DNA of 64,000 nucleotides from Myxococcota bacterium (GTDB lineage: Bacteria; Myxococcota; UBA727; JAHDBA01): positions 4,994-68,993 of the forward strand of contig JAHDBA010000013.1 of assembly GCA_020630615.1 (NCBI GenBank), given 5' to 3'. Each line of letters starts with the position of its first letter. The stretch's first letter is position 1. Made by a program: the position numbers and the translations under genes. Shown here piece after piece: positions 1-64,000 of the stretch. Under the pieces are notes generated by a model. It made no database searches, had not been told where the DNA came from, and worked only from the letters and a program-made list of their open reading frames with translations.

Positions 1-888
1 TGTCTTCAAGCTGGTGATCATATTGTCGCCTCCGATGATCTCTATGGCGGAACTTTCCGCCTCTTTGACAAAGTTTTTCGGAATATGGGTTTTGATTTTA
101 GCTTTGTTGATATGCGCAATGTCGAAAATGTGACTTCCGCAATCCAGGACAACACCAAACTCATATGGGTCGAAACGCCAACCAACCCAATGCTCAAACT
201 GGTTGATATTGCCTCGGTGACACGCGCATGTGGGGATATTCCTGTCGTTGTGGACAACACCTTTGCGACACCTTACCTGCAGCAACCGCTTTCACTGGGA
301 GCTGCTTTGGTTGTTCACTCGACTACAAAATATATCGGTGGACACAGCGATGTTGTCGGTGGGGCGGTTCTTACATCAGATTCATCATGGGATGACCGTC
401 TCGCCTTTGTTCAGAACTCGAGCGGTGGGGTCCCTGGCCCAATGGACTGCTTTTTAACTTTAAGAGGTACGAAGACACTTCACGTTCGTATGGACCGTCA
501 TCTTGAAAACGCCCAACACATCGCAGAGTTTCTAGACTCGCACTCAAAAGTAGAGTCCGTGATCTACCCAGGCTTAGCGTCTCATCCTCAGTTTGACCTT
601 GCTCAAAAGCAGATGAAAGGCCCTGGGGGAATGATTTCTTTCGTCGTCAAAAATGGATTGGATGGCGCAAACTCACTTTTGAAAAATACTAAACTTTTTT
701 CACTGGCGGAAAGCTTGGGTGGTGTTGAAAGCCTGATTGAGCATCCAGCGATTATGACTCATGCCTCCGTGCCCAAAGCACAACGCGAAATACTTGGAAT
801 CTCAGATGGCTTGATTCGTGTTTCAGTTGGCATTGAATCCAAAGATGACCTGGTCAACGATCTTGAAATTGCACTCGACAATGTTTGA
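1..888 (+). CDS. Cys/Met-metabolism PLP-dependent enzyme (cystathionine gamma-synthase / gamma- or beta-lyase family); 5' end lies outside the window
   Basis: Frame 1 is open from base 1 (CLQAGDHIVASDDLYGGTFRLF...) and runs into listed ORF 85..888. It contains the family PLP-lysine motif HSTTKYIGGHSDV and the C-terminal SLGGVESLIEHPAIMTH and IRVSVGIE signatures. Confidence 0.88.
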   Translation, partial: CLQAGDHIVASDDLYGGTFRLFDKVFRNMGFDFSFVDMRNVENVTSAIQDNTKLIWVETPTNPMLKLVDIASVTRACGDIPVVVDNTFATPYLQQPLSLGAALVVHSTTKYIGGHSDVVGGAVLTSDSSWDDRLAFVQNSSGGVPGPMDCFLTLRGTKTLHVRMDRHLENAQHIAEFLDSHSKVESVIYPGLASHPQFDLAQKQMKGPGGMISFVVKNGLDGANSLLKNTKLFSLAESLGGVESLIEHPAIMTHASVPKAQREILGISDGLIRVSVGIESKDDLVNDLEIALDNV

Positions 889-948
889 ACGCAAATCAGA
901 CGTAAATGCATAAAAGAGCATCAATTCACGATACCTTGGGAGCAAAAC

Positions 949-1722
949 ATGACACATAAAGTTCCAGACAAGCCTTCTTCAAAAACAAGATTTTTAGTTT
1001 TGACTTCAATGGTGTGCTTCGCGCTGTGGATGTGTGGGTGTGCAACAAGCTCGAAGCCCAATGTCGAGGCTACACCTGCAAAGAAGAATGCCGAATGGCG
1101 AGCGCCGCAATCGAGGCCAGGGACGGAAAATGAAGGCCCAGAGCTCCGGGAAGCACGCCTCGCATTGGTTGCATATCTTGAAGCCATTCAAAAAGGAGAA
1201 GGCAAGAAAGCGCAGCGCTTGGTTCAGAAGAACACCATGGCACATTTTAGAAGCGTGCATCATCGGACACTCTATGCCGAGCAAGAAGAGCTACTGACCT
1301 TAAACTCCTCAGACCGACTTATTGTTCTACGTCTTCGAAGCGAACTGAACCACAAGGCATTAAAAGCTTTAAACCCAGAAACCTTTTTCGAAACGCTCGT
1401 GAACCGTTCGTTGATGGGTTCTCAGGGTCTTGGCACGTTAGAGATTGGCCCCGGAACGCTACGCGGTCCCGATGCGCACTTTCAAATTTGGTCACAGAAT
1501 CAATCCACAGGGGTCCACTTCAATATGAAAAAAGAGGGGGGAACGTGGCGCTTTGATTTTCTAAAAATGCGTGATTTAAGCGACCAAAGTATTCAAGCAG
1601 CACTTGAGAGCAAAGGCTTGGATCCAGTGCTCTTTGAAATGCAGGTGCTACAAAAAGAACTTGGCCATTCTGTAGACCCCAAGGTGTGGAACGCCCCCTT
1701 GAAAGAGACGTCGACCCCTTAG
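949..1722 (+). CDS. hypothetical lipoprotein
   Basis: 257-aa ORF with an N-terminal hydrophobic segment ending in a lipobox-like LWMCGC. No catalytic motif recognised. Confidence 0.6.
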   Translation: MTHKVPDKPSSKTRFLVLTSMVCFALWMCGCATSSKPNVEATPAKKNAEWRAPQSRPGTENEGPELREARLALVAYLEAIQKGEGKKAQRLVQKNTMAHFRSVHHRTLYAEQEELLTLNSSDRLIVLRLRSELNHKALKALNPETFFETLVNRSLMGSQGLGTLEIGPGTLRGPDAHFQIWSQNQSTGVHFNMKKEGGTWRFDFLKMRDLSDQSIQAALESKGLDPVLFEMQVLQKELGHSVDPKVWNAPLKETSTP

Positions 1723-2140
1723 GTTTTTTACCGTGCTGTCCAACTTCACTTGCGCGTTCAGACATCGAATGGTGAACACGAAGAAGCCATCGTGTGTATG
1801 CATCAAAGTCGATTTCGTTGAGTGCCTCTCTAGGGATTGCGCCCAAGTCAAAGGCAACAACTTCACAGCAATTTGTTAAATGTTCAAATATTTCGTGAAG
1901 CATCGCGACATTGGTGGGCTGAACCCGAACGCATTGAGCATCATCGGGTATTTGACCATCACTTTTCTGACTACAATACGTGGCCAAACTCGATCCCCCC
2001 CAATCAACATGACAAAAGATCTTCGTCTTTGGCATGGGGTGAAAGAGTTTAGTTAAAGATTTCCACCACTCTTGAGGTCTTCCGAATCTTGTGAGCTTCA
2101 TGAATTGTATGCGATCGCACATACGAATGATGCGCCTCAC
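1520..2140 (-). CDS. hypothetical protein (doubtful; 3' third is antisense to 949..1722)
   Basis: 206-aa ORF. The first ~135 codons have protein-like composition (e.g. FCHVDWGGSSLATYC, LHEIFEHLTNCCEVVAFDLG). There is no stop until 1520, which is 200 nt inside the convergent gene. Confidence 0.3.
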   Translation of the reverse strand: MRRIIRMCDRIQFMKLTRFGRPQEWWKSLTKLFHPMPKTKIFCHVDWGGSSLATYCSQKSDGQIPDDAQCVRVQPTNVAMLHEIFEHLTNCCEVVAFDLGAIPREALNEIDFDAYTRWLLRVHHSMSERASEVGQHGKKPKGSTSLSRGRSTPWGLQNGQVLFVAPAFQRALDPSLCSQVLLEYFGRLNHAFLENQSATFPPLFSY

Positions 2141-2174
2141 TTGTCGAATAGCCTGGAGAAGGATACGACAAGCT

Positions 2175-2663
2175 ATGAATTTCCCTATCCAAAGTTCGAG
2201 TGCTCAGAAAACCGACACGACGAAAGATCCGCTTGAGATTGCCCCAAATCGGCTTGATGACGAAACTTCATCGCTGATTCGCGAAGGCTTTGAAGATCGC
2301 TTTGCCAGTCAATTGCGTCCCAGTGATGGACTTTCTGTCACAGCGTACCAGGGTACAGAATCAGCATACTTGATCATTGCTCTGGGAAGCCTCGATTCTC
2401 GAATGTTCTTTCATTTTCTCGTCGATGCGGTGCAAGGTGAAGGCTTTGATGGCGCGCTCGGCATTGTCCTTGATTTTGCCGAAGGCTGCCTGAGCGAGTA
2501 CCTCGAGTCGGAACGTGAAGCACACCTTCCTTTAGACTTTAAGGCCTACGATTTTGAAAAGGCAAAGGTCTTTGCCAAGTCGGACAAACGAAACCTTGTG
2601 GCAGAAAGCCATCGAGATGCGCTTTTAGAAGATCAAAACGAGGCGGCACTCCTAGAAACCTGA
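2175..2663 (+). CDS. hypothetical acidic protein
   Basis: The internal ATG at 2175 of listed ORF 2091..2663 avoids collision with 1520..2140. 162 aa, no motif recognised. It overlaps the 3' end of 2633..4051 by 31 nt (convergent). Confidence 0.45.
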   Translation: MNFPIQSSSAQKTDTTKDPLEIAPNRLDDETSSLIREGFEDRFASQLRPSDGLSVTAYQGTESAYLIIALGSLDSRMFFHFLVDAVQGEGFDGALGIVLDFAEGCLSEYLESEREAHLPLDFKAYDFEKAKVFAKSDKRNLVAESHRDALLEDQNEAALLET

Positions 2664-4051
2664 ATTAGGAAATCATCACGAAATGTTTGAAGCTGAGCAA
2701 GGTCATATGGAACGAATTTTTTTGATGGGGATTCAGTCTGCACACTCTGCGTGTTCACATTCGGGCTTGAGCTCTGAGAAAAATCTGGTTGGTACGAAAA
2801 ATTAACATCGACAACAAGATAATTTTTGTCATCAACGCGATGAAACCCTGTGTAAGAAATGCCGTCACGCATTGGTGCATGAGAGCCAAACCCCTTCCAG
2901 GATTGGACGCCTGACTGTTCCGATAAGGAATCTTCATTTTTCTGAACTATCATCTTCCACTCTGGTGACTTCAAAGACCCGATAAGCAGATCCGCTGTCT
3001 TCGAGGTGATCGAATCCGAGCTCAGCATGGAGTAGTCTGGCTTGCCCAAGTGGACCTTTAGACTTCGTTGAAGCTCTTTTTTCCGAAAGCGATCGAGACG
3101 CACTTCCCCACTACGTGTGATCCAAGATCCTGACGTCCAACCTCTTGCCATCTGAAAAAGATAAGGAGACATTCGAATACTGAAGAGTCGTGCCTGAGGT
3201 GGTAAAGCGCCTCTTCGAAATGTGCCATCGAGACGAATTGAAAAACGATTAAAGGCACGCAACATGTCACGCTTCCAATGCGTCTGTGCAAGTTCGCTTC
3301 GTTGTGTGCGCACCAAACAAGACAAGGCGTCAAAACGCTTTTTCTTCTTGCACGAATGACGGTTGGCCTCATCAAAACCTGTCTCACGACAGCGTCCCAG
3401 CTTGAGCGGACTTTGAGCGCAAGCCCGATGATAGTATGCCAAAGGCATAATCCGACTCGTACCGGGGTGGACATGGTCTCCCGAAGAAGGGTTCTCCTTT
3501 GGTGCATCGACAAGGATCACATCACCCGATATTCGGTCCACTCCAAAAAGTTTGAGTTCACGGATGACCTCCAGGACCTCTGAGAAGTCTAAGGTTGGGT
3601 CGCCGCTCGACGCAATCACCAGGTCGCCCTCGAGCACATGTTTCTCCAGCACGCCGGATAAGTAATAGCGTGTCTGAAAGCGAAACGAAGCGCCCAAGGT
3701 TCGAAAGCTATCCAAAAAAAGAGAACGTTCAGCGAAAAGTTTCTCGTCGACGTCGTCCCCGTGAATATGAAATAGGGGATAGCGCGTCTGCGGCGTGACC
3801 AATAAAACACTCGAACGAATCGTAATATCGTCAGGTACTTCTTCGCGAAGCCATCTTCGCAACCCACCAACATCTAAACCTTCATGCCGGACACGAATCG
3901 CTTGCTTCTTTTGATTTTCAACGATGCGCACGACTTTGGGATGAATTGTAGTGGAGATCCATGCCCGCACGCCGACCGCGCCTATCGGCACAACTGCCAA
4001 AAGCAGCAACATTATAAATGAGCCCATTGTACGCATGAAATAATCCCGCAT
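2633..4051 (-). CDS. membrane-anchored PBP4/DacB-like (peptidase S13-like) protein; catalytic boxes not evident
   Basis: N-terminal TM anchor (FIMLLLLAVVPIGAVGV). The segment LEGDLVIASSGDPTLDFSEVLEVIRELKLFGVDRISGDVILVD resembles the PBP4 N-terminal/transpeptidase fold. I could not find SxxK, SxN or KTG motifs. Confidence 0.45.
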   Translation of the reverse strand: MRDYFMRTMGSFIMLLLLAVVPIGAVGVRAWISTTIHPKVVRIVENQKKQAIRVRHEGLDVGGLRRWLREEVPDDITIRSSVLLVTPQTRYPLFHIHGDDVDEKLFAERSLFLDSFRTLGASFRFQTRYYLSGVLEKHVLEGDLVIASSGDPTLDFSEVLEVIRELKLFGVDRISGDVILVDAPKENPSSGDHVHPGTSRIMPLAYYHRACAQSPLKLGRCRETGFDEANRHSCKKKKRFDALSCLVRTQRSELAQTHWKRDMLRAFNRFSIRLDGTFRRGALPPQARLFSIRMSPYLFQMARGWTSGSWITRSGEVRLDRFRKKELQRSLKVHLGKPDYSMLSSDSITSKTADLLIGSLKSPEWKMIVQKNEDSLSEQSGVQSWKGFGSHAPMRDGISYTGFHRVDDKNYLVVDVNFSYQPDFSQSSSPNVNTQSVQTESPSKKFVPYDLAQLQTFRDDFLIQVSRSAASF

Positions 4052-4147
4052 TCCTATGCGGAGGCTACCCTAGCTTAAGCTTTCACGCCACTTTCAACAC
4101 GAGCTTTATCGCTCTCTTAGAAAGCCAAAACATTTTAGGTGAAGAAT

Positions 4148-5566
4148 CTATAGCTTCACATACTCGTACTCAAAGGGGTTTTGATTGATCCCCTTATTGG
4201 GAGGTGCAATCCAGTTTGCGCACTGGCCTGGCTGCGTGACCTGCTTCATAAGGGACCGTACATACACTCGATCATCTTCATTCGGCAGCCACTCATCATG
4301 GTGCGCATTGAACTCTTCTTGATCAATGAGGTTCCCTTCAGGGTTAAAACGATGGGTGCTATAGATCCCAACTTTTCGGTGAAATCGTTTCGACGGCAAT
4401 GTGAACTCAAAGTCAAAGCCATGCTTTTTAACTTCTCTGTTCCATTTTTGAACCGACTTTTCATTGTCATCGATATAGTTGTCTCGAAGCAACTCGTTCA
4501 TAGCATTTCGCAAGGGAACATCTTCTTGAGTTAAGCGACCGTCTTCGACACAGGTCATGGTGTAATAGTCATTCAAGCAAAGGTGCTCATCGTGCTTTTT
4601 CATTTCCCAAGCGCGACCTTTGAGGCCTGCTGCAAAATAGTTGGCAGCGTTGGAACTTTTTTCAGAACCAAAAAGGTCCAGCGAGCTGGTGTACCAGAAG
4701 TTGATGTATTTTTGAATTAGTGTGAGCGGAACACCTCCATAAGGGCGTACATCATCGCAATCGTGCTCTTTCATCATCTCGCAAGCTCGACGAACAACCC
4801 GCTCAACCCCCGTGACACCAACAAACATATGGTGCGCTTCTTCTGTCAACATGAAGCGTGCAGTGCGGGCCAGAGGATCAAAGCCAGATTCTGCAAGACT
4901 CAAGAGCTGATACTTTCCATCTTTGTCGGTGAAATTTGTGAACATGAAAAACGAAAGCCAGTCCGCAATCGGTTCATTGAACGTGGTCAAGATACGTGGT
5001 TTGTCCACGTCACCACTTCTTCTTTCAAGAAGGCCTTCTGCCTCTTCCCGACCATCTCGACCAAAATAAGACTGAAGTAGGTAAACCATCGCCCACAGGT
5101 GCCTGCCTTCTTCAACATTCACCTGAAAGAGATTTCTCAAGTCGTAGAGCGAAGGGCATGTTTGCCCCAACAAACGCTGCTGCTCAACACTCGCAGGCTC
5201 CGTGTCACCCTGTGTTACAATAAGGCGCCTGAGTGCATTGCGATGCTCACCAGGGACCTCCTGCCAAACATCCCGTTCGTGGTTGTCACCAAAACCAATT
5301 TTACGACCGGGCTCAGCTTCAGAAAGGAATATCCCCCAGCGGTATTCGGGCATTCGAACATGATCAAAGTGAGCCCAGCCTTCTCGGTCAACGCTTACCG
5401 CGGTTCTCAAATAAACGTCTTTCTCTTGGAAGCCCTCAGGGCCCATGCCTTTCCACCAATCGATGAATTTGGGCTGCCACCGCTCCAAAGCTCGCTGTAA
5501 ACGTTTGTCATCACTGAGGTGAACATTGTTGGGTATTTTTTCGCTGTTGATGGCAGATAAGGTCAT
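4148..5566 (-). CDS. boxB: benzoyl-CoA 2,3-epoxidase, oxygenase subunit BoxB (di-iron)
   Basis: 472 aa, the expected BoxB size. The N-terminus (EKIPNNVHLSDDKRLQRALERWQPKFIDWWKGMGPEG...DVYLRTAVSVDREGWAHFDHVRMPEYRWGIFL) matches BoxB as I recall it. Di-iron carboxylate motifs are present (NVEEGRHLW, LTEEAHHMF). Confidence 0.9.
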   Translation of the reverse strand: MTLSAINSEKIPNNVHLSDDKRLQRALERWQPKFIDWWKGMGPEGFQEKDVYLRTAVSVDREGWAHFDHVRMPEYRWGIFLSEAEPGRKIGFGDNHERDVWQEVPGEHRNALRRLIVTQGDTEPASVEQQRLLGQTCPSLYDLRNLFQVNVEEGRHLWAMVYLLQSYFGRDGREEAEGLLERRSGDVDKPRILTTFNEPIADWLSFFMFTNFTDKDGKYQLLSLAESGFDPLARTARFMLTEEAHHMFVGVTGVERVVRRACEMMKEHDCDDVRPYGGVPLTLIQKYINFWYTSSLDLFGSEKSSNAANYFAAGLKGRAWEMKKHDEHLCLNDYYTMTCVEDGRLTQEDVPLRNAMNELLRDNYIDDNEKSVQKWNREVKKHGFDFEFTLPSKRFHRKVGIYSTHRFNPEGNLIDQEEFNAHHDEWLPNEDDRVYVRSLMKQVTQPGQCANWIAPPNKGINQNPFEYEYVKL

Positions 5567-5680
5567 TCAAGCTCCTTAGAAGCTCTTTTTTATGCGATTT
5601 GCCAACCTTTCTCAAGTCCAATGAACTTTACGAGAGGAAAACTGTTCGAGAGTGTCGAGAAGCCCTCTTTTTGAGCACGT

Positions 5681-7099
5681 TTAAGAAATTGATTGGTAAA
5701 TCTTCATGATCTTTCGATTATGGTTCACCGCCTCTCCAGCTTTTGCACGTGCATCATGTTGAGCGTCAATCCACGCGTCACCTTGGCGCATACGGTGTTT
5801 TGTCCATGCTTTTTCAATCAATGGCCGAAGTGACTTTGCATCACGAACAGGAGCATGCCGCCCATGCACTCGTTGAAACTGTGCATAGACATCACGCGCA
5901 ACACCGGGACCACAATTGTATGCGATCAGTGCTAAACGGCACCGTGTTTCACTGTCTGCAACATCATTAAAATCAAGACTCGCATTTGCGATAAAGCGCG
6001 AAGCGGCAAACGCTGCCTTTTTAGGGTTAAGCCTTTCGTCTTTTCCACCGGATTTCTTTAGGCCATAGTCCTTCGCAGCGGCCGAAGTGAACTGGAATAC
6101 CCCCCGGGCTCCTGTCGGCGAACGAGCGTCAATATCCCAATGATCGCCCCCACTCTCATGAATCCCAAGCGCTATAATAAAGTTTTTATCCACGCCAAAA
6201 CGCTCGCAAGCAAAGTCCAATGATGAAAGCCAGGAACCCGCAAGCTCAGTCGACAACGCTTCATTGCCCAAACCTATCGTCTCAATAAAATCGCATATTT
6301 CTTCTTCGGGTATCTGGCGTGCTCGTGTGTCAATTTCGACTTCAAAATCTTCAAAACAAGCAAGGTCGCCAAGACGTATCACCGAAGGATCGGACATCGT
6401 CATTTGTAACGCACTCAGCCAAAAGTCTGCCGTGCCTTCAGCAGGGTCTACGACACCTAGCCCTTGGCTCGATAGGAACGACGAAAAGCTTTCCATCCGC
6501 GTTTCTCCGCGTAAAACAAAGCGAGAAGGTGCATTCGAAAATTTGAACTCTTTCAAGAAAGTATCCAATGCCCTTGTTGCAGCGTTTGACGGGTCGGAGT
6601 TCAGGAGATCATAGATGCGCTTTGGCTCATCGAGCATTTGATCGAGCTCAAGAGCACTCTGGTCACATCCAAGTTCAATTAATATCGCTTCAACAACATC
6701 ACGCCCACGCTTTGCCATGTCTGGATGTTCAACAGACAAACGTGACCAGAAGGCTTGTGCATCTTTTTTTGCACTCTGAGCTTCACACGCATAGCCAACT
6801 TCAGTCTCGCAGCCATCAGCTTCTTCGACGATTGCATTGACAAGATTATCGTTGCTTTGCACTGGGCCGATCCCCGTGTAAGCATTCATCGTGCTTGGCA
6901 TGATTTTATCATGCTGCTCCCGAAAGACTTCGAAATGGTCGTCAATCGATTGGCCGGACAACGCTTCATGAACACGTGTCTCCGGCGACAGTCCTTGATC
7001 GAGATTGCTTGAGTTCGTGCTGTCCCTTGATGCACCCACGTCGCCTTGCAAGTTCGAGTTCTCAGATTGTGCATTGGTATTGAGTTTGGTGATCCGCAT
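5681..7099 (-). CDS. lytic transglycosylase (SLT) domain protein with a long unique N-terminal region and no visible signal peptide
   Basis: C-terminal SLT motifs: IALGIHESGG (catalytic Glu-Ser), GARGVFQFT, IAYNCGPG. The N-terminal ~300 aa is polar/acidic with no hydrophobic leader. Confidence 0.8.
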   Translation of the reverse strand: MRITKLNTNAQSENSNLQGDVGASRDSTNSSNLDQGLSPETRVHEALSGQSIDDHFEVFREQHDKIMPSTMNAYTGIGPVQSNDNLVNAIVEEADGCETEVGYACEAQSAKKDAQAFWSRLSVEHPDMAKRGRDVVEAILIELGCDQSALELDQMLDEPKRIYDLLNSDPSNAATRALDTFLKEFKFSNAPSRFVLRGETRMESFSSFLSSQGLGVVDPAEGTADFWLSALQMTMSDPSVIRLGDLACFEDFEVEIDTRARQIPEEEICDFIETIGLGNEALSTELAGSWLSSLDFACERFGVDKNFIIALGIHESGGDHWDIDARSPTGARGVFQFTSAAAKDYGLKKSGGKDERLNPKKAAFAASRFIANASLDFNDVADSETRCRLALIAYNCGPGVARDVYAQFQRVHGRHAPVRDAKSLRPLIEKAWTKHRMRQGDAWIDAQHDARAKAGEAVNHNRKIMKIYQSIS

Positions 7100-7196
7100 T
7101 CGTATAGATTAGAACAGCACCGCTTTTTTTTCAGCTCGAACAAGCCAATTTCGTATCGGTTCTTTGACCGATACTTAATTTTTTTGTTCTAGAACG

Positions 7197-8870
7197 CTAG
7201 CAGCGTCGTGGATCAAAGGCTGGATTTGTTGGCTTGCCGTAGTTGGTTAGCGCTCCTTCCGGCCCTGTTGCATTGGCTCGAGTAAAGATCCAGTTTTGCC
7301 AAGCGGTTAGTCGACCAAAGATCCGTGTTTCCATTGTCTCTGGGCCAGGCCATCTCAAGTTCGCTTCCATACCGGTGAGCGCATCGGGGGACATCGCAAT
7401 GCGTTCTTCGACAAAGAGGCGCACCTCATCCGGAAAATCGATATCATCCCGACAGAAGGTCACCAGCCCCGCACGTTCAGCTTCTTCAGGTTCAAGTATT
7501 TTGGACGTTTGACAGAGCTCAAGGCATGTCTCTAAGGCTTTTGCATTGCCATAAAAACGTGTTTCGAGACGCGTTAATCCATTGGCCATTGGGGCCTTAC
7601 CATCATTAAACGCGGAGAGCTGGATGGATGAGTTTTCTTCGCCCTCCAAATCATCCAAAATGTACGAACGATCGCTCAAGAATAGGAGTTCCGCAAGGCA
7701 GCCGACAAAACATGAACTCGGCGTGACGAGGCCTAAGAAGGTCTTTGAAGTCATGTCCAAACGCTTCAAGACGCGACGCATGTGCAGAAAGCACTCAAGA
7801 GCAAAGCGATCGCCCTGCTCGACACCCTTTAACATGCCTTTCTCTGCCTCGAGCACGAACTCAGCACGGCCCTCTGTATGCAGTTCTACAAGTGCAATTT
7901 CTAAATGGTTCATTCGTAAATGCAGAATCGCATCGTCCAACTCACGAAACGCACGAAGCACCCATGCGTTTGCACCTTGTTTTCGAAGACTGGGTCCCGC
8001 AGTAGGCGGAGCCTCAAGAGGTGCACGTACTGTGAGTTTCGCACTCCGTTGAATCGGATCGATTGATAGTCGAACATATTGATAGTCACGGTGAATACCA
8101 TCAAGCGCAACTTCGATAGGAGGAAGCACAACGGGATCACCCGAAATGTGAGTGTCGTTCTTCGCCAAAATATTCGCGCGCTCTTTAATCGTATTTTCAA
8201 AGGTGCTTTTGGGTGCAATCCAATCCACCAAGCCCCAATCAACAGCGCGTTGACCGCGCACGCCTTCGGCAACAGAGGAAAAGAAATCTGCCAGGTCTCG
8301 ACGAACTTTTCTTTTATCGGTCACGCGAGTTAATCCGCCAGTCCCGGGGAGCACACCCAGCAAGGGTACTTCCGGAAGTGAGACTGCAGAATTGCCGTCG
8401 TCGATAAGTCCGATTTCATCGCATGCGAGTGCAAGTTCGTATCCACCTCCCGAAGCTGTTCCATTGGAGGCACAGAGAAAACGAATTCCAGATTCGCGGC
8501 TCGCCTCTTCAAGAGTGCAGCGGGTCTCATTGGTAAACTTGCAGAAGTTCACTTTGAAAGGGTGGGAAGTGGCACCAAGCATAAAAATATTTGCGCCTGC
8601 ACAGAAGATCTTATCTTTCGACGCTGAGATAACGACACAGGAGACTTCGGGATGCTCAAAGCGAATTCGTTGAACTGCGTCGGCAAGTTCCAAATCAACT
8701 CCAAGGTCATAACTGTTGAGCTTTAGGGAGTAGCCAGCAAAAATGCCACCATCTTCCGCCACGTCCAACTCCAAAGATGCTATTGGCCCATCAACACTTA
8801 AGTTCCAATGTTTGTAACTTTTCGGATGTCTTTCAAAAGATTCAATCTTTTCAACTTTGTGCTTGGCCAT
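7197..8870 (-). CDS. boxC: 2,3-epoxybenzoyl-CoA dihydrolase / benzoyl-CoA-dihydrodiol lyase BoxC (crotonase superfamily)
   Basis: 557 aa from ATG 8870, with GGAGGGA 6 nt upstream (the listed start 8885 is TTG). It has the crotonase motif SASKDKIFCAGANIFMLG and the two-domain length typical of BoxC. KVNFCKFTNETR resembles the family. Confidence 0.85.
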   Translation of the reverse strand: MAKHKVEKIESFERHPKSYKHWNLSVDGPIASLELDVAEDGGIFAGYSLKLNSYDLGVDLELADAVQRIRFEHPEVSCVVISASKDKIFCAGANIFMLGATSHPFKVNFCKFTNETRCTLEEASRESGIRFLCASNGTASGGGYELALACDEIGLIDDGNSAVSLPEVPLLGVLPGTGGLTRVTDKRKVRRDLADFFSSVAEGVRGQRAVDWGLVDWIAPKSTFENTIKERANILAKNDTHISGDPVVLPPIEVALDGIHRDYQYVRLSIDPIQRSAKLTVRAPLEAPPTAGPSLRKQGANAWVLRAFRELDDAILHLRMNHLEIALVELHTEGRAEFVLEAEKGMLKGVEQGDRFALECFLHMRRVLKRLDMTSKTFLGLVTPSSCFVGCLAELLFLSDRSYILDDLEGEENSSIQLSAFNDGKAPMANGLTRLETRFYGNAKALETCLELCQTSKILEPEEAERAGLVTFCRDDIDFPDEVRLFVEERIAMSPDALTGMEANLRWPGPETMETRIFGRLTAWQNWIFTRANATGPEGALTNYGKPTNPAFDPRRC

Positions 8871-9004
8871 GTGCGCTCCCTCCAATCGTTACATCCCCGT
8901 TAACAAGGGATGCACGAAAGCACCAGAAGTCTTCGAAGCAATCGCAAGCACAAAGCCCAGTCAATCTCTTCATTGCGTTCATCCGAAAAAGACCTTCAAA
9001 TCCA

Positions 9005-9706
9005 ATGCGAAACCCGATAGTTAAAGCTATGGACTTACTAGTACGCGGCGGACCTGTGATGTGGCTTATTGCTGGGGTTGCACTCGTCACACTTGTTCTT
9101 TTCTTTGAACGACTGATCGCTTTGAGACGCTCCAGAGTATGCCCAAGCGACTTTGTCGATCGCGTACTCAAGCTCGTTGTAGGAGATGAAAGCACTGGCC
9201 TCTTAGACGAAGGCGAAAAGGACTCAGAAAATCAAGTGGGTAAGACCTTACGATTGAGCGCAAATATAGAGAAGGCACATCTAATCGCCCAGGAATATTC
9301 AACGCCGGTTTCACATATCTTCCGAGAACTCCTTCAAAGCGCACAAAGTCACCCCATCTTTTTGCGCGAGTCCGCTGAAGATGGTGGTCGACAAGTCCTA
9401 TCTCGACTGGAGCGCAACGTCTCATATTTGGCCACACTCGCGACAATCAGTCCGCTTCTTGGGCTTCTCGGAACAGTGACTGGCATGATTGCAGTCTTTC
9501 AGCAAGTCGCATTAACGGGAGTTGGCGATCCATTGGACATGGCCGCCGGTATTTGGCAAGCACTACTCACCACAGCTTTTGGGCTTTGCGTTGCGATACC
9601 TGCTTATGTTGCACATCGCGTCCTGGAAAATACGTTAGAGAAAAGGTCGCTCGAGCTTGAAGATGCATCCAATCGACTAATTTATGCGCTCTCAACACGA
9701 AAATGA
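9005..9706 (+). CDS. MotA/TolQ/ExbB-family proton-channel protein
   Basis: 233 aa from ATG 9005; the upstream part of listed ORF 8777.. is antisense to the boxC 5' end. TM segments and the C-terminal family signature are present (ISPLLGLLGTVTGMIAVF, LLTTAFGLCVAIPAYV). Confidence 0.8.
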   Translation: MRNPIVKAMDLLVRGGPVMWLIAGVALVTLVLFFERLIALRRSRVCPSDFVDRVLKLVVGDESTGLLDEGEKDSENQVGKTLRLSANIEKAHLIAQEYSTPVSHIFRELLQSAQSHPIFLRESAEDGGRQVLSRLERNVSYLATLATISPLLGLLGTVTGMIAVFQQVALTGVGDPLDMAAGIWQALLTTAFGLCVAIPAYVAHRVLENTLEKRSLELEDASNRLIYALSTRK

Positions 9707-9811
9707 TCGAGGTGAAAGTACGATAAAGGAAGTAGAAGAAACCCTTCTCTTTAGTACCCATTTTCACCTTTGGAGTTGCTTTTTTTTTGACTTAAGCTCC
9801 CGAATCGTGGC

Positions 9812-11593
9812 TTGATTTTATGTGTCATTCCATCTAGACAGGAAGAGTTTCTATTTTACTATTTGAGGGAATTATCATTGACATCTTCGATTCTTGGTAG
9901 CTCACAAATACCCACTGAACGTGTAGAAGATTCACTCAATGAAACGCATCCGGTTACGGAAGCTCATCAAATTGTGCACCGGTCTCGTAGAGTTGGCGCC
10001 AATAGAGGCGCTAAAGATTCGAACGCGAGTCACGTCTCGTTGCTCCCTATTGAATCGATTCGTAAACGGCGAGCGGAAAGCAAATTGCCACGGCATAGAG
10101 TACGTAGGCAAACCGGATTGATTTTGACAGCTTTTGCCGCCTGCTTGGGGGTCATCCTCGGCACGACACTGAAAAATCCTTCATACTTTTTTGAAGATCC
10201 CTCATTGAATCATACAATTTCAACCGATCAAGTTGAGAACACCCCAATATCTACCCGAGCACCAAAGCAAAGTGAAGGTCAAGAACAAAGAAACGACCCA
10301 TGGCACTCTGGTGAGAATACACTAAGTAGTGATGTGCGAAATCCAAAGGGTTTTGCTGGGCCGGGTGACGAGGCGCCCCCCCCTTTACCACACCTCTTTG
10401 AGCTTGCTCAATCCCATACCATGATGCCCGGCGAGACTCTTGGAGGCGCGTTGTCTCGCAGTGCACTGAACGAGAAAGATGCGCAAAACCTCCTGAAAGG
10501 GTTAACACAGAAAATCGACTTCAAAGTCCTACGCCCGGGAGACTCCGTTGAACTCAAAGAGATTGTCGCAAGTACGGAAACCCCCATGGGGTATCTTTGG
10601 AAAAACCCTAACGACAATCAAGACGTCGCTGAGTTTGATAAGCCCAAAGGTAACTTTCTAAGCTTCGACTACAAGGTACACAAAAAACACGGTGCTGCAG
10701 TCCATTACAACGCAACACCTTCGGCAAAAGACGGAAACCTCAATGTTTCAAGGATTGAAGCTCCCACGAAGATGATGGTTGAGAAGGTTTCCGGCGTGAT
10801 CCAATCGAGCCTTTACAATAGCTTAGTAGGCGCAGGCGAACTGAGTCAGCTTGCCAATCAGTTTGCGGATATGTTTGGTTGGTCGATCGACTTTTACCGA
10901 GACCCGCAAGCTGGCGACGAGTTTCAGTTGATCGTTGAGAAAGAGTACAGTCAGGGAGATCTCGTTGGTTATGGGAAAATCCTTGCCGCCGAATACATCA
11001 ACTCGGGACGAGTCCACTCAAGTTTTCGTTTTAACTCGACGGATGGAAAAGTCTCGGGTCTCTTTGACGAGAAAGGGGAAACCTCTGAGCGTCTCTTCTT
11101 AACCACACCACTTGCTTTAACTCGAATTACATCAAGCTATGGGCAGCGTTTTCATCCGGTGCTCAAGACTTGGAAAAAACATAATGGGGTCGACTATGGC
11201 GCGAGCACAGGGACACCCTTTTGGACAGTGGCATCGGGTACAGTCATTGACGCACGCTATAGTGCGAGTGCGGGAAATATGATTCGAATCCAGCACGTGA
11301 ACGGTTATGTAACCGAATATTTTCACGCGTCAAAGATTGCACCCGGAATTCAAAAAGGCGTAAAGGTCAAACAAAAACAAGTCATCGGTTATGTTGGCAC
11401 AACGGGTCGTAGTACGGGCCCGCATCTTCACTTTGGAATGCTGAAGAAAGGTGCGCACGTCAACCCAAGCACTCAGAAGTTCCCTGGAGGAAAACCAATG
11501 CCATCCTCATACAAAGCCGAGTTCCTTGAGCAGATTAAGCCTCTACAAGAGCAACTCAAATACGAATCTGCGACTCGCTCAGTCTTGCGCTAG
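9812..11593 (+). CDS. membrane-anchored M23/LytM-family peptidoglycan endopeptidase (MepM-like)
   Basis: C-terminal M23 motifs: HNGVDYGASTGTP, HVNGYVTEYFH, GTTGRSTGPHLHF. TM anchor GLILTAFAACLGVILGTTL. An OapA-like segment precedes the catalytic domain. The start is uncertain (the listed start is TTG). Confidence 0.85.
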   Translation: MILCVIPSRQEEFLFYYLRELSLTSSILGSSQIPTERVEDSLNETHPVTEAHQIVHRSRRVGANRGAKDSNASHVSLLPIESIRKRRAESKLPRHRVRRQTGLILTAFAACLGVILGTTLKNPSYFFEDPSLNHTISTDQVENTPISTRAPKQSEGQEQRNDPWHSGENTLSSDVRNPKGFAGPGDEAPPPLPHLFELAQSHTMMPGETLGGALSRSALNEKDAQNLLKGLTQKIDFKVLRPGDSVELKEIVASTETPMGYLWKNPNDNQDVAEFDKPKGNFLSFDYKVHKKHGAAVHYNATPSAKDGNLNVSRIEAPTKMMVEKVSGVIQSSLYNSLVGAGELSQLANQFADMFGWSIDFYRDPQAGDEFQLIVEKEYSQGDLVGYGKILAAEYINSGRVHSSFRFNSTDGKVSGLFDEKGETSERLFLTTPLALTRITSSYGQRFHPVLKTWKKHNGVDYGASTGTPFWTVASGTVIDARYSASAGNMIRIQHVNGYVTEYFHASKIAPGIQKGVKVKQKQVIGYVGTTGRSTGPHLHFGMLKKGAHVNPSTQKFPGGKPMPSSYKAEFLEQIKPLQEQLKYESATRSVLR

Positions 11594-11680
11594 GCAAAAG
11601 CGCTCTGACATGCGACTCCGGCATTCTATGCCTGCAAAGCAGTACGTGGGTCGGAACAGGGACTGTGTAGGAAGGAGGGA

Positions 11681-12910
11681 CTATGGCTCTTTGGCCAGAG
11701 AACACTCCCCTTCGTGCGTGGCACCATAAAACACTCGACCCACACGAGTGGTGCCGATAGTGAGCTTGCCCTCTTTGTCTTTAATGTTCGTGAACGTCAT
11801 CCAAAGCGCTGGCTCATCATCGCAGCAGAATCGATACTTGCCCTCACCTCGCCAAATTAATTTCACGAGCGCATCGTGCTCTTGAAGAAGAACAAGGGGG
11901 TGTGCCTGGATATCCCGGGGGCTTGGAGTCCACTCACCATGGATCCAACCTGAAAAATCCTTCTGCCACACACGCCATTTTGCATTCGTAGTGTTAACCT
12001 CCACACGCATTCCACCCTCACTCTCGCCATAGATGAGACAACTCGCACACTCACTCTTCAAGTCTTTAGGGCTCTTCTTTGTCTTGAGTAGGGCGCTCCG
12101 GTGTCCATTCGACAGCCAAGGTGGAAACACGAGCACGCCATCGTTCATTCCAGTCGGCGTCACGAGTGTGAGACCTGAACACGAAGACTCCTGACATTTT
12201 GGGGCTGCAAGCTTTTCGCGTTTAATACCTGCAGGCGTTAAAATCTTTACTTTTCCTTCCCGCAGCCACTCCGGTGCATCACTTTTGCTCTCAAAGCCTT
12301 CAGCATTATTTCGAAGCTCACAACCCATATTCAAGTGTGCTGAGCCTTCTTGAATGGGATAGAGTGGACCATCCGGCGAAAGCGATCGTTTTAAATTTTG
12401 CTCAACCATCTTCCTTTCTGACGCCGCTAAAGTTTTCTCACCGAGGGTGTCATAGGTGTCTGCCAGCTGAGAGCGTAGCGGAATATGGCTCGGCGCCAAT
12501 GCAAGCGCTTGCTCGAGGAGGTGCCGCTTCTTTTTGGGTTCTGTTACCGCTTCAAGTTTTTCTTGAATCTTTGCCAAGCTCAAACTCTCTAAAGACAAAT
12601 GTTTCTGATGGACATAACCGCTATCCCTTAAAGTATCCACACGAACATACTCGCCGACCTGCGCGAGGACTTTAAGGCGTTGGTTTAAGCGAACGTGGGA
12701 TTTAAGCAATCCACGCACCGAAGGCCCTGTAAGGACGCGTGCAATCGGGTCTTTGACATAAACAACTTCGCCTTTCGTCAATGCATTTAATTGGAGAGCT
12801 CCGAAGACTATCGTGAAAAGGAGAGCTCCTTTGCACCTCTGCGCACATTGCTTCATACCACAAATGTTACCAATCAATTTTAGTTTCACTTTCAATTGCA
12901 TCCCGTACAC
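11681..12910 (-). CDS. hypothetical secreted protein with an N-terminal SH3b-like segment
   Basis: The likely real start is the internal Met at 12856 (MKQCAQRCKGALLFTIVFGALQLNA signal). VVYVKDPIARVLTGPS...QRLKVLAQVGEYVRVD resembles a bacterial SH3 domain. The rest is unassigned. Confidence 0.5.
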   Translation of the reverse strand: MYGMQLKVKLKLIGNICGMKQCAQRCKGALLFTIVFGALQLNALTKGEVVYVKDPIARVLTGPSVRGLLKSHVRLNQRLKVLAQVGEYVRVDTLRDSGYVHQKHLSLESLSLAKIQEKLEAVTEPKKKRHLLEQALALAPSHIPLRSQLADTYDTLGEKTLAASERKMVEQNLKRSLSPDGPLYPIQEGSAHLNMGCELRNNAEGFESKSDAPEWLREGKVKILTPAGIKREKLAAPKCQESSCSGLTLVTPTGMNDGVLVFPPWLSNGHRSALLKTKKSPKDLKSECASCLIYGESEGGMRVEVNTTNAKWRVWQKDFSGWIHGEWTPSPRDIQAHPLVLLQEHDALVKLIWRGEGKYRFCCDDEPALWMTFTNIKDKEGKLTIGTTRVGRVFYGATHEGECSLAKEP

Positions 12911-12932
12911 TCACCATTTAGCAGGAGCGATC

Positions 12933-13757
12933 ATGGTTTCAGTCCACTTCGTTACTTTCCCGCGTAAAACAAGCCAAAGTCAAGACGACTTGCAATCTCT
13001 ACGTGAGCGCGCTGAATTTCTCGCTCATAAGTTTCAATGTCCAGTGGGTACACCGAACGAGCTCAAGCGTCTTAAGGTGCTGCCAGATCGTGTCACCTAC
13101 CATGTTCGAAAACCGGGTGAATGGGCGCGTATCAATTCAAGAAAGGTTTTTGCGCAAGTAGGGCTTTTTAAGAGTCGCCAAACATTGCGTCAACAAAACC
13201 CGATGTTTCGGGTACTCAAAACAATTCTCGATCAAGGTCACCGGCTTGATTCTATTGTGGACGGCACCTTCGGAATGGGCCGTGATGCACTTTGGCTTGC
13301 GGACTGTTTAGTGTACCTCAATCCGAACGAGGCTTCAGTGCTTGCCTTTGAAAGCTCTCCCATTCTTTCGGAACTTGGGCGTGCTGCTTTGATACGCTGG
13401 AGAAGTGAAAAGCAACCTTGGCAAAATGCCGCTCAAAAGATCGAGTTGCGGGAGGGAGAATGCCCATACTCGACGGCTGAATACCGAGACAACCCGAAAA
13501 ACGTGCCGCAACTCTTGTACATGGACCCGATGATGCAGGTTCCCGGTGGTGACCAAGCCTTTGGCGCCTTTCGTTCAATTGCGGACCCTCGCCCCTTCAC
13601 AGAAAAGTCCCTAGAACAAAGCTTAAGCTCTATCGACTGGGTTCTCGTAAAATCTTCCATCACCGAAAAGCCGCGTTGCCCCGAGTATCGTGTCTATCGG
13701 ATTCGTGCCCAACGGTGTCGCTACGATTTGTACTCGCGGCATAAATTTCTTAACTAA
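12933..13757 (+). CDS. RsmJ-like class I SAM-dependent methyltransferase
   Basis: Starting at ATG 12933 avoids overlap with the divergent gene. Motifs parallel E. coli RsmJ: IVDGTFGMGRDALWLA (vs VVDATAGLGRDAFVLA), LLYMDPMMQ (vs VVYLDPMFP), and C-terminal RYDLY (vs RFDIY). Confidence 0.6.
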   Translation: MVSVHFVTFPRKTSQSQDDLQSLRERAEFLAHKFQCPVGTPNELKRLKVLPDRVTYHVRKPGEWARINSRKVFAQVGLFKSRQTLRQQNPMFRVLKTILDQGHRLDSIVDGTFGMGRDALWLADCLVYLNPNEASVLAFESSPILSELGRAALIRWRSEKQPWQNAAQKIELREGECPYSTAEYRDNPKNVPQLLYMDPMMQVPGGDQAFGAFRSIADPRPFTEKSLEQSLSSIDWVLVKSSITEKPRCPEYRVYRIRAQRCRYDLYSRHKFLN

Positions 13758-14122
13758 GCGATACGAAACACTCGACCGAGGTAGATTCCCAGACCTCCGC
13801 TTATTAGCGCTCCAATAAGTGTCAAACTCAGTATAGGGATTACGCGAAGGTATTCTTCTGCTTCTAAGAGCTCTAACATTTCGATATTAAATGTGGAATA
13901 TGTTGTGAAAGCACCGCAAAATCCGACGCCGAGTAAAAGATAGACGGGCGCCATATTCGTCTTTAAACCGGCTCCAACACAAAGACCTAAAACAAAGGCA
14001 CCAAGAATATTAACCCATGTGGTTACCCCTGAGGGTAATCCATAGTCTTGCAAAGCGAGTGTACATGCATATCGAGCGCAGGCTCCAAAGGCCCCACCGA
14101 TTGCCACAAGGAACCAATTCAC
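13754..14122 (-). CDS. crcB: fluoride ion channel CrcB/FluC
   Basis: 122 aa, four TM segments. Family motifs GGAFGACARY and GFCGAFTTYSTF are present. The GTG start overlaps the obg stop (GTGA). Confidence 0.9.
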   Translation of the reverse strand: MNWFLVAIGGAFGACARYACTLALQDYGLPSGVTTWVNILGAFVLGLCVGAGLKTNMAPVYLLLGVGFCGAFTTYSTFNIEMLELLEAEEYLRVIPILSLTLIGALISGGLGIYLGRVFRIA

Positions 14123-15267
14123 CTTGAGTATCCCAAATTCGATGCAGGGTCGAAGGTTTCGACTTCAGCGTCTGCGCCGATGTTCTCCCAAAGAAAATCT
14201 TTTAATGTATTCAAACCATGTTTCGACATTGAACTCACATGAAAATTGCGGCTCCGAAAACTTTGATATTCCCTGCGTTGCTCTTTGCGTAACCAGCTTT
14301 CAAAGTGTGAAACAATCTTTGCGAGATCCGAATCGGCAGAGACCAAATCATGCTTTGAAAACACAACAATCTCAGGAAGCCCAGCAAGTTCTTCGCTGTA
14401 TTTGAAGAGCTCTTCCCGCAACGCACGGTAACGTTCTGTCATGATACTTGCAATCGTCTCGATATCCTTCAAACTCACGTTTTCAATTTCATTGTCGTGC
14501 CGAAGTTGGTGCAGCTCCACGACCGGGGGCTCCACCAAATGCAAAATGAAAGACACGCGTTCTAAGTGCTTTAAAAACTTAATACCGAGTCCGTGTCCTT
14601 CCGCAGCCCCTTCAATCAACCCTGGGATATCGGCAATACAGAATGAGAATCGGTCATCTTCAACGATACCGAGTTGCGGCTCTAAGGTTGTAAACGGGTA
14701 ATCTGCAACCTTCGGGCGCGCGGATGTCATGGCTCGCAGCAAAGTAGATTTCCCTGCATTGGGGAAGCCCAACAAACCGACATCGGCAAGCAACTTGAGG
14801 CTAAGCTGCAGTTCTCGTTCTTCGCCCAACAAACCCGGTTTTGAAAAATCAGGAGCCTGACGCGTCGAAGTTGTGAATCGCATATTACCATGGCCGCCAG
14901 ATCCTCCACGACATACAATCTCTCGTTGACCTACCTCAGACAAATCCGCCAGAATAATATCTTGGCCCCGATCGATGATTTGAGTCCCTACAGGAACCTG
15001 AATCACAAGATTTTCTCCACGGGCACCATGTTGGCCTTTCCCTCGGCCGTTCTCACCATCTTTCGCAAACCAATTTCTCCGAAAGCGAAAATCGATTAGC
15101 GAGCGCTTACCCTCAGTCGCTTCAAATATAACCGAGCCACCATCACCACCGTCTCCACCGGCTGGACCACCTTTAACCACATGCGCCTCTCTTCGCCAAG
15201 CCACGCAACCATCACCACCCGCGCCGGCTTTGGTGTTGATCCATACTTCATCGATAAATTTCGCCAT
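14119..15267 (-). CDS. obg: GTPase Obg/CgtA
   Basis: Obg fold N-terminus with glycine-rich repeats (KAGAGGDGCVAWRREAHVVKGGPAGGDGGDGGSVIF). G1 GFPNAGKST, G3 DIPGLIEGA, G4 SKHD. Confidence 0.95.
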   Translation of the reverse strand: MAKFIDEVWINTKAGAGGDGCVAWRREAHVVKGGPAGGDGGDGGSVIFEATEGKRSLIDFRFRRNWFAKDGENGRGKGQHGARGENLVIQVPVGTQIIDRGQDIILADLSEVGQREIVCRGGSGGHGNMRFTTSTRQAPDFSKPGLLGEERELQLSLKLLADVGLLGFPNAGKSTLLRAMTSARPKVADYPFTTLEPQLGIVEDDRFSFCIADIPGLIEGAAEGHGLGIKFLKHLERVSFILHLVEPPVVELHQLRHDNEIENVSLKDIETIASIMTERYRALREELFKYSEELAGLPEIVVFSKHDLVSADSDLAKIVSHFESWLRKEQRREYQSFRSRNFHVSSMSKHGLNTLKDFLWENIGADAEVETFDPASNLGYSR

Positions 15268-15377
15268 AGTTTAACCTTAACCTATTGGAGTGATTTGTCA
15301 TTTTAATGTTTTTGATTGGCGAAGCCTTGGGCTCTCAGGTACTCTACGATGTGAGATTTACATTTTGGAGGATAAAA

Positions 15378-17438
15378 ATGTTTACGAGAAAAGTTTTATC
15401 ATTGTCGGTGGTCTTAATGGCCGTTTTTGCACAATCCCTGTCTGCGGAATGTGGAGATACCATCGTTGAAGTCGGAGAAGACTGCGATGATGGAAATACC
15501 GAGACGGGTGATGGGTGTGATAGTTGTGTCTCTGAACGAGGATGGCTGTGCGGTTTTGATATTGTACTCGATCAAGACATCTGCACACCGAGATGCGGAG
15601 ATGGAATTATCGTTGAAGGTGTTGAAACCTGCGATGACACCAACCGTCGGAGTGATGATGGCTGTGCGGCAAACTGTATTCTTGAAGACGACTTCGTGTG
15701 TAGTGGCGAACCTTCACTCTGCAGAGCGGTTGGTGGCTGCTCAGACGGTATTCGGGATAATAATGAGCAATGCGATGATGGCAACTTGATTGCAGGTGAT
15801 GGTTGCTCGCCTCAATGTACGATAGAGACGCTTTGGAACTGCGACACGAACGTCGAACCCAACCAATGTGCCTTTCGCACAACCTGTGGTGATGGCGTGA
15901 TTAACGTCAACGAGCCATGTGACGATGGTAATGATGTTGACGACGATGGATGCTCGACACTTTGTTCTGTTGAAGATGGTTGGCGATGTGACTGTGATGA
16001 AGAGTTTCGCTCAATTTCGGGTGCGGGAAACTCTTTCGTCGGTGTTGTTGGGGGCATCGGGGGCGACTATCAAGCAATCGCGACATGCCCAACCGGCAGC
16101 GCAATTGTGGGGCTAGAGGTCCAATGGGCGAATCTCGCGAACAGCGCAGCATCGACGGTAGTGAGTGACACCAATATTATTTGTGCTGAAACAAATATTG
16201 GAAGCGGCCCCGGTCCGGTTACAACGGGACCCACCAGCGATATTGATTTCTTTGACGGAAGTGCTGCAACAGGCGGAGCCATTCAAGAACGACTTGAGTG
16301 TCCAACCGACCATTTCCTAGTCGGTATTAGCGCAGATGGCGGCGCAATGAATGCATCAGCAACTGACCTTCGAGGTTTTGATAATTTGGCGATTGTATGT
16401 GCTGAGGCTAGCACACTTGCGGATGACACTGTCACGCTTTCAGGTACGACTGTAACCGTTACATCGTCAGAGAGCGGATTTGGGCAGGTCTCAATGGGAA
16501 CAACATGTCCGACGAACGAACTCGCAACCTCTATTGGTGGATACGGTCTTGTAATCAATGATCTTTTGGAACTTGGCTGTGGACAAGCCAATGCAGGCTG
16601 CACACGCTCATTGAGCGTCTGTACTGCGATTACTCCGTGGTGCGGAAACGGCGTTGTTGAGACTGGTGAAGAGTGTGACGACGACGCACGTGTTGATGGA
16701 GATGGCTGTTCAGTAGAATGCGCAATCGAAGAAGGGTACACTTGCAACATCGAAAATGTCCCCAGTGTCTGCACACCGGTCGGAGCGGAAATCTGTGGCA
16801 ATGGTGTGGTCGAAAATGACGAAGCATGCGATGATGATAATCTTAACCCTGGCGACGGCTGTAGTGAAGAGTGCCTGATTGAAGGAGGGTTCCCTTGCGA
16901 AGCCAATGAAGAGTGTGAGTCGGGTGAATGTGCTGACGGAGAATGTTCACTTTTGAGCCTCGCACAATGCGGAAATGGTACCGTTGAAGAGGGCGAATCG
17001 TGTGATGATGATAACACGCGTCCTGGTGATGGATGCAGTGAAGATTGTTTGTTGGAAGGCGGTATCGCTTGCGACGCCGATATTCAGTGCGAATCCGCAA
17101 GCTGCATCGATGGTCTTTGCTCCTTTGCTGTCTCTGCGCAGTGTGGAAATGGTGCTATCGAAGATGGTGAATCGTGCGACGATGACAATGTTAACCCCGG
17201 GGATGGCTGCAGTGAAGAGTGTCTGATTGAAAATGACTTTGCTTGTATGAGCAACGAGGAGTGCGAGTCCGGACTCTGTGAAGAAGGGCTTTGCGCTGTG
17301 AATAACAGTAGATCCAGCGGCCTGCTTCGTTTTGAACTTGTGGGTACGAATAGTTGTCAGCAAAACACCTGGAGCCCCTTCGCAAGCGCATTTATAGTCT
17401 TGCTCGCACGCAGACGCCGGGCAAATCAAAAGTCTTGA
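15378..17438 (+). CDS. secreted cysteine-rich repeat protein (myxobacterial Cys-rich repeat / DUF4215 type) with a central three-fold repeat module and a C-terminal Cys-containing sorting tag
   Basis: ATG 15378 is preceded by GGAGGA. Signal peptide MFTRKVLSLSVVLMAVFAQSLSA. Eight copies of C-G-[DN]-G-x-E-x-CDD.N-x-DGC-x(3)-C, four N-terminal and four C-terminal. The tail is NSCQQNTWSPFASAFIVLLARRRRANQKS. Confidence 0.8.
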   Translation: MFTRKVLSLSVVLMAVFAQSLSAECGDTIVEVGEDCDDGNTETGDGCDSCVSERGWLCGFDIVLDQDICTPRCGDGIIVEGVETCDDTNRRSDDGCAANCILEDDFVCSGEPSLCRAVGGCSDGIRDNNEQCDDGNLIAGDGCSPQCTIETLWNCDTNVEPNQCAFRTTCGDGVINVNEPCDDGNDVDDDGCSTLCSVEDGWRCDCDEEFRSISGAGNSFVGVVGGIGGDYQAIATCPTGSAIVGLEVQWANLANSAASTVVSDTNIICAETNIGSGPGPVTTGPTSDIDFFDGSAATGGAIQERLECPTDHFLVGISADGGAMNASATDLRGFDNLAIVCAEASTLADDTVTLSGTTVTVTSSESGFGQVSMGTTCPTNELATSIGGYGLVINDLLELGCGQANAGCTRSLSVCTAITPWCGNGVVETGEECDDDARVDGDGCSVECAIEEGYTCNIENVPSVCTPVGAEICGNGVVENDEACDDDNLNPGDGCSEECLIEGGFPCEANEECESGECADGECSLLSLAQCGNGTVEEGESCDDDNTRPGDGCSEDCLLEGGIACDADIQCESASCIDGLCSFAVSAQCGNGAIEDGESCDDDNVNPGDGCSEECLIENDFACMSNEECESGLCEEGLCAVNNSRSSGLLRFELVGTNSCQQNTWSPFASAFIVLLARRRRANQKS
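16795..17316 (+). repeat. three tandem 174-nt (58-aa) coding repeats inside the Cys-rich repeat gene
   Basis: Repeat units begin at 16795, 16969 and 17143 (tgyggaaatggt...gatgatgayaa...ggctgyagtgaaga...). Each encodes CGNG..E.GE.CDDDN..PGDGCSE.CL.E..F.C....C.S..C..G.C. Confidence 0.85.
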
Positions 17439-17461
17439 GTCCGCCAAACTGACGATATTGC

Positions 17462-17484
17462 AAAGCTCCTATTATAGGAGCTTT
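17462..17484. terminator. hairpin between convergent genes (possible bidirectional terminator)
   Basis: aaagctcctat-t-ataggagcttt near-perfect inverted repeat, lying between the stop of 15378..17438 (+) and the stop of 17533..18051 (-). The flanking T-tracts are weak. Confidence 0.5.
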
Positions 17485-17532
17485 CTTAATTGGCCGACTC
17501 TTTGGCTACGTTTCGATAGGCGTCCAGTTGGG

Positions 17533-18051
17533 CTAAAAAGCAAACGCATCCGGCGGACAGGCATGCTGGGTACAAAAGCCACCTTGCGGAACACAAATAC
17601 CACAATGTTCATTGCAACACTCTTCATCCATTGCACAAATACTGTGTCCACACACATCACCCCTATGGAACGCAACGCACACTCCAGCGCATTGCTCATG
17701 GCCCAGAGCTGGGTCACACAGGTCGCTTGCGTCATCGGTACATTCATAACCATGCGGGCATGGGTTCTCAGTGAGAAGATCGGAACAAGGCCGAAAACGT
17801 GGGCATTCTCTGAACTCCCAACTACACCCTTCATTGTCTTCGTCCTCAAGACACTGACCAGTATTCCCACCGACACTACCGTCCGCACAGGTTAAACGCG
17901 GTGCGCGCAGGGGGGCCCCACATGAATCAATGGGACAAGCCTCCACCGAAGGAGTTCCGCGTTTCATTTGTGAAACTTCCCCACATGAAAATCCCATACA
18001 TACCAAAAATGCGGCAAAAGATAGTACCCAAGAAATTGTATTGAATCCCAT
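17533..18051 (-). CDS. small cysteine-rich lipoprotein, function unknown
   Basis: 172 aa. Signal + lipobox (VLSFAAFLVCMGFSC). Many Cys residues in the mature part. No known motif. Confidence 0.55.
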   Translation of the reverse strand: MGFNTISWVLSFAAFLVCMGFSCGEVSQMKRGTPSVEACPIDSCGAPLRAPRLTCADGSVGGNTGQCLEDEDNEGCSWEFRECPRFRPCSDLLTENPCPHGYECTDDASDLCDPALGHEQCAGVCVAFHRGDVCGHSICAMDEECCNEHCGICVPQGGFCTQHACPPDAFAF

Positions 18052-18087
18052 TTAAACCTCGATTGAATCGAAACGTTAGTAAAGAGA

Positions 18088-18144
18088 GCCGCCTTAACAA
18101 GGCGGCATCATTGTAAAAAAAAGAACCCACGCGATGCAGGTTCT
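18088..18144 (-). terminator. rho-independent terminator(s) downstream of rpmA
   Basis: The minus strand reads AGAACC-tgcatcgcgtg-GGTTCT followed by TTTTTTTT, then a second hairpin GCCGCCTT-gtt-AAGGCGGC. Confidence 0.55.
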
Positions 18145-18178
18145 CATACAAACGTGTCCGATATTGAAGCGTTAAAAT

Positions 18179-18793
18179 TTAAACGCCACCATCAAGCTCA
18201 TCTTGCCATTTCTTGAGCTCATCCCATTTACCATCCGCCGCCATTTCAGCTTGCTTTGGCCAGGTGCCTGGGTTGTGCATTCGGTAACGAGGACCTGCTT
18301 CTTCCAAGTAGCCTTTAATCGTTTCTGCAGTCGAATCAGCGAGTTGACGGAAAGTATTCACGCCATTCTCATTAAGAATTCCTGCGATCTTTGGCCCGAT
18401 GCCCTCAACTTTCGTGAGGTCGTCTTTAACATCGGTCGCTGCAGGAGCAGCAACTTTAGTGCTCTCTTTCTTTTTGGCTGGTGTACTCTTTTTCGGACTC
18501 GGCTTTTTAGCCTCTGCCTTGGGTACCACTTTATCTTGACCAATTGGGTAGACACTCGCTTTCTTGTGGCTTTTGCCTACACGCTCAAAACGAACTGTTC
18601 CCTCAATCAATGCAAAAAGCGTGTGATCTTTACCAACACCAACATTGTTACCAGGTCGAATCTTTGTTCCACGCTGACGTACAAGAATCATACCCGCTTT
18701 TGCAAATTGACCATCAGCGCGTTTCACGCCAAGGTATTTAGGGTTTGAATCGCGACCGTTACGGGTAGAACCCTGTCCTTTCTTATGTGCCAT
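18179..18793 (-). CDS. rpmA: 50S ribosomal protein L27 fused to a C-terminal K/P/A-rich linker and a helix-hairpin-helix domain
   Basis: Residues 1-86 are canonical L27 ([25 protein letters not shown]...[23 protein letters not shown]). Residues ~87-204 are an extra [23 protein letters not shown] linker plus [27 protein letters not shown]...[23 protein letters not shown]. Confidence 0.9.
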
Positions 18794-18807
18794 GATAAAC
18801 TCCTAGA

Positions 18808-19143
18808 TTAAGCAGAAATGCTTTTCACATGTACAATCGTCATCAACTGACGATGGCCTTGTTTCTTGTGGTAGCCCTGACGACGGCGTTTTTTGAAAAC
18901 AATAATCTTCTTGTCCTTAAAGCCTTCGCCCTCTTCTCCGTTATCGAAAACTGAGCAAACGACTTTTGCACCTGATACTTTAGGTGCGCCAACTTTGACC
19001 TGGTCTCCACTCTTTACAAGAAGAATGTCGTCAAAAACGATTTCATCGCCTTTTGTTTTTCCATGGATGAAATCAACTTTGACTCGATCACCTTCGCTAA
19101 CACGGTACTGCTTACCGCCTGCGACAAATACTGCATAACTCAT
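18808..19143 (-). CDS. rplU: 50S ribosomal protein L21
   Basis: 111 aa: MSYAVFVAGGKQYRV.EGD...KKRRRQGYHKKQGHRQ. Lies 14 nt upstream of rpmA. Confidence 0.95.
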   Translation of the reverse strand: MSYAVFVAGGKQYRVSEGDRVKVDFIHGKTKGDEIVFDDILLVKSGDQVKVGAPKVSGAKVVCSVFDNGEEGEGFKDKKIIVFKKRRRQGYHKKQGHRQLMTIVHVKSISA

Positions 19144-19263
19144 TTTATACCTCGCTTTAAAGACGACAAAAACGGCGATGCCAAGACGAATCTTGCTTCG
19201 GGTTCGTGCCGTAGCGTTTGGGTTGCCCCTTGATCACTATGACCAAAGCGGATTTCACACTTT

Positions 19264-19608
19264 TCACTCCACGATGTCAATAACCTCAAGATCAGTATCG
19301 CCCACAATATATGCCTTGAAAATTTCCCACTCATGGCTCTTAAAGGAGTAACGTTCATTGGAACTCTCGCCCAGAAAAGTAACAATCACATCACCACTTG
19401 TGCTGTGGACGCGACAGGGAGCCTTTTGGACCTGGATTTTCGCCTTTAAATGCCGGAGCCGGCGAACCTGGCTAAAAACGCTCCGCTTTTGTGCATCGCG
19501 ATATAAATCAGGAAAACGGTTTCGACTCGGAAGTGCCTTGTCCAAGTCAAGTATCTCTTGAACTTGCATGAGAATATCAACATTCTCAATATTGCGTTGC
19601 TTTAACAC
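19264..19608 (-). CDS. hypothetical protein
   Basis: 114-aa ORF upstream of rplU on the same strand. No motif recognised. Confidence 0.4.
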   Translation of the reverse strand: MLKQRNIENVDILMQVQEILDLDKALPSRNRFPDLYRDAQKRSVFSQVRRLRHLKAKIQVQKAPCRVHSTSGDVIVTFLGESSNERYSFKSHEWEIFKAYIVGDTDLEVIDIVE

Positions 19609-19635
19609 TATATTTTAAGAACCTTCGATCTCAAT

Positions 19636-21255
19636 CTACAACGAAAAAATAATTGCCCGGAGCAGCTCGGTTGCATCCTCACCGTTTTCTGAATCATTGT
19701 GAAGCGAGGTAAAGATGACGCGCCCGCCCTGTGTACCATTGGGACGATATTCAAAGACCAAAGGTACGGCAGTCTTCGTGGCTCGCTGGTCTACAACTTG
19801 GCATGCACCCTCAAAATCATCACAACAGTTACCACGATCAAGACAATAGGCATTGCACTGGCACGAAGCACCAGGAACAACCGAACCACAGGCGCCACTG
19901 CACTCACCATAACCAAAATCATCGTCTTCACATAACGCCATATAGTCCGAGCAACAATTACCAAACTGAGAACAACGATCGTTACATTGACACGAATCGC
20001 TTGGGTTGTAGTCGTCTCCGCAACGACCCTGACAGGAACCGCGACCGTCATCGACAAAGGAATCAACGCCTGAAAGGACCTCTCCTTCAATTTCAATATC
20101 CGCTTCGACGAGAACACGTGTATTCTCACCCAAAGACTTTGCAAGCGCAACTCGACTGTCATGCAGCTCTAAACTTAAAGAATTTGAACCGATTAATAAT
20201 GATGTTGACTCGTCAACGACGCGACCACTAAGCATTTGAGAGTTTGCAACCTCAGCCGCATTGAAGGTCTCATCATCTCCGTACCAACTCGCTGCCGTTG
20301 GAAACATCGTTTCCATCAAATCATACGACCAATCCGAAAAATAGATGGAACCACCTTCATCCACAAATTTTCGAAGATTATCCCGGACCTGTAGCAACTC
20401 ACTAAATCCGATATGATCACCGGTGATCGCCCATTCATGGGCACCACAATTGATAAAAAGAATATCGTAATCTTTGAAGGCTTCGTAATCTGCAAACTCA
20501 CTAGCAAGCCAGCTTTGCTGTGTAGCGTCTCGATATGCTTCGCCATGGTTTGTTTGGACAACTTCAAACTCGTTTGCATCAAAACCAAGCTGGATCAACA
20601 CATCTTCGATAGAATCATGACCGTCATAAACACGCATATTAAGGTCGGGATCCCATTCACAAGAGTTGACTTCGCCCAAGTCGACACCCGACGAAGCAAC
20701 AACCACGTCATCAACGGTTGTTGAGAACGAGCCGCGTTCAATACGTAAAGTATAGGTGCCAGCCTCGAGCGGCCCAAGAACAAAAGATCCATCGTTTTCA
20801 GTTAGGGTCTCAATCACTTCAACCTGAGTCCCCTCAACAATCTCAACAAAGACACGTGCGCCTCCCAGACCTTCGTCACTGTTTGGGGCGCAAACCTTTC
20901 CTTGCACTGCACTTTCAATGACTTCCGGTGGAGGCGGAATCTGACTGATCACATCATCGCTACACGAGCAGGACTGCGCTAATGCAACGAGAGCCAACAT
21001 AAGACAATGTGACGAAGCACCCTCGAAAAGATTCACCCGGACTTTGTTGAAGATTCGGTTTAGTAAGGGATAAAAATTGCGGTCGGTCGAGAGCTTAAAA
21101 ATCATACAGTGAGCATAGTGAACAACATCATTATGACAAGGCAGCTTCACTAAGGATTCGGCAATATTGAACGATATTTTTTGACCAAAAATAGAGCCGA
21201 AAATGCGTGATTCGGGGTTGTTTTTAGCCATGGGACCTCCACAATCCTGGGCCAT
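19636..21255 (-). CDS. secreted protein with a carboxypeptidase-regulatory-like beta domain, a GATase1/ThuA-like domain, and two inserted somatomedin-B-like modules
   Basis: A long ORF whose true start is probably internal: a hydrophobic signal HCLMLALVALAQSCSC lies ~90 codons in, and ATG 21105 or GTG 21036 are candidates. GARVFVEIVEGTQVEVIETLTENDGSFVLGPLEAGTYTLRI is CarboxypepD_reg-like. The SMB modules are at 19801..20037. Confidence 0.75.
   Translation of the reverse strand: MAQDCGGPMAKNNPESRIFGSIFGQKISFNIAESLVKLPCHNDVVHYAHCMIFKLSTDRNFYPLLNRIFNKVRVNLFEGASSHCLMLALVALAQSCSCSDDVISQIPPPPEVIESAVQGKVCAPNSDEGLGGARVFVEIVEGTQVEVIETLTENDGSFVLGPLEAGTYTLRIERGSFSTTVDDVVVASSGVDLGEVNSCEWDPDLNMRVYDGHDSIEDVLIQLGFDANEFEVVQTNHGEAYRDATQQSWLASEFADYEAFKDYDILFINCGAHEWAITGDHIGFSELLQVRDNLRKFVDEGGSIYFSDWSYDLMETMFPTAASWYGDDETFNAAEVANSQMLSGRVVDESTSLLIGSNSLSLELHDSRVALAKSLGENTRVLVEADIEIEGEVLSGVDSFVDDGRGSCQGRCGDDYNPSDSCQCNDRCSQFGNCCSDYMALCEDDDFGYGECSGACGSVVPGASCQCNAYCLDRGNCCDDFEGACQVVDQRATKTAVPLVFEYRPNGTQGGRVIFTSLHNDSENGEDATELLRAIIFSL
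19801..20037 (-). other. two tandem somatomedin-B-like cysteine modules (domain-level feature)
   Basis: CQGRCGDDYNPSDSCQCNDRCSQFGNCCSDYMALC and CSGACGSVVPGASCQCNAYCLDRGNCCDDFEGAC. Both fit C-x-C-x(3)-C-x(5)-C-C-x-[DN]-[FY]-x(3)-C. Confidence 0.75.
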
Positions 21256-21270
21256 CTTATGGAGATCATC

Positions 21271-21996
21271 ATGAGTTCATTACGCACAGACGGACGACAA
21301 GCGAACGAAGCACGCGAGATATCGTTTCAAACGCACTACATTAAGCACCATCCGGGAAGCGTTCTTGTGAGTTTTGGCGACACCAAGGTTTTGTGCGCTT
21401 GCACAGTCGAGAAGCGTGTCCCCCCCTTTCGTCTTGATTCTGGCGGGGGTTGGCTCACCGCGAGTTATGATATGCTCCCCGCTGCGACTCATGATAGGCG
21501 CCGACGATCGAATAAAGGTCCGGATGGTCGTGCGACAGAGATTCAGCGTCTCATTGGCCGTGCGCTTCGAAACGTAGTGAACTTTGATGTTATGGGCCAA
21601 AAAACCTTTCATGTTGACTGCGACGTAATTCAAGCAGATGGTGGTACGCGTACGGCAGCGATTACTGGAGGCTGGGTAGCGTTGGCGCTTGCTGCACGTG
21701 ATCAAATCGCGAAAGGCAAAATGAAATGTACTTTTGAGCAATTGGTTCATACGCAAGTTGCTGCCCTCTCGCTTGGGATCCATTCAGGGAGTGTGTACAG
21801 CGATCTGTGCTATAAAGAGGACGTTGCAGTCGATACCGACTTTAACTTGGTTGGACGCAGCGATGGAGCGTTAATCGAGCTTCAAGGTACTGCGGAAGGC
21901 GAGGCAATGACCCGAGAACAAATTAATGTTCTTCTGGATCAAGGCCAATCCAATCTGAACTCGATCTTTGATTTGCAACGCCAGGCTATCGCGTAA
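21271..21996 (+). CDS. rph: ribonuclease PH
   Basis: ATG 21271 has GGAGA 5 nt upstream. Motifs: RTDGRQANEAR, GSVLVSFGDTKVLC, GWLTASYDMLPAATHDR, GRATEIQRLIGRALR, DCDVIQADGGTRTAAITG. Confidence 0.93.
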   Translation: MSSLRTDGRQANEAREISFQTHYIKHHPGSVLVSFGDTKVLCACTVEKRVPPFRLDSGGGWLTASYDMLPAATHDRRRRSNKGPDGRATEIQRLIGRALRNVVNFDVMGQKTFHVDCDVIQADGGTRTAAITGGWVALALAARDQIAKGKMKCTFEQLVHTQVAALSLGIHSGSVYSDLCYKEDVAVDTDFNLVGRSDGALIELQGTAEGEAMTREQINVLLDQGQSNLNSIFDLQRQAIA

Positions 21997-22021
21997 AAGA
22001 GCGAAGCTCTCATTACCTCTC

Positions 22022-22702
22022 ATGCAAATTCTACTTGCAAGTCAGAACAAGAAAAAGGCACTTGAGCTTGAAAGGTCCTTTCCCAATTCCTCGGTTTATA
22101 GTCTCAACGATGTCGGGCTTGGCGATCTCGAAATCGTTGAAGATGGCCAAAGTTTTGAAGCCAACGCTGAGCTGAAAGTTGATGGCGTTCTCAATGGTCT
22201 GAAGATGCAAGACCGAAATCACCACATCGATCTTGTTCTTGCCGATGATAGTGGTCTCTGTGTAGACGCGCTTCAGGGTTCGCCGGGAATCTACTCGGCC
22301 AGACTTGCGGAGCAACACCCACTTCTCGCTCAGAGAATAAGCACTTTAGAGATGTCGGACACAACAGATCGTGATGCCCTCAACAATGGGGTCCTTTTGG
22401 AGCTCTTGAAGAATGTATCCGATCGCAAGGCATTCTTTTATTGTGCGCTTTGCGTTGGCTTTACCCATAGCAACGAACGTTTTTTTGTATCAGGGCGCGT
22501 GGATGGAGCTATCGGATCGATGGCAAAGGGAGTGAAGGGCTTTGGCTATGACCCACTCTTTGTTCCAAATGCTTTTCCGGAGCTTCGAATGGCGGAGCTA
22601 AGTGCCGAGCAGAAAGACTCCATTTCGCACCGCGGTCATGCTCTTCAGGCTCTTAAAACTTTGCTCAAAGCGCAACTTGGCCCCCTCGCACCTCTCGACT
22701 AA
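22022..22702 (+). CDS. rdgB: non-canonical purine NTP pyrophosphatase (RdgB/HAM1 family)
   Basis: Starts at ATG 22022 (MQILLASQNKKKALE). Motifs: ADDSGLCVDAL.G.PG.YSAR, GFGYDPLF, SHRGHAL. The rph-rdgB adjacency is common. Confidence 0.85.
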   Translation: MQILLASQNKKKALELERSFPNSSVYSLNDVGLGDLEIVEDGQSFEANAELKVDGVLNGLKMQDRNHHIDLVLADDSGLCVDALQGSPGIYSARLAEQHPLLAQRISTLEMSDTTDRDALNNGVLLELLKNVSDRKAFFYCALCVGFTHSNERFFVSGRVDGAIGSMAKGVKGFGYDPLFVPNAFPELRMAELSAEQKDSISHRGHALQALKTLLKAQLGPLAPLD

Positions 22703-22711
22703 GCTACAACT

Positions 22712-23173
22712 ATGAACACTTTGCGAAGCCAACTTTTAACAAGCCCACTGCGCCGAAGACAGCTTATTGAAGAATGCGGTGTGATTGTCCGTGACGAAGC
22801 GAAGGACATTCCAGGTTTGAAGGGAAAGATCATTCAAGGTGCCCTCAAAGCTGCGTCAAAGGTTCTACCGCGTGGGGTTGAAGATATCTTGGACAACTTG
22901 ATTGACTCCTTTGTCGATCAACTCGAGCCGAACTACTTTGCGCACCGTAACGCCGGTGGAGATGCGCTTTCATTTTGTAAGACCCTATCTGGGAATATTG
23001 ATTCTACAGCCGAAGTTCTTTTGGGCGTTTGTGATGATAAAATTGAAGCGCGTGCAGCTCGAAGTCTAAAACCCATCTATTCGCGATTGCGCCCTGGGGC
23101 AAAGCCCTATGTGGTTAAGGGCCTACCCAGAATATTGAGCGTCGTGGAGCGGCACCTGCGCGAATCCGAATAA
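22712..23173 (+). CDS. hypothetical protein
   Basis: 153-aa ORF 9 nt after rdgB. No motif recognised by eye. Confidence 0.5.
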   Translation: MNTLRSQLLTSPLRRRQLIEECGVIVRDEAKDIPGLKGKIIQGALKAASKVLPRGVEDILDNLIDSFVDQLEPNYFAHRNAGGDALSFCKTLSGNIDSTAEVLLGVCDDKIEARAARSLKPIYSRLRPGAKPYVVKGLPRILSVVERHLRESE

Positions 23174-23203
23174 ACTCCAAGACACAACAAAAAAGCCTCT
23201 CTC

Positions 23204-23566
23204 ATGAATCAACACTCAACATTTTTCACATCCATATCGCTCCGAAGAAAACCACTAAGGCTTAGCGAGGCGACGCTCTGCGAACCTGGAATCTTTGAGG
23301 AAGCTCACATTGACTTTTCGAAACTTGTTCGTGCGGAACAAGATGAGGTGAATAAAATATTCATGCAGCTCCTCAAGCACCACAATCGAGAAGAGCTTCT
23401 CAGCTCGGCTGATTCCCTTGATTTTGCCCTAGGTGATGAGGGTCAACTGACGCTTCAAACAGACTCGAAGCAAACCTTAGTCTTTGAAGGTGATGACGCA
23501 GATTCGAGTGCATTACTCAATGAGCTTTTGGCGTGGGTTTATGGCATTGCCGACGTGCGTCGTTGA
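23204..23566 (+). CDS. hypothetical acidic protein
   Basis: 120-aa ORF. No motif recognised. Confidence 0.45.
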   Translation: MNQHSTFFTSISLRRKPLRLSEATLCEPGIFEEAHIDFSKLVRAEQDEVNKIFMQLLKHHNREELLSSADSLDFALGDEGQLTLQTDSKQTLVFEGDDADSSALLNELLAWVYGIADVRR

Positions 23567-23623
23567 TATGTTTTCGGGCAAGCACAGTCCCGGAACAAAA
23601 AGTTGAACTCGGTTGCAAGTGGA

Positions 23624-24010
23624 TTAGCGACGCCGGCGCGAGCGTACTGCAGCTTGTTGCAGTTCTTCCAGTTCTTTGAGCTCTTCAACGTCACGCCCGG
23701 GCTCAAGCCCCGTTGCAATCGACTCAAGAATATCAACCCGCTTGCCCAACGTCTTGTTCTCTTGCCGGAGTATACCAATCTCAGTTTGCAACTCTTCAAT
23801 AAAGCCAGGTGCAAGTGATGCAGATGCTTGCCTCGCGTTCATCTCTTTGGCACGTAAATATGTTCGAGAAACAATGGATGCGATCGGCCAGGCAACTATT
23901 GCAAGTATAATGAGTGCTACGGTCATATGTTGCTTTCTAGTCGCTCCTACCCGATTTAGCAATCTTTGATGGAACAACATTAATACCCAACACGACAAAA
24001 CCGAGCCCAT
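23624..24010 (-). CDS. small membrane protein with a C-terminal coiled coil (PspB-like architecture)
   Basis: The probable start is Met at 23926 (MTVALIILAIVAWPIASIV TM), followed by EELQTEIGILRQENKTLGKRVDILESI. The architecture recalls phage-shock protein B, but the assignment is weak. Confidence 0.4.
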   Translation of the reverse strand: MGSVLSCWVLMLFHQRLLNRVGATRKQHMTVALIILAIVAWPIASIVSRTYLRAKEMNARQASASLAPGFIEELQTEIGILRQENKTLGKRVDILESIATGLEPGRDVEELKELEELQQAAVRSRRRR

Positions 24011-24051
24011 GGGCTCGGCACTTCACTCCTTGAAAAGTGAACCAATCGACT

Positions 24052-25962
24052 TTATGGAAGTTCCGTAAAGAACAAATCATAAAGCCCCTCTTGACCACTC
24101 AAGCCTTCCACGCGGATCCAAAATCGTTCCCCATCGTCAAGCTCACTCAACGCGACCGTACATTGCACGAACCCAAAACCGTCACCACCAGCATCTGAGA
24201 AACCTTGACAATTGGCACCTGAACTTTGCGTTGTAAAATCTGGGCCTAAAATCGACAATGCGGGTGTGAAAGGAAGCAGGTTTTGTAGCAACTTTGGTAC
24301 CAGTGTCACTTCGAGAACCTGAGGGTTGGCTGCACTGCGGCCTTGCGTATCCACGAGAAAGGCCATTAAATCCAAGTGACCTTCACCAAGCCACTCCTCG
24401 CTAACAACCGGCCAACTCGCAACATCGGGTTGAATCACCAGATCGTGGAAATCATCAATTCCTTGACCGTCATCATAAACGTCTTCGGTTGGCATACACC
24501 GTGGTGCACCATCATTGATCGTTAAACACATTGCGATTGGAGCTGCAGCAAACCCAAACTCAGCGCCAGGTGTTGGACAATTTGATTCATAAAAATCATC
24601 GTTCGAGTTGCAAGTTGGGGCACAATATTGGGCACCACCCAAAGCTGGGAATGATACGCATTGCATAATTCCGCCACAATCATCGTTCGTTTCACACCAA
24701 CTATAAGCCTCTTTGGGCGTACAATCGTTATCATCGCTTGGCAGTGTTGTTTCGCTAAAGCAACAGCCATCGTTATCAATAGCATCGGTAATCACGAAAC
24801 CTTGGATACACTCAGCCTGACATGTTCCGGCATTGGCAACAACAAAGCCTTGGCATGCGTCTGCAATCGGCCCTGGGGTTGCGGAGCATTCGCTCTCGGT
24901 TACACATGAGCCTAGTTGACCTGCCGGGATCGCAACATCACATGTTTCTCCTGAGTCCAAGATGCCGTTTCCACAACTCGGTTGTAGCGCAAGACAATTT
25001 GGGTCCTCAGCATTGGTAAGCCCTGTAGGACAACATCCATCGCTTCCGTCGTCTGCTACATCAATTACCAAGACTGCACACTCCACATCACAACTTGAAG
25101 CGTCTCCAGTCGCAAACCCTACGCGACAAGAATCGCTAGGGTCAGGGTTGGGGCATGTGTCAGGGCAACTAGGTCCACTCACTGCATTCGCCTCGCAAAG
25201 TTCTCCTGGCTCAACAAAGCCATTTCCACAAAGTGATGGACAATCCGAGTCTTCTGAAGCACTCCCACCAAGGCAACATCCATCACCACTTGACGATGTC
25301 GTCATCGGCGTATTCGTGCATAGCGCTGTACATGCGTCTCCATCTGTCGTTGAAATACTATCCAAAGTGCAAGGATCACCATCGTCACAGTCCGCTACAA
25401 CGGGGCAAGCACCACTTTGGCCAATAGTGATTGCGGTATCGCATCGCTCGCCAGCGCCAAGTGTTCCATCACCACAGGATGCCGCACAATCGTTGTCGTT
25501 TGTACCATCCGCACTCGCTGGACAACAACCATCATCGTTCGCCGGAGAGCTTATAATGTTACGTACACAATAGCCAGTGCACGGGTTCCCTTCTTCACTT
25601 TCAACCCACTCCGCATTTTGACACGTTCCGTTTGATGTACATTCGTCTTGAGCCGAGCATTGGGCTGACGGATTCGTCGCAGCAATATCACAAACCTCCC
25701 CGGGATCGCGCACGCCATTGCCACACAATGGGAATTCATCGGGATTCGGTCCCGGTGGAGTTAAATCGTCGCTTTCATCCGTCCCTGTATTCTCATTTTC
25801 AAAGGCATTAAGACCCGCGTCTTCTTTACACGCACCCAGTCCAGAAATTAAGGAGATTACAAGGGCGAGACCGCCAAGGTTCCGACGACTTGCGCGAAAT
25901 TTTCGCGTCCGCATCGTAGTCTTTGACGCAAGAGTGTCCTGAAAAGATGTTTCCAATGTCAT
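24052..25962 (-). CDS. cysteine-rich repeat lipoprotein (DUF4215-type repeats) with a distinct C-terminal module
   Basis: ATG 25962 has GGAGGA 6 nt upstream. Signal/lipobox LALVISLISGLGAC. Repeats: CGNGVRDPGEVCD, CGDGTLGAGERCD, CGNGFVEPGELCE, CGNGILDSGETCD. The C-terminal ~170 aa is Cys-poor (FWIRVEGLSGQEGLYDLFF), possibly pre-peptidase-C-terminal-like. Confidence 0.78.
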   Translation of the reverse strand: MTLETSFQDTLASKTTMRTRKFRASRRNLGGLALVISLISGLGACKEDAGLNAFENENTGTDESDDLTPPGPNPDEFPLCGNGVRDPGEVCDIAATNPSAQCSAQDECTSNGTCQNAEWVESEEGNPCTGYCVRNIISSPANDDGCCPASADGTNDNDCAASCGDGTLGAGERCDTAITIGQSGACPVVADCDDGDPCTLDSISTTDGDACTALCTNTPMTTSSSGDGCCLGGSASEDSDCPSLCGNGFVEPGELCEANAVSGPSCPDTCPNPDPSDSCRVGFATGDASSCDVECAVLVIDVADDGSDGCCPTGLTNAEDPNCLALQPSCGNGILDSGETCDVAIPAGQLGSCVTESECSATPGPIADACQGFVVANAGTCQAECIQGFVITDAIDNDGCCFSETTLPSDDNDCTPKEAYSWCETNDDCGGIMQCVSFPALGGAQYCAPTCNSNDDFYESNCPTPGAEFGFAAAPIAMCLTINDGAPRCMPTEDVYDDGQGIDDFHDLVIQPDVASWPVVSEEWLGEGHLDLMAFLVDTQGRSAANPQVLEVTLVPKLLQNLLPFTPALSILGPDFTTQSSGANCQGFSDAGGDGFGFVQCTVALSELDDGERFWIRVEGLSGQEGLYDLFFTELP

Positions 25963-26194
25963 GTGTATTCCTCCAACGGGGTCGAGATAAAACCCGACAC
26001 GATAAAACTTTAACAGGTTATAGAGTACACGAGGAGTGAACTTGAACATCGGGACAATGACCGATACGGGCGCCAAAACATCGTTCGTCGCAAAGGACAA
26101 TCATAACACTATCATCACACCTCAAGCGCGATAGCAAGGTCCGCCAACGTGCAATGAAACTGGACCTCTCCGGGCTCCAGGCCTAACCTTTGTT

Positions 26195-28333
26195 ATGCTC
26201 AAAATCTCAGATAATGTTATATCCTCGCCATTGCGGCAAACCTGTCGTCTCCATCCTACACTTTTTTGCATTGTGCTTCGGGTAATCTTTTCGCTCAGCA
26301 CAACCACGAGTTGGGCTAGCACTGAAGTCTGTCAGAAAATTGAGTTCAATCGTACATGGAATGCTTTTGTGCGTTCGGGTGTCCTTTATCACAACGCAAT
26401 GTGCGGTGGCACACATGACGAAATTGTCACCGCCGGGTCAACTTGCCCTGTCGGATGTCGTGCCAGAAATCTCGAGAATCTCTTGGCGCAAAGGTCGAAA
26501 CAAGACGCCGATCACATTCTGTCTTCTTGGTTCGAAGTCCTAACCTCCAACGATGCACTTGAAAGCGATCGAAAGCAAGATAAGGAAGCGCGCGCGCGTC
26601 TCTTGGCTCGTGTTCTGAAGGACCCAAAGCTCAATGCAGCACAACGAAAGACCATCCGTTCTCTGCTTTACGGAAAACTCGCGTCGACCTATGCGTCTCG
26701 AGTGTATTTCAAAGCAATGGGCGAAAAAGGAGCTCATAAAAACCCGGAAACGGTTTTGGAACGTGTCCGTGATTTCGCAGGCGCGCACCAAAACACGAGT
26801 GTCATTGAGCTCGTGCGTAGTGAGGCCCCGCGCCGATGGACATCCAGCGACTTTGATTGTGAAATGCAGTATTGGCTAGGACGAACCTACCGTAAAAAAC
26901 GAAAATACAATCCCGCCGAGGAGAACCTTCGTGCCGTCGTAGAACGTTGTGCTGAACCATGGAAAAAAAAGGCTGGATTTCATCGAGCCAGAGTTACGAG
27001 TTATCGGCGCAAAACCAATTATTCCATTCTGCACAACTTCGTAAAAACATACCCAAATGACAGCTTAAGTGATGATGTTTTAATTTGGACCGCTAAATCC
27101 TATCTTGACGAAGGACGAACAAAAGATGCACTCAAAATTTTCAAACGTGTCGTTGATGAATACCCGCAAGGGGACCAAAGCAACTATGCTCGATTTCAGT
27201 TTGCGTTCAGAAATGCAACGATTGGCCAAAGAAGCCTTGCACTTGAAACCTTAGCCCAGGGGCTACAACTGGACGCACACCACGTTAAAGTGCTTGAGCA
27301 TGATCAATGGCGATACTGGCATGGACGATTGCTCGCGTTTCCAAGACTCGATACCTTTGAAATCAATGCACTCGACGAGGAAGCCTTTCGCGGGTTGTGT
27401 GAACTTCAGAATCTCGCACAGGAGCGCTCCTTTTCATTTTACGGAACTTTAGCAGAGAACCTTCTTGCTCAAGTCGCGAAGAGCCAGGCCTCGATTTTAC
27501 AAACCTGCCCGGATGCTGCCAATTCTGCGGGGGGCTTCGCAAAGTCGTTCTGGGAAAAGCGTCGAGAGAGAACGCAGAAGGGTGCTTCCAATGCTCTGAA
27601 AGAGCAGAGCAAAACATTGGAAGACCTTGGTCTTCACCGACTTGCTCAAGAAACAAAGGAGGCTCTCAAGTCCCAAATTGATATTCAAGGTGTTCAACAA
27701 ACGGCACATGCACAACAACAAAGAGGTGACCTTGGGCGTGCACACCGAACGATGCGAAATGCAGGTTTTGCGCTCTTGCCGGGTAGCCCCGCAGCAGAAC
27801 GTTGGAGAAGCAGTGGCCATGCCAATCCCTGGGCTCTCGCTTACCCTTTGGCGTATCAAAAGGAACTCCACAGTGCGGCGCGTGCAATCGATTTGGATCC
27901 ACTCCTTATTCAGTCGATCGCTCGAGAAGAGAGTGCATTCAATCCAGTTGTCACGTCATGGGCAGGTGCGCTAGGGCTTTGTCAGTTGATGCCGGCCACA
28001 GCACGTGAAGAGGCCAAGCGCGCAAAGATTCAATACGACACCGATGAGGACCTCAAAGAGCCTAGCCTGAACGCTCAGCTCGGTGCCAATCATCTGGCAC
28101 GTCGAATGCGCCAACTGAAGCATCCTTTTCTAGCAACCGCTGCTTACAATGCTGGGCCGGGCAACGTGAAAAAATGGAGAACATCTGCGTTTCCGAAAAC
28201 CCTTGATGCCTGGGTTGAAAGTATTCCGGTCAGCCAAACTCGTGGCTATGTTAAAAAGGTAATGGGTAGCTGGTCGGTCTATCGAAAGATGTACGGTGAC
28301 CCGGACAGCTCATTTCCAATGCTATTGCCTTAA
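26195..28333 (+). CDS. slt: soluble lytic murein transglycosylase (Slt70-like: helical repeat region plus C-terminal SLT domain)
   Basis: C-terminal motifs: IQSIAREESAFNPVVTSWAGALGLCQLMPATA, AAYNAGPGNVKKW. The N-terminal ~450 aa is helical and repeat-like. The start codon is uncertain. Confidence 0.85.
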   Translation: MLKISDNVISSPLRQTCRLHPTLFCIVLRVIFSLSTTTSWASTEVCQKIEFNRTWNAFVRSGVLYHNAMCGGTHDEIVTAGSTCPVGCRARNLENLLAQRSKQDADHILSSWFEVLTSNDALESDRKQDKEARARLLARVLKDPKLNAAQRKTIRSLLYGKLASTYASRVYFKAMGEKGAHKNPETVLERVRDFAGAHQNTSVIELVRSEAPRRWTSSDFDCEMQYWLGRTYRKKRKYNPAEENLRAVVERCAEPWKKKAGFHRARVTSYRRKTNYSILHNFVKTYPNDSLSDDVLIWTAKSYLDEGRTKDALKIFKRVVDEYPQGDQSNYARFQFAFRNATIGQRSLALETLAQGLQLDAHHVKVLEHDQWRYWHGRLLAFPRLDTFEINALDEEAFRGLCELQNLAQERSFSFYGTLAENLLAQVAKSQASILQTCPDAANSAGGFAKSFWEKRRERTQKGASNALKEQSKTLEDLGLHRLAQETKEALKSQIDIQGVQQTAHAQQQRGDLGRAHRTMRNAGFALLPGSPAAERWRSSGHANPWALAYPLAYQKELHSAARAIDLDPLLIQSIAREESAFNPVVTSWAGALGLCQLMPATAREEAKRAKIQYDTDEDLKEPSLNAQLGANHLARRMRQLKHPFLATAAYNAGPGNVKKWRTSAFPKTLDAWVESIPVSQTRGYVKKVMGSWSVYRKMYGDPDSSFPMLLP

Positions 28334-28463
28334 AGCGTTAAGGAACAACGCTCAGCATTTAATTCGAACGAATCCAAAAACGTTGGTACCCTATCCTTTC
28401 GGCATGCAGGCAAAGTTAAATTCTAGCTTTGCCGACGTGAGTTTAGGGCGCTAGTCTCTGCCT

Positions 28464-30203
28464 ATGATTCAAGAAAGACTTACGACATTACGCCGACATA
28501 TGATGGACCAGAAGCTTGATATCCTGGTCGTTCGTTCAACCGATGAATATCTGAACGAGTATGTGCCTAAGGCCACGAGTCTTCGCGCCTATATTACCAA
28601 TTTTACGGGCTCTGTGGGTGATGCGCTTATTACAAACGATGCCGCCTTTCTTTTTGTGGATGGCCGCTATCGACTTCAGGGTGCCGAGGAGGCTCGTGAC
28701 TACGATGTCACCGTTACCGATATGAACACTTCGATCGAGGATGCTTTGCTTTCAAAGCTTGGTGCACTTGCAAAGGACTCCTCTCGAATCGGCATTGAAA
28801 CCTTTGCGATCCCTTCAAAACTCTATTCTCGTTTCGAAGAATGCGCCGCACAATGCAAAGCAACTCTTGTACCTACGATTCCATCGCTCGTCGCCAAAGT
28901 GCGCGAAGAACGCAAAGAAGCACCAGCACCAGCCAAGGGAAAGATCTGGGCGGTCGGTTCACACCTCACAGGTCAAAGCGTTAAAGAACGTATTGCAAGT
29001 CTCGCCACCTCTTTTCAAAAGGACGGCGTCGACGGCTATGTTTGTATTCCATTGGATGAAATAGCGTGGCTCTGCAACCTTCGCTCGGATACCTTTCCTT
29101 TTCAGGCGACCTTCCCATCGCAGGCCATTGTTACTCAAGATCGTGTCGAGCTTAAAGTGCGGGATGACATTCTAAAAGACGTACACTACGAAGATACCAT
29201 ACGAGCATCTTCTCAAGATTTTGGCTCAAGATTTCAAAAAGGCTGCGTGATTGGTTACGATCCGTCCTCGACGCCTCAGTCCGTGGTTGATGAACTCAAC
29301 AACGCGGGCATTGCAACGCAAGAGTGTGCTTCACCATGGATGCAGCTCCGAGCACAAAAGAATTGCACTGAACTTGCACATATGTCGAATGCCTTTCGTC
29401 GTGCTGACGCTTCAGTGGCACAACTTCAACGCTGGCTTGCCACCAATATTGAAGCCGGAGAACACATTACCGAACTCGACGTCGCCAAGCGTATGGAGTC
29501 CATCTTCAAAGAAACTGGTGCCTGGGGACTCTCTTTTAATGTGATCTCAGGCTCGAATGCGAACGGGGCCATCATTCATTATGGTTCACCTGACAACACC
29601 CGCGCCCTCAAAGAAGAGGACTATTATCTATTGGACACGGGTGCATACTATGAAGGTGCCTACGCAACCGACCTTACACGCTCATTCGTTGTCAGTCGCA
29701 GGCCCGGAATCGTGATCGATGAACGCTACAAGAGAATGTTCACCTTGGTTCTGAAGGCTTCGATTGCAGGGATGTCAGCTCGGGTGCCCAAAGGGACAAA
29801 GGGTGAACAGCTTGACGCTATCGTTCGAGCCCCGATGTGGCGTGCGGGATTCGACTATACGCATGGCACAGGGCATGGCGTTGGTGTAAATGTCCATGAG
29901 TTCCCGCCACGTATTTCGACGGGCTCGCGTGCAGAGATTAAACCTGGGCACGTGTTTTCGATCGAGCCGGGCTATTACGAGGCGGGTGCTTTTGGGATCC
30001 GAATCGAAAATCTATGTATGTGTGTGGTCGATCCAGACGACGATACCTTTCTACGCATCAAGCCACTGACCTTTTCGCCCTTGGATGAGCGCCTTATTGT
30101 AGACGACATGTTAAGCGCTCATGAAAGGAATTTCCTTGAGTGGTTTCGCGCTGGATTTGAGATTGAAGACCGCCTTGCGTATTCGTTGCCGCCGCTAAGT
30201 TAG
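28464..30203 (+). CDS. Xaa-Pro aminopeptidase (M24B), long three-domain form
   Basis: 579 aa. Metal-ligand motifs: DTGAYYEGAYATDLTR, HGTGHGVGVNVHEFP, SIEPGYY, IRIENL. The C-terminal PLTFSPLDERLI...L...ERNFLEWF resembles the M24 C-terminal domain of eukaryote-type APP1. Confidence 0.9.
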   Translation: MIQERLTTLRRHMMDQKLDILVVRSTDEYLNEYVPKATSLRAYITNFTGSVGDALITNDAAFLFVDGRYRLQGAEEARDYDVTVTDMNTSIEDALLSKLGALAKDSSRIGIETFAIPSKLYSRFEECAAQCKATLVPTIPSLVAKVREERKEAPAPAKGKIWAVGSHLTGQSVKERIASLATSFQKDGVDGYVCIPLDEIAWLCNLRSDTFPFQATFPSQAIVTQDRVELKVRDDILKDVHYEDTIRASSQDFGSRFQKGCVIGYDPSSTPQSVVDELNNAGIATQECASPWMQLRAQKNCTELAHMSNAFRRADASVAQLQRWLATNIEAGEHITELDVAKRMESIFKETGAWGLSFNVISGSNANGAIIHYGSPDNTRALKEEDYYLLDTGAYYEGAYATDLTRSFVVSRRPGIVIDERYKRMFTLVLKASIAGMSARVPKGTKGEQLDAIVRAPMWRAGFDYTHGTGHGVGVNVHEFPPRISTGSRAEIKPGHVFSIEPGYYEAGAFGIRIENLCMCVVDPDDDTFLRIKPLTFSPLDERLIVDDMLSAHERNFLEWFRAGFEIEDRLAYSLPPLS

Positions 30204-30238
30204 TTAAAGTTTCAGGACGCTTGTAACCTTTGTAAGCG

Positions 30239-30826
30239 TCAAGGACAGCGCTTAAAAAACCAAAGCCCAATCATGATCGCTTCAGCCTCATCATCTCGCA
30301 TCGGCGTGCTTTTAAGCACACCGGATGATTTCGCAACTTCGACTGCGTAGGCAATTGCGGCTGCTTTCGCATCGACGCCACTGCGTTGTTCGCGTGGTTT
30401 TAACATCTGCGAACGCCATACTTCAGGGGCAACGGCCAAGACGAGAATCCCAAGTTTTCGTGCAGCTCCATGCCAATAGCTTGCAAGTTGTCTATCGCCT
30501 TCAGTAACAATGTGAGTTACGCCTTCAATCTCTCCAAGAATCCCATAGACTTTCTGTTTAAGAACTCGTTTTTTTGAAAAACGTGTTGAACGGTATGCGA
30601 TCAACTCACCTGAGGAATCGAACCAGGCTAGCCCATGCCTTAAGCCAAGGTCGATAGCCAACACCTTTCCATACCTTCTTTGCCGCACATCATTGCCCTG
30701 GTCTTCCTTGATTTGCACCGCGCTCTCAGAGTTCTCGTCCCTTGCGCTTTTGACGCGCCTGGCCTCCGCTTCAAATCTTGGTCTCCAGCTCATTCTTAAA
30801 GCATATCGACCGAAACAGCTTTGCAC
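30239..30826 (-). CDS. hypothetical RNase H-fold / RuvC-like nuclease-family protein
   Basis: VLAIDLGLRHGLAWFD (first acidic motif), THIVTEGD, and C-terminal RDDEAEAIMIGLWF recall RuvC/YqgF-type carboxylate placement. The start is uncertain (30826 or 30793). Confidence 0.4.
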   Translation of the reverse strand: MQSCFGRYALRMSWRPRFEAEARRVKSARDENSESAVQIKEDQGNDVRQRRYGKVLAIDLGLRHGLAWFDSSGELIAYRSTRFSKKRVLKQKVYGILGEIEGVTHIVTEGDRQLASYWHGAARKLGILVLAVAPEVWRSQMLKPREQRSGVDAKAAAIAYAVEVAKSSGVLKSTPMRDDEAEAIMIGLWFFKRCP

Positions 30827-30854
30827 AGGTCATCCTTCCAACTATCCTCTACTT

Positions 30855-32474
30855 ATGAAACGAAAAGCTCCTTTGGTTCAACTCATACTGGATGGTGTCG
30901 GAATTGGTCGTGGCGACAGCTTCGACGCATGGGCACAGGCAAAGACTCCGACTTGCGATGCGCTCTTCGCTGCACAAGAACATGCGTGCTCCCTTTTTGC
31001 CCACGGACACTACGTTGGCTTACCATCCAATAAAGACCTCGGGAACAGTGAGGTCGGTCATAACGCACTTGGTGCGGGTCGCATCGTTGCACAAGGCGCA
31101 ACACTTGTGGCAGATGCAATTGCAAATGAAACCATTACACATGGCAAAGGTTGGGCACACCTTCGGCAAGGCTTTTCCAATACGCTTCATTTTTTAGGAC
31201 TCCTCTCCGACGGGAACATTCATTCCCATATTGAACATCTTTTTGCCTTGAGTCGCTTCGCCAAGCGCGATGGAGCACAAAGGATTCGCTATCATGTACT
31301 CCTTGATGGGCGTGATGTTCCTGATCGCTCTGCGCTGACTTACATCGAGAAACTTGAGCGCTTTTGTCGAGAGCTTCGTGACGCCGGGTGTGATGCACGC
31401 ATCGCATCGGGAGGCGGGCGTATGCATGTCACGATGGATCGATACGAGGCGGATTGGAAGATCGTCAAACGTGGATACGACGCACACATTCTTGGGCAAG
31501 CCGAGCATTCCTTTCAAAGCGCCGGTAGCGCTTTGACACATTTTTATAAGGACTCGACGATGTCCGATCAGTACCTTCCTGCTTTCGTCATTTGCGATGA
31601 TGGAGCACCGGTTGGCAGAATGCAGGATGGCGACGCCCTTTGTTGTTTCAATTTTCGAGGCGATCGCGTGATTGAAATTTCACGCGCGCTTGAAGAAAGT
31701 ACCTTCCATGAATTTGAGCGTGGTCGACACCCTCAAATTTACTACGCAGGATTGATGCAATACGATGGAGACTTGGCTCTCCCCAGCAATTACCTCGTCT
31801 CGCCCCCGGTCATAAACCAAACCTCAGGTGAGTTGATCGTCAGGGCTGGGCTCTCAACTTTCGCAACTTCGGAGACCCATAAATTTGGACACGTGACCTA
31901 TTTTTGGAATGGAAATCGCTCGGGAAAGATTGATGAGGAGCTCGAAGAATATTATGAAGTGCCATCGCTTTCTTCAAGTTTTAAAGACGCTCCCGAAATG
32001 CGTGCAGCAGAAATTTCACAAGAGCTTTGCGCCGCCATTGAGCGTCAAGAGTTTGATTACCTACGAGCCAATATCGCGAACGGTGACATGATTGGGCACA
32101 CCGGAAGTTTATCGCACACCATTCAAGCTTGCGAACACGTCGATGCTGCGGTCGCTCGGATACAATCAAAAGTAAGAGAAGCGAAGGGGATATTAATGGT
32201 CACCGCAGACCACGGTAACTGTGATGATATGGTACTCAGAGACACATCCGGTAACGCAATATACAATGAAGAGGGCGAAGCGATCGGTCGAACCTCGCAC
32301 ACATTGGCAAAAGTACCCTTCGCACTTTGGAGCAAGGACATCGATCGCATTCCAAAACTCAACTCGACTTTGAAGGATGCCGGTCTTGCGAATGTTACAT
32401 CCACTGTCCTACATCTCTTAAATGTTCAGAGGCCTAGTGATTATGCGGATAGCCTTTTGGAAGATCAGGAGTAA
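30855..32474 (+). CDS. gpmI: 2,3-bisphosphoglycerate-independent phosphoglycerate mutase
   Basis: Starts at ATG 30855 (MKRKAPLVQLILDGVGIG). Motifs: NSEVGHNALGAGR, LLSDGNIHSH, VTADHGN. 539 aa. Confidence 0.95.
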   Translation: MKRKAPLVQLILDGVGIGRGDSFDAWAQAKTPTCDALFAAQEHACSLFAHGHYVGLPSNKDLGNSEVGHNALGAGRIVAQGATLVADAIANETITHGKGWAHLRQGFSNTLHFLGLLSDGNIHSHIEHLFALSRFAKRDGAQRIRYHVLLDGRDVPDRSALTYIEKLERFCRELRDAGCDARIASGGGRMHVTMDRYEADWKIVKRGYDAHILGQAEHSFQSAGSALTHFYKDSTMSDQYLPAFVICDDGAPVGRMQDGDALCCFNFRGDRVIEISRALEESTFHEFERGRHPQIYYAGLMQYDGDLALPSNYLVSPPVINQTSGELIVRAGLSTFATSETHKFGHVTYFWNGNRSGKIDEELEEYYEVPSLSSSFKDAPEMRAAEISQELCAAIERQEFDYLRANIANGDMIGHTGSLSHTIQACEHVDAAVARIQSKVREAKGILMVTADHGNCDDMVLRDTSGNAIYNEEGEAIGRTSHTLAKVPFALWSKDIDRIPKLNSTLKDAGLANVTSTVLHLLNVQRPSDYADSLLEDQE

Positions 32475-32477
32475 ACC

Positions 32478-33212
32478 ATGAGCGTCTCCGATAGAATCTT
32501 ACAGGTTGGTGCTGAACTTTCATTTGAGTGCAATCGACTCATCAATCAATTTGAATGTGCTCATGTCTACAATCCTCTTGACTATGCCTGGGACGTTTAC
32601 GCAGATTACGTGCGAAAGTATGCGAACAGCCAGAAAAGAGTACTCTTCATGGGAATGAACCCTGGCCCTTGGGGAATGGCTCAAAACGGGGTTCCATTTG
32701 GCGAAATCTCCGCAGTCCAAAACTGGCTCAAGCTAAAAGGCACTATTCGAAAACCCATAGATGAACACCCCAAACGACCAATACAAGGATGGGATTGCCC
32801 TCGGTCTGAAGTCTCCGGTCGACGATTTTGGGGCATGCTTGAAGATCACTTCGAAAATTCGCAGTCTTTTTTTCAACACGCGTGGGTCGTCAACTACTGT
32901 CCACTTCTCTTTCTTGAAGAAAGCGGACGCAATCTGACGCCTGACAAAGTAAAAGGTCATGCCATCGACGAAGCGTTAGCCCATGCTTCGAACCATCTTG
33001 AACACGTTGTTGATATTCTTGACCCCGAAGTTGTCGTTGGGGTCGGTCGATGGGCTCAAAAACAAGCGCGAAAAACATTAGCCAATTTTAATGGCCATAT
33101 TGAGACGCTATTGCACCCCAGTCCTGCGAGCCCAGCAGCCAATCGAGGTTGGGCACGACAGGCGAAAGAACAACTCGTGAAGATGGGACTCAACGAATTT
33201 GGTGACAAGTGA
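32478..33212 (+). CDS. single-strand-selective monofunctional uracil-DNA glycosylase (SMUG1 family, UDG family 3)
   Basis: Nearly colinear with human SMUG1 as I recall it: LFMGMNPGPWGMAQNGVPFGE (human [21 protein letters not shown]), HPKRPIQGWDC.RSEVSGRRFWG, NYCPLLFLEESGRNLTP, LLHPSPASPAANRGW. Confidence 0.9.
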   Translation: MSVSDRILQVGAELSFECNRLINQFECAHVYNPLDYAWDVYADYVRKYANSQKRVLFMGMNPGPWGMAQNGVPFGEISAVQNWLKLKGTIRKPIDEHPKRPIQGWDCPRSEVSGRRFWGMLEDHFENSQSFFQHAWVVNYCPLLFLEESGRNLTPDKVKGHAIDEALAHASNHLEHVVDILDPEVVVGVGRWAQKQARKTLANFNGHIETLLHPSPASPAANRGWARQAKEQLVKMGLNEFGDK

Positions 33213-33223
33213 ATTGAAGCAGT

Positions 33224-34063
33224 CTAGCCGCGGATCCCCTGTTGTTGTAGCCCGGGAACCTTTCGGGCCTCAAGCCCTTCCCCTCCAATACTGCGATGCA
33301 AATCATGGACCGCACTCTCTATCGCTGCATGCAAGGAAACAACACTGTCAAATGTCTTGGATTCTATTGGAGCGCCTGCACGAATTTTAACCTTGGCGGG
33401 CCGCATTGCCATGTTGCGTGCAGAGCGAACATCACACATGCCTTCAATTGCAACAGGAATAACCGGGACTCCTGCCTCTAACGCAAGGTGAGTTACCCCT
33501 TTCTTAAAAGGGAGCATCGTACGCTGTGTTGAGCGCGTTCCTTCCGGAAAGATAATTACCGATTGCCCCTCACGAATCCGTCGTGTGGCGAACTCCATTG
33601 ATGCGATTGCAGAAGCTTTGTTGCCACGATCGACAAAAACCATACCCATTTCATCGGTGTACCAGCCCAGAAAGGGGATTTTTCGAAGTTCGTTCTTGAG
33701 AACAAAGACAATATTTTGTGGAATCTCACGAAACACAAGCGCAATATCAATCATCGATTGATGATTCACTGCGTAGATATAAGGCCTTGCCCTATCAATC
33801 GAGTCAAAACCAAACGACTCGATCTTTGCCCCTGTAAAAAAGAGCAAGGGTGGTGCCCATATCCTTCGTGCCATTTGCAAGGGTACATTTGTTGACCCAG
33901 TGATGAGCTTTACAACTATTGCGATAACAACCCACAACGCAGTCCACAAAGCAAGAAAACAATATTGAAGTACGTTAATGAGCGACCATAAAACAAAAAC
34001 GATCGTGCCTTCTCTACGAACTCGAAGTCGAGTATCGGTACTCATAAAACGAAAGTCATTCAT
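33224..34063 (-). CDS. plsC: 1-acyl-sn-glycerol-3-phosphate acyltransferase family protein
   Basis: HX4D motif (VNHQSMIDI), FPEGTRS, an N-terminal TM region, and VPVIPVAI. Confidence 0.85.
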   Translation of the reverse strand: MNDFRFMSTDTRLRVRREGTIVFVLWSLINVLQYCFLALWTALWVVIAIVVKLITGSTNVPLQMARRIWAPPLLFFTGAKIESFGFDSIDRARPYIYAVNHQSMIDIALVFREIPQNIVFVLKNELRKIPFLGWYTDEMGMVFVDRGNKASAIASMEFATRRIREGQSVIIFPEGTRSTQRTMLPFKKGVTHLALEAGVPVIPVAIEGMCDVRSARNMAMRPAKVKIRAGAPIESKTFDSVVSLHAAIESAVHDLHRSIGGEGLEARKVPGLQQQGIRG

Positions 34064-34144
34064 AATGAGAGTCTAGTCCGAAGAATTGTCAATCAACAAG
34101 TTCTTTCGCAACTGAGGGTTTGACGCGGATCGCAATGCTGAGAT

Positions 34145-34933
34145 TCATTGATGCTGAGTCGCTTGACTCTTCGTATCGATGTCAGCATCAATATTGACAC
34201 CTTGCCCGTCGTGAATTTTCGTAGCCTCATCATAGAGCTTCTCAACTGCCTGCTGGTATCGCTCGGTCGCTTCTTCTACACTCAAACTTGGGTCGTAGGG
34301 AATCGGGTCGCCAATGACAAGCGTACATTTCGCAGAGTTCATCTTAAGACTGCCCGAAGGCAAAACATCTCGCACACCTGCAACAGCCATGGGTACAACA
34401 GGACAATTCACGATTGCATTGAGGTGCGCTGCACCTTTCTTAAATGGCAGTATTTGATCACTTTTCGCACGCCCACCTTCAGGGTAAATCATGATCGAAT
34501 GTCCGTCCTCGAGACCGTCTGCAAAAGCGCGCATTTGCTTATTCACTTTTGGGTCCCCACGCTTGACGAACATCATCCCCATCGCAGCACAATACCAGCC
34601 AATGAAAGGCACTTTGCGAAGGGCGTTTTTGAGCAAGAATGCAAGTGGCCGCCCGAGGACTCCGTAGACAATCGGGATGTCCATCATCGACTGATGATTC
34701 ATCATGAAGAGGTAGGAACGCTCCGGGTCGAGCTTTCCATGCTCTATTACCTGAACGTTGGCTGGACCTGCCCACAAGATAAAAGGAGCCCATATCTTTC
34801 CAGGGATTTGTGCACCCAATGCACGCGCTCGCTCACTGGGTATCAAAAGTAAAGGACAAGCAATGCTCCCACAAAGAGCGCTCCAAAGTGCGAGCGCCAA
34901 CCATTGCAGACTGCTTGTAACAATTTGAATCAT
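34145..34933 (-). CDS. plsC: 1-acyl-sn-glycerol-3-phosphate acyltransferase family protein (tandem paralog)
   Basis: MNHQSMMDIP (HX4D), YPEGGRA, CPVVPMAV. Same architecture as 33224..34063. Confidence 0.85.
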   Translation of the reverse strand: MIQIVTSSLQWLALALWSALCGSIACPLLLIPSERARALGAQIPGKIWAPFILWAGPANVQVIEHGKLDPERSYLFMMNHQSMMDIPIVYGVLGRPLAFLLKNALRKVPFIGWYCAAMGMMFVKRGDPKVNKQMRAFADGLEDGHSIMIYPEGGRAKSDQILPFKKGAAHLNAIVNCPVVPMAVAGVRDVLPSGSLKMNSAKCTLVIGDPIPYDPSLSVEEATERYQQAVEKLYDEATKIHDGQGVNIDADIDTKSQATQHQ

Positions 34934-34951
34934 AATACTATGATTAGAGCA

Positions 34952-36295
34952 TTAGAGTGCGTTCGCCGCAACCTCTGCCAGAGGTGAACGCTCCCCACGA
35001 CTTAAGGTGACGTGTGCAGCGAGAGGCTGATCTCTTAAGCGTTCCACCACATGAATTAGGCCATTGTTTGAATGATCCACATAGGGGTTGTCAATCTGAT
35101 ACGGGTCACCCGTCAGAATGATCTTGGTGCCTTCCCCAGCCCTTGAAACAATGGTTTTCACTTCATGGGGTGTTAAGTTTTGTGCTTCATCCACAATCAT
35201 GTACTGATTTGGAATCGAACGCCCTCGAATATAGGTCAAGGGTTCAATCTGCATGACATCCATGTCGATAAGTTCCCGATACGATCGCCCTCGAGCTTTA
35301 TCTTCTTTCTTCAAACCCATCAGCAATTCAACATTATCAAAGATCGGTTGCATCCATGGATTGAGTTTTTCTTCAACGTCACCCGGCAAATACCCAAGGT
35401 CCCGTCCCAATGGGAAGATAGGACGCGAGATTAAACAGCGTTGATAGACTCCCGCATCGGTTGTCTTTGATAATCCGGCAGCAATCGCCAGAAGCGTTTT
35501 ACCGGTACCGGCTTTGCCCACCAAAGTGACCAGTCGAATAGTGTCGTCAAGCAACGCGTCAAGGGCGAAGTGCTGCTCTCGGTTCCTTGGGCGCAACCCC
35601 CAAACGTTCTGTTTCAGGTTCACGATTGGCTTTGCGAGAACCTTGCCTTGCTCGTCAACCAAAACTCGAGCAAGGCCGGTATGAGAATCGTTGGAGGCAT
35701 CGTTCATCACCAAGAATTGGTTTGGGCTCACGCTTTCCTCACCGAACATCTCTGTCGTGCATTCGACTTCGCCTTGAGCGTAGAGTGTATCGATAATCTC
35801 CCCAGCAACGTTGATTTCTGCAAGCCCGGAATAGTGCTCGTCCATTTGCAATCGATCGTGCTCGTAGTCTTGCGCTTCAACACCAATAGCATTGGCTCGT
35901 ATTCGCAAGTTGGTGTCTTTCGTGACGAGAATGACCTTCTCTTCACCTTTTTTGGCTTCTGAAAGCTCCCAGGCGACCGCTAGAATCTTAGCGTCTTGCC
36001 CACGATCCGTCGTGATGTAGGTTGGTAAGCCGCGCTCGGTTGTCGCAACACGAATCATCCCTGCATCTTCAGTGCGCACACCTTCCGTCAAAGGCCCTTG
36101 CTTGCAAAGTTCATCCAGTTGGCGACTTGCTTGGCGCGCGTTGCGCCCAAGTTCGGAAAGATCCTTCTTAAAACCATCAATCTCTTCGACAACGTAAATT
36201 GGGATCACAACTTCATTTTCTTCGAAATGAAAAATCGCACCGGGGTCATGGAGAAGGATATTCGTATCAAGAACAAAAGTCTTTTTCATGAGCAA
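34952..36295 (-). CDS. PIN-domain + PhoH-like ATPase fusion (PhoH2 / YlaK type)
   Basis: N-terminal PIN (FVLDTNILLHDP). Walker A GKAGTGKTLLA. PhoH motifs IVDEAQNLTPHE, GDPYQID. Confidence 0.9.
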   Translation of the reverse strand: MLMKKTFVLDTNILLHDPGAIFHFEENEVVIPIYVVEEIDGFKKDLSELGRNARQASRQLDELCKQGPLTEGVRTEDAGMIRVATTERGLPTYITTDRGQDAKILAVAWELSEAKKGEEKVILVTKDTNLRIRANAIGVEAQDYEHDRLQMDEHYSGLAEINVAGEIIDTLYAQGEVECTTEMFGEESVSPNQFLVMNDASNDSHTGLARVLVDEQGKVLAKPIVNLKQNVWGLRPRNREQHFALDALLDDTIRLVTLVGKAGTGKTLLAIAAGLSKTTDAGVYQRCLISRPIFPLGRDLGYLPGDVEEKLNPWMQPIFDNVELLMGLKKEDKARGRSYRELIDMDVMQIEPLTYIRGRSIPNQYMIVDEAQNLTPHEVKTIVSRAGEGTKIILTGDPYQIDNPYVDHSNNGLIHVVERLRDQPLAAHVTLSRGERSPLAEVAANAL

Positions 36296-36411
36296 AGCAT
36301 GTCATAACTCACTTCGCTGCTCCAAACCCCAAAACAAGAAAAGAGACATCACAACAACGCAAAGCCAGTTGAGCATGGGATTTGTCGGAATACAAAGAGA
36401 GAAGCGTCGCA

Positions 36412-36984
36412 TCAACCTTTTTCTGCTTCGTCCTCTTCTTCCATACTTGAGATTTCAACGAGAATGTCCCCGGAATCAACGGTATCTCCAGCTCGAACTT
36501 TGATACTCGTAATCTTTCCTGGACAAGGTGCACGTAAGACGTTCTCCATCTTCATCGCCTCAACAACTACAACGCTCTCGCCTTCTGCAACCTCATCGCC
36601 TTCCTCAACAGAGAGTCTCAAAACTTTACCTGGCATCGGCGATTCGATCTGCGCCCCGCTCCCAGCGAAGCTATCCCCGGATAAGGCCTTCATGCGTCGC
36701 CGACGTTCTTCAAGAATATCGAGTTTGATCACTCGGCCTTGTACTTTGACAGCAACACGACCATCAAGGGTATCGTTGATATCCCCCACACGTTCAACAA
36801 CAACATCGTACGAACGACCATCGATGATCAGTGATACATCGTGTTGCCCCAGAAAGTGTGGGTTGACGCTCACTTCACGTGCGCCTACGCGAAGGTCATA
36901 AACACCGTCGTCATGTTTCTTTAGAATCTCAACATGACGCTCTTCATTGTTCAACTCGGCGACGTATTTACGTTGTATCGTCAT
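36412..36984 (-). CDS. biotin carboxyl carrier protein (BT-like N-terminal segment plus biotinyl domain) of acyl-CoA carboxylase
   Basis: ATG 36984 is preceded by AAGGAA. Biotinylation motif VVVVEAMKMENVL. It begins 11 nt after the biotin carboxylase gene. Confidence 0.85.
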   Translation of the reverse strand: MTIQRKYVAELNNEERHVEILKKHDDGVYDLRVGAREVSVNPHFLGQHDVSLIIDGRSYDVVVERVGDINDTLDGRVAVKVQGRVIKLDILEERRRRMKALSGDSFAGSGAQIESPMPGKVLRLSVEEGDEVAEGESVVVVEAMKMENVLRAPCPGKITSIKVRAGDTVDSGDILVEISSMEEEDEAEKG

Positions 36985-36995
36985 AGGGTTATTCC

Positions 36996-38549
36996 TTACC
37001 ACCTTTGTGCCGTATTGCGTCGTTGCCAAACGCTTGGCTGATTCGAGCTTTCACCGTCAGCAGTGACAAGCTGCACACGCCCTTCATTGTTTTCAGCAAT
37101 TAAGGCTGCAGCAATAAGTGCAACTTCAACATGCTCCTCTGCAATCCATTGCCGGCCCTGCTCTTGCACACTTGTATTCTTTCGTTTCTCCATAAAACGC
37201 TCAACAATACCTGTGTCGTAGTTTCCGCTGGTAAACTCGGGGTTCTCAAGCATTTCGCGAATGAACATACAGTTCGTGGTCATACCCTTGAGTGTGTACC
37301 CTTGAATTGCATTTGAAAGCTTAGCGATCGCCCGCTCACGGGTTCTGGCGTGCACGATGACTTTGGCGATCATCGGATCGTAATCCGGCGTCACTTCGGA
37401 ACCCGCATAAACGCAAGAATCAATGCGGACACCGGGTCCTTTCGGTTCATCCAGTTCATGGATGGGGCCCGGAGTCGGCACAAAGCCCATCTCAGGATCT
37501 TCGGCACAAATGCGTGCCTCGATAGCCCAGCCTTGGTAATGTGTTGGCTGGTCGCCCCAAGGGAGTTTTTCACCGCGGGCAACTCGAATTTGAGCCTCGA
37601 CCAAATCAAGCCCTGTTATTTCTTCGGTCACGGGGTGCTCAACCTGAAGACGCGTATTCATCTCCATGAAGTAGAAGTTCTTGTGTTTATCGACCAAGAA
37701 TTCAACCGTTCCAGCACCAAGATAATTCACAGCCTTGGCTGCACGACACGCAATGTCACCCATTGCTTTTCGCATGGCTGGGTCCACAAAAGGACTCGGG
37801 GCTTCTTCGATTACTTTTTGATGCCTTCGCTGAACGGAACACTCCCGTTCAAAAAGATGATGAACTTGGCCGTGTGCATCTGCAAAAACTTGGATTTCAA
37901 TATGATGAGGTTCTTCAAGAAACTTCTCAATATACACTTCATCGTCACCGAACGAGTTGCGTGCCTCCGAGCGCGCAGAACTCCATGCGTCCGAAAACTC
38001 TGCTGCGCTGGACACCTTTCGCATCCCTTTGCCACCACCTCCGGCGGATGCTTTCAACATCACGGGAAAACCAATGGACTCAGCATATGTCAACGCTTCA
38101 ACTTCGTCATCAATGCCTTCTTCAAGGCCAGGGACCACTGGAACATTGGCAGACGACATCAACCTGCGTGCTTGCGTCTTGGTCGCCATGGACTCCATTG
38201 CACTGGGTGGTGGTCCAATAAAAGTGAAGCCCGCGTCTTTAACTGCACGTGCGAAGCTCGGGTTTTCAGACAAGAACCCGTACCCCGGATGGATTGCATC
38301 GGCACCACTTCGTTTTGCGATTTCCAGAATACGGTCGACGCGCAAATAGCTTTCGCTCGCTGCAGCAGGGCCCACATGATAAGCTTCTTTCGCCATCCGG
38401 ACATGCATTGCAGCACGGTCTGGGTCTGAATAGATTGCGACGGTCGGGATTCCCATCTCGTGGCAGCTTCGAATCACCCGAACCGCAATCTCACCACGAT
38501 TGGCGATCAGAACCTTGGTAACTTTCCCTGTGAAATCTTTTAAATTCAT
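36996..38549 (-). CDS. accC: biotin carboxylase subunit of acetyl/propionyl-CoA carboxylase (no fused BCCP)
   Basis: KVLIANRGEIAVRVIRSC, the ATP-grasp glycine loop ASAGGGGKGMR, and MEMNTRLQVEHPVTE. Confidence 0.95.
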   Translation of the reverse strand: MNLKDFTGKVTKVLIANRGEIAVRVIRSCHEMGIPTVAIYSDPDRAAMHVRMAKEAYHVGPAAASESYLRVDRILEIAKRSGADAIHPGYGFLSENPSFARAVKDAGFTFIGPPPSAMESMATKTQARRLMSSANVPVVPGLEEGIDDEVEALTYAESIGFPVMLKASAGGGGKGMRKVSSAAEFSDAWSSARSEARNSFGDDEVYIEKFLEEPHHIEIQVFADAHGQVHHLFERECSVQRRHQKVIEEAPSPFVDPAMRKAMGDIACRAAKAVNYLGAGTVEFLVDKHKNFYFMEMNTRLQVEHPVTEEITGLDLVEAQIRVARGEKLPWGDQPTHYQGWAIEARICAEDPEMGFVPTPGPIHELDEPKGPGVRIDSCVYAGSEVTPDYDPMIAKVIVHARTRERAIAKLSNAIQGYTLKGMTTNCMFIREMLENPEFTSGNYDTGIVERFMEKRKNTSVQEQGRQWIAEEHVEVALIAAALIAENNEGRVQLVTADGESSNQPSVWQRRNTAQRW

Positions 38550-38588
38550 CGTAACCTCACCACAAGAATGGAAAGCAAAGCTCCACCT

Positions 38589-40157
38589 TTAGAGCGGCAT
38601 GTTTCCATGCTTCTTTGCAGGCAAATCATCGCGTTTGTTTGCAAGCATTTCCAGTGCTTGACATAGCCTGGAACGCATTTGTTCGGGATAAATAACCTCA
38701 TCAATATACCCAAGCTCAGCCGCCTTATAAGGCGTCTGAAATTTCTCAGCGTAATCTTCGGAGAGCTCTTTGAGACGTGCGTCCGGGTCTTTTGAGTTTT
38801 TGAGTTCGCGACGTTGAATAATATTCACAGCACCGGAAGCGCCCATCACTGCGATTTCTGCCGTCGGTAGAGCGAGGTTTAGGTCCCCCCGCAAATGTTT
38901 GGGTGACATGACACAATACGCTCCACCGTAAGCTTTTCGAAGAATCACTGTCATCTTGGGTACCGTCGCCTCTGCGAATGCATAAAGAAGCTTAGCGCCG
39001 TGTCGAATTATTCCACCAAACTCTTGTTGCGTACCGGGAAGAAAGCCTGGGACATCAACATAGGTCAAAAGCGGAATGTTAAACGCGTCACAAAAACGAA
39101 CAAAGCGCGCAGCCTTGTCCGATGCGTTAATGTCCAAAGCGCCCGCGAGCACCTGAGGCTGATTGGCCACAACCCCAACAGAGCGTCCCATCAAACGGGT
39201 GAAGCCAATCACAATATTCGGCGCAAAATGGGCATGGACTTCAAAAAAGTTCCTGTCGTCGGCCACCGCTTGAATCACATCTCGAACGTCATAGGGCTGG
39301 TTAGGATTCACTGGAATCATCGAAGCAAGTTCGGGGTCCGAGCGCGTCGGCTCATCCTGTGTCGGAATCCGAGGTGGCAGCTCTGAGTTGTTGCTAGGAA
39401 TATAGGAAAGAAGTGAACGAATGTGAGCTATCGCTTGAGCGTCATCGTTCGCTGCAAAGTGTGCCACACCACTTTTCTTGTTGTGCGTTAGCGCTCCGCC
39501 CAGCTCTTCCATGGTCACTTCTTCATGCGTGACTGTTTTAATGACATCCGGGCCGGTAAGAAACATGTAGCTTGTATCTTTAGCCATCACGACAAAGTCC
39601 GTCAAAGCTGGAGAATAAACCGCTCCACCTGCGCACGGCCCAAGAATCGCACTCAACTGCGGGATCACGCCCGATGCGAGTGTATTTCGACAGAAAATAT
39701 CTGCATATCCCGCAAGAGAAACAACGCCTTCTTGAATCCGCGCACCACCACTATCATTCAAACCAATAATGGGAGCGCCAACTTTCATGGCTGCATCGAA
39801 GATTTTACAAATCTTCTGCGCAACTACTTCAGAAAGAGAACCGCCGAACTGCGTAAAATCTTGCGCAAAGACAAAAACTTGTCGGCCTTCAACCATTCCG
39901 TAACCGGTGACAACGCCGTCACCGATGGGTTGCTTCTTGTCCATTTCAAAATCGGTGCATCGGTGGGTTCGAAATTTGTCGAGTTCAACAAAGGTCCCGG
40001 CATCCACCAGGAGCTCAATGCGTTCACGCGCGAGAAGCTTACCGGCATCATGTTGCTTTTGATTACGCTCTGTCCCGGCCCCCTCAAGTGCGGCTTCATT
40101 CATTGCAGCGAGACGGTTGCGCTTGGGCTGTTGATCGGTCGGTATCGTAGTGGTCAT
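38589..40157 (-). CDS. acyl-CoA carboxylase carboxyltransferase (beta) subunit, PccB/methylmalonyl-CoA carboxyltransferase 12S type
   Basis: 522 aa. Motifs: [51 protein letters not shown], and the C-terminal KHGNMPL. Confidence 0.93.
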
Positions 40158-40339
40158 GCGTCACCTCAACTAAGTGGAAGCTTAGCCGATTAAAACGAGA
40201 TGGTCCCGAAGAAAAGAATGATTCTCACGATGCAGTCTCGCGAGCAAATGTCTCAGCGACTTGTGCACTGCGTCACCGTTGCTATCCTTCTTACGCAAAG
40301 GAGCTTTCGAGACAGGGGCTCTGATCAAAGGGCGCCACT

Positions 40340-42121
40340 ATGCGAATCAAAGAACTCTCAAAGCCAGATTTGAACTCGTTAATCAACGCCGATGCAACTG
40401 CCTTTGCTCAGGTATGGCCAGAACTTTCGGCAAAGAATAGGGTTACAGCTCTCATTGAACGAAAGGATACCCGCGAAGTACTAAAAGCGATTGCACCGCA
40501 AGATATTTTTCTAACCCTTCGTGAAGTTGGAGCGAGCGATTGCCTCGAGATTCTTGAGCTACTTCCGCAAGAAAGTGTTCAGGCAATTTTCGATATGGAT
40601 GGTTGGAAGAACCATCGAGTTGATGCTGCTGCGATCGGAGACTGGGTAGAGCTCCTCTTTGCTGCCAACCCTGATGTTGCCGTTTCAAGAATTCATCAAC
40701 TTGATATTGAGTCGGTTTCCTTGCTTTTAAAAATTCACTGCCAGGTTTTTGATATCGATTTGGATGAAGGTCAAATTCCCAGTGTCCCCAACCTTCACAT
40801 CATCTCGCCCGATCAACGGCTGATCGTAATTTTCAAGGAACATCCCTACACAGAAAAGCTGTGTCGGGGTCTCAAGGCTTATCTCGAAGGAATTTTTGCC
40901 CGTGACATGCAATATGCCCTGCGTCTTATCGAGGCGATTCGTTGGGAGCTCCCTTCCCAACTGGAAGAAGAAGCCCTGCGCTTTCGAAATGCTCGAATGT
41001 GTGACCTCGGCTTTCCGGATCCATCTGAAGCGTGGGAGGTCTTTGCCTTCCGTGATCCCGATGCCGCACTGACAACGCAACGTGAGAGTGACAATGCTTC
41101 GCAAGAAGGCTTAGTCCTACGAGCAAACACACCACTCTTTTTGTCTGTGGACAGCACTCCAGGGGCCACATTCTTCACAGAAGTGTTCTCACAATTAGAA
41201 CCTCAACACCAAGACTCTGTCGCACGCGAAGTGGTAGCACTCACAAATCGTTTGCTCTTGGCATGGCACGATGATTTGGGAGAAAATGAAAACCTCAAAG
41301 TGCGTCTTCAAGAATGTGTCAGTTTAATTGGTATTGGGCTTCGATACCGGAGTCAAGACAATCCAAGCGAGGCCATTGCACTCTTAGAGCAGCATCATGC
41401 GAAGGAAATCTTTCATGTCGGTTACGGTCTCTTCTTGCGCGTTGTAAGGCGCTTCAACTCGACACTACGTAAAGCAGAGAATGGCTTTGATGCTTTGGGG
41501 TTGAGTTTGCTCGACTCACCCTTGAAAGAGTGTGTTGAGGGATTACGACAGGGCTTCCCGCTGATTTTTCGGGGGCTTTTTGATGCATCTCAAGTCCACT
41601 TCACGACACCGCAGGGCTTACAGGACATCGCATTGTTGGCGCGAACGCTCACAGAAATTACACTTCGCCGGTGGTGGATATCGACTTTGCTCTCACCCGA
41701 TCTTCATGAGACGCTTGAAGGTCTCGCCGTAAAAGACCGTCCGAAGGACAGTCAATTGATGATGAATCATTTCATTACGAAAATGAATCTTGGGGTCAAC
41801 ACGCGTGGCGCTCTCGACTTACAAACTCCCGAGACAAAGAAAGCCTTGCATCTTTTTGCATCGATGAATGAAGACGAATGGAATAAAAAGATCGCTGATA
41901 TTTTTGGCGACCTCGAGAACGATGTTGAAAATGCAATCCCGACAGCGACAATCGAGCTCTCACCCCAAGAGCTACGCAAACGCGTCTTTGCCTATACGAA
42001 GCGCGTTCTAGACCACGCTCGAGACCAAATATTAAAAGAAGACCCCGCTTTTATCGAATGGGACAAGAATGCCCTTTTTTGGACTGGAAACAATGAAAGC
42101 AAAGCAACTCGTGGAGATTAA
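40340..42121 (+). CDS. conserved hypothetical protein with an MgtE-N-like N-terminal helical segment
   Basis: 593-aa ORF. The N-terminus (LLPQESVQAIFDMDGWKNHRVD) resembles the MgtE intracellular N domain pattern. No catalytic motifs. Confidence 0.55.
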   Translation: MRIKELSKPDLNSLINADATAFAQVWPELSAKNRVTALIERKDTREVLKAIAPQDIFLTLREVGASDCLEILELLPQESVQAIFDMDGWKNHRVDAAAIGDWVELLFAANPDVAVSRIHQLDIESVSLLLKIHCQVFDIDLDEGQIPSVPNLHIISPDQRLIVIFKEHPYTEKLCRGLKAYLEGIFARDMQYALRLIEAIRWELPSQLEEEALRFRNARMCDLGFPDPSEAWEVFAFRDPDAALTTQRESDNASQEGLVLRANTPLFLSVDSTPGATFFTEVFSQLEPQHQDSVAREVVALTNRLLLAWHDDLGENENLKVRLQECVSLIGIGLRYRSQDNPSEAIALLEQHHAKEIFHVGYGLFLRVVRRFNSTLRKAENGFDALGLSLLDSPLKECVEGLRQGFPLIFRGLFDASQVHFTTPQGLQDIALLARTLTEITLRRWWISTLLSPDLHETLEGLAVKDRPKDSQLMMNHFITKMNLGVNTRGALDLQTPETKKALHLFASMNEDEWNKKIADIFGDLENDVENAIPTATIELSPQELRKRVFAYTKRVLDHARDQILKEDPAFIEWDKNALFWTGNNESKATRGD

Positions 42122-42323
42122 AGCGAATATTTCAAAAGGAGTCAGAGATACCAGCTGTCACCACACTCTGAGCATCATGCTAACCCACTGTTTTATTTCG
42201 ATTTCACTCCTCTACGCTGTTAAACTTTAAGGAAAATACATTTTGGATGAATAAATTTTAGGTATGAACATCTAAATACAAGATAGATTTAAGATCTGAG
42301 TATTAACTCAAAGGACATTGACC

Positions 42324-43139
42324 ATGAAAAGATTTCGACCTGCTGCACTCATGACGGCCCTCATACTTTCATCGCTGACCTTCGGCTCTGCTCAGCTTGC
42401 GGCGGCACAAACGAAGCCAGAGCTTAGCGGTGAAGCGATACTCAAAGAAGCCTTCAAAGATGGGGCGAGCGGGTTTCAGAAAGGGAGTGCTCTCCTTGAG
42501 ATGACCGTAACGAAGGCCTCTGGAAAGTCTCGCAGTCGAACCATGTCAGTAAAAGCACTTAAAAATCCCAAGACAGGTCTTTTAAAAACGCTGGTTCGTT
42601 TTGAGGCGCCTTCAACCATATCTGGAACTTCCTTTTTGGTGCTCCAAAAGAAAAACGATCTTCCGGAGCAATACGTCTATATCCCAGCGACGCAAGTTGT
42701 TCGCCGAATTGCAGCAAGCGGAGCGAACAAATCTTTTTTTGGTTCTGATTTTAACTATATTGACCTGATGCCGATGGGCTCCGAAAATCAAGATAAGGTT
42801 TCGATTCAGCGTTTGCCAGACTCTGAAGTGGGTGGTCAGCCGGTGTATGTGGTGGAGGTTAGCCCGAAGGTGATGGGCTCACCCTACAAAAAACTCATCA
42901 CCTATATCCATCAAGAAAAAAATACGCCTTTGAAGATGGAATTTTTTGACCCGCAAGGCGCACTCTTAAAGAAACTTGTTATGCAAAAAATGAAAAAGTT
43001 GAACGGGAAATTGGTGCCGGTTGAGATGAAGATGAGCAACGTCCAAAAAGGTTCAAACACTGTGATTGTGATTAAAGAAAGCAACCCTGAGGCGAAACTT
43101 AGCGATGATATGTTTACACAAGAAGCAATGCAGCTTTAA
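42324..43139 (+). CDS. LolA-like outer-membrane lipoprotein-sorting family protein
   Basis: ATG 42324 has AAAGGA 8 nt upstream. Signal peptide MKRFRPAALMTALILSSLTFGSAQLAAA. YVYIPATQVVRRIAASGANKSFFGSDFNYIDL matches the family's conserved core as I recall it. Confidence 0.65.
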   Translation: MKRFRPAALMTALILSSLTFGSAQLAAAQTKPELSGEAILKEAFKDGASGFQKGSALLEMTVTKASGKSRSRTMSVKALKNPKTGLLKTLVRFEAPSTISGTSFLVLQKKNDLPEQYVYIPATQVVRRIAASGANKSFFGSDFNYIDLMPMGSENQDKVSIQRLPDSEVGGQPVYVVEVSPKVMGSPYKKLITYIHQEKNTPLKMEFFDPQGALLKKLVMQKMKKLNGKLVPVEMKMSNVQKGSNTVIVIKESNPEAKLSDDMFTQEAMQL

Positions 43140-43148
43140 GAGGCCTGT

Positions 43149-44054
43149 ATGAAGCCAAGCAGCAATGCTGTCACAACAATCGATCTTAACGTTGGGCCTG
43201 GTCTCAGCGTTTCTTTTTTTGGTTCGAGTTTTGATTGGGCAACTATCGATACGCTCTTCTTGCATGGTTATCTCGATTGCGCGGGAAGCTTTGAAGATCT
43301 CATCGACAGGGCGAACTTTAGAGAGCGTGCGCTCGCTTTAGATTGGAGGGGGCACGGAGAGAGTCAGTGGGTTGGCCCAGGTGGAAGCTACCATTTGCTC
43401 GATCATTTGAAAGATTTAAGCGGCACCTTGGAGTACCTACAGACACAAGGCTGCACCATACGAAATGTTGTTGCCCACTCCATGGGTGGCAATGTTGCAC
43501 TTCTTTTTGCGGGTCTACGTTCGTCGAAGCTGCGCCATCTGATTCTCTTGGATATTCTGGGACCGCCATCAGAAGATTCGCTTGCCCAAATTAAGCGTCT
43601 TCAGGATTTACTCGATTCTCACACAAAGCCTAAGCGTTGGATTTCAGTACGAGACAGAGAAGCTCTTATTGAACGACTATGTCAACATAACCCAAAGCTT
43701 TCAAAGGCGGGTGCCTGTCGGATGGCTCGCTACGCTCTCAAACCCATCGAGGAAAAAGGGGAATCACGTTTTAACTTTAAAATGGATCCACGCTTACGAG
43801 GCCCCACCCCAATGCGCTACCCGGAGCCTTTTTATGAAGCCTTGTTCACGAATATTGAGGCTCGAATTTTCTTCGTAGGTGCTGAACATGGGTACATTCC
43901 CAGTGCCTTCGTAAAAAAAAGAGCGAAATACTTTCGCTCGTTTCAGGAGTCATGGATTAACGCTACCGGTCATCATGTACACGTTGATGCTCACGAAGAA
44001 CTTGGAGAGCTTCTCCAAAGTTTTCTTAGTGGGTCTTTCGACGACAACGGATGA
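43149..44054 (+). CDS. alpha/beta-fold hydrolase
   Basis: LFLHGYLDCAGSF (oxyanion region), nucleophile elbow VVAHSMGGNVA, and a C-terminal His (GHHVHVDAHEE). 9 nt after the LolA-like gene. Confidence 0.8.
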   Translation: MKPSSNAVTTIDLNVGPGLSVSFFGSSFDWATIDTLFLHGYLDCAGSFEDLIDRANFRERALALDWRGHGESQWVGPGGSYHLLDHLKDLSGTLEYLQTQGCTIRNVVAHSMGGNVALLFAGLRSSKLRHLILLDILGPPSEDSLAQIKRLQDLLDSHTKPKRWISVRDREALIERLCQHNPKLSKAGACRMARYALKPIEEKGESRFNFKMDPRLRGPTPMRYPEPFYEALFTNIEARIFFVGAEHGYIPSAFVKKRAKYFRSFQESWINATGHHVHVDAHEELGELLQSFLSGSFDDNG

Positions 44055-45483
44055 ATGCAAGAAGGCTGATGAGGCTAAACATCAAAGGTTGCCCACCACC
44101 GCTTTGTGAACATGAGAATAGACCTGAGCCTGTTAGCGCAATCGCTTCGTTGCTTTTCTGAGCGACTCGGTTCGCACTTGGTGGGCCTTGTGACCCCTGT
44201 GGGTCACTCGAACAACCGGGGAGAGAAGTGATGGGGTCACAGAAGTCATTCGGGTCACTGCCGTTTGTAGCTTCATCGCTGTCTGAGATTCCATCACCGT
44301 CGCTATCGGTGGGCGCACACCCTGGAAGAGTATCGATCGGGTCACAAAAGTCATTGGGGTCGGAACCAAGGGCAACTTCATCATCATCACTGATTCCGTC
44401 GCCATCGGAGTCCGTCAATGTACAACCCGGCAACGTCGTAATCGGGTCACAAAAATCGTTTGGATCCGACCCTAAGGCTGCCTCATCATCGTCGCTGATA
44501 CCATCACCGTCCGAGTCAATGCTCGCACAACCAGGCAAAGTTGTGATTGGGTCACAGAAGTCGTTCGGATCACTCCCATTTGCAAGTTCATCGCAATCCG
44601 TCACGCCATCACCATCGGTGTCAAGAACGGGGTTGATGCCAAGCGGGCAGTTGCCTTCTGGTGCACAGTCGCCGTTGCTATTTAATGCTGCAAGGTTCGA
44701 ATCGGTCGGTGCGCAATCATCCACATCGCACACACCGTCGTTATCTTGGTCACTACACGCTTCGAGTGCACAGTCACCTGCGCTGTTGAGGACACTGAGA
44801 TTTGGGTTTTGAAAGGCACAATCATCTTCATCACATACCCCATCTAAATCACAGTCACTGCAAGGTTCTGGAGCACATTCTCCTAAGCTATTGCGTACTC
44901 CTCGAGTTGGATCGTTGGGTGCGCAGTCATAGGGCTCGCAAATCAAGTCTCCATCTGTGTCAGAGCATGGTTCTTCGGCACACAAACCTAGAGAGTTTAG
45001 CTCCCATACCCTTGGGTTGTAAGGCGCGCAGTCGTCAAAATCGCAACGTGGGTCACCATCTTGATTGCTACAGTCCCCCACAGCACAAACACCTTGAGCA
45101 TTCAACGTTTGCAAACTTGGGTCATAATCCGCACAATCTTGAGCGTTCACAACGCCGTCATTGTCTGCATCACATGTTGGAGCCCATCTTTTTGGCGAGC
45201 ACGGATCAAGTACATCAGAACCGTTTGTATTTTCAACCAAATCACAAATGCCGTCACCGTCGGTATCGTCACAGAGATTCAGACCGAGATTGCAAATCCC
45301 AGAGTCGTCTTCCAACCAAATCGCCGGATCGGTCGGCGCACAATCGACATCGTTTAACACTCCATCATCGTCCAGATCTTGCGGCGTCGCACTTACCTTT
45401 GTGCACATCGTCGCAAGCAGTGCTCCTGTAAAAAATATAGTCGACCATCTCTTAGTGTATCGTGAAAACATAAACTCCCCCAT
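44026..45483 (-). CDS. secreted repeat protein with thrombospondin-type-3-like Ca-binding repeats and a C-terminal Cys-containing sorting tag
   Basis: Signal MFSRYTKRWSTIFFTGALLATMCTKVSA. N-terminal ~37-aa repeats DCAP.DP....LNS.G.CA.E.CSD.D.DG.CD.D. C-terminal 35-aa repeats GSDPNDFCDPITTLPGC...DSDGDGISDDDEAAL. The tail is GSGLFSCSQSGGGQPLMFSLISLLAFIRCRRKTH. Confidence 0.78.
   Translation of the reverse strand: MGEFMFSRYTKRWSTIFFTGALLATMCTKVSATPQDLDDDGVLNDVDCAPTDPAIWLEDDSGICNLGLNLCDDTDGDGICDLVENTNGSDVLDPCSPKRWAPTCDADNDGVVNAQDCADYDPSLQTLNAQGVCAVGDCSNQDGDPRCDFDDCAPYNPRVWELNSLGLCAEEPCSDTDGDLICEPYDCAPNDPTRGVRNSLGECAPEPCSDCDLDGVCDEDDCAFQNPNLSVLNSAGDCALEACSDQDNDGVCDVDDCAPTDSNLAALNSNGDCAPEGNCPLGINPVLDTDGDGVTDCDELANGSDPNDFCDPITTLPGCASIDSDGDGISDDDEAALGSDPNDFCDPITTLPGCTLTDSDGDGISDDDEVALGSDPNDFCDPIDTLPGCAPTDSDGDGISDSDEATNGSDPNDFCDPITSLPGCSSDPQGSQGPPSANRVAQKSNEAIALTGSGLFSCSQSGGGQPLMFSLISLLAFIRCRRKTH
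44215..44600 (-). repeat. ~3.7 tandem copies of a 105-nt (35-aa) coding repeat
   Basis: gggtcaca(r)aa(r)tc(r)tt core recurs at 44234, 44339, 44444 and 44549 (exact 105-nt spacing). Confidence 0.9.
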
Positions 45484-45561
45484 ACAATAATCATTGCTTG
45501 AAAGAGCGTGTTTGAAATCGGTAAAGACGCGGATGGCTCCGCCACCGCTAACTTATTGAAA

Positions 45562-48228
45562 TTATTGGACATCGCGAACAATAGCCCTGAAATCAGGCTC
45601 TATGGATTCATCAACACTCATGCAATCCGTGATCTCCCCTAACCCAGGAATACGCTCGAAAACCAACGCAGCAACATCTGCGGCGGTCATCCACGATTCT
45701 TCCCCTAGGGCGATATCGATCGGGTCGATCACATTCATATAGCACGGATTCGGATCCATGTGCGTAAACAAGCCCTCATCTCGCCACCAATAAAAAAGAG
45801 AACGTGCACTCCACAAATACGTAAAGGGATACGCAGTCGGATTCTCTCGCCAAGCCGCAATTCGCTCAGCGTCGACACGATAATTTGCCTCGCGCCGCGC
45901 AGATACATCCAAGCCTCTATCCAGAACAGCCTGAGCACGCCCTAACAAATTCTCATTCAGTTGAAAGAGAGGGTCGCTGCGATACTCATAAAGAAGACGC
46001 ACTTGCTCTGCCCTTAAAGCCGTTATTTCAATCGCATCTCGAAATTCCTCAAGCACCCCAATCCAGCCTGCCCCAACTTCCGCTGAATGTGTCAAAGACG
46101 CCAAAACATTTTCGAGATTGGTATGCGCTTGAACAAAGCGATTTTCAGATTCAATCAAGAGTGGTCGTACACGATTCGGGTATACATCGTAGCGCGCACG
46201 CGGTTCTAGAAGTTCAAAAGGACTTAGCCGTGTTGGCTGTGTTGCTTTGAGTGGAATGCCAGGAATCGACTCTGCCAATTCAGAGATGGCATCCCATGTT
46301 TCCGTTCCTTGCAAATAGGCTTGTGCATTCTTTTCAACAACATCCCAGTTATCGCTACCCCCCACTTGCCCATGAATGAGAAGTTCATGTTGCGCATCCG
46401 CCAAATCGATAATCCAATCTGCAACAGTCGCTCCTTCAGGGAAGGGTTCAAAAAGATAGGTTACCAAGTCTCGAAAGTCTTCACGTTCCGGTTTGTCTTG
46501 CGAAGGGGCCCATGCAGCTCGGCTGCTAATGACTTCGTTAAACCAATACCCCCATTCCCAACCTGTCGTGAATAAACTTTGTCCTGTGATTTGGGTCCCT
46601 GCATGTTCACCTTCACCTATCAAGCCTGCATCTTCGTCTTCGACAATCAGTCGGATGTCATGAAAACGCCGCTCTGCATAAACGGGTAAGAAGAGCGGAA
46701 CATCAACATCAAAACTCACCCAATACGCTGCCTCCGGCCCAAAATGAACTCGACGCTTTCCTGCTTCCTCACGCATAAAATCTCGCATGTGTTGAAAACT
46801 ATCATTGCCATAGGTGGGCGCGGGGTCGTCGAGTGCATAATGTTGAACCGTGTGCGCCGATGTTCGTATGTTTTCATTGCTAAAGCGAGTAATGAAATTA
46901 AAATTGATACCCTCAGCGCCCTCCACACCCTCAACATTCTCAAGCTCTTGCTCAGCGGTAATATGTGCGGTCGATGAAAGCTCAGCGCCAAACTCTTCTT
47001 CAATAATATCGTACAGTGCATTGAGCCAATCGATTGTTGGGCCTGGGTCAGTTGCAGTAAACTCGCTTGTGCCCAGCGAGACGCCTGCAAGATCGAAGCC
47101 CGCACTCATCGCAAGACGTGTCCGAGTACGAAGCTGCTCAAGCTGGGTGTCCAGTGGAGCATTCTCGTCATCAATTAAACGCCATGCACGCTGCTGTTTT
47201 TGCACCAGGGGCAAACCACAACTCACACGGATCCCAAAAGAATGCGCAATTTCAACAATCTCCGCCAAACGCCCAAAGCGTTCTTCACTGTAATCAAAAT
47301 CGTGTTCGCCGGTTCGCTGCAAACTCCAGCCCACTTGGTTTGCACCGTTGGCAAGGAGCCAACCCAAGTAGGTTTCCCATTCTGGTAAAAGCTCTCGCCA
47401 CCCCGCTTCATTGTTGCGACTTCGTTGATCCAAGCCTTGAAGCATGTCTGTAAATTCTAAAGGATGCTTTGTATGAATGCTTACATGCCGATAGGGCCAG
47501 CGTGGACTTGTTTCAATTGCATCAACAGCTGTCCAGTCAATCGCGTGCTCCATACGGATCGCTTCGAGAGGATGAAAGAAGCGATAACCGAGTTTTTCAA
47601 GCAAACGAAATGCACCAAAGCCAAGCCCAATGTTATGGTAAGGTCTTGGGTCGTCCTTGGGCTTGCCTTCCACAAGAATATTCACGACACCATCATCGTT
47701 GAGTTCACGCGCAATTCGAAAACCTTCAGAGTGAAGCAATGTTTCATGTTCTGTAGCATCACGAAATACAATTCGCGCTCGATGAACACCATCGACATGC
47801 TCCAAGCTGAATTCCCTTTCTTCCTCAAGCGAGCGAAATACTCGAACGCGTTCACCCGCATTCTCCAAATAAGATAAAAAGGAGTTGAGTGCAGCTGGAG
47901 GTAAATCGCCAAGCACCACAACGAAGACACTCGAGTCGGCATGCTGCTCGCTATCGGTCTCGCTTAAATCCAAGATATCCGAATCATTCTGACCCCCCTC
48001 TGCGTCACGCGTCGTATTATTGTCTACCGAGTTCTCGCCGCTTGACTCAAGGGGTGGCGCATCCCCCTCGATTTGCTCGTCCCTGTCCGGAGTCTGCCCG
48101 GGCACGGATTGACCTAGAGGGTCATTTACAGTGTTCTCGGGGAAGTCGGCCCCAGAGTCGACGAACTCCTCACACGCTAAAACCAATAGACAAGCGCAAA
48201 CCCAAAAAAGAGCATTCAATTTTTTCAT
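45562..48228 (-). CDS. large secreted lipoprotein, unknown family (possible glycoside-hydrolase-like TIM-barrel protein); paralog A
   Basis: 888 aa. Lipoprotein signal MKKLNALFWVCACLLVLAC and an acidic linker. FGAFRLLEKLGYRFFHPLE and W..LLPEWETYLGWLLANGANQ recall the N-terminal/TIM-barrel junction of GH20b/GH67N/NAGLU-like enzymes. The functional call is weak. Confidence 0.8.
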   Translation of the reverse strand: MKKLNALFWVCACLLVLACEEFVDSGADFPENTVNDPLGQSVPGQTPDRDEQIEGDAPPLESSGENSVDNNTTRDAEGGQNDSDILDLSETDSEQHADSSVFVVVLGDLPPAALNSFLSYLENAGERVRVFRSLEEEREFSLEHVDGVHRARIVFRDATEHETLLHSEGFRIARELNDDGVVNILVEGKPKDDPRPYHNIGLGFGAFRLLEKLGYRFFHPLEAIRMEHAIDWTAVDAIETSPRWPYRHVSIHTKHPLEFTDMLQGLDQRSRNNEAGWRELLPEWETYLGWLLANGANQVGWSLQRTGEHDFDYSEERFGRLAEIVEIAHSFGIRVSCGLPLVQKQQRAWRLIDDENAPLDTQLEQLRTRTRLAMSAGFDLAGVSLGTSEFTATDPGPTIDWLNALYDIIEEEFGAELSSTAHITAEQELENVEGVEGAEGINFNFITRFSNENIRTSAHTVQHYALDDPAPTYGNDSFQHMRDFMREEAGKRRVHFGPEAAYWVSFDVDVPLFLPVYAERRFHDIRLIVEDEDAGLIGEGEHAGTQITGQSLFTTGWEWGYWFNEVISSRAAWAPSQDKPEREDFRDLVTYLFEPFPEGATVADWIIDLADAQHELLIHGQVGGSDNWDVVEKNAQAYLQGTETWDAISELAESIPGIPLKATQPTRLSPFELLEPRARYDVYPNRVRPLLIESENRFVQAHTNLENVLASLTHSAEVGAGWIGVLEEFRDAIEITALRAEQVRLLYEYRSDPLFQLNENLLGRAQAVLDRGLDVSARREANYRVDAERIAAWRENPTAYPFTYLWSARSLFYWWRDEGLFTHMDPNPCYMNVIDPIDIALGEESWMTAADVAALVFERIPGLGEITDCMSVDESIEPDFRAIVRDVQ

Positions 48229-48260
48229 TTGGCAAAGCTAGAGCAACAGCATGCAGCCGA

Positions 48261-48288
48261 TCAACTTTAACTTTGACGCAAGTGCGCC
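48261..48288 (-). promoter_or_regulatory. conserved upstream element of paralog A
   Basis: The plus-strand tcaactttaactttgacgcaagtgcgcc starts 33 nt from the start codon. A near-identical copy sits at the same distance from paralog B. Confidence 0.5.
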
Positions 48289-48327
48289 ATCCCACCTCAT
48301 CGCACCTGAAGATTCCCTTCTCACTCT

Positions 48328-50967
48328 CTATTCATCTCCTCGAACTAGCGTACGGAAGTTTGGTTCCGTGGACTCATCAACATCAATACAACCACTAATT
48401 TCGCCCAGCCCTGGAATACGATCGAAAACTAAAGCTGCAGCGTCTGCCGCGGTCATCCACATGTCTTCCCCAAGAGCGATATCGACGGGGTCGATGACGT
48501 TGAGATAGCATGGGTTGGGTGACATGTGAGTGAACAAGCCTTCATCGCGCCACCAATAAAAAAGCGAACGTGCGCTCCATAGGTATGTGTATGGATAAGC
48601 CGTCGGGTTAAAGCGCCAGGCCGCGATGCGTTCTGCATCAACCCGATAACTTTGTTCGCGACGCGCGGAAACATTGAGCCCCTCGTCTAAAATACTTTGA
48701 GCTTCACGAAGTAAACTTGCGTCCGCCTGAAATAAGGGGTCCGCACGATATTCATACAAGGCAAGGACTTGACGTGACCGCAAAGAGGTAATCTCAATTG
48801 CGTCGCGAAACTCATTAAGTATTTTTATCCAACCTGCGGAGGCTGAAGCGTCTTCACTGTCCAAGACCTCCGCCCGAAGCGATTCGATGTTATCCAACGA
48901 TTGACGAAAGCGATTCCGCGAACTTTCTAAAAGAGGACGTATACGATTGGGATAGGTGTTAAAGCGGACACGTGGATCGAGGAGCTCAAGTGGCCCGATA
49001 CGAGTTGGCTGCGTGGATTTCAGTGGAACTCCTGGAATCTGCTCCGCGAGTTCCGAAATATCATCCCATGTTTCCGTGCCCTGAAGGTAAGCCTGAGCAT
49101 TTTTCTCAACGACATCCCAATTGTCCACCCCATCAATCTGACCGTGAATTAAGAGTTCGTGTTGTGCAGCCGCCAAATCGATGATCCACTCTGCAATCGC
49201 ATCTCCCTCGGGAAAGGGCTCAAAAATAGAGTTAAGGAGTGCACGAAATGCCTCTGCTTCGTCCCCTTCGACTGTTGGCGACCACGCTGCCCTTGCTGCA
49301 ACGATCTCATTGAACCAATACCCCCACTCCCATCCGGTCGTAAACAAACTTTGTCCCGTAATGCGCGTACCGGCGTATTCCCCCTGACCCATAAGCCCCG
49401 CCTCTTCATCTTCGACAATGAGTCTTAAATCATGAAAGCGTCGTTCTGCGTAGAGCGGTAAGAAGAGGGGTACATCAACATCAAAGCTAACCCAATAAGC
49501 GCTTTCAGGACTGTAGTGCACCAAACGTCTTCCGGCTTCATCGCGCATAAACTGACGCATATGTTCAAAACTCTCGTTGCCATAGGTTGGTGCCGGATCG
49601 TCAAGAGAGTAATGCTGAACGGTATGCGCGGAAGCCCGAATATTACCTTCTGTAAAACGCGTGATGAAATTGAAGTTTTCGCCATTGAGCGCATCCTCCC
49701 CTTCACCCACATCCACTTCTTGCTCCGCTGTAATGTGCGCTGTTGACGACATTTCAGCCCCAAACTCAACCTCAATGACTTCAAGCATTCGGTTGAGCCA
49801 AGCAATCGTACGCTCAGGGTCGGTCGCGGTAAATTCCGTTGTTCCAAGCGCAACCCCAGCAATATCGAATCCGGCGCCCATGGCCAAACGCGCTCGCTCC
49901 GTCAGTTGTTCCATCTGTTCATCGAGGGGAGCATTCACATCATCGATCAAATGCCAGGCATGTTGTTGTTTTTGAACCAGTGGCAAGCCACACCCAACCC
50001 GGATCCCATAACTATGTGCAATGTCCACCAGGACACGCATACGATCGAATCGCTCGTCGCTGTAATCAAAATCATCGTGCCCCGTTCTCAAGGTCACCCA
50101 ACCCGTTTGATTTTGACCGTTCGCAAGCAGCCAATCCATATACTGATGCCACTCCGGCAGAAGTGCCTCCCAACCTTCTCGCTGTGTTTCACTTTGCGAA
50201 TTCAAACCTTGAAGCATATCTGTAAACTCCAGCGGGTGCATGGTGTGAACGCTCACGTGACGAAATGGCCAACGCGGGCTCGTTTCGATTTCTTGAATCC
50301 CTGACCAGTCGATAGGTTTATTCATACGAAGTGGCTCGAGTGGGTGAAGGAAGCGATATCCAACGTTTTCTAAAAGTCGATAAGCGCCAAAGGCAAGTCC
50401 GATATTATGATAGGGTCGTGGATCAATCTTTGCTTTACCTTCAACAATAATATTCTGGACTCCTAGAGCGCCAGCTTCGCTTGTGACCCGGTAACCTTCG
50501 GATGTGAGGCCTTCGTCGTCGTTGCTCGCATCACGAAAAACAATTGTCGCACGCAGTGTCTCTACAGCGTTGTCTTCGCGAAAGAATTCTTCCATTTGGA
50601 TTTCACTCTCGAAGATACGAACAACTTCCCCGGTTTTTTCCAAATACGCTACAAAGTGGGCCATGACCCCTGGGGGGAGATCCCCAAGTTTAACAATCGA
50701 AACAGTGACGTCGCCTTGAGTGTTCGCGTTATCGCTCGAGGCTCCGGTCGTACTCTCGTCTGAATTGCCTGCACCGTCAGCCGTGGTGCTGCTTGTATCA
50801 CTATTTGGATTGTCGTTACCCACCGATGCATCACCATTCGAATCCTCTTCCTCGAACGGCTCGACGTCAGTCTCTCCACTCAATTGGCCGTCGACTTTAG
50901 GGTTTTCTTCACATCCAACTAAAAATGAAAGCGATACAACAAGCGAAAATATAGACGCAAACTTCAT
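48328..50967 (-). CDS. large secreted lipoprotein, unknown family; paralog B of 45562..48228
   Basis: 879 aa from ATG 50967 (MKFASIFSLVVSLSFLVGC). Colinear with paralog A, about 70% identical in one 63-residue block counted by eye (ETSPRWP.RHVS.HT.HPLEFTDMLQGL...). The listed start 51003 would overlap the conserved upstream element. Confidence 0.8.
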   Translation of the reverse strand: MKFASIFSLVVSLSFLVGCEENPKVDGQLSGETDVEPFEEEDSNGDASVGNDNPNSDTSSTTADGAGNSDESTTGASSDNANTQGDVTVSIVKLGDLPPGVMAHFVAYLEKTGEVVRIFESEIQMEEFFREDNAVETLRATIVFRDASNDDEGLTSEGYRVTSEAGALGVQNIIVEGKAKIDPRPYHNIGLAFGAYRLLENVGYRFLHPLEPLRMNKPIDWSGIQEIETSPRWPFRHVSVHTMHPLEFTDMLQGLNSQSETQREGWEALLPEWHQYMDWLLANGQNQTGWVTLRTGHDDFDYSDERFDRMRVLVDIAHSYGIRVGCGLPLVQKQQHAWHLIDDVNAPLDEQMEQLTERARLAMGAGFDIAGVALGTTEFTATDPERTIAWLNRMLEVIEVEFGAEMSSTAHITAEQEVDVGEGEDALNGENFNFITRFTEGNIRASAHTVQHYSLDDPAPTYGNESFEHMRQFMRDEAGRRLVHYSPESAYWVSFDVDVPLFLPLYAERRFHDLRLIVEDEEAGLMGQGEYAGTRITGQSLFTTGWEWGYWFNEIVAARAAWSPTVEGDEAEAFRALLNSIFEPFPEGDAIAEWIIDLAAAQHELLIHGQIDGVDNWDVVEKNAQAYLQGTETWDDISELAEQIPGVPLKSTQPTRIGPLELLDPRVRFNTYPNRIRPLLESSRNRFRQSLDNIESLRAEVLDSEDASASAGWIKILNEFRDAIEITSLRSRQVLALYEYRADPLFQADASLLREAQSILDEGLNVSARREQSYRVDAERIAAWRFNPTAYPYTYLWSARSLFYWWRDEGLFTHMSPNPCYLNVIDPVDIALGEDMWMTAADAAALVFDRIPGLGEISGCIDVDESTEPNFRTLVRGDE

Positions 50968-50999
50968 GAACGGACGGTAAAGCAAAAGCAGTGTCTGCT

Positions 51000-51026
51000 T
51001 CAACTTTAACTATGACGCAGGCGCAC
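51000..51026 (-). promoter_or_regulatory. conserved upstream element of paralog B
   Basis: The plus-strand tcaactttaactatgacgcaggcgcac starts 33 nt from ATG 50967. Compare 48261..48288. Confidence 0.5.
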
Positions 51027-51089
51027 TGTCTTACTCTTGCCTACACGATACCCTCAGTACCCCTTTGTCGTTTTTTGCATCGTAACATT

Positions 51090-51341
51090 ATGAAGGTTGC
51101 AAACGAAAACGACATTATTCGAATGGCGTGGGACGATGATATTTCTTTCGATGCCATCAAGAGAAAATATGGCGTAACAGAATCGGGTGTTATTCGATTA
51201 ATGCGTACACGTCTAAAACGCTCAAGTTTTCGACTTTGGCGGAGACGCGTTTCGGGTCGAAGAGCGAAGCACGAGGCCAGGCTACGAGACTCAAGGTCAA
51301 CCCATAAAGGTCGCCTTCGGGAAACACTTGCAAAGCTATAG
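51090..51341 (+). CDS. small basic protein of the DUF2805 / TIGR03643-like family
   Basis: Starts at ATG 51090. IIRMAWDDDISFDAIKRKYGVTESGVIRLMRTRLKRSSFRLWRRRVSGRRAKH matches the family core as I recall it. Confidence 0.65.
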   Translation: MKVANENDIIRMAWDDDISFDAIKRKYGVTESGVIRLMRTRLKRSSFRLWRRRVSGRRAKHEARLRDSRSTHKGRLRETLAKL

Positions 51342-51398
51342 ACTCATTTCACTTGGGCTCGATATCCATGTCTGATCTTTTTGTGTCTTAATTTCGGC

Positions 51399-52901
51399 TT
51401 ACTTTCTTCGGCGAGGACCGGAACGCTTTGAGTTCTCACTTGGTCTTGAGCTTCGTGGTTTTTGTCCACTACGCCCACGCGAGCTTCGCTGCTCACCTCT
51501 TTTCTGGTTGCCTTCACCGGATCGCGATCCACTACGAGATTCGGGCCGCGAGTTCGCTCTTCTTCGCTGCGAACCCGGATTGGAATCGTCTCTCGATGAT
51601 CTTCCTTCAGACTTCTGCCGGGGCCCTTTCGAGGCTTCGCCTTTCCCTTTTCCTTTTGCGCCTCCGGAGTCTCTTTTCGATGAATGACTCGGCTTTCGCC
51701 CCCTTCCACTGCCTCGTTTGGGAGCTCTTCGTTTCTTTTTCGGTTCTCGGCGCGGGTCTTCCCGTTCATCGACAAAGGGATGGTTTTCCACACGAGGAAC
51801 TTCGTTCCCGATAAGCTTCTCAACGCCCCAAAGAAAGTGTCGCTCATCGACATCGACGAAGGATATCGCGATTCCATCGGCGCTGGCACGGCCGGTACGA
51901 CCAATACGATGAACATAGGTTTCAGGGACATTGGGAACGTTGAAATTAATGACCAATGGGAGTTCGCTGATGTCAATCCCGCGCGCTGCAACATCAGTCG
52001 CAATGAGTATGTGAAGACGCCCATCTTTGAAATCATTCAAAATCCGCTGACGTTGATTTTGCGACTTGTCACCGTGTATTGCAGACGCTCTAAAATCATT
52101 GTTTCTTAAAAACTTTGCAAGCTTGTCACATCCATACTTCGTTCGCGCAAAAATCAGAACTCGAAACTGGTGTTCTTCTTTTAACACATGAAGGAGTAGG
52201 CTGCGCTTGTCCTCTTTGTTGACCATATATGCGGCTTGCTTCACACGCTCCGCTGTTGTTTGTGTTGGCTGGATTCGGATTTCTTCCGGGTTGTTTAAAA
52301 AGCCATGCGCAAGTTCAATAATGTCTTTAGGTAACGTGGCAGAGAAAAAGAGAGATTGGCGCTTCTTCGGTAAAGCTTTAATTATGCGTTTCATCGCAGC
52401 AATAAATCCCATGTCCAACATGTGATCGGCTTCGTCGAGTACGACGTGCTCAATTTCGTTGAGCTTGACATAGCCTTGCTCCATCAGATCGATCAAGCGC
52501 CCGGGTGTTGCCACAAGGACATCAACGCCGCGCTCGAGCTGACGCGTTTGTTTATGTTGACTAACACCACCAAAAATGACTGCACTACGAATGCGTAAAT
52601 GCTTCGAATACATCTGAAAGTTTTCACAAACCTGTAACGCCAACTCACGTGTTGGCGTCACGACCAAAGCCCGCAACTTACGATGTGTTTTCTCCTTACC
52701 CTTCGCCCTTTCTATCTGTTCAAGGATCGGGATCGCAAACGCTGCTGTTTTACCTGTTCCAGTTTGGGCAGATGCGAGTAGGTCACGCCCTTCGAGTACA
52801 ACTGGGATTGCTTGTGTTTGGATTGGTGTTGGCTCTTCATATTTCGCTTCAACAAGGGCCTGTAGAATTTGCGGATTTAAGTGAAAAGATTTGAAAGTCA
52901 T
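51399..52901 (-). CDS. rhlE: DEAD-box ATP-dependent RNA helicase (RhlE-like) with an Arg/Ser/Gly/Lys-rich C-terminal tail
   Basis: Q-motif (F..L.L...L......Y..PTPIQ), AQTGTGKTAAF, PTRELA, DEADHMLDMGF, SAT, ARGID, HRIGRTGRA. The tail is ~120 aa and basic. Confidence 0.95.
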   Translation of the reverse strand: MTFKSFHLNPQILQALVEAKYEEPTPIQTQAIPVVLEGRDLLASAQTGTGKTAAFAIPILEQIERAKGKEKTHRKLRALVVTPTRELALQVCENFQMYSKHLRIRSAVIFGGVSQHKQTRQLERGVDVLVATPGRLIDLMEQGYVKLNEIEHVVLDEADHMLDMGFIAAMKRIIKALPKKRQSLFFSATLPKDIIELAHGFLNNPEEIRIQPTQTTAERVKQAAYMVNKEDKRSLLLHVLKEEHQFRVLIFARTKYGCDKLAKFLRNNDFRASAIHGDKSQNQRQRILNDFKDGRLHILIATDVAARGIDISELPLVINFNVPNVPETYVHRIGRTGRASADGIAISFVDVDERHFLWGVEKLIGNEVPRVENHPFVDEREDPRREPKKKRRAPKRGSGRGRKPSHSSKRDSGGAKGKGKGEASKGPRQKSEGRSSRDDSNPGSQRRRANSRPESRSGSRSGEGNQKRGEQRSSRGRSGQKPRSSRPSENSKRSGPRRRK

Positions 52902-53031
52902 TGGGCTGCCTCTGTATCAGGAAACCCGACACTATAGCACTAATCGAAAATAGATATCGATAAGTCGAATAATGCTTTTATTGGGTCACTTTTGAACGAG
53001 GCCGAAAACGCCTCATACCCGCTGAGCACTT

Positions 53032-54033
53032 TCAGGGTGTCGCACCTGCCACGGCGTCATCAATGCAATTTTGATCGAACATGATCCTATTACCATTTGC
53101 TATTTGAGTCGAAGCAAAGTTAGCGAGCTCGACAGTCCCTTCATTGGCCCAATACATAACGCAATCGTTATTGTCGCAATGGCGGCCATTTTCCTCATCT
53201 TGATGGGCGCTAACTAATGGAAATCCGTTGTTAACAAGGCCCGCCGCATGGCCAATTTCGTGAACCAGCACAGCTTGCTCCGAAAACTTGCGGACATCAC
53301 TAAGGAGCGACATTGACTCGATTACAGGTTTGAACATAGCGATGACACCTGTATCGCCAATCGAAACACCGATAACACCTCGGGCTTCCTCCCCGTTGTG
53401 ACGTTCAAAGTAACCATCGAGATACACAATATAGTAACTTATAACGTCGCTTGAGGTTTGTGCGACTTGTCGACTTTGCTCTGCAATCGTTAGAATCTCG
53501 GCACTATTAAATGGGCCTGTAACCGATATCGCTATATTGTCCATCTCATCAAGATTCTTTGGGATCGTGTAGTCTCGTTCCTCACTAAGAATCCCTTTCA
53601 TATTTTCTTCAAGCAATGACCACAAATCTCCTCCAGCAATCGGGGAGATTCCTACGTAGGGTTCCGCACCATTGACGTAATCAACTTCAACAATCACTGG
53701 CCGAAGTGCTGCACCATCGCCACCATTACCCTCCGATCCAGCATTCGTATTTGTCGGCTCACTCGTCGATGAGGAATCGTCAAGAATGTCGTCCGGTGGT
53801 TGTAGGTTACCGTCGCCCACGTCACCTGAGGCACTCGGGTCACTTGGCTCAATATCTGAACCCGAACCTGACCCATCAGCCGAATCGGAATCCGATACAT
53901 CACTAGCATCGGATCCGTCGCTGGTTTGCGTTTGCTCATCTTCGTTCGCACCAGTGTCAGTGCTCGAACAGGCTGAATAAGAAATCAATGTTAGCGCTGA
54001 AATAACGAGAAGCGTAGTCTGCAAACTTTTCAT
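53032..54033 (-). CDS. lipoprotein zinc metalloprotease (HExxH)
   Basis: Start at ATG 54033 (MKSLQTTLLVISALTLISYSAC lipobox) or TTG 54069. An acidic S/D/G linker follows. VLVHEIGHAAGLVNNG ... HCDNNDCVMYW resembles a Bacteroidota/Myxococcota membrane metalloprotease family. Confidence 0.65.
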   Translation of the reverse strand: MKSLQTTLLVISALTLISYSACSSTDTGANEDEQTQTSDGSDASDVSDSDSADGSGSGSDIEPSDPSASGDVGDGNLQPPDDILDDSSSTSEPTNTNAGSEGNGGDGAALRPVIVEVDYVNGAEPYVGISPIAGGDLWSLLEENMKGILSEERDYTIPKNLDEMDNIAISVTGPFNSAEILTIAEQSRQVAQTSSDVISYYIVYLDGYFERHNGEEARGVIGVSIGDTGVIAMFKPVIESMSLLSDVRKFSEQAVLVHEIGHAAGLVNNGFPLVSAHQDEENGRHCDNNDCVMYWANEGTVELANFASTQIANGNRIMFDQNCIDDAVAGATP

Positions 54034-54078
54034 TATTCTAAAGTTGTATACTGTCAAGAGTTCTGTCAAACTTATCGA

Positions 54079-54636
54079 ATGAAAAAACGTGACCTCTTAA
54101 CAAAGATTTTCATTTCTCTTACTTCGATAATCGTGTTGAATGCTTGTGGGCTAGACACTTTTAATATCAACGAAAGGTCAAGAGCGACTATTGAGGGGGC
54201 GACGGCACTTGATCAGCTCGTGAACAACTTTGGTTTTGACGAGTTCGTGGCAATGGATATCACGACAAACGAGACACTCGCGAACCAAGGTGTTGAAAGA
54301 CATCAAATCGATTCTGTGACCGTCACGAGTATTGTGTTGAGCATCCCGGAAGAAAGCGACGGGCAAGACTTCAACTTTATCGAGTCTCTCGCTTTTTTCG
54401 CAGATGCTGATGACCTTGAGAGGGTAAAAGTTGCTGAGATTGTAGACGTTCCTGACGACGTTTCAAGTTTAGAACTCAACGTTACAGAAGCAGAGCTTGC
54501 GGACTACGCAGCAAAAGAATCCATGGATATCATTACGGAAGTCAACGGGCGTCTACCCTCTGAAACCACTATCGTTGACGCCGATGTCGGTCTCCGAATT
54601 GATGTGGACATCAGTGGGGTTATTTCTGGGAGCTAG
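54079..54636 (+). CDS. hypothetical lipoprotein
   Basis: 185 aa with lipobox SLTSIIVLNAC. Acidic. No motif recognised. Confidence 0.55.
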   Translation: MKKRDLLTKIFISLTSIIVLNACGLDTFNINERSRATIEGATALDQLVNNFGFDEFVAMDITTNETLANQGVERHQIDSVTVTSIVLSIPEESDGQDFNFIESLAFFADADDLERVKVAEIVDVPDDVSSLELNVTEAELADYAAKESMDIITEVNGRLPSETTIVDADVGLRIDVDISGVISGS

Positions 54637-54685
54637 AATAGTTTGTTCTGGATATAATATGTTAGATTTTATTATTTTGACACAT

Positions 54686-54719
54686 TTGGGCACATCAACA
54701 CGTTGAGTGCCCAATTTTT
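54686..54719 (+). terminator. rho-independent terminator
   Basis: TTGGGCAC-A-TCAAC-ac-GTTGA-GTGCCCAA followed by TTTTT, 50 nt after the stop of 54079..54636. Confidence 0.8.
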
Positions 54720-54876
54720 GCAGCTCTAGCCTCGAAGCCCTGAAGCATTTTTTACGAGCCGTTCTACCCTAACCATCTCAATGCGACCGTGGAGGATGAA
54801 GGCAGCACCTCTCCCGGTATCAATCCACCGAGAGACTCTCGCCCCACAAAACGCCCTGGACCGAACTGGCAGACTT

Positions 54877-55050
54877 CTATTTACTTGTTGCTTTAAACCA
54901 AACAAAGCCAGCTAGTCCAGCTACCGCTAACAACAACCAAGGCGCAAGGTGATGCATCTGCGCAAAATGATCGGCACCACCCTCTGCATGCGCAAATGAG
55001 GCAGAAGCGGAAAAGAGTGTTGATACAGCAATGATTTTTGAACGGTTCAT
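54877..55050 (-). CDS. small exported His-rich peptide with a C-terminal membrane anchor
   Basis: ATG 55050 is preceded by GGAGA. Signal MNRSKIIAVSTLFSASASFAHA. The mature part is ~35 aa: EGGADHFAQMHHLAPW + LLLAVAGLAGFVWF + KATSK. Confidence 0.45.
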   Translation of the reverse strand: MNRSKIIAVSTLFSASASFAHAEGGADHFAQMHHLAPWLLLAVAGLAGFVWFKATSK

Positions 55051-55090
55051 CGGTCTCTCCAAAGAAATATGAGTCAAGCCAGCAAGATGC

Positions 55091-55119
55091 TTGGTCTTGA
55101 GTTCCCCTTTGTGTATACA
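55091..55119 (+). promoter_or_regulatory. candidate sigma70-type promoter for sodN
   Basis: TTGGTC (55091..55096), a 17-nt spacer, then TATACA (55114..55119), ~40 nt upstream of ATG 55161. Confidence 0.4.
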
Positions 55120-55160
55120 TGCTTCAGTGGAAGTTCAACAACTTTAAAAAGGATGATCTT

Positions 55161-55676
55161 ATGATTCACACACTTTTATCGAAAATTGACGAGAAATTTG
55201 GGTTCGAACAAGCCGGAGCTCACTGTGATGTTCCCTGCGGTGTTTATGACCCAATGCCTGCGCAAATTGCAGCAATGACTGTTGCTCGAATGACCGACAC
55301 AATTCTTGATCTTGAGGCTCATGATCAAAAAGACCACGGCGGTACACGGGATCATCACTATCAAAACAAAATCACACGAATGATTAATGAAAAAGAGCGT
55401 TCAGCTGAGCATGTGAAGCACGAAGTGCGCATTATTTGGGGCGACTTCTTTAAAGCGCCACAGTTTGAGGCGCATCCTGAACTGCAAAATCTTTGTCACA
55501 CGATTATGATGACAGCATCAAAATGTAAGCAAAACATCGATCAAGATGCCACACGAAAGCTGGTCGACGAAATAAACCAGTTCGCAGAAGTCTTCTTCAA
55601 GATCAAAGGTATCTCAACAAAACGTGTGACTTACCACTGTAAGCCGAATCTTGAGATTGTGATTCCTGAACTCTAA
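55161..55676 (+). CDS. sodN: nickel superoxide dismutase precursor
   Basis: Ni-hook HCDVPCGVYDP lies directly after a 20-aa propeptide (MIHTLLSKIDEKFGFEQAGA). AAAAAGGA RBS. Size is typical (171 aa precursor). Confidence 0.92.
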   Translation: MIHTLLSKIDEKFGFEQAGAHCDVPCGVYDPMPAQIAAMTVARMTDTILDLEAHDQKDHGGTRDHHYQNKITRMINEKERSAEHVKHEVRIIWGDFFKAPQFEAHPELQNLCHTIMMTASKCKQNIDQDATRKLVDEINQFAEVFFKIKGISTKRVTYHCKPNLEIVIPEL

Positions 55677-55984
55677 TGTTCAAGATTATTCGAGTATGCG
55701 GCTCAAGTATGGAGCCCAACTATAACGATGGCGATTACGTCATCGTTTTTTCTTGGCTTCATAAGATATTGGTTCCCTCTCTCTTGAAAGCAAAACGAGA
55801 TATTGTGTTCACGCACCCTGCTTTGGGAACAAGTCTCAAACGGATCCGTAAGCCAGCCTCTAGCCCCTTCACATATGAGGTCTACGGAACCAACCCGCAA
55901 AGCGTCACGCCAGAGGCATTAGGTGATGTGCGCCTAGAAAACATCTTAGGCTTCGTTGTCTGGCGTATTCAAAAATCTCTCTAA
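55676..55984 (+). CDS. sodX: NiSOD maturation protease SodX (S26 signal-peptidase-like)
   Basis: Its ATG overlaps the sodN TAA (TAATG). GSSMEPNYNDGDYVIV (catalytic Ser) and LKRIRK (Lys). 102 aa. Confidence 0.8.
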   Translation: MFKIIRVCGSSMEPNYNDGDYVIVFSWLHKILVPSLLKAKRDIVFTHPALGTSLKRIRKPASSPFTYEVYGTNPQSVTPEALGDVRLENILGFVVWRIQKSL

Positions 55985-57185
55985 GAATCGTGAACTCCAG
56001 GGCTTTTCAGATTCTTGGCATGGAGTGCGCAAGCAACAATCCGTTCTGCTGCTTGCCGTGCGCCCGCAATATTTCTCGCGACAGGTCCAAGTTCAAGCTC
56101 GCCAAGTCCACCACTCACAAATATTCTGGTATGCCAACGCAAGTGTCGGTCACATTCAGGAAAGCCACAGGCTGACACTTTAAGCTTTGAATGTCGATTA
56201 AGGTTTTGAATCAGCGCTCCACCTGGACACTCATTACGATAGCCCGTCGCGAGCAACACGCGATCAACTTCTAATCTTAGCCCAGAATTGGTTGTGATTT
56301 GTAAGTCAGGGTCCATGTCTTCAAGTAACTGCACTTCTCCAACTTGAAACTCAATTTCACCCGCCTCAATATTTCTGCGAAAAGAGCGCATGAGCTTAGG
56401 CGGTAATGAACCTCGATTTCGCGCTTCTTGAATCATCGCGCGTCTGCGCTCCAATTTGGGTTCATCTTTAAAGCGGGTCATGAACTTGGGACCCAGCCAC
56501 CCTGGATCACTATCAAATTGATGTTCACGAAGTTGGTGGCGCGCAATCACAGTAACACGATGGCCCGCTCTCGCCATTCGCTGAGAAACTTGCACTGCAG
56601 AGATTTTTTTTTGACAACAAGAATCCTTTCAGATTCACTCGCGGGTAAAATCTCTTGAGACGCAAAAATATGCTGAATATTTCGACGCCCCTTGGGTGCC
56701 CATGACGGCCAACTCGCAAGATCACTGACGCCCAAGGACAAGATCACATTCGATGCAGAGAGCTTTTCACCGTTTTTTGCTATGAGAATGACTCTAGACT
56801 CATCGGGTTCAATCTTCGAAACTAAAGTTTTCAAGTGCGCATGCCCTAAATCATACTTTTCAATTAAAGCCGTATTGTGATTTGCAAAGAGTGAAAGTGC
56901 CGGTCGGTTGTATGGAAAACGAAATGCATCAGGAGACCTAGAACGGCGCTTACCCGCAAAGCGTTCGAGGTCGTGCGCCCCGGGACTGAGATTGTGAACG
57001 GATGGTGAGCGAAGATGTGTCATACCGGTCGTCCGGGTGTTTTTATTCCAACGCGCAAGGAGTTCATCATGCGGATCGATAATACAAAGCTCTTTGATCG
57101 ATGTCAGGCCTGCCTCCAGCAAGCGAATCGCCATGTGGACACCGTGTATTCCGCCACCGACGATTATCCATTTGAAGTCCTTCAT
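55981..57185 (-). pseudogene. FAD-dependent oxidoreductase split by a frameshift in an A9 homopolymer
   Basis: ORFs 56547..57185 (KWIIVGGGIHGVHMAIRLL dinucleotide-binding motif) and 55981..56595 (RVLLATGY..., VSGGLGELELGP) are consecutive halves of one flavoprotein. The frames switch at T9 (plus strand) 56604..56612. One extra or two fewer A would give ...ILVVKK(K)ISAVQVSQRMARAGHRVTVIARH... Confidence 0.7.
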
Positions 57186-57643
57186 TGGACTCCCGAATGT
57201 GACGCAGATATTCCTTTCTGGTTGAGGATATGCGCTGCCACAATTGTGAGTCCTCCCAAAAAGCTCAACAGAACACTTGGCTCAAAGGGATGTTCGGAGC
57301 TGGCATGAAGCATAGTCTCATCTTGCAATTCATGATGTAACGTCTTCGCTTCACCATGAGTATGATGCTCCCCTTCTGACATTTCAGAGATACGAGCGAC
57401 ACCTACAAATAAAATTCCGAGTATAAAAACCGCAGCGATACTCCACTTTCGATGGCTCCGGTACCCAACCAAAGCTGCTAAAAGAGCAAAAGTGATTGCG
57501 AGAGCCGAGAGGATATTTTCACTTGTACTTGAAAAAAGCGCTTGAATACCTAACGCGCCAATCAGCACCGGTAACAATGCTCCAAGCACACAGTGTATCG
57601 CACACATAAAGCTCGCAACACTACCCATTCGGTCGATGTTCAT
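57182..57643 (-). CDS. MerC-family-like membrane protein with a His-rich loop
   Basis: ATG 57643 (GGGAG upstream). SFMCAIHCVLGALLPVL resembles the MerC motif. Four TM segments. The loop is SEGEHHTHGEAKTLHHELQDETMLHASSEHP. Its stop overlaps the start of the downstream flavoprotein gene (ATGA). Confidence 0.6.
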   Translation of the reverse strand: MNIDRMGSVASFMCAIHCVLGALLPVLIGALGIQALFSSTSENILSALAITFALLAALVGYRSHRKWSIAAVFILGILFVGVARISEMSEGEHHTHGEAKTLHHELQDETMLHASSEHPFEPSVLLSFLGGLTIVAAHILNQKGISASHSGVQ

Positions 57644-57779
57644 ACCTGCACACTCCCGCCAATAAACTCGTTGGAAGAAAACGACAGCCCAATAGCAATA
57701 CCTCAAGCTTTCTGCAGTCTTCATATTGACCTGTTGGGCTTTGCATGCGTCAAAGACAAATGCAAGTAACTTGCATCAT

Positions 57780-57900
57780 CAGAAATACACTCCGATAGAT
57801 CTATTCGTGAGAGTGCACTGAACACCCGCCGTGAATCCCTTTTTGGATTCTAAGGTACAAATATGTTTCGAGTTATTGATACTGCATGAGGTGTCGATAT
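57780..57900 (-). pseudogene. relic 3' fragment of an aldo-keto reductase paralog
   Basis: 57822..57848 (acacccgccgtgaatccctttttggat) matches 58653..58679 in the intact AKR gene at 25 of 27 positions. The minus-strand translation IDTSCSINNSKHICTLESKKGFTAGV parallels the AKR C-terminus LDASAYPRTELDDFWELGIQKGIHGGCRV. Confidence 0.45.
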
Positions 57901-57975
57901 CATGCGTCTACAAGGTTTCGTCACACTCAGGCTGCAGACACAAAACTGGGTGTTCTGTTGACTAAAGGTTCCCGG

Positions 57976-58449
57976 CTAACCAGTACAGTAGCTAGTGCCC
58001 CAGGCCAAGCAACTTGCATCTGCTAGGCATTCATCCATTCTTTCTAACCCGCTTGGGCAAGGTGCCTCATCCGCAATGCATTCACCTGGTGTAATCCATT
58101 GACCGTTAACTTCGTCACATGCCTCATTGGTTGTGTGTGTCAGTCGTGGATTGTTTGAACTACAGTCTTCAGAGAAATAACACCGAGCATCACTTGTAGG
58201 GCGCGGCTCGTTGCAGGAGTATCCATAGGCAAACTGACGGGTGCAAATTTCAGAGGCTTCACAGTCAACACTTGCATAGCAAGCATTTTCCTCGAGTGCT
58301 TCAGTGCTAGATGGTGCTTCTGATGTTGGCTCCAAATCATCGAGCTCACAATCGCTAGGCTCTGCAGCATCACACTCTTTCTGTTCACCCGAACATGCGA
58401 CGCACAAACTTACGGTAATCAAAAACGTTAAAAGCATAGATTTTTTCAT
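57976..58449 (-). CDS. small cysteine-rich acidic lipoprotein
   Basis: Lipobox LITVSLCVAC. 157 aa with many Cys. No known motif. Confidence 0.55.
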   Translation of the reverse strand: MKKSMLLTFLITVSLCVACSGEQKECDAAEPSDCELDDLEPTSEAPSSTEALEENACYASVDCEASEICTRQFAYGYSCNEPRPTSDARCYFSEDCSSNNPRLTHTTNEACDEVNGQWITPGECIADEAPCPSGLERMDECLADASCLAWGTSYCTG

Positions 58450-58637
58450 TGTTCTTCCAGCTATGAGTTACAAGTATATCTCGGTTGGCTGTGCTCTGCA
58501 AGAAAAAGTAAGAACAGTGTTCTTCAACGCTTTCACAGACTCACGTTCAACCCTTCATGATATGCTAAAATCTGAATAATCGTGGTGCGACTCACTACAC
58601 ATAAGAATTGCTGCGTTCGACTAGATCTTTTTTGAAA

Positions 58638-59717
58638 CTATCGAAGTACTCGACACCCACCATGAATCCCTTTTTGGATCCCAAGCTCCCAAAAATCATC
58701 AAGTTCAGTTCGCGGGTAAGCACTCGCATCGAGAAGCTTTTGTTTCAGGGTCTCTGGCAAGTTAAACTCTAGGGCTTTCAAGTTTGACTCAAGCTGCTCC
58801 ATCTTCGTCGCAGAAATAATCGTGGAACTTATACCAGGCTGATTGACCACAAAATTAATCGCGATTTCCGCAGGGCTTCGTCCAATCTCGAGAGCGACAT
58901 CTTTAACGGCTGCAGCGATTTCAAAGGGTCTCTTAGCGTAGAACTTTTCAAAAACTGGATTCTTCGACTTATGCATCATGTTCATACGACCATCGCCCGA
59001 GGCAGTGCCATCATCGTTCAACGTATATTTGCCAGTTAAAATACCTGAAGCGAGTGGGCTCCAACCCACGATACCTATATTTGTCTCTCGACATAGTGGT
59101 AGATGTTCGCGCTCAAGCGTTCTGGAAATTAACGAATATTCCAGCTGCAAGCATGCTATCGGCTCATAGCCACGAAGCTCCGCTATAGTTTGCGCGCGTG
59201 CAGCATACCAGGCAGGTACATCACTGAGCCCAACGTGCAAGACTTTACCCTGGCGTACCAAATCATTCATGGTGGTGAGCACCTCTTCAACTCGCGTGAC
59301 CATATCCCAAGCGTGAAGATAAAGAAGGTCGATGTAATCTGTTTGCAATCTTTTCAAAGAGCTTTCCACAGCTCGCTGGATATTTTTTCGTCCATTCCCC
59401 CCTGCGTTTGGGTTTCCAATTTTCCCTTTACCGCTTGGGTCGACGTTAAAAGAAAACTTTGTTGCAACAACACATCGGTCCCGACAATTTCGCTCTCTCA
59501 TGAACTCGCCAATAATCTTTTCGCTTGTTCCGTTGTTGTAGACATCCGCCGTATCAATAAAATTCCCGCCAACATCGAGAAAGCGTGCGAGGATATTTTT
59601 TGAGTCCTCAGCGTTCATCCCCATGCCCCATTCTTCACCAAATGTCATGGCACCAAGACACAAGGGTGAAACACGCAAACCTGTTTGCCCTAGAAGTCGA
59701 AAATCATTCATTGTCAT
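58638..59717 (-). CDS. aldo/keto reductase
   Basis: LGQTGLRVSPLCLGAMTFG, IDTADVYNNGTSE, ATKF, DLLYLHAWD, and the C-terminal AKR pattern. 359 aa. Confidence 0.9.
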   Translation of the reverse strand: MTMNDFRLLGQTGLRVSPLCLGAMTFGEEWGMGMNAEDSKNILARFLDVGGNFIDTADVYNNGTSEKIIGEFMRERNCRDRCVVATKFSFNVDPSGKGKIGNPNAGGNGRKNIQRAVESSLKRLQTDYIDLLYLHAWDMVTRVEEVLTTMNDLVRQGKVLHVGLSDVPAWYAARAQTIAELRGYEPIACLQLEYSLISRTLEREHLPLCRETNIGIVGWSPLASGILTGKYTLNDDGTASGDGRMNMMHKSKNPVFEKFYAKRPFEIAAAVKDVALEIGRSPAEIAINFVVNQPGISSTIISATKMEQLESNLKALEFNLPETLKQKLLDASAYPRTELDDFWELGIQKGIHGGCRVLR

Positions 59718-59794
59718 TCTTTAACCTCAAATCTTTTCCTAGCACGGTGCCAAATCACTTTGTCTTCACATAAAGAATGACTTAGTCATACTTC

Positions 59795-60940
59795 ATGTCA
59801 AAGACCGTCGTTGATTCCTCTTTCGTGTTCAAGAAATACATTGTTTGTGTTTCATGGATATTCCTTTCAGCCTGCTCCTCGATGAGTAAAGCTTCAATCG
59901 AGAACAACAAAGCATCCAACCAAAGGGTGCCTTGCTGGCATGTTAATGCCGACCCGCAACACATCGATCCCTCCGAGATCGCGCCAGTGGTCTTGGTGCA
60001 TGGCTTTATGGGTTTCGAAGAAGCTGCAGGGTTTGAATATTTCAACGGAGTAAAGTTGACACTGCAAAACAAAGGTTACCGAATCCTAACACCACAACTG
60101 ACGCCAATCGAGGGTTCCACTGAACGTGCACAAGAACTCTACAACTATCTCCAAGGTGAATCAGGTCTGCACGAAGAGGCTTTTTTTCTTATTGGACATT
60201 CTCAAGGTGGTTTGGATATTCGAAGGGCGTTAAATCGCTCAGCTTCCCCATCCATGAATGCCATTGCAGCAGCATCAATTGGTACGCCGCATGGAGGAAC
60301 AAATCTTGCTGATTACTATCTTAAAACAGGTCTCAAAGTTTTCATTCAAGGCCCCTTCCGCTGGGTCGCAAACTGGATTTATGACGATACGAGAACGCCT
60401 CGAAAGAAGAACATAGAGTGGCCAGCACAAGGCAAAAGAGAACACCCTAAAGCAAAGATGAACAACTCAAACCTGAAACGAACGATGACGACGTTATCGG
60501 AAAGCTTTCAAGCCAAAGAGCCGAAAGCAACATCGAATATTCCTTTCTATTCTATAGCTGGATTGGCAGGGGAACCGATTACACATAAGCTTTGTCGCTC
60601 TGGAAGCATCTTTCCTCAACGGGATGTTCACGACCGAATAAATCCGCTGCTCCAACCCTCACGAATTATTCTTCAAAACCATCGCTCTCGATTTGATACA
60701 CGCTTCAGTGACGGGCTCGTTCCCCTGGGTTCTCAAATTTACGGCGATTTTCTTGGGTGTATTCCAGCGGATCACCTTGAACAGGTTGGCTTGGGGCAAA
60801 AACGAGCGAACACGAAAACGAAATATTCACATCTCAAACTCATTGAAAGTCTCATTCAACACATGGCCTTGCGTGCTCGAGGGTTGTCAGGGCTTGAGAA
60901 ATCCTGTCCACTTGAAAGTTCAAACGACTCAATGCGGTAA
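59795..60940 (+). CDS. secreted lipase / alpha-beta hydrolase (triacylglycerol-lipase-like)
   Basis: Signal/lipobox VSWIFLSAC. PVVLVHGFMGF and nucleophile elbow LIGHSQGGLDIR. A late Asp/His region follows (SDGLVP..., DHLEQVG). Confidence 0.72.
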   Translation: MSKTVVDSSFVFKKYIVCVSWIFLSACSSMSKASIENNKASNQRVPCWHVNADPQHIDPSEIAPVVLVHGFMGFEEAAGFEYFNGVKLTLQNKGYRILTPQLTPIEGSTERAQELYNYLQGESGLHEEAFFLIGHSQGGLDIRRALNRSASPSMNAIAAASIGTPHGGTNLADYYLKTGLKVFIQGPFRWVANWIYDDTRTPRKKNIEWPAQGKREHPKAKMNNSNLKRTMTTLSESFQAKEPKATSNIPFYSIAGLAGEPITHKLCRSGSIFPQRDVHDRINPLLQPSRIILQNHRSRFDTRFSDGLVPLGSQIYGDFLGCIPADHLEQVGLGQKRANTKTKYSHLKLIESLIQHMALRARGLSGLEKSCPLESSNDSMR

Positions 60941-60944
60941 TTTA

Positions 60945-61622
60945 CTATTGTAGAGTCCCGCAAATCCGATTGACCGATATTGGAATGCCAACACTTGCAG
61001 TCTCGGCCAGCACTTGAATATCATGAGGAATATGAGCCGGGTTTGGATCAATATAATGACACGCCACGCCACTTCGACGGTAGTTCATTAACGACGCCGC
61101 TGGATAAACGTGTAAGGATGTTCCTACGACCAAAATCACGTCCGCGCTTTCTACCCACCCAATTGCAGTATCAAGTCTGGGTATCGATTCACCAAACCAA
61201 ACAATATCAGGTCTCAACTGAACTCCTCGAGCGTCGACATCTCCAAGCGAAAGATCGTTCATCCATGGTGTTGATTGAGAGCTATCCACAGGGCGCACAC
61301 TTCGTAATTCTCCATGCAGATGTAGAACCTTTGTCGAACCTGCCCGCTCATGTAAGTCATCGACATTTTGCGTGACAATATAGACTTCGTGTTCAAGTTC
61401 TAAGTCTGCAAGCGCAAGATGCCTTGCGTTCGGCTCAACTTCAAAGAGTTACCGGCGCCTTTGATTGTAAAAATCCAGTACCAACTCAGGATCTGCCTCG
61501 AATCCCTGTGGCGAGGCGACCTCTAAAACATCATAACCTTCCCATAGCCCGTTGGCGTCGCGAAACGTCTTAATGCCACTTTCTGCACTCATCCCTGCGC
61601 CACTTAGAACAGTAATTTTCAT
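60945..61622 (-). pseudogene. cobB: Sir2/CobB-family NAD-dependent deacylase interrupted by an in-frame TAA
   Basis: ATG 61622: [30 protein letters not shown]...FYNQRRR-TAA(61449..61451)-LFEVEPNARHLALADLE...VTQNVDDLHERAG...HLHGEL...IVWFGE...VVGTSLHVYPAA. The single stop falls where homologs (e.g. E. coli CobB ...ARRRQL...) have Gln. Confidence 0.75.
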
Positions 61623-61723
61623 GTCAAAAAGTTAACCCAAGTTGCTATTAGGCCTCCAGCACTGTGGACAACATCCATTAAAAATACACAAGATCAAGCA
61701 CTTAAATATCACCGGTCGGCGTC

Positions 61724-61751
61724 TTGACGCATCGTGTCACGGGTTTATACT
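61724..61751 (+). promoter_or_regulatory. candidate sigma70-type promoter for the small stress-protein gene
   Basis: TTGACG (61724..61729), a 16-nt spacer, then TATACT (61746..61751). The strong RBS AAGGGAGG is at 61761..61768, ahead of ATG 61775. Confidence 0.55.
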
Positions 61752-61774
61752 CTTAGTTCAAAGGGAGGTAGACC

Positions 61775-62068
61775 ATGGGACTACTCGATAAAGCAAAAGA
61801 TCTTGCAGAAAATGCAGTAAGCGATGTAACGGATTTCGCCGGCTCTATTGGCGACAAAGCCGAAGGCCTTGTTGATGGAGCAAAAGAAGCACTCGGAGAT
61901 GCTCTGGGTGAAGTCAGCGAGCTCGCGGGTAAGGCATCTGAAAATCTCAAGGCCAAAGCTGGAGACGCGATTGAAGCCGTCAAAGATGGTGCAGATACAA
62001 TTGTTGATAAGGCAACGGATATGGGCGCTAATGCAAAAGAAAGTGTTACAAAAGCATTCGAAGAATAA
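61775..62068 (+). CDS. small acidic repeat protein (CsbD/LEA-like general-stress-type)
   Basis: 97 aa: MGLLDKAKDLAENAVSDVTDFAGSIGDKAEGLVDGAKEALGD.... It is Ala/Lys/Asp/Glu-rich, amphipathic and repeat-like, has a strong RBS, and is followed by a terminator. Confidence 0.55.
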   Translation: MGLLDKAKDLAENAVSDVTDFAGSIGDKAEGLVDGAKEALGDALGEVSELAGKASENLKAKAGDAIEAVKDGADTIVDKATDMGANAKESVTKAFEE

Positions 62069-62095
62069 AAATATTTAAATCACTTGAATATACCG

Positions 62096-62125
62096 AACGC
62101 TCGCATGATGCGAGCGTTTATAGTT
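62096..62125. terminator. hairpin terminator between convergent genes
   Basis: AACGCTCGCAT-g-ATGCGAGCGTT followed by TATAGTTT. Lies between 61775..62068 (+) and 62163..62627 (-). Confidence 0.7.
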
Positions 62126-62162
62126 TGGATTGTTCGTTTAAAGCACGTGCTACGAGGGCCGC

Positions 62163-62627
62163 TTAAAAATCGAAAGTGCCACTTCCAAAGTCTTCACTCA
62201 CAGTCTCACACCAAATACTTATATGCTGCACGTCATCAAGGGTAACTCCATCCGGCATCGGTAGCTCAAGTCGCTCTCCCTCAAAAGATGTTCCCTTTAA
62301 GTTTTCTGAAATATGAATTCCATTTGCAAAGTCGCCTGTAGGTGAAGCGGTTACACGAACATGAATCCCTCCACCGTCGTAATGAAAGTCATTGATTGCA
62401 AGTGTACAATCATCAACGAGCTCAACATTACCGGAGACGTCATGATGCAGCTCTGACAGCATAAACTTTTGCCCGACTCGCGGGTCAGCACTTGAACAAC
62501 CACTTTGGAGCTCTTGCTCATCAAAGACCGAGTCTGTAGAGCATCCCGCAGTCAAAAAAACCAATGCGATGACGTGTAAAAAGATTACTGAGATTGTTTG
62601 ATAGGTGTTCGTAATTTTGCGTTTCAT
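62163..62627 (-). CDS. DM13-domain lipoprotein
   Basis: Starts at ATG 62627. Lipobox LVFLTAGC. The core F.L.ELHHDVSGNVELVDDCTLAINDFHYDGGGIHVRV...LELPMPDGVTLDDVQHISIWCE matches the DM13 pattern (..G.v.i.d...l....F.ydG.gp...f). Confidence 0.75.
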   Translation of the reverse strand: MKRKITNTYQTISVIFLHVIALVFLTAGCSTDSVFDEQELQSGCSSADPRVGQKFMLSELHHDVSGNVELVDDCTLAINDFHYDGGGIHVRVTASPTGDFANGIHISENLKGTSFEGERLELPMPDGVTLDDVQHISIWCETVSEDFGSGTFDF

Positions 62628-62774
62628 ATCCTTAACACGAAATAAAACCCTCAATGGTTACATGAATGTACCGCAAAATCGTATCAACAAATTTAGGAGT
62701 ACACCTTCGAAAATGAGCATTGTTTCGTTCAATAAAACAGGAACACTGGACACAAACTTGAAAACTCGTAGACT

Positions 62775-63398
62775 ATGCGTATGAACAAACTTAACACCTT
62801 TCTACTTTACTTTATTGGCTCGCTAATACTTGTTTTAGGGTGTAGCCCTGATTCAGCATCGGAAGGTGAACCAAGCTCTTCAAGTGAGGACGCCGCGAAC
62901 ACAGACAACACCGAACCTGCACCAGAATGTTCCGCGCAATCAACAGGTGATGAAGAGGGCGAACGGATCCATTCCTTCACTCTAAAAGCATGCGACGGCA
63001 CAGGAGTCAGCATCGATGATTTTTGTGGAACCGGAGCCGTGAATGTTCTTTTATATGCGGGTTGGTGCCCAAACTGTATTAGCAACCTCGAAAATGCGAT
63101 GGCTGCTAGAGATACGACATTTGCGACCGAAGACTATCAAGGAGTCGCAATTATAACAGCGACTGCCAGCGGGGCCTTACCCAATGCAGCCTATTGTGAT
63201 CAAGTAGCCGAAAGTGTCGCAGGAACGGATATTGTAGTTCTATACGACGAGAATGGTGAAATCCCCGATTTGATCGCCAATGGGTCGCAAAACGATACTC
63301 AGTTTGTACTGGATGATGAACTTAACATTCGCTTTAAAGGTCGATTTGCAAATAATAATGAGGTTGATCAAGTGATCGCATCTGTGCTGAACGAATAA
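62775..63398 (+). CDS. thioredoxin-fold lipoprotein (TlpA/redoxin-like, WCPNC active site)
   Basis: Lipobox LILVLGC and an acidic linker. FTLKACDGTGVSIDDFCGTGAVNVLLYAGWCPNC is the typical redoxin beta-alpha-beta with CxxC. Confidence 0.72.
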   Translation: MRMNKLNTFLLYFIGSLILVLGCSPDSASEGEPSSSSEDAANTDNTEPAPECSAQSTGDEEGERIHSFTLKACDGTGVSIDDFCGTGAVNVLLYAGWCPNCISNLENAMAARDTTFATEDYQGVAIITATASGALPNAAYCDQVAESVAGTDIVVLYDENGEIPDLIANGSQNDTQFVLDDELNIRFKGRFANNNEVDQVIASVLNE

Positions 63399-63426
63399 CG
63401 ACGCAGATTCTTGATTGACTTTGATT

Positions 63427-63457
63427 GGGAGCTTTTCTTTGGATGGCTCCTTTTTTT
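63427..63457 (+). terminator. possible rho-independent terminator
   Basis: GGGAGC...GCTCC short stem followed by TTTTTTT, 30 nt after the stop at 63398. Confidence 0.45.
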
Positions 63458-63626
63458 AATTGGCTGAATGATTCCCTCACTTTGGTGCGAACCCAAATAT
63501 TGAACTTACTCACGCAACCCTGCCTATTGTCACACTATTTTCATACTTCTGCCGTGTTTTGCACACATCTACTCAGGGTCATTCCGCGGATATCCCAAAA
63601 ATAGAAACCCTCAATATACTCATTCT

Positions 63627-64000
63627 ATGATTAACTTGAACACCACTTTTATCACTGTTGTGCTTTCATTGACTTTGTTCGTCGCTCTTGGAGCTTGCGG
63701 GTCAGAGATTGACCTTGCACTCGGTTCCACCTCGTCAAATCTAGAGGCGGCAAATCTTGAGTTCGGTTTTGTGCCCACTCAAGCGCAGCTCACGACCTCG
63801 GGTGAAAGTCTATCAAACCAAAGTGACTCTGAAAGTGAAAGTGACATCAATGGCTTCGTAGCACACCCGCCAGATGAGACCTCTGAAGAAGTTGAGCACA
63901 GCGGAGAAGCAGAAGAACACGATAGTGAGTCAACGCCATCCCCTTCAAACACTTCAACCTGCAATGGTTCGGATATCGGAATCAATGTCGGTCAGCGCAT
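63627..64000 (+). CDS. hypothetical lipoprotein (3' end outside the window)
   Basis: From ATG 63627 the frame is open to the window end. MINLNTTFITVVLSLTLFVALGAC lipobox, followed by an acidic S/E/D-rich linker. It is absent from the ORF track because no stop lies inside the window. Confidence 0.5.
   Translation, partial: MINLNTTFITVVLSLTLFVALGACGSEIDLALGSTSSNLEAANLEFGFVPTQAQLTTSGESLSNQSDSESESDINGFVAHPPDETSEEVEHSGEAEEHDSESTPSPSNTSTCNGSDIGINVGQR

Follow-up and report, generated by a model that had tools for sequence, protein, structure and literature searches.

We found that two adjacent genes in the 64,000-nucleotide stretch of Myxococcota DNA analysed here (the window) encode paralogous lipoproteins, A and B, that are probably (we estimate about 60%) surface-tethered glycoside hydrolases of a family unclassified in Pfam and NCBIfam, with a two-carboxylate active site that would act on an anionic sugar. 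Hydrolase activity, the roles of individual residues and the charge of the substrate are what we infer here. The original prediction had proposed a duplicated, possibly new family of carbohydrate-active or cell-envelope-degrading enzymes; our analysis supports the duplicated, possibly new carbohydrate-active family, with degradation of the cell envelope as one possibility among several. The genes and the elements at their 5′ ends are as follows.

45562..48228 including the stop codon, minus strand: paralog A, intact ORF of 888 aa with an ATG start, lipoprotein
47935..48171, minus strand: disordered acidic linker, residues 20-98 of A, Asp+Glu 29%, pI 4.05
48172..48228, minus strand: signal peptide with the lipobox LVLAC, residues 1-19 of A
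48261..48280, minus strand: conserved element 5′ of A, TGCGTCAAAGTTAAAGTTGA, whose end lies 32 nt ahead of the ATG
48328..50967, minus strand: paralog B, intact ORF of 879 aa with an ATG start at 50967, lipoprotein
50692..50910, minus strand: disordered acidic linker, residues 20-92 of B, Asp+Glu 25%, Ser/Thr/Asn/Gly 48%
50911..50967, minus strand: signal peptide with the lipobox FLVGC, residues 1-19 of B
51000..51019, minus strand: conserved element 5′ of B, TGCGTCATAGTTAAAGTTGA, whose end lies 32 nt ahead of the ATG

As had been described from the sequence, the two adjacent minus-strand paralogs are colinear from end to end, with 564/891 identities (63%) and 76% positives (BLASTP of A against B, E = 0), and each of the motif blocks quoted in the original prediction can be seen in this alignment. 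The reading frame of B is open as far as a TTG at position 51003 (48328..51003, 891 aa). We consider the ATG at 50967 to be the better start and rejected the TTG as unlikely, because the homologous stretch upstream of A that matches the TTG extension is interrupted by an in-frame TAG, although the conserved non-coding element is present there too. This upstream element has two matches within the window where none is expected by chance. A reading of the element as a sigma-54 promoter was discarded by eye, the spacing of GG and GC being unfit in A and the GG missing in B, and a scan of the locus for sigma-70 promoters and terminators found sites no more common than in shuffled sequence. A search for RNA-seq runs that cover A and B gave none.

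By their N-termini, A and B are exported and lipid-anchored. Both start with a lipoprotein-type signal (MKKLNALFWVCACLLVLAC followed by EE in A, running from MKK to LVLAC19, and MKFASIFSLVVSLSFLVGC followed by EE in B, running from MK to FLVGC19) that combines a positive N-region, a hydrophobic region and a lipobox of the pattern [LVI][ASTVI][GAS]C. Of 116 family members, 58 or more carry a Cys-containing lipobox by regular-expression search, the count being a lower bound given that some sequences are truncated or have non-standard starts. The linkers that follow span 70-80 residues with a Lys+Arg content of 1-3% and a pI of about 4.05, and AlphaFold2 predicts disorder for residues 20-84 of A (pLDDT < 50). 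Consistent with the lipobox and divergent acidic linker first noted in both proteins, the linkers of A and B are only about 30% identical and contain 25-29% Asp+Glu. Tethering to the cell surface is a location one step beyond export and lipid anchoring, and is presumed here. Furthermore, a pair of cysteines in the C-terminal domain of A, Cys829 and Cys869, is kept in 93-94 of the 116 members, which fits an oxidising compartment.

The original prediction could assign no family to the pair, and a confident match to a characterised family would have spoken against it. Neither A nor B matched any Pfam or NCBIfam model at E ≤ 1, phmmer searches of A and B against PDB sequences returned only antibody Fab chains (E 0.38 or weaker), and a 116-member profile against PDB chains gave nothing but noise at E ≤ 10, so the statement that no family can be assigned holds for Pfam, NCBIfam and PDB sequences. 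A word-indexed search gave 137 matches, every one of them hypothetical and without Pfam domains, and an exhaustive profile search gave 1,748 representatives at E ≤ 1e-3, each standing for a cluster at 50% identity, and 688 at E ≤ 1e-30. Mapping the phylogenetic distribution, one of the checks originally proposed, places the members of the family mainly in Myxococcota and Planctomycetota, with further carriers among eukaryotes, namely chytrids, one jakobid and one dinoflagellate. The family includes a divergent subgroup that is just 24-30% identical to A. Every name given by the sources to family members is “hypothetical protein”, no characterised member was found in protein names or the literature, and a literature search by homologue locus tags and through related papers on new families found no account of the family. 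As a side observation, bacteria with large genomes, often predatory ones, occur among the carriers (Myxococcota, Bdellovibrionota, Oligoflexus, Bradymonadaceae and Ca. Uabimicrobium), as do phagotrophic or osmotrophic protists (the jakobid, the dinoflagellate and the chytrids, and Acanthamoeba by annotation only).

The full AlphaFold2 model of A (pLDDT 88.2, pTM 0.87) consists of three domains, an alpha/beta N-terminal domain, a (beta/alpha)8 barrel and a helical C-terminal domain, and the barrel modelled alone reached a pLDDT of 92.5. The domains lie at the following positions.

47509..47934, minus strand: N-terminal alpha/beta domain, GH67N/GH20b-like, about residues 99-240 of A
46489..47508, minus strand: (beta/alpha)8 barrel, about residues 241-580 of A, with predicted strand positions
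45565..46488, minus strand: C-terminal helical domain of A, residues 581-888, helices in the model
49261..50280, minus strand: (beta/alpha)8 barrel, about residues 230-569 of B, from the A/B alignment

We compared the full model to the PDB using Foldseek, which had been suggested as a check, and found that the best matches are glycoside hydrolases: GH138 (6hze, E 8.5e-17, about 820 aligned columns, TM 0.44-0.55), GH84 (about 1e-13), GH67 (1h41_B, E 8.7e-13, TM 0.44/0.54) and GH20 (6ezt, E 3.8e-8). For the barrel alone, all of the 50 matches listed were GH84, GH67 or GH20. The highest TMq, the TM-score normalised by query, belonged to GH67 for the barrel (0.54-0.55 against 1gql and 1k9d) and jointly to GH138 and GH67 for the full-length model (0.44). 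Sequence identities in these matches are 8-15% (10-13% for the top GH138 and GH67 matches), and with TM scores of 0.44-0.55 the catalytic machinery is therefore not transferable by homology.

Sub-threshold profile matches point to the same group of folds. The GH67N model PF03648 matched 6 of 56 diverse members (best E 4.2e-4, 21.0 bits against a gathering cut-off of 24.3 bits); the matches fall on residues about 110-209 of A and end within the (F)GA(F/Y)RLLE motif singled out in the original prediction, with A and B themselves giving no match. Together with the architecture of the model and the Foldseek matches to GH138, GH84, GH67 and GH20, these matches support the suggestion that the motif marks an N-domain/TIM-barrel junction like that of GH20b, GH67N or NAGLU-like hydrolases. 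The DUF4838 model PF16126 matched two divergent members of the 56 (15.9-16.9 bits against a gathering cut-off of 26.6 bits) over strand 8 and helix 8, the region of GWEWGYW, and among the subgroup proteins listed, 3 of 120 have a precomputed match to it; no match to this model was seen for A, B or the main clade.

Next, we examined the barrel for conserved acidic residues and found that seven of the eight strands carry residues conserved family-wide at their C-terminal ends or beyond them, strand 3 being the exception. Two of these residues are glutamates on separate strands, Glu389 of A (codon 47062-47064) in the loop after strand 4 and Glu499 (codon 46732-46734) just after strand 7, and both are kept even in the divergent subgroup. 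The barrel of A also has four family-wide histidines, His252 and His255 after strand 1, His422 on strand 5 and His459 on strand 6, besides Asp507 on strand 7. Five arginines (247, 492, 521, 739 and 816) and aromatic residues are likewise family-wide, and the conserved residues of the C-terminal domain include Arg739, Tyr800 and Arg816. Asp468 and Glu558 are invariant in the main clade only, Asp468 not being kept in the divergent subgroup. All family-invariant residues are present in B, where the equivalents are Glu378 (49834-49836), Glu488 (49504-49506), His241, His244, His411 and His448. A lack of conserved catalytic-type residues, which the original prediction had named as evidence for a structural protein, is thus not what we see, given the conservation of Glu389, Glu499, the histidines and the arginines.

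Glu389 and Glu499 are our candidate catalytic residues, matched to known ones by strand position only, and a Glu/Glu catalytic pair, such as GH67, GH89 or GH138 have, is the probable arrangement. The glycosidic bond would be hydrolysed at the C-terminal face of the barrel. In GH20, GH84 and GH67 the catalytic acid is located after strand 4, and Glu389 would be the general acid. Glu499 would act as the nucleophile if the enzymes are retaining, in the manner of GH89 or GH138, or as the general base if they are inverting, in the manner of GH67, with Asp468 or Asp507 possibly helping. The ring of family-wide His, Arg and aromatic residues suggests that the substrate is a negatively charged sugar, which could be a uronic acid or a sugar bearing sulfate or phosphate. 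The target would be a glycan outside the cell, for instance a polysaccharide on the surface of algae or microbes.

Among known systems, the GH67 enzymes (Cellvibrio GlcA67A, 1gql/1h41, and Geobacillus AguA, 1k9d) have the same domain order as A, from the N-terminal alpha/beta domain through the barrel to the helical C-terminal domain, and share a lone Glu after strand 4; moreover, the spacing of Glu389, Asp468 and Glu499 in A (79 and 31 residues) resembles that of what we take to be the acid/base residues of GH67, E292/D365/E393. However, none of the 56 members matched the Pfam models of the GH67 catalytic and C-terminal domains at E ≤ 1, the 116-member profile retrieved no GH67 PDB chain at E ≤ 10, identity is 11-15%, the four-His cluster is distinctive, and A and B are lipid-anchored with an acidic tether. 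The GH138 alpha-galacturonidase BT0997 (6hze/6hzf/6hzg), which has the best Foldseek E-value for the full model, likewise has a TIM barrel and an acidic sugar as its substrate, and it is retaining with two catalytic Glu. It differs in that identity is 10-12%, that 6hze and 6hzf were absent from the phmmer and profile searches at E ≤ 10, and that BT0997 lies in a rhamnogalacturonan-II utilisation locus, whereas the A/B family has no conserved neighbourhood. The GH84 O-GlcNAcases and GH20 beta-hexosaminidases have in common with A the plan of N-domain, barrel and helical bundle, but A and B have neither a Pfam match to them nor their adjacent acidic pair after strand 4. The DUF4838 enzymes (GH163 endo-hexosaminidase BT1035 and GH185 6-sulfo-GlcNAcase Sp_0475) are a distant offshoot with the superfold predicted for A. 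DUF4838 (PF16126) corresponds to GH163 and GH185, distant relatives of GH20 that were only lately recognised (PMC10570127).

We examined the age of the duplication, as had been proposed, and found that dS between A and B is saturated while dN is 0.30, which indicates that the duplication is old. With dS saturated, the dN of 0.21-0.23 in the barrel and C-terminal domain argues that purifying selection acts on both copies. In the linker dN is about 1.1. In a neighbour-joining tree A and B are sisters, their next relative being 50% identical, and several charged barrel residues that are conserved elsewhere in the family are replaced in the A/B clade; Asp338, Glu384 and Lys420 are kept in members of the main clade.

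Gene context was uninformative at each scale. The neighbourhood of A and B in the window consists of housekeeping genes, and carbohydrate-binding modules, sugar transporters and other CAZymes are missing beside the pair. When ORFs were called and clustered at 80 homologous genome loci, no conserved neighbour or operon partner was found, only Ser/Thr kinases and antisense ORF artefacts, and two single homologous loci showed no common gene context. Ser/Thr kinases are plentiful in these genomes anyway. A Pfam search of long or fused homologues found no carbohydrate-binding modules, the only matches being EF-hands and one weak LRR.

We weighed four other explanations. That A and B are substrate-assisted beta-N-acetylhexosaminidases of the GH20/GH84/GH163/GH185 type, with an acetamido nucleophile and Glu389 as the sole acid/base carboxylate, would agree with the presence of GH84 and GH20 among the top Foldseek matches of both the full model and the barrel and with the weak DUF4838 matches in two members. 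It would also have a precedent, as GH185 uses a mechanism without the classical Asp-Glu pair, relying on one Asp with Gln, His and Tyr (PMC10570127), and the family keeps His, Tyr and Gln. Nevertheless, we consider it unlikely: the loop after strand 4 reads G-T-S-E389-F in A, with G-T-T-E378-F as its counterpart in B (family consensus GTSEF), so that the adjacent pair of GH20 (Asp-Glu) or GH84 (Asp-Asp) is missing in A, B and the family consensus, and the H-x-G-G motif of GH20 is missing in the family. Furthermore, the highest TMq values belong to uronidases, and a mechanism with two carboxylates would suit the second family-wide Glu, after strand 7. The scaffold might alternatively support a non-glycosidic chemistry, in which a metal or His site cleaves an ester, phosphodiester, sulfate-ester or amide of a glycan or of the envelope. 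His252, His255, His422, His459, Glu389 and Glu499/Asp507 are kept family-wide, in a strand pattern that presumably resembles the metal ligands of amidohydrolase-type barrels. We hold this to be similarly improbable, as the 50 matches listed in the fold search with the barrel were all glycosidases, all characterised proteins of this three-domain architecture are, to our knowledge, glycosidases, and the H-x-H is not strict, A having S-I-H at the end of strand 1; an amidohydrolase-like metal enzyme was rejected as the main reading on the fold search and the H-x-H. The four pocket histidines are unusual for these glycoside hydrolase families and could reflect a different chemistry.

A non-catalytic role, with A and B serving as surface lipoproteins that bind glycans in the manner of a lectin or receptor or that are structural, would accommodate the lack of any member with known activity, the lack of a metabolic gene context and the long linker tethering the proteins to the surface. 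Against this, charged residues including two Glu are kept after seven of the eight strands in bacteria and eukaryotes at 24-40% identity, the signature of a maintained catalytic site, and dN in the barrel is low, which makes a purely binding or structural function very improbable. CAZy families are created faster than Pfam and NCBIfam models, and the family may already have a CAZy number while having neither a model in these databases nor a solved structure, which would make A and B ordinary members of a known family. We give this a low probability, given that the 116-member profile found no PDB chain beyond noise, that the source names are uniformly uninformative and that the locus-tag and new-family literature searches found no match.

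Returning to a two-carboxylate glycoside hydrolase acting on an anionic sugar, if this activity is confirmed, A and B would define a new CAZy family of more than 1,700 sequence clusters. Being invisible to Pfam and NCBIfam, the family is therefore also invisible to most genome annotation, and its activity would fill a sizeable blank in the genomes of Myxococcota and Planctomycetota and of several protist lineages. A more tentative idea, which we regard as possible rather than probable, is that these are acidic-sugar enzymes outside current CAZy specificities that remove an acidic sugar from the surface glycans of prey or algal cells, a capacity common to large-genome, often predatory bacteria and to protists. 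The tandem pair is a natural experiment, and the residues replaced in its barrels may show how specificity shifts within the family. The His/Arg-rich pocket, with uronidases as the nearest structural relatives, points to acidic glycans, for which enzymes are in demand, for example for algal polysaccharides and for the sugars of bacterial envelopes and capsules.

The two intact open reading frames of the region both lie on the minus strand and encode paralogs A and B; residue numbers refer to A.

45562..48228, minus strand: paralog A, 888 aa from an ATG start
48328..51003, minus strand: paralog B if begun at a TTG; the ATG at 50967, the start taken in the original prediction, gives 879 aa
46489-47508 (A) and 49261-50280 (B), minus strand: the barrels, sites of clade-specific replacements
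48261-48280 and 51000-51019, minus strand: 20-nt element TGCGTCA(A/T)AGTTAAAGTTGA, before A and before B

BLASTP aligned the two proteins colinearly from end to end (564/891 identities, 63%; positives 76%; E = 0), and this alignment contains all the motif blocks quoted in the original prediction, which had called A and B tandem paralogs. The lipobox and divergent acidic linker described for each copy were also found, so what was seen in the sequence holds in full. Both N-termini are lipoprotein signals (MKKLNALFWVCACLLVLAC|EE and MKFASIFSLVVSLSFLVGC|EE), followed by 70-80 residues with 25-29% Asp+Glu, nearly no Lys or Arg and a pI of ~4.05, and the two linkers are ~30% identical. Disorder is predicted for residues 20-84 in the AlphaFold2 model of A, and a Cys829/Cys869 pair is kept in 93-94 of 116 family members. 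The lipoboxes, the conserved cysteine pair and the acidic linkers indicate that A and B would be exported, lipid-anchored and held on a flexible tether.

The family to which they belong is real and large. As the original prediction had anticipated in finding no recognisable family, neither A nor B has a match in Pfam or NCBIfam at E <= 1, and searches against all PDB sequences, with phmmer and with a 116-sequence profile, returned noise only. A word-indexed search found 137 proteins, all of them named “hypothetical” and lacking any precomputed Pfam domain. An exhaustive profile search gave 1,748 cluster representatives at E <= 1e-3, of which 688 reach E <= 1e-30. New glycoside hydrolase (GH) families are described regularly, and we consider it unlikely that the family of A and B is already numbered in CAZy.

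By genome loci, the carriers are mainly Myxococcota (Nannocystaceae, Polyangiaceae, Labilithrix, Sorangium and, via source names, Minicystis) and Planctomycetota (including Ca. Uabimicrobium), with further bacterial members in Ketobacteraceae, Bdellovibrionota, Oligoflexus, Bradymonadaceae, Sericytochromatia and Binataceae. Eukaryotic members occur in chytrids (Polychytrium, Podochytrium, Siphonaria, Physocladia), in the jakobid Andalucia godoyi, whose protein is annotated from its similarity to one of Acanthamoeba, and in the dinoflagellate Gymnodinium smaydae. Two ~1,070-aa members, P0165 (dinoflagellate) and P0183 (metagenome), contain a pair of EF-hands inserted behind the barrel; the eukaryote and EF-hand observations come from these two together with members P0109, P0118, P0130, P0133, P0212 and P0217. 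A crude neighbour-joining tree places the chytrid proteins among bacterial sequences, so transfer between domains of life is possible. One divergent subgroup, which includes Minicystis rosea A7982_07709, has proteins of ~700 aa that are 24-30% identical to A; it too is large (293 matches, all hypothetical).

The 116-sequence alignment gave a confident AlphaFold2 model of A (mean pLDDT 88.2, pTM 0.87), which predicts three domains.

Residues ~100-240: alpha/beta N-domain
Residues 246-251, 298-302, 334-338, 380-383, 416-421, 455-459, 494-497 and 549-554: eight strands of a (beta/alpha) barrel
Residues ~580-888: helical C-domain

Foldseek searches of the PDB with the full model returned GH138 BT0997 (6hze; E 8.5e-17, TM 0.44-0.55), many GH84 entries (E ~1e-13), GH67 1h41 (E 8.7e-13, TM 0.44/0.54) and GH20 6ezt (E 3.8e-8). 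As a control for the influence of the flanking domains, the barrel was modelled separately (pLDDT 92.5, pTM 0.92), and its fold search gave GH84, GH67 (best query-normalised TM-score 0.54-0.55) and GH20, with no other family among the 50 matches listed. When 56 diverse members were scanned one by one against Pfam, the only recurrent matches, all of them below threshold, were to GH67N (six members; E 4.2e-4 and 21 bits at best, with the cut-off at 24.3 bits) and to DUF4838 (two members). The DUF4838 matches correspond to strand 8 and helix 8; this domain belongs to GH163 and GH185, distant GH20 relatives that were only recently recognised (PMC10570127). The GH67N matches correspond to residues 110-209 and end in the “(F)GA(F/Y)RLLE” motif; together with the model architecture and the Foldseek results, they support the junction between N-domain and TIM barrel that the original prediction had likened to GH20b/GH67N/NAGLU-like hydrolases.

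Residues that are invariant or nearly so follow each barrel strand at its C-terminal end, and others are conserved in the C-domain.

After strand 1: His252, Thr253, His255, Pro256, Glu258
After strand 2: Trp301
After strand 3: Gln345, Gln346
After strand 4: Gly386, Glu389, Phe390
After strand 5: His422
After strand 6: His459, Asp468, Tyr473
After strand 7: Glu499, Tyr502, Trp503, Asp507
After strand 8: Gly556, Glu558, Tyr561, Trp562
C-domain: Arg739, Tyr800, Arg816, Asp817

Kept in the divergent subgroup and in at least 90% of the 56-member alignment are Arg247, His252, His255, Glu389, His422, His459, Tyr473, Arg492, Glu499, Tyr502, Trp503, Asp507, Arg521, Arg739, Tyr800 and Arg816. Conservation of Asp468, Glu558 and Gln345 is confined to the main clade; Gln346 still exceeds 90%, and His329 is conserved in the 18-sequence alignment only.

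The conserved acidic residues Glu389 and Glu499, 110 residues apart, follow strands 4 and 7 in the model, which would be a two-carboxylate glycosidase arrangement. We regard them as the candidate catalytic pair, their roles inferred from strand position only, and put at about 0.6 the probability that A and B are glycoside hydrolases using these two residues. GH89 and GH138 are retaining enzymes with two catalytic Glu, and GH67 is inverting, with an acid Glu and an Asp/Glu base pair. GH20 and GH84 have an adjacent Asp-Glu or Asp-Asp pair that is missing from the strand-4 loop of this family (G-T-S-E-F), which argues against their substrate-assisted machinery; we consider a substrate-assisted hexosaminidase improbable. 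We also doubt that the same scaffold, with its histidines after strands 1, 5 and 6, serves a non-glycosidic or metal-dependent chemistry. Every invariant residue is retained in both A and B. A role as non-catalytic binding proteins seems very unlikely. For the glycoside hydrolase reading, the many conserved His and Arg residues and the uronidase specificity of GH67 and GH138, the two best structural relatives, suggest an anionic sugar as substrate, with low confidence in detail. Collectively, the lack of annotation, the architecture and the conserved pocket support the proposal of a duplicated, possibly new carbohydrate-active family, of which A and B would be members with a maintained putative catalytic pocket.

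A and B are mutual closest relatives (65% identity over aligned columns) and sisters in a neighbour-joining tree; the next relative, P0003 from a Myxococcota metagenome-assembled genome (MAG), is 49-50% identical. By the Nei-Gojobori method dS is saturated and dN is 0.30 overall, with 0.21 in the barrel, 0.23 in the C-domain, 0.40 in the N-domain and 1.1 in the linker. The duplication is old and lineage-specific, with purifying selection on the folded domains of both copies. In A, B and P0003, and partly in members P0107, P0008 and P0015, several charged positions of the barrel, conserved at 93% or more in other members, carry different residues.

Asp338: Gly
Glu384: Ser or Ala
Lys420: Thr or Ser
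Asp434: Gly
Asp273: Asn or Gln, in A and B only

Glu384 and Lys420 are retained or lost jointly in the few divergent-subgroup sequences that were compared by eye. The replacements may reflect loss of a salt bridge or alteration of a subsite, and possibly a change of specificity.

The two copies of the upstream element are 19/20 identical, each stops exactly 32 nt short of its ATG, and the copy before A sits in the 99-nt spacer preceding that gene. They are the only two matches in the window, where none is expected by chance. Because third codon positions of A and B are only 38% identical, with synonymous sites saturated, this non-coding conservation points to function: the element is likely to be a promoter or operator common to both genes, which suggests that each paralog has its own, similarly regulated one. 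In A, the equivalent stretch between element and ATG holds an in-frame TAG and is hence non-coding, supporting the ATG at 50967, rather than the TTG at 51003, as the likely start of B. The element was not found upstream of the closest orthologue or in any of 82 fetched loci, no Shine-Dalgarno sequence is evident ahead of either ATG, and a consensus promoter and terminator scan of the locus gave no more sites than shuffled sequence did. Divergent from B lies a small DUF2805/TIGR03643 gene (50991-51341, plus strand) whose listed GTG start overlaps B's upstream element; as its Pfam domain begins only at residue 42, its true start is probably an internal ATG near 51090.

The neighbouring genes in the window are housekeeping or unrelated (LolA-like protein, alpha/beta hydrolase, TSP3-repeat protein, DUF2805 protein, DEAD-box helicase, iPGM, UDG, acyltransferases, PhoH, acyl-CoA carboxylase subunits), and no conserved neighbour was found across 80 homologous loci, so that the context gives no hint of the substrate. 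Three further proteins of the window were noted.

44026-45483, minus strand: Asp-rich TSP3-repeat protein, 485 aa, with five bacterial TSP3 repeats (Pfam E 6e-22)
53032-54069, minus strand: putative lipoprotein, 345 aa, with an acidic Ser/Asp-rich linker and a HEIGH motif
40340-42121, plus strand: DUF6178 protein, 593 aa, full-length match (E 2e-79)

The TSP3 protein ends in ...CSQSGGGQPLMFSLISLLAFIRCRRKTH, which we take to resemble a MYXO-CTERM-type sorting signal, and NCBIfam gave no match; long antisense reading frames over its gene are probably artefacts. The 345-aa protein has no Pfam match and a weak archaemetzincin-like NCBIfam match (E 7e-5, far below cut-off); it could represent a zinc metalloprotease of no established class that shares the “lipobox + acidic tether” design of A and B. 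The DUF6178 protein adds to the window's conserved proteins of unknown function.

The window sequence matches three runs (one “algae metagenome” sample), none of the runs found to contain it being RNA, and proteins from Myxococcota and “Deltaproteobacteria” MAGs share 75-78% identity with the acyl-CoA carboxylase beta subunit of the window, so the host is an uncultured, algae-associated, Myxococcota-like bacterium. Its lineage is probably poorly sampled, since the housekeeping proteins reach at most 78% identity to known proteins of such MAGs and the GC content of ~48% is low for Myxococcota.

Taken together, this is probably a new sequence family inside a well-known structural and mechanistic class. 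Its size, its distribution across bacteria and protists and a pocket unusually rich in His make it worth pursuing.
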